DNA from: Salpingoeca rosetta
Lineage: Eukaryota; Protista; Choanoflagellata
Assembly (NCBI GenBank): GCA_033442325.1
Contig: JAWQFM010000013.1
Coordinates: 1,713,846-1,733,015 of the forward strand
DNA length: 19,170 nt
Direction of reading: 5' to 3'
The notes under the pieces: model-generated
What the model was told of the DNA's origin: nothing
The model's input: the letters and a program-made list of their open reading frames with translations, nothing else
Databases searched by the model: none
Part shown: one piece after another, positions 1 through 19,170 of the stretch
Numbering within the stretch: position 1 is the first letter of the stretch
Layout of the letters: each line of letters opens with the position of its first letter
Translations under genes and position numbers: made by a program

Positions 1-1420
1 GTGTTGTGCTTCAGCACCTTCGCCAACGCCACGGCGCCCTCATCGCCGATGGAATTGTCCCACAGGCTGTCAAGATGATGTGGTGGATGCCACACAGGGG
101 GATGATGCCACATGGGTGAGGAAGTGCGTGAGTGAGTGATGATGATTGCTGTGGATGGCAACACAGTCATCAATCCACACATGGGCACGTGATAAAGGTG
201 CAGCGGCAGTGACGCAGCATACATGTGCATGTGTGCGTGTACACACTCACCCGAGCAATGTCATGGTCGTGTTGTGCTTCAGCATCTCCGCCAACGCCAC
301 GGCGCCCTCAGGACCGATGGAGTTGTATTGCAGGCTGTCAAGATGATGTGGTGGATGCCACACAGGGGGATGATGCCACATGGGTGAGGAAGTGCGTGAG
401 TGAGTGATGATGATTGCTGTGGATGGCAACACAGTCATCAATCCACACATGGGCACGTAATAAGGTGCAACAGGCAGTGACGCAGCATACATGTACATGT
501 GTGCGTGTACACACTCACTCGAGCCATGTGAGGGCCGTGTTGTGCTTCAGCATCTCCGCCAACGCCACAGCGCCCTCAGGACCGATGGAGTTGTTCCACA
601 GGCTGTCAAGACGGTATGGTGGATGCAACATAGGGCGATGATGCCACATGGGTGAGAAAAGTAAGTGCGTGCGTGATGATGATTGCTGTGGGTGGCAACA
701 CAGTCATCAACCACACATGTGCACGTGATAAAGGTGCAACAGCAGTGACGCAGCATACATGTGCATGTATGCATGTCCACACTCACTTGAGTCCTGTGAG
801 GGTCGTGTTGTGCTTCAGCATCTCCGCCAACGCCACAGCGCCCTTATCGCCGATGGAATTGTTGTTCAGGCTGTCAAGACGGTATGGTGGATGCCACGCA
901 GACGGATGATGCCACATGGATGAGGAAGAGTGAGTGCGCGCGTGATGATGATTGTTGTGGGTGGCAACACAGTCGTTGCACCCCACCCCATCAACCACAC
1001 ATGTGCACGTGATAAGGTGCAACGGCAGTGACGCAGCATACATGTGCATGTGTGCGTGTGCACACTCACTAGAGTTCTTTGAGGGCCGTGTTGTGCTTCA
1101 GCATCTCCGCCAACGCCACGGCGCCCTGGTTGCCGATGGAATTGCCCTCCAGGCTGTCAAGATGGTATGATGCCACACAGGGGGGATGATGTCACATGGA
1201 TGAGGAAGAGTGAGCGCGTGCGTGATGATGATTGTTGTGCGTGGCAACACAGTCATCAATCCACACATGTGCACGTAATAAGGTGCAACAGGCAGTGACG
1301 CAGCATACATGTACATGTGTGCGTGTACACACTCACTCGAGCCATGTGAGGGCCGTGTTGTGCTTCAGCATCTCCGCCAACGCCACGGCGCCCTCAGGGC
1401 CGATGGAATTGTCCCACAGG
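1..1420. repeat. Tandem exon+intron repeat array, unit ~268 bp (84-nt LRR exon plus ~184-nt intron), more than 5 copies
   Basis: Exon acceptor ends lie at 66, 334, 602, 870, 1153 and 1420 (periods 268, 268, 268, 283, 267). The introns are homologous (e.g. ggcaacacagtcatcaa, gcagtgacgcagcatacatgt). The 283-bp unit carries a ~15-nt insertion (gttgcaccccacccc). Confidence 0.95.
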
Positions 1421-2115
1421 CTGTGCAGGCACACAAGAACCGCAGGGAGCGACGGTGAACACACGTCCAAACATGCGCAAGCAGGGGAGGAGAAAGGGGT
1501 GCAACATGCAACACCGCCACCCCAGTCAACCATGCATGTCACACGAAGCAGATTCATCATCACCACGCACTCGAGTTCTTTGAGGCAGGTGTTGTCCTTG
1601 ACCGCCTCGGCCACCGCACGCGCTCCTATGTCGCCGAGGCCAGAATTACCCAAGCTGTAATTCCAAATGGTGTGTGTCATGAAATGAGCAAGAAGACTGA
1701 GGATCGAGACAGAGCAAAACCATGAGGGTGCCAGTCCCAACCTGCCACAAACACACACACACTCTCTCTTTGTTGATGTGTCTAGGCGGTGCGAGGGGAC
1801 AGGACACGCACACGTAAACACCCAACAGCAAGCCACACCAAGCTCATTGCAACACAAGGACAAGCCAAGCAGAGAGAGAGAGGAGGGGGAGAATCAGCAC
1901 AAGCACAACCACAAGAAGTGTCCTTGTGGCCTAGTGTCCAACACATGCATGCATGTTCCAACACGTCGTTTTGGTTGCTTGTGCACTCACTTTATTCTCT
2001 CCCCACACGTGTTGTTGGCGATGGCTCTGATCTCTTCCTTCACCCCATCCTTCACCTTCGTCTGCGCCAGCAACGCCTCCACCTCCTCCCTCGCTCTCTT
2101 CTCTCCGCCGGACAT
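1..2115 (-). CDS. Leucine-rich repeat protein (ribonuclease-inhibitor/NLRC3-like 28-aa LRRs), spliced, continuing beyond the left window edge. Exons: 2115-1991, 1654-1571, 1420-1337, 1153-1070, 870-787, 602-519, 334-251, 66-<1
   Basis: ATG at 2115 in a gccATG context. All introns are GT-AG and phase 2, and every complete LRR exon is exactly 84 nt. The spliced translation is open: MSGGEKRAREEVEALLAQTKVKDGVKEEIRAIANNTCGERIN-LGNSGLGDIGARAVAEAVKDNTCLKELD-LWDNSIGPEGAVALAEMLKHNTALTWLD-LEGNSIGNQGAVALAEMLKHNTALKELY-LNNNSIGDKGAVALAEMLKHNTTLTGLN-LWNNSIGPEGAVALAEMLKHNTALTWLD-LQYNSIGPEGAVALAEMLKHNTTMTLLG-LWDNSIGDEGAVALAKVLKHN... This matches the LxLxxNxIGxxGAxALAxxLxxNxxL consensus. Confidence 0.92.
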
Positions 2116-2627
2116 GGCGACGGCTTTCTCCTTGTGGCTTGTTGTGACGTGTTTGTGAGCGGCTGGAAGAAGACGACGACAGAATGGACGACGCGCTGCT
2201 TTTTGTTTGTTTCCTTTGTTTTGTGTGTGTTGTTGTTTTGCGACTCAGCCATTGGACGATTCGCAAAACCTTACAGAGGTTATCCGCACAGCAGCGCTTC
2301 GGTGGAAGATGTTCGTCAACAATCTCATTCGAGCCCTCGTTGTCGACAGGAACACAACAAACACACAGGATAAAGTGCCTCCAGCCAGCCAGCCAGCAAT
2401 GCAACCCCTCGCAGCGCTTTGTTGCCGAAAGGAACCACAGCCGCGCCCTCCTCGCTTGGCCTTGCCTGGTTGGTACAACACACCAATGTCTGTAGCCACA
2501 TCAACACCACAAACATCACCGCCGCTCCACCATCATCACCGTCAACGGATCTCATCATCGTCATCGAGCCATTTACTGAGGAAAGAACAGGTCCGCCACA
2601 CAACCCACAAACAACGCTCCCAGTCCA

Positions 2628-2674
2628 ACACACACACACACACACACACATCCACACACACACACACACACACA
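2628..2674. repeat. (CA)n microsatellite
   Basis: Near-perfect CA dinucleotide run; representative of many in the window. Confidence 0.9.
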
Positions 2675-2929
2675 GCAGTGCCCACACGCAACATGAAGCC
2701 GAGCCAACCAAACAACAGCCAGCCCCTCTGCACATCAAAACAGCACCCTCCAGTCACAAGCCAAAATCAAACACACACAGCAGCAGCAGCAGCACACATC
2801 AACCAAACACAACAAGAACGTGTTCAGCCGTACACAGCGCCAAACAATGAAAAGAACAGGCAAGCACAAGAAGGGCGTGACATCAGCAAGCAAGCAGGCA
2901 GGCGAGAAGGAGAGTGAAGGAAGGGAAGA

Positions 2930-2962
2930 ACAGAAGAGAAGAGAAGAGAAGAGAAGAGAAGA
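2930..2962. repeat. (AGAAG)n pentanucleotide microsatellite
   Basis: agaagagaagagaagagaagagaagagaagag read directly. Confidence 0.85.
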
Positions 2963-3059
2963 GAGCAAGAAACGGAAACAAGAGGATGAGGAAGCGACAG
3001 ACATTCAGCCATTCGTCCAACTGGTGCACAAGTTGACACGACACACGACAACATGGCGA

Positions 3060-3604
3060 CTACGCGGATGAGCTAAGTGCCTCAACAGCGCGCTGCAAGC
3101 GGCGTGCACCTCCGGGGTCCTGCATCAACTGCCCCAACACACCGTAGGCAGGCGAATCCTGCATGTTCTACGAGAGGAAACGACACGAGGGCGTGAGAAT
3201 GAGGAGTGCAAAGAGGAGGAAGGAGGAGAGAGGAAGAGGAGGATGGGAAAGTACACGACAGTCGCGCATATTCGAGGCAGCAAACACACACACACACATC
3301 ACATAAATCACACACAACACAACCCACGCACCATGAGGCTGTGTACATGCCCTGGCAGTGGGGCTCGTCGACGGCGGCCGCCGGGGTGCCAATCATCTGC
3401 ACAAACGCCCGCACAATCTTCACCGGGCACTCAGGCGCGGTCACGCGTGGATGTTGCCGACTGAAGCAACAACAAAAGGAAGGAGAGGGAGGTGCAGGAA
3501 GCAATGGGGGAGGGGACGTGGGTCAGTCGGGAACAAGAACGACAGGCGGCAGAGCACACCACCGACACATGCAGCACGACCAGGCCATGCACACACACAC
3601 ATAG

Positions 3605-3640
<36 letters not shown>

Positions 3641-4148
3641 ACAAAACACAGTCGTAGCACTCACGCTTGGGGGACCTCGACGAGGTATGTGAAGATGTAC
3701 TTTGTTTCATCGTCGTCTTCTGTAATAGACAGCCAGTCAAGCAGATGCGTCAGCATCTCGTCTGTGCAAGGGTTGGTGGTAGATGGGTGGATGAGGAGGT
3801 AAAGAATAAGCGACGACAACGTGACAACAAGAGCAAACAACCAACGCAAAAGGACGGCGAAGAAGGAGTGTACCAATGCGCACACACAGACACACACACA
3901 CACACACACATATGCACACCTCTGAGAGGCCGTGTGCTGGGTTGCGTCCAACCTTGACAAAGACGGAGATGCAGTTCTCGGTCGCGCTGGAGTTGGGCGA
4001 TTCGCGGGAGCCGGGCACCCTGGATCACAGCGAGCAGCGACTCAACAGCCTGAACGCGGCAGGACGACAAGGGGTGGCGGTGAGGCTTGGCAAGCCGAAA
4101 GTGGAGAAAGGAGGGAAACGACGAAACGACATGTTCACACATGATCAT

Positions 4149-4194
<46 letters not shown>

Positions 4195-4521
4195 ACACAT
4201 ACACACACACACTCTTGCCCTCTTGACCTTGAGCGCACCTTGTGTGGATGTACGTGGGTTGTGGATCCTCCTCCTCAATCTGGGCGGCGCTGGCTTGCAT
4301 AATGCGCATGAGTTCGCGGTGCACCCGGCGCAAACATGTCCTTGCAAACAAACACGCTCATTAGGCCGCGCAGCATGCGGTATTGCCTGTCGTTCGCGTG
4401 TTGGAGAAGGTTCTTCATAAACGGCACAGAATCGTTGTCGTAGTCCAAGAACCGCTCCTGTGCCACGTCGGCCAGCACACGCGTGCGAACCAGAAACACG
4501 GTGACCACCCCCTTGCTGCCG
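3060..4521 (-). pseudogene. IPO5: Importin-5 / karyopherin-beta3 (Pse1/Kap121)-like pseudogene fragment. Exons: 4521-4239, 4049-3920, 3761-3665, 3460-3332, 3167-3060
   Basis: After correcting 1-nt frameshifts the exons read VLADVAQERFLDYDNDSVPFMKNLLQHANDRQYRMLRG..KDMFARVHRELMRIMQASAAQIEEEDPQPTY (cf. importin-5 from memory, VADTAEEKF..LRLLRG..EDDDPQISY), AVESLLAVIQVPGSRESPNSSATENCISVFVK (cf. NATENCISAVGK), DEMLTHLLDWLSITEDDDETKYIFTYLVE (cf. WLSWLPLHEDKEEA..FNYLCD), RQHPRV.., and a terminal NMQDSPAY..SSSA*. Borders are GT-AG. Frameshifts at ~4326, ~4019, ~3920 and ~3337. No N-terminal exons recognised. Confidence 0.8.
4152..4212. repeat. (CA)n microsatellite within an importin-5-like intron
   Basis: About 30 CA units with 2 interruptions. 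Confidence 0.9.
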
Positions 4522-5406
4522 CTGCAACCAGTGAGGAGCGCAAGCACACCATCACCTCATCATCTGCCGCTGTTGTTGTCATGGCGTGCAGCACCACCAC
4601 AACAACCGCCACAATCACGACCAATCCCTCTTCAAACAACGGTGTGGTGGTCCACGAGCCAACAGCATCCACCGCAGTGAGCTGCTTGAAACCGGCAGTG
4701 TGCAGTGACGGCTGTGGCCGCGGTGTGAGGCCTCGCTGGCAGGAGATGAGGTGGCGGAAAACAGCAGCAGTTGTGGTTGAAGCTGAGGTGATTGAGATGG
4801 TCAGGGAGAAGCACAGCTAGCAGCAGCGGAAACTGGTTGGCAAAAGGGCCTTGAGTGCACCGCCAGAACGCCGCGCAGGACAGCAAGCAGTGCAGCTGTT
4901 GCTGTGTCAATGTGGTGGGTTGACGATGGCGTGAACATGCATGCACACACACACACATACATGGCAGTGTCGGGGATGGTGATGATGACGTGGCAGGTTG
5001 AGGTGGGGCCACGTGCTGGCAGCACTCAATCACAGCAAAGGTGCAATGCCGGTGGCTGTCAGTGGCTGCCGTTGGTTGATGCGGCGTTGCGGTGACGATG
5101 TGTGTGGGTGGTTGGCTGCAGCAGCAGAGCATGCGTTGGGTCGGAATCGGTGTGTGCACGCGTGCAACGGGAGGGTGGGGGGAGCAAGATGCAGACGCCC
5201 TGCTGGGCGGGGGTGGTGTGACTTGCGTGGAGACAAAAAAGGAGAGAAGGGAGAACTGACGATGAGAAGCTGTCGTGCACGACGTGCCAGTGTAGCCCTG
5301 AATCAGCACATTGGGGGCGTTGAATGGTGTTGTGTTGACGAGGGGTGGTCGGTGTGCGTGGTTGTTTCGACATGGGGGAGGGGCAACGAGTGCAAATGAA
5401 TTCAAT

Positions 5407-5416
5407 CACACACACA

Positions 5417-5471
<55 letters not shown>
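5407..5471. repeat. (CA)n microsatellite
   Basis: Direct reading. Confidence 0.9.
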
Positions 5472-5473
<2 letters not shown>

Positions 5474-6555
5474 CTCTTGTGTGGCGCTGGGACCGATGCC
5501 TGCTGGTGCGTGTCAACCAGCAGTGCTGTGGTGTCAGTCATGGCGGCATGGAAGCGGAAGTGTGGTGGTGGGATCCTTCACCTCAGTGCACATTCCAGCC
5601 ACCACGCTGGAGACCACGAGCTGGCTCACTGTCTCCATGCCCGTGCATGGCACCGACCACCGTCTGACAGCGGTGATGACAATGTCAGAGGTCTGCTCTG
5701 AAGCAAGCACACATCGTGACAGGGGTAAAGGAGAGAGTATGTGTGGGGGAGTGTGGGGTGTGATTGACGAGGGGAGGTGGTTGACAAGAACAAAGACGTG
5801 CTGAGGGGATAAGTGGGGGAGGAGGAGTGCAAACTGTGGTGTGCATGTCGCGTCACACAGCGCATTGAGGTGCAGTGCACTGGAATGGAAATCCCAGGCA
5901 ACACCCCTCCCACGCCATCAGCCATGCACATACCAAGACAGAGCGAGAGAGAAGAAAGTGCCTCTTGTTGTCGTTGCACACGGTGATGGCACGCGCTCAA
6001 GGACACGGTGCTGTCATTCAAGCCACCATCATCATCCTCAACGTCAGCCTGCAAAACAGGTGGTGGAGGTGGAGATGAAGACGCGCAGCGTTGCAGCCAA
6101 AAGCAAAGGGGGAGGTGGGAGGCATGTGACTTGAGACGTGTGAGTGAGGGGGGGGGGAAGTGGAGAAGAGAGGGTGTGCAGAGAGCAGGTAAAGCAAGGG
6201 GTGTGCAAGGGAAAGAAAGGGAGAGTGGACTGCGAGGCAGGGAGGAACAGTGTAAAAGAAGCAGAGCTGTGAGTACAACACACACGCACGCACCACGTGG
6301 TGGGCGTGTCGCTCGTCCAAGCGGAGTGAATGAATACATGTCCCTTTGTTTGGCTCGCTTGTCTGCTTGCTCGTCTGCTTGATTGCTTGATTGATGGATT
6401 GCATGTGTCATTGTCATCATCATCAATATCCCCCCGCTGCTCCCTGCTGCTGCTGTTGTTGTTGTGGTTGTGGCTGAGTATGTGACCAAACCACCACCAA
6501 CCACCACCACCACGCACCTCCCCATCCATCCCTTTTCCTTTCGTCGCAGCGAATG

Positions 6556-6662
<107 letters not shown>

Positions 6663-6731
6663 CGTTGCGCGCAACCAGCCACGACAAACGGCTGTTGTTC
6701 GTGTTTGTGCAGAAGCAGACGGGAAAAGCTG

Positions 6732-6736
6732 AAATC
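6732..6736. repeat. Target-site duplication AAATC (left copy; right copy 9056-9060)
   Basis: gctgAAATC|tgtcag ... tgtca|AAATCagtc. Confidence 0.93.
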
Positions 6737-7098
6737 TGTCAGCGGAAATTCCCGATGACATGTTTGTGTGTATGAGTGAGTGTGAACGAATGCGTTGTCT
6801 TGACGTGTGGGAACACCATGATTTCACCATGGTCTGACTTTGTGAAAGACCCTCTTTGTTTGTCCCTCTATCAGGTGATCTCCTGATACACAATGTGTGA
6901 ATGTACACGTGTCACTTTAATAGTGTATACGTGTACCCTCTTCCTCTATCATATGCGTGATATGTACTGCATGGTGTTCATTCTCTTCTGTCCCCGATTC
7001 CAACGACACCACTGCGTGGGTTGTCTACCAAGGTTTACTTCAGCTGTGAAAGCTCTCAATACAAGTCTCAGGGAAAACGCTGAGGAACAATCTTGTCA
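6737..7098 (+). repeat. 5' LTR (362 bp)
   Basis: tgtcagcggaaattccc...gaacaatcttgtca; no difference from 8694-9055 found by eye. Confidence 0.96.
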
Positions 7099-7113
7099 GA
7101 TTATGAGACCTGG
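7099..7113 (+). promoter_or_regulatory. Primer-binding site, half-tRNA type (complementary to a tRNA-Met anticodon arm); second copy at 7198-7212
   Basis: GATTATGAGACCTGG lies immediately after the LTR. Its reverse complement CCAGGT-CTCATAA-TC is a CAT-anticodon loop with stem, not a TGG-initiated 3'-CCA PBS. Confidence 0.75.
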
Positions 7114-7211
7114 CGGCGACACCAACTGCGAGCAACACTGAGGCCGAGACAGCATCGTGACCAGGAAGCACGAAAACGCTGAGGAACAATCTTGTCAGAT
7201 TATGAGACCTG

Positions 7212-8642
7212 GATCAGCACGACACCAGCACTTACTCCCCAACAGCAAGCAGATCAACGTTGCTTACCTTGATGGCGTCAACCACAGCTCCACTGATGGT
7301 GATGGACGTGACCACTGCGTTCCTTCACGCCGACCTGCCAAGAGATGTGCATGTGAAGATCAGAGGAGAGGTTTTCAGGTTGCACAAGGCCCTCTACGGC
7401 CTCAAGGACAGCCCACGTCTGTTCCACCAGCACATCCACTCCATCCTCACACGACTCAGCTGGCAAGCCACCATCACCGACCCTTGTCTCTACACCCGTC
7501 AACATCAGCAGCACGGACAAACGTACCTCATGGTGTATGTCGACGATCTTCTCTACGTGGGGGGTGGACAAAAAGAAGTCGTCGAGGAACTACGTCCACA
7601 CCTGCAGATTAAACACAAGCAAGGACAGCAGCATGACTACCTTGGCATTCGCATTACGCGCACAACAACATCAGCAGCAACCACGACTTCAACCACAACC
7701 ACCATTTCTCTTACGCCGTATCTATCAGCCATCGCCGGTATCGGGCCTTTCCGGGTGTCGACACCGATCACGATCGACCACGGCAGGCAGATACAGGGGG
7801 GTGGGAAAGAAGGAGCGATGGTGAGCGGTGGTGGACGCGCGGACAACAAGGAGCAGACACGTCAGCAACAGCTACCGCTGACCCAGCAGAAACAGCACAA
7901 GCACAGACTCAAGGAGTACCAGCAGGTGCTCGGCACGTTGACATACGCCGCCTCGACAGCACGCCCTGATCTAGCATACGCAGCGTCTGTGCTGGCAAGC
8001 AAAATAGGACACGTGAGCACACACGACGTGCAGATGGCACGCAGAGCACTGCAGTATGCGAAGAGCCACAACAACATCCTCACCACCACCGTCGAACACA
8101 CGACCGGTGCGGCTGCATGCGGTTATTACACGACAGCACAATTGTCTGACCTAGAAAAAGGTCAACAGTTTCCGACAGCACAAATTGTGACCTACGTCGA
8201 TGCCTCCTTTGCCATGGACGCGGGCCGGCGCTCGCGCTCCGGCATCGTCATCTGCGTCAACAACATGCCTGTGTATTGGCGCTCCAGCAAGCAGACGATC
8301 ACGGCACTCTCCGCAGCAGAAGCTGAATACTCTGCTATCACCGAGGGCATCAAGCACACCATTCACGTGAGAGACCAGCTTGACGAAATGATGATCAAGC
8401 ACAGCACTCCAGTCATCCTCACCGATTCGATGTCTGCCATACACATGGCAAACTCCGACAAGATTCAGGAACGCACCAAGCACTTGGGCATACGCATGCA
8501 GTTCACACGCGACCACGTACGGAAGCAGACCGTCGAGCTGCAGCACGTGCCCTCTGGTGACCAAGTCGCTGACATGCTGACCAAACCCTTGCACAAGGGT
8601 GCGTTCCACCGACTGGTGCAGAAGATTATGCATCACGAATGA
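7212..8642 (+). CDS. pol: Copia-type pol fragment: N-terminally truncated reverse transcriptase plus RNase H
   Basis: Open frame after TGA at 7203-7205. RT motifs TYSPTA, MDVTTAFLHADL, LHKALYGLKDSPR, DPCLY, VYVDDLL; connection region YQQVLGTLTYAASTARPDLAYA; RNase H YVDASFA, RSRSG, WRSSKQ, SAAEAEY, TDSMSAI, RTKHLGIR, DQVADMLTKPL. The upstream KARLVA motif is absent. First ATG at 7272. Confidence 0.93.
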   Translation, partial: DQHDTSTYSPTASRSTLLTLMASTTAPLMVMDVTTAFLHADLPRDVHVKIRGEVFRLHKALYGLKDSPRLFHQHIHSILTRLSWQATITDPCLYTRQHQQHGQTYLMVYVDDLLYVGGGQKEVVEELRPHLQIKHKQGQQHDYLGIRITRTTTSAATTTSTTTTISLTPYLSAIAGIGPFRVSTPITIDHGRQIQGGGKEGAMVSGGGRADNKEQTRQQQLPLTQQKQHKHRLKEYQQVLGTLTYAASTARPDLAYAASVLASKIGHVSTHDVQMARRALQYAKSHNNILTTTVEHTTGAAACGYYTTAQLSDLEKGQQFPTAQIVTYVDASFAMDAGRRSRSGIVICVNNMPVYWRSSKQTITALSAAEAEYSAITEGIKHTIHVRDQLDEMMIKHSTPVILTDSMSAIHMANSDKIQERTKHLGIRMQFTRDHVRKQTVELQHVPSGDQVADMLTKPLHKGAFHRLVQKIMHHE

Positions 8643-8684
8643 ACCAACCACCACGATCAAGATTCTCCCAAGGCGCATCCATTC

Positions 8685-8693
8685 AGGAGGGTG
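8685..8693 (+). promoter_or_regulatory. Polypurine tract
   Basis: aggagggtg directly abutting the 3' LTR. Confidence 0.8.
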
Positions 8694-9055
8694 TGTCAGC
8701 GGAAATTCCCGATGACATGTTTGTGTGTATGAGTGAGTGTGAACGAATGCGTTGTCTTGACGTGTGGGAACACCATGATTTCACCATGGTCTGACTTTGT
8801 GAAAGACCCTCTTTGTTTGTCCCTCTATCAGGTGATCTCCTGATACACAATGTGTGAATGTACACGTGTCACTTTAATAGTGTATACGTGTACCCTCTTC
8901 CTCTATCATATGCGTGATATGTACTGCATGGTGTTCATTCTCTTCTGTCCCCGATTCCAACGACACCACTGCGTGGGTTGTCTACCAAGGTTTACTTCAG
9001 CTGTGAAAGCTCTCAATACAAGTCTCAGGGAAAACGCTGAGGAACAATCTTGTCA
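8694..9055 (+). repeat. 3' LTR (362 bp)
   Basis: Same sequence as 6737-7098, followed by TSD aaatc. Confidence 0.96.
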
Positions 9056-9333
9056 AAATCAGTCGATGACACGACTTGGTGCAGATGCAGCAGCTCAAAC
9101 TCGCTTGTTGCTTGCTCTTCTTCTTGTGTTCTTCTTCTTCTTGCTCTCTTTGCTGCAGTGCACACAACGAGGCGAGGCAAGGCAAGGAAGGAAGGAGGGG
9201 GTGATGTGGCAGTCACCGCAACAGCAGCATGGGGAGAAGAGAGATGTGGGAGAGGGGAAGAGGAGATTGTTGGTGATCACTACCCAGTCACCAGCCAACA
9301 GCCAACCAGACCAATGTGGAAGAAAGGTCTCTG

Positions 9334-9367
<34 letters not shown>

Positions 9368-10367
9368 ACGAAGCAGGCGTCACGTCAACGATCCCCAGGT
9401 GAGCCAACACACATCATGCCCACTGTTCCTTCCTCGACTTCTTCTTCTTCTTCTTGGGCACTATTCGTTCGCTCCATGCGTCACGCAACCAAGTACGTGA
9501 ACGTGGGACGCGGTGTCCTGTTTGTGGTGGCGGTGCTGTCGGTTGTTGCTGTTGCTGTCTTGTTGTGGGTGTGGGTGTGGACTCCCTTCTTTCCTTCTTC
9601 TTGTGGCACAAGGATGTGTGCAGGGGGCTGTGGGTCTGCTGAAAGTGGTGGTTTCGTCGTCGTCAGGTCGTCGTTGTTGTGCTTGGCTAACGTGAACATG
9701 TGTGCTGTTCTCTTGTGGTTGGACAAGGCAGTGGCCTGCAGAAACAATGCCCCTTAGAGTGCACTGGCAACACGTGCCGCTGACATACGCACACCACAAG
9801 GCAAGCGTGTTATTCACGGCCACCTGCGAGGTGGGTGCAATCACGCCTCCGCTCTGTGTGTGTTGTGCGTGTGTGTGTGTGTGTGTATCAGTGCACGGTG
9901 GTGATCCGATTTCCAAACCACAGTCCCTGCTGTCACTGCTGCTGTCTTGCTGCTGCTGGTGCTGCTGCTGTTGGCACGTGTGTTCTCACGGATGCATCGT
10001 CTCTTCCTCCCACGCAAACAACAAACAGACAGGAATCCGCAAGTGAGAGTGGCGGAGACCAAGGCACCAGCAATACAGAAGGCCACCTTTGAGTGGGACG
10101 CACCTCCAGAGCGGTACCGGAGCGAGCAATCACAGCATTTGCGCTGACATCGGTCAGTCTTCTCTCGTGGTCACACATCATTCATCCCCCAGCTTGCAAT
10201 CAAGTCAGTTCACATGGCATACACGCTGTAGGTGCTCATCACCTGCCCCATGCACACGTGGTTTTCACGCACACACCCCACAGCAGCCCGCTTGCGTGGC
10301 ATCATCTCGCTGGACATGAGTGTTGGGGATGATGATGGCATGCCCACGTCGCAGCATGACAGTGAGC

Positions 10368-10370
<3 letters not shown>

Positions 10371-10433
<63 letters not shown>
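10371..10433. repeat. (GT)n microsatellite, intronic
   Basis: Direct reading; similar tracts at 11059-11111 and 12954-13012. Confidence 0.9.
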
Positions 10434-10435
<2 letters not shown>

Positions 10436-11054
10436 TCTCATTACGCTCGGCAACCGTGTGATGACGGCTTATCACTCCTGCGCACATTCCCTCGCTCACT
10501 GCAACACCCATCTCGCCACCGTTAACGACCAGGTTGCCATCCACTGGATGCCCTTGATTGCGTCGATGGAGCAGAGTGTTGGTGACATTGGCAAGGTGCT
10601 GCTCATGGCGGGACAGAGCGACTGCTTTCAAAGGTATGCGCACACTGTATGTGTAAGCGTGTGTGCATATGTGACGTCGACGTGTTTATTCTGCCATGCG
10701 TCTGCTGTCTGTTATTCGTGTGCCATCGTTTGATCTTGAGCTACGATGTATTGCCCTAATCTCTGTTCCTCGTGCGTGTTTGGGCCACAGAGTAGGCCTT
10801 CAGCTGAAGAGAGGAAGGGGGACGCTGCTCCGGCACAAGGATGATGGTGACATGAGGTGCAACCACCAAATTGTGTTGTTGTTGCGGGTGCATTGCCGCC
10901 GACGCTGCTGCTGCTGCTGCTGCTGCTGGTGTGTACCTGCACACACTGAACCACTCATCACTCGCTATCGTCTTGCAATCCTTCTGTGCGGCTCTCTTCA
11001 CGGCTTCGTCTCTACAGCTTTATGTCTGCCAAAGAGAATGAACTCTTTGACACA

Positions 11055-11114
<60 letters not shown>

Positions 11115-12951
11115 CGGTTCGTTGCAGATATCTCCCAACACTCCTCCCATCCCCTTTCATCCGCGCGCCTCACCACACAACAAACGCACCCATCGTCTCG
11201 ACCACAACCACCACTGTTAACAGGACGCACTGCACCGAGATGCCGCTGCACTATCGCACTGCCAATGGCGGTCCTGATGTCAGCGATGACCGCACGGCAT
11301 ATCCATCGATCCTCGCACGTGCCCATCGTTCAAGGTGAAGACCCACCAACACAGCAACAGCAACAGCAACGGCGTGGAATGGAGTGCAATGGAAGCATGA
11401 TGACCTCACACTCTCTGTTTGCGTGTGTGTTATGATTGCGTGTTCATGCGTGCGTGCATCTATGGCAGGTGTACGTGTACCGTCTGACTGCTGACGAAGA
11501 GGCCGTCCCTGCCAGCCATCTACCGCGCCATCCGAACCGCCATCCTTGACGGCCGTACAGCACCGATGACCTGTCCAAGGCTTACCTCTTCGTTCCAAGC
11601 ACAGACGTGTCGTGCTGGTGTGAAGGTGTGTGTGTGTATGTGTGTATGTGTGTGATTGTGTGTGTATGTGTGTGTGTGTGTGTGTGTCGCGTCGGTGCAG
11701 ATGCGCGGGCTTCCACAGCAGTCACCATCCCCGCCACCACCTCACAACTGTGCGTGCGTGCTTGTGACTGAAAGATTTCATGCACGGCACGTACTCTGGC
11801 AACATTGAGTCGATTCATCCCGTGAGCGCAGCCATCGAGCGCAATCTCTCCAGCTGAGGTGGTGGTTTGTTGTTGCTTGTGGTGCTTGTGGTGCTGGTGG
11901 TCCGTGTGGATTGTGGTATCTTGCGTGTGAGAGGACCTGCGCTCATGGATGTCTTCCAAACACACACGCTCACATGCTCACATGTGTTGATACATGCCAG
12001 ACTTGCGTATTGGAACGAGGGCCGCTATCATATCCTGTTTTGAGTACAGTGACGCACCATGTCTCCCCTGGGATGCAGAACACGGCATTCTTGCAAAAGT
12101 ACAATGTGCGTGTGTGTGTGTGTTGGAACATGACTGTGCGTGCCTGCGCTCACCATCGACGACTGCTGTTGCTTACACTTCACCAATGCCGCCTTGTTTC
12201 TCATCACCACCTGCATCAGGTTGGCCTAAGCGAATTCCACCACCGTGACGGCCTCGATGTGTCCATGCCACTCTTCTCCATGGTGACATTCATTCATTCA
12301 AACCGGAGCAGCGACGCTTTCCGCCCGCACAAACAGGAAATACCTCGTCACCTTCAGGTGTGTGCATGTGTTGCCCGTGTTGTGACGTGGTGCGATGTGA
12401 GGTGTGATGTTCACTGCTGCTGCGAGGTTTTGAGGGGTTGGTGTGGCTCACTGCACCACCATTCGCGCTGCAACCTCACTTCAAACCTGTTGTGGTGCCG
12501 CTGCTTGACGTGTGTCTTCTTTCGCTGTGGTGCAGAGACACCAACCAAGTCTGCTCGCTCTGATGCCATGCGCAACCACCTCCCCAAGCTTCACAACCGC
12601 AGGTGTGTTGTGCTACGCGTGCGAGTGTTGTGTGTTATCGTGTGTTTTGTGTGGCCCGTGCGTTGCCTCGGGGTCAGCTGGTTTTGGTGCTGTGTGTGTG
12701 CCTGTCTGGATCCACCTCACACACGCACACACATCGTCTCTTTGTACGTTTGCTTGTGCGTTTGCAGGGACATTGTGTTGGTGTGCGCGTGCCGGTGGTT
12801 TGGCGAAGCGCGAATGGGCCGAGAGGGGAAGGTTGGATATGACCCCTCGTGTAAGCAGGCAGAAGAAGAGTTCAACAAGTACACGTGCACGGATCTGGCG
12901 CTGAAGACCAAGTTTGGGCTCATCGTGGATGGATTTGGCTACCACTCCTTC

Positions 12952-13013
<62 letters not shown>

Positions 13014-13430
13014 TTGTGTGTTGCAGACGATTTCGGTCCTGTTTGTGCTCTTACCCACCTTCCACCTCCCGCCACCCCCTTTCATGCCTCATAGATCATG
13101 GCTGCGGGTGCCATACCCGTCATTGTCGTCGATCACTACGTGCTGGTGCGTATGGATGGATTATATTGTGTGTGTGTGTGTGTGTGTGTGTGTACCCCTC
13201 CCGTCGCTCATGGTGCTGTGATGTGATGGGTTGGTGTTTGCTTTTTGCGCGCTTGCAGCCCTACCAGGACCTGCTGGACTGGGAGACGTTCAGCACTCGC
13301 ATTCCCCGAGCACAGGCTCCTCGAGGTGTGGTGACAGATCGGTGACATGGGGATGTGAAGTTATGCTTGAGGGGTGCTTTGGTTTTTGATGGGGATTGTG
13401 TTTGGTGATGGCTTGCATGTCACGTTGCTT

Positions 13431-13445
13431 ACACACACACACACA

Positions 13446-13525
<80 letters not shown>
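13431..13525. repeat. (CA)n microsatellite, intronic
   Basis: Direct reading. Confidence 0.9.
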
Positions 13526-13526
<1 letters not shown>

Positions 13527-13829
13527 CTGTGTTCAGCTTCCGATAATCCTGCGGTCGATCCCTGATGAGGTGGTGGAGATGATGCATAGACGCGTTGCGT
13601 TTGTGTTTGAGGAGTTCTTCAAGCCAAGTGCACACAGGTGAGGGAGCGAGTCATTGGGACAAGGAGTTGTCGGGTGAGTGTGGGGACGTTTGTGGTGTGG
13701 TGTGTGCGTTGCTCACTTGTTCTCGTGTCCGTTCAACCACCCTCACCATCTGCCAACTCGTGTGCTATTTGCTACTGTCAGCACTGGAGTCTGCCAGGAT
13801 CAACCTGTTCAGCGGCGACAACGCGTGGC

Positions 13830-13866
<37 letters not shown>

Positions 13867-15935
13867 GACGTGCGTGTTCTCTTCTCCATCCATCCACCCA
13901 CACGCCATCACCACCTCCTCATGTTCTTGTGTGTTTGCTCACCTCCTTCCCTCTCCCTCCTCAACACCATCACCACCACCCTCCACACGTGCTCGTTTCC
14001 CCTTCCTTCTTTCTGCTGTCGCCACACATAGGGCCCTTGAGCCAGCAGCTGTCACCCCTAACCACCACTGCTCTGGCGGGATGAACAGACGGGCGCTGCC
14101 ATGTGATGACCATCCAGCCACGCTTGTGCGATTGCGGAAGCAGCAACACCAACTCACACCGCAAAGCAAGCAAGCGATGAACAACGTGAGTGCATCATTG
14201 CACGTGTGTGTGTGTGTGTATGATGCGCACATCACCAGTGTGCGTGTTTTGTGGTCGCTGTCTCTGCTGCTCCTGCCTCCCCTTGTTGTCCCACATCAAT
14301 GTGCATGCATGTGTGTGGTGTGGCTGCCTGTTTTGCCTTGCTTGCTGCGCTGTCTCATTCGTCGTTCTCACACAAAACTGGCTGCACACCTGCACATTCT
14401 CCAGCTTGCAGTCACTGCTCGTCTTTCCCTCTCTTTCACGCCCTCCCTGACGGCCATCACAACAACAACAGCAGCAGCAGCAGCCAACACACCCTCCACC
14501 GCCGATGCAGCAGCAGCAGAGGATGCACCACCACCACCACTTGCTGCTGAACACATCCAACCAACCAACCAACCAGGCAACCAACCAAGCCATCGCCCAC
14601 GGGAGCTGGCTGCCTGCTGCTGGTAACAGGTGGCGACAGCACAAGTTGCATTTTCGGTTGGCAGCAGCAGCAGAGGTGAGGGCGAGAAGAGGAGGGAAAA
14701 CGGAGGGGAGATGCGTTGGCTGGATGGATGGATGAATGAGGTGGGGGTGGGGGATGCTGGGTGAGTGTGGTGTGGTGTGGTGTGGTGTGGCTGGTGACAG
14801 AGGACGATGGTGGTGGTGTGAGGAAGAGGGATGGATGGATGGATGGGGTGCAGCATGTCTTGTTCCTCCCCTTTTGTTTTCTATTGTCTCTCTCTCTTCC
14901 CTTTCTTCTTCACACACATGCACGCACAACACCAGCAGTGGCAGCAGCAGTGTGGCTGCGCACATATCCATGCTCCCTCTTTCCCTCTCACTCACTCACC
15001 GTGCTGGTACTCGCACACAAGCACTCTTACAGGCGATGCACACTTATAGGCAGGATGAGGGAAATGTCGAGGATACTTCCCACGCGTGCCAGGTGCACTC
15101 GCCTCACACATGGTATGTGGGTGGTGATGAGTGGTTGGTTGGTTGTGATAGAGTGTGGGGATGGGGTTGTGGTGATGGGGTGAAGCGAACAAGAGGAAGA
15201 AGGGTTGATGGGGGATGATGATCACGCACCGACACACACACGCACGCGCACACGTGGTGTGTGTGATGTCAATCACACTTTCTGCTGTGCTGACGTGATG
15301 GCTTGCTCTGTGCCTGTTGTGTTCTGTTCCCATCCATGGTGCCTGCAACCACACACACACACACACATGCACATAAACACAGGTGGTGAGGTACCAGCAC
15401 ACATCACATGGAAGGGGGCTCCCATGCCGGCTGCTGCTGCTACGACTCCCCCGATTCGGCTGCCGTTGCTGTGCTCATGCAGTGTTCCCACATGTGAGCA
15501 AGGTGAGCCATCATGGATGCTTTGGTTGGCACATGACGCATGTGTTGGTGCTGTTGCTGCGTGTGCTTGGTGTTGCTGCTGTGGGTGTCTCGTGCACCAG
15601 TGTAGCTGTGCAGCTCACATGTCATGTACGTGTGTGTATGCTTGTGGCCGCAGGGGGGCGACTGCCTGAGGATCGTTGGAGGATGATGGGCGGTGCACAC
15701 ATGATGGGTTGGGAGCAGCAGCTGTGGACACACACGTCCATGGTCATGGGGGGCACATCCAACCACAGCGACGCAGTCATGCGCAGGTGTGCGTGTGTGT
15801 GGTGGGGCGAGGAGGAGGAAAGCAGAGGAGGGACAGGAAGGTGAACACGCCTGCTGTGCTCACATGCCATACCCGTGCCTCGTGTGTGATGATGTCGTTG
15901 TGTCTTGTCGTTGTGTGTTGGTTGCATGGGCACCA

Positions 15936-17323
15936 GGGCCACATCAGAGGAGGGGAAAGCAGCCGCCATGAATGCCACATCCTCAACCCTTCCCCATTTC
16001 GCTCTCCTTTCTCTCCTCTTCCACCTAAGCTCCGCTCTCACCACCGCCATCACCGCCATTGCCATCGACCGCACAGCCGCCATCACACTCCGGCCGACAC
16101 CAGCCCCAATCTGGCGTGAGGCAGACCTTGCACATGTCACTCGCTCTCATCAAGAGGTGAGCAATGTGTGTGTGTGTGCGTGTGGATGTGTGTCAATGCT
16201 TGTGGTTGGATGGGGATGGCGTGTGGTTAATGGTGCTTCGCTGTCAACCTCACCCCCCCCTGCATTCTCTCCCATCTTGTGTCTGTGCACACGCATGATC
16301 TCAGCGTTGAGGAGGCGCATGAAGCGGTGGAACCAACGACGATGACGATGACGAGTGATGCAGGTGAGAGGCCGACTGAGATGTGTGTGTGTGTATGGTT
16401 GACACGCTGTGTTCCCTTCTTCGCCTCCCTCTTTCCTTGTCTGTTCTGTCCACTCATGTGTCTTTTGTTCCCCCTTTTTTTTGATTGATTTGGACACAAG
16501 GACATGCATTCTGACTCCATCCAACCGACCAACCAAACAGCCGAGCGAGCGAGCAAATGGACACAACGTGGCAAGGGGCCGTTTTGTTTTCACCGTTTCC
16601 ACCATCAACACCAACAGCAACAGCTGATGGCTGGCTGCATTTTGGATGAATTGGCCCTCTGCCTCTCGTCCATCTCCTGCTCCTCCTCGTCGTCATTGGT
16701 CACCAACAGCAGCGACTGCGACCATGGATGTGGAGGTGAGATGAATGGGTGGGGGTGTTGGTGACGTGGGTGGCGTGTGATGTGTTGGGTGTGAACACCA
16801 GCATGTGTGTGTGCGTGTGATTGTGAGGTGTAGGTTGGATGTCGTTGGGTCTGTTGGTGGTGGCAATGGGCGTTGTTGTCGTTGACAACCTGATTCTGTG
16901 ACAACTCACCTCTTTCTCCACGCACACACACAGGGTGTGATGTGCGTCGATGTGCCGTTGCCTCGGGTGACGATGACGATGGTGGTGGTGAGTGATTTGT
17001 GGTGGATGTACGTGGCGCACGCACACGCATGTGCAGATGTGATGCTTGTAGTGGTGGTGGTGGTGGTGGGGGTGTGGGGATGTGACATGTGCGTGCACAG
17101 GTGGTGATGTGGGTGATGTGAATGAGGCACAAGGAGGTGGATGTGGTTTGTTTCTGCCATGCTGGCTCACTTCGTGGTGTGATTCTTGCTGATTTTGTTG
17201 TTTGTGCTTGCGCATGTGTGCATGTGTGTGATTTACACAGGACGGTGGCCGTTCTCTTCCCAAGCCCTCATGACACGAGCAGGGCGATACACGCACACAC
17301 ATGTGCAAGAAAAAACGGCACCA
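15936..17323 (+). other. Possible degenerate exon remnants of an unidentified gene
   Basis: Several AG...GTGAG-bounded segments ending at ~16156, ~16363, ~16735 and ~17323. One reads MNATSSTLPHFALLSLLFHLSSA (signal-peptide-like). No recognisable family or consistent frame. Confidence 0.2.
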
Positions 17324-17354
17324 GGTGAGACGTTGGGGCTGTGTGTGTGTGTGT

Positions 17355-17393
<39 letters not shown>

Positions 17394-19170
17394 GTGATGG
17401 GGTGGTAGTACACATTCGTACGCACATACGCACGCACGTACACGCATGTACACATGCATGCCAACACCAGAGCAGTCATTGGCTGTGGGGTGGTTGCACT
17501 GACGTGCGTCTCACATGAATCAATCACACAACTCAAATGTGCGTGTGTGCGTGTGCGTGGCTGCAGACGGACGTGTGCGGGTTTCCCCAACCGAAATTTC
17601 CTTCCCCCTTTCCAGCCAATCGTCTTTGCTCTGTGTCGTCATCATCATCAGCCTTCCCCATGTGATGTGGAGCTGTTGAGGCGTGATTGAGACTGCGGCC
17701 AACACAGGTATTTCAGCAGTGGCGGATGTGGTGGATGTGGTGTGCCTGCTTGCCTGCTTGTTGGGTGCTTGCTTCGTCGTTCTTGTGTGTATCTGGTTCA
17801 CCCGCCCACAACATGCTGCATATTCCCATGCGTGGTCCCTTGTGTCCCTCCTTTCCTGTCCTCACCATCACCGGTCATTGTTCGTCTTTGGTTGGTTTCT
17901 TCTTGCCTCACAGGCACGCAGGGCAAGCAGGCATGCAAGCTTGTGCTGCTGGTGGTTGTGATGATGGCCGTGCGCGCGCCTGTGCGCTGTGCACCGTGTT
18001 TGGGCTGCACCGATGCGGACAAGGAAGGACACGGCCCGTGCCCACCACTCTTCCCCCTTCATCTCCTCTTTCTGCTCCATCAGCGATGACGATGGTGGCC
18101 GTGGCATGTGATTGCGGTTCCCTTTTTCTGGCTTCGCTGTGGCACATTGGCTGGCTGGCTGGCTGCATCAAGCACAGGTGAGGATGACCGTTGGCGGCTG
18201 GTTGCTTGGTTGGTTGGGTTGTGTCGAGTGGTGGGAGCAGGGGGGGAGGGAAGTGACACGGTGATGGTGATGGTGGTGGTGGTGATGGGGCGACGTGGAA
18301 ATGCAGAGCAGAGGAGGGAGAGGGAGAGGGAAATGATTTGAGGGCGATGATGTTGGTTGGGGGATGAGGGGTGCGTGTGCACATGCACGTGATGTCGTGT
18401 GGTGGTAATATCACATGACAATGACACACATATCAGTGGCTCATTCCTTTTGCTTGCACCTGCGCACCTGTTTGTGATTGTGATGATGACTGCAGCAGGC
18501 AACACACGGCGGTTGATGCTGGATTGGATTGGCTGGGGTTGACTGGCCATCGTGTCGTGTCGCCCATTTCTCTCTCTTCGTTGCTCATCTCAACTGGGAA
18601 CACACACAGCGATGTGTGTATGTGTGCGTGTACATGCGTGTGCGTCGCCATCAACCACGCCGACAGCGACACGATGCACGAGGTGAGGGCACGCAATGGT
18701 GTGCGTGTGTTTGGTGGAAGAGGGATGAGGGAAAGTTGGGAGGAAGGCGTTCATCATGGCCATCATCACCACTACCACGGCTGTGCACCTGGTCATGTGA
18801 CCGTGCATATGGGGGGATGGAGATGAGGGGAGAGATGTTGTCGTTGTGGTTATGGTGGTTGTGTTTTGCATTGTTATGTATGCGTGTGCATGGTGCACCG
18901 TCTCACTCTGCAATGCCATGTCTGACTGTGTGTGTGTGTGTGTGACTGCAGATGTGCGTGTGCGCATATGTCGGGCAGATGCGTTGATCGACGACGAGGT
19001 GTGTGTGATTGCGTGTGTGGTTGACCTTTGTGTCCTTGTGCCATCACACACAACGCACAACACCAAGCACATCATCATCATTCCACCTCGTGTGTAGTTG
19101 TTGTTCACTCATGCATGGCGTGCTCACATCCACCCCCTCCCCTTGCTTCTTCTCCTTCCTCCTCTTCTCT

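Follow-up and report, generated by a model that had tools for sequence, protein, structure and literature searches.

Modular LRR exons of a candidate receptor family with ROCO architecture at chromosome ends of the choanoflagellate Salpingoeca rosetta

A 19,170-nucleotide stretch of the Salpingoeca rosetta genome (contig JAWQFM010000013.1, positions 1,713,846 to 1,733,015; hereafter the window) opens with a series of 84-nt exons, each encoding one leucine-rich repeat (LRR), and raises the question of what protein these exons belong to and why they vary where they do. The gene occupies the minus strand of positions 1-2115 and comprises, within the window, exon 1, a divergent LRR exon, five complete 84-nt array exons and a sixth that is truncated at the window edge. 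Exon 1 (1991..2115, minus strand; ATG at 2113-2115) consists of 41 codons and two bases. Its product is a hydrophilic N-terminus with no hydrophobic signal-like segment, in keeping with the absence of a signal peptide noted in an earlier sequence-only reading of this DNA, and its N-terminal motif is also present in the paralogue P0001. Intron 1 (1655..1990; 336 nt, GT..AG, phase 2) separates it from exon 2 (1571..1654; 84 nt, helix ARAVAEAVKDNT), a divergent type that is kept as the first LRR exon among paralogues; intron 2 (1421..1570; 150 nt) bears no relation to the introns of the array.

The array itself runs on the same strand through exons A1 (1337..1420; phase 2), A2 (1070..1153), A3 (787..870), A4 (519..602) and A5 (251..334), each of 84 nt, to the truncated A6 (1..66; helix AKVLKHNT). 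The intervening introns are I1 (1154..1336), I2 (871..1069; 199 nt, carrying a 14-nt insertion), I3 (603..786), I4 (335..518) and I5 (67..250). All complete LRR exons are flanked by AG and GT, open with the last base of one codon and close with the first two of another, which places the introns in phase 2. Analysis of positions 1-1424 with TRF gave a period of 268 bp (5.3 copies, 87% matches), equal to one array unit of an 84-nt exon and a ~184-nt intron. Coordinates and splice sites bear out the six complete 84-nt exons and one partial exon, all phase 2, of the sequence-only reading, and every set of junction residues that it listed is reproduced (KELD-LWDN, TWLD-LEGN, KELY-LNNN, TGLN-LWNN, TWLD-LQYN and TLLG-LWDN). 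Its tandem array of six exons stands as five complete exons and the truncated sixth, whereas the exon at 1571-1654, with its own helix and its unrelated intron, falls outside the array. An assembly artefact was ruled out, the units being mutually different and recurring as distinct paralogues on many contigs.

The array exons, of 28 codons each, fit the pattern LxxLxLxxNxIGxxGAxxLAxxLxxN of RI-like or NOD-type LRRs (Pfam LRR_6), and residues L0, N3, I5, G6, G9, A10, L13, L17, N20 and L26 are invariant in all of them. Single window exons match LRR_6 with E-values of 0.04-0.07 over model positions 10-24 only (0.04 for A1 searched alone); single exons of 27 residues are below the usable length for Pfam at normal thresholds, and these scores are low because an intron splits the repeat. 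Exons and open pieces were searched singly, with the public paralogue proteins P0001 and P0002 as stand-ins for the spliced product. Spliced P0001 scores 60.8 bits against LRR_6 (cut-off 23.4), and the best solved-structure match of the paralogue LRR is NOD2 (5irm/5irl; E 6e-31), with NLRP3 also among the closest. A single-sequence AlphaFold2 model of P0001, made without an alignment (mean pLDDT 45.9) and read for secondary structure alone, assigns repeat positions 23-1 to strands and 7-19 to helices, at a local pLDDT of only ~60-78. The exon border falls within the beta strand, a phase-2 intron dividing LxxLx from LxxN. From established LRR structures, the variable x residues of this motif are expected on the concave beta-sheet face.

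The sequence-only reading had proposed extending the window leftwards in search of a C-terminal effector domain. On the same strand to the left of the window we recovered an ankyrin repeat (E 2e-10), Roc, COR-A/COR-B, TIR and a weak SAM domain (SAM_2, E 0.024). The Roc domain scores 28.1 bits (cut-off 27) at L031:5200-5643:-, in a piece that holds a P-loop of the GxxxxGKT type; COR-A follows directly on its C-terminal side, at L031:2597-4621:-, and scores 69.7 bits (cut-off 35.3), COR-B in the same piece reaches 22.1 bits, under its cut-off of 27, and TIR_2 in the downstream pieces scores 27.6 bits, slightly under its cut-off of 28. NACHT and NB-ARC are absent from the Pfam matches on the downstream coding pieces scanned, where the only switch domains are Roc and COR. 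In the TIR, a Cys-containing motif is followed by a glutamate that the paralogue also has; this glutamate lies in what we take to be the region of the catalytic residue and is a candidate only. With ankyrin, Roc, COR and TIR found leftwards, the window gene is therefore assigned to the ROCO proteins, and the analogy drawn earlier with the Ectocarpus ROCO genes proves apt, the predicted protein carrying a Roc-COR of its own. Between the window and the Roc-COR-TIR exons, C13:1712665-1713845 and C13:1711693-1712382 read N. Strand, spacing and paralogue architecture suggest that the LRR array and the effector domains belong to one transcript: the closest paralogues of the window gene are S. rosetta proteins, of which P0001 combines LRR_6, Roc and COR, and P0002 combines Roc (57.4 bits), COR, TIR and SAM_2.

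A genome search returned 129 array matches at ~30 loci, so that the paralogous family predicted from the window has been found. The ~30 loci lie near contig ends, and transcription of each points away from the end; the LRR array is the part closest to the telomere. Two further segments of the window, both on the plus strand, recur in this setting. The first (9600..13600) is a chromosome-end block with 85-92% identity at ~15 contig ends, and the ends that share it mostly bear an LRR array 8-10 kb further inward. The second (14600..19170), a subtelomeric block that forms the last 4.6 kb of the window, is found at ~30 contig ends with 83-86% identity and strict polarity, always directed to the contig end. 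On contig C5 its homologue lies ~6.5 kb from a telomere-repeat tract; a telomere repeat is absent at the window's own contig end, in an assembly that is not telomere-to-telomere. Units per locus range from 2 to at least 9 across 12 loci, and two decayed units were found in paralogues.

Diversity was analysed in 64 intact exons from 12 of the ~30 loci. The first and second positions of x codons differ at 0.45 per site (0.5-0.75 in the site-by-site values), introns at 0.144 and third positions of helix codons at 0.011. The ratio of x-codon sites to introns is 3.2 (bootstrap 2.4-4.1), and x-codon sites vary ~40-fold above the synonymous sites of the helix; variation is far from evenly spread over exon and intron. 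Within the window alone, introns differ at 0.091 per site, x-codon first and second positions at 0.40 and helix third positions at 0.0. The diversity centres on about ten codons, in the beta strand and the loop after it, where it reaches 3-6 times the neutral level. By the Nei-Gojobori method, dN at x codons ranges from 0.57 over nine codons to 0.98 over the four core ones, compared with a scaffold dS of 0.159 that equals the Jukes-Cantor (JC) distance of introns (0.160); dN/dS is 0.11 in the scaffold and 1.4-2.0 within x codons, above one at the positions where the sequence-only reading had placed diversifying selection. These estimates are pairwise rather than from a recombination-aware site model, treat related, recombining units as independent and include x codons near saturation. 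In pairs of units with <2% intron difference, x sites still differ at 15.7%. Together, these values suggest that selection maintains or drives the diversity of the ligand-binding concave face.

An unlikely alternative is concerted evolution in the absence of positive selection, acting on old repeats with an unconstrained surface: conversion would homogenise helix and introns and stall at divergent patches, and such stalling could by itself exaggerate the difference between x sites and introns. The helix synonymous value, far below that of introns (0.14), is a sign of homogenisation or of nucleotide-level constraint, and identity breaks sharply at the borders of the patches. Synonymous sites embedded in the patches are also raised, to 0.22, and the patch genealogies are therefore deeper than those of the flanks. 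However, the x-codon first and second positions lie 2.0-fold (1.7-2.4) above the synonymous sites of the very same patches, and the within-codon dN/dS points the same way. The 64 units carry 45 and 40 distinct patch haplotypes, which points to ongoing change and rules out a small, frozen set of patch variants. The four most variable positions are moreover rich in Trp, Tyr, Asp, Asn, Glu and Arg, as known binding surfaces are. We therefore favor selection on the binding face.

Recombination between units is visible in the introns. I1 is a mosaic whose first third resembles I4 (66/67) and whose last third resembles I2; the last two thirds of I4 equal I5 (117/117), while its first third matches at 58/67. 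Across the family, introns with 0/184 to 0/194 differences adjoin exon ends that differ at up to 9/15 bases, and distance correlations from segment to segment are ~0, with the exception of intron versus downstream 5' patch (0.23-0.29). These mosaic introns, and the identical introns beside divergent patches, indicate that units have been reshuffled within and between copies, evidently through unequal crossover together with gene conversion over short tracts. The array exons, each of 84 nt, are all symmetric (phase 2-2) and begin with C in 64/64 cases; they are therefore interchangeable in order, with frame and junction residue unchanged. The term 'recombination-diversified', applied earlier to this array, is justified by the mosaic introns and sharp identity breaks, on an evolutionary time scale only.

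Such symmetric cassettes with a constant first base would also suit programmed or somatic diversification, in which a single clone would rearrange its cassettes or splice them alternatively, on the model of VLR assembly in lampreys or of exon skipping in NLRP3, and skipping in exon-modular LRRs is known for human NLRs (PMC6642158). Yet the germline locus carries a complete gene in which every unit has canonical splice sites, and within the window no incomplete acceptor locus, intron-less donor cassette, deaminase or recombinase was seen; we regard somatic diversification as very improbable.

Taken together, these results make it probable that positions 1-2115 of the window are the 5' sensor end of a ROCO gene in a reshuffled subtelomeric family of ~30 loci that would serve as an innate-immune-like repertoire. 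The product would be a cytosolic protein with an N-terminal peptide, an RI/NOD-type LRR array, one or more ankyrin repeats, Roc, COR-A/COR-B, TIR and probably SAM. The 268-bp unit of exon and intron has been duplicated in tandem, with the near-invariant helix segment and the similar introns supplying the homology for reshuffling of units. Ligand bound by the LRR would free the Roc-COR switch, after which the TIR, aided in oligomerisation by SAM, might cleave NAD+ or produce cADPR-type signals. An S. rosetta TIR domain, from the LRR-array family or from another, produces cADPR (bioRxiv 10.64898/2026.04.20.719644). The family as a whole would constitute a germline-encoded, innate-immune-like receptor repertoire.

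ROCO proteins may have quite different tasks. LRRK2 and the Dictyostelium Roco kinases are described as working in trafficking and cytoskeletal control, and the two decayed paralogue units are a mark of birth-and-death turnover. A role in the cytoskeleton, in vesicle traffic or in cell recognition during colony formation or mating would make the variability one of neutral subtelomeric turnover, or of self or partner recognition. Against this stand the output of TIR and SAM, a death or immune module of the NAD-cleaving SARM1/plant-TNL type, an LRR that is nearest to NOD2 and NLRP3, and the focus of variation on the binding face, as is characteristic of receptors that follow changing ligands. 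We consider such a non-immune role quite improbable, less so than somatic diversification. Nor do we give much weight to a bolder version of the immune-like repertoire, a contingency-type system in which ectopic subtelomeric recombination, possibly with exon skipping, varies the repertoires of clones and the 84-nt cassette is an ancestral NOD/NLRC module; were it true, the animal NLR sensor module would predate animals and have been exchanged between Roc-COR and NACHT scaffolds.

Our search of the literature returned no description of the S. rosetta LRR-array family, and nothing specific on choanoflagellate ROCO proteins or on an 84-bp NLRC3 exon. Inferences about the inheritance of the first animals take choanoflagellates as their reference, and the known immune-like toolkit of these organisms is thin. 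The design of the window gene family appears immune-receptor-like, and an immune role is what this design would suggest. The family would then show, in the unicellular sister group of animals, an expanded and diversifying intracellular receptor logic of the kind that plant NLRs, fish NLRCs and brown-algal ROCOs already exemplify. S. rosetta can be grown in culture and is open to genetic manipulation. The family opens the questions of how subtelomeric recombination generates receptor diversity and whether Roc-COR can take the place of a STAND ATPase in switching on a TIR enzyme.

Among known systems, the brown-algal ROCO genes encode their LRRs in 72-bp phase-2 exons and show positive selection on the concave face (PMC3341825, PMC11378527). 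The S. rosetta family shares with those of Ectocarpus and Saccharina a Roc-COR behind the LRR, one LRR per exon with all introns in phase 2, variation of exon number and order among paralogues, decayed non-coding units and an excess of non-synonymous change at beta-strand positions (here from pairwise estimates). It differs in its 84-nt, 28-residue RI/NOD-type LRR_6 repeat, against 72 nt and 24 residues, in the addition of ankyrin, TIR and SAM to the plain LRR-Roc-COR of brown algae, in having its loci at chromosome ends and in a fixed polarity, where the brown-algal genes form internal clusters, and in belonging, unlike brown algae, to the sister group of animals. On these features the S. rosetta family works like the brown-algal one and is not a member of that clade.

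In vertebrate NOD/NLRC genes each exon encodes a single 28-aa LRR, and its border lies within the beta strand (PMC6642158). The window gene shares this repeat class and length, the single 28-aa repeat per exon and the position of the border; its predicted switch is Roc-COR and not NACHT, and its output TIR-SAM and not CARD or PYD. With plant TIR-NB-LRR proteins and animal SARM1 it shares the combination of a repeat sensor, a nucleotide-binding switch and a TIR, with SAM beside TIR as in SARM1, but its order is LRR-Ank-Roc-COR-TIR-SAM and its switch a Ras-like GTPase, where plant TIR-NB-LRR proteins have a STAND ATPase.

The genomic setting recalls the subtelomeric contingency families, such as Plasmodium var, trypanosome VSG and yeast adhesins, whose surface antigens and adhesins vary to evade or adhere. 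Multiple copies, common subtelomeric blocks, fixed orientation to the chromosome end and mosaic members, which imply ectopic recombination, are shared with these families; the S. rosetta genes, by contrast, encode a predicted intracellular receptor-like protein rather than a surface protein. Lamprey VLRs likewise recombine LRR cassettes and vary the concave face. Their genes are built in somatic cells, where intron-less flanking cassettes are added to an incomplete germline gene, whereas every S. rosetta locus holds a complete gene with spliced exons as cassettes, and recombination is seen between germline copies only.

The gene lies on the minus strand and opens with a 125-nt exon (ATG at window positions 2113-2115), whose 41-residue peptide is hydrophilic and has no signal-like hydrophobic stretch, in keeping with the absence of a signal peptide proposed by the sequence-only reading. 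An intron of 336 nt separates this exon from a divergent first LRR exon (1571-1654, 84 nt), which is followed, after an intron of 150 nt, by a tandem array of five complete 84-nt LRR exons (1337-1420, 1070-1153, 787-870, 519-602 and 251-334) and a sixth (1-66) cut by the window edge. Each exon is flanked by AG and GT, takes up the last base of one codon at its start and gives the first two bases of another at its end; with every intron thus in phase 2, the gain, loss or skipping of any exon leaves the frame intact. Splice sites and codon phase thus bear out the earlier count of six complete 84-nt phase-2 exons and a partial seventh, and the junction residues had all been read correctly; membership of the tandem array held for five complete exons and the cut sixth, but not for the exon at 1571-1654. 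The unit of exon plus array intron recurs with a 268-bp period (5.3 copies, 87% matches; Tandem Repeats Finder).

The encoded repeat has 28 residues and a ribonuclease-inhibitor/NOD-type pattern. The best structure match of a paralogue's LRR was NOD2 (5irm, E 6e-31), with LRRC34, NLRP3 and ribonuclease inhibitor next. In a low-confidence AlphaFold2 model of the paralogue, repeat positions 23 to 1 form beta strands and positions 7 to 19 form helices, so that the intron is predicted to split the beta strand. Human NOD and NLRC genes are described as built in the same way, each exon encoding one 28-aa LRR and having its border in the beta sheet (PMC6642158).

A search of the same genome with one 268-bp unit returned 129 matches in ~30 loci, confirming that a paralogous family exists. 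The comparison covered 12 of these loci, with 64 intact array exons, 59 of them distinct, and 48 introns of the array. All 64 exons begin with C as the third base of the split codon (e.g. window 1420, 1153, 870, 602, 334 and 66); the junction residue is therefore set by the upstream exon alone, and both it and the frame are kept in any exon order. Mean pairwise difference per site was highest, at 0.5-0.75, at codons 1, 2, 24, 25 and split codon 27 (first/second positions), and reached 0.3-0.5 at the positions of codons 4, 7, 8, 22 and 23 that carry amino-acid changes. The pooled x codons, which are the variable, predicted ligand-facing codons of the repeat, gave 0.449 at first/second positions, compared with 0.22 at synonymous third positions inside the variable exon ends (patches), 0.142-0.144 in introns and 0.011 at third positions of codons 11-21 in the conserved helix between the patches. 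The x sites thus exceed introns 3.2-fold (bootstrap over units 2.4-4.1) and patch-embedded synonymous sites 2.0-fold (bootstrap 1.7-2.4), in agreement with the uneven spread of variation over exon and intron on which the earlier proposal of a diversified receptor rested. At scaffold codons dS (0.159) equals the intron Jukes-Cantor distance (0.160) and dN/dS is 0.11, while x-codon dN is 0.57 over nine codons and 0.98 over the four core codons; measured against scaffold dS, pairwise Nei-Gojobori dN/dS at the beta-strand x positions exceeds 1, as had been anticipated. Unit pairs with introns less than 2% different still differ by 15.7% at the x sites flanking that intron, and the window alone gives 0.091 for introns, 0.40 for x sites and 0.0 for helix third positions. 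The four most variable positions hold mainly Trp, Tyr, Asp, Asn, Glu, Arg and Gly.

The foremost alternative is that gene conversion homogenises helix and introns and stalls at divergent patches, so that the contrast is exaggerated. It fits the very low synonymous diversity of the helix; as the whole story, however, it conflicts with the two-fold excess of x sites over synonymous sites in the same patches and with dN/dS above 1, and we regard it as unlikely. The LRR-cassette array and its focused variation are real. In every 84-nt exon, nucleotides 34-66 (e.g. window 1355-1387) are near-invariant even at synonymous sites (0.011 versus 0.14 in adjoining introns); a hot spot of conversion, an exonic splicing enhancer and constraint at the RNA level are candidate explanations.

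Numbering array introns in gene order, I1 (1154-1336) is a mosaic whose first third matches I4 (66/67) and whose last third is I2-like; I4 and I5 are identical over the last two thirds (117/117) and match at 58/67 positions in the first. In comparisons across loci, introns identical over 184-194 nt sit beside exon ends in which as many as 9 of the last 15 bases differ, and the alternative patches at such ends are found again elsewhere in the family. The 5' patch, the helix, the 3' patch and the introns show almost no correlation in their pairwise distances, except between an intron and the 5' patch of the following exon (0.23-0.29). Taken together, these results show that the units are mosaics of tracts shorter than 100 nt, the pattern that unequal crossover and short-tract conversion would be expected to leave. 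Patch haplotypes number 45 and 40 in the 64 units, which indicates that new variants arise too and rules out mere reshuffling of a small variant pool. Two decayed units occur in paralogues, on contig C15 near 13,966 (locus L003) and at the contig C14 locus (L010), the forms of decay being an exon with a 14-nt helix deletion and a truncated unit joined to unrelated sequence; unless skipped, they would break the frame, and they recall the non-coding LRR units of Ectocarpus.

The window is the final 19,170 bases of contig C13 in a genome of 55.4 Mb, with the locus 17.5 kb from the contig's end. The first 85 kb of contigs, a zone of ~10% of the genome, contain 14 of the loci. Arrays are on the plus strand at low contig coordinates and on the minus strand at high ones; the gene always runs away from the contig end, with the LRR array outermost. 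Window 14600-19170 (4.6 kb) recurs at ~30 contig ends with 83-86% identity, always minus at low and plus at high coordinates, several contigs carrying it at both ends; on contig C5 it lies ~6.5 kb from a telomere-repeat tract. This block is a shared subtelomeric element of the genome. A second end block (9600-13600, 85-92% identity) is common to ~15 ends, mostly those with an LRR-ROCO gene or array 8-10 kb further in. Copying between chromosomes involved whole end segments, not the gene alone, and the LRR-ROCO family is subtelomeric, embedded in a common chromosome-end architecture. An accident of assembly breaks was rejected as the cause of this location. The window also holds a truncated copia-type LTR retrotransposon (6737-8993), in which two direct repeats of 300 nt (6737-7036 and 8694-8993) enclose an open frame that matches RVT_2 and RNase H-like domains; the two LTRs are identical, which suggests that insertion or conversion was recent. 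Some 20 (AC)n/(GT)n microsatellites, each with 13-50 repeats, are spread over the 15 kb of 2600-17400, and many of the short, spurious hits of DNA searches against the whole genome start from them.

The gene exits the window leftwards. In the adjoining 10 kb (L031), which contains two masked stretches, the array goes on: at least three further complete exons are present, one of them between these stretches, and one additional exon is interrupted by a masked stretch; the gene would have roughly 16 units if the masked stretches are also array. The array closes with a different LRR exon, which in six of the paralogous loci retrieved comes after a 436-nt intron. Window exons were searched singly, with public paralogue proteins standing in where a spliced product was needed. 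Downstream open pieces on the same strand gave Pfam matches to Ank (E 2e-10), Roc (28.1 bits, P-loop present), COR-A (69.7 bits), COR-B (22.1 bits, under its cut-off), TIR_2 (27.6 bits, slightly under its cut-off) and, weakly, SAM_2 (E 0.024), so that the leftward extension supplied candidates for the C-terminal effector domain envisaged earlier. In a word search the nearest paralogues of the COR piece were S. rosetta proteins (PTSG_13066 at 92%, others 63-73%). One public paralogue model unites LRR_6 (60.8 bits), Roc and COR, and a second Roc, COR, TIR and SAM_2. These domains and models point to a ROCO GTPase, with a predicted LRR-ankyrin sensor end and TIR-SAM output end. COR-domain proteins from ENA and Logan assemblies (P0004, P0005 and P0007; 42-53% identity) may be members of this family from other choanoflagellates or from environmental relatives. 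A second LRR gene of a different repeat subtype (L031:1-1100, C13:1703846-1704950, minus) starts just past the TIR-SAM end.

We consider it probable that this is a germline-encoded intracellular LRR-Roc-COR-TIR receptor family in which subtelomeric recombination diversifies the cassette arrays and selection favours diversity on the ligand-binding face. By analogy with TIR, SAM and Roc-COR domains elsewhere, the LRR would bind a ligand, the GTPase switch would be released, and the TIR would oligomerise and carry out NAD+ chemistry. A cADPR-producing S. rosetta TIR, which may or may not belong to this family, is described in a 2026 preprint (bioRxiv 10.64898/2026.04.20.719644). A non-immune role of the family seems improbable, and somatic or splicing-based diversification very improbable indeed. 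For the question of how innate immunity arose in animals, the family is of great interest; our literature search turned up no account of it from choanoflagellates. Closest among described systems are the brown-algal LRR-ROCO genes, whose phase-2 exons measure 72 bp and whose concave face is under positive selection (PMC3341825, PMC11378527). The window's locus operates alike but differs in repeat class, exon length, lineage and chromosome-end setting, and adds ankyrin, TIR and SAM; with vertebrate NOD/NLRC genes it shares the cassette, while the switch is different.
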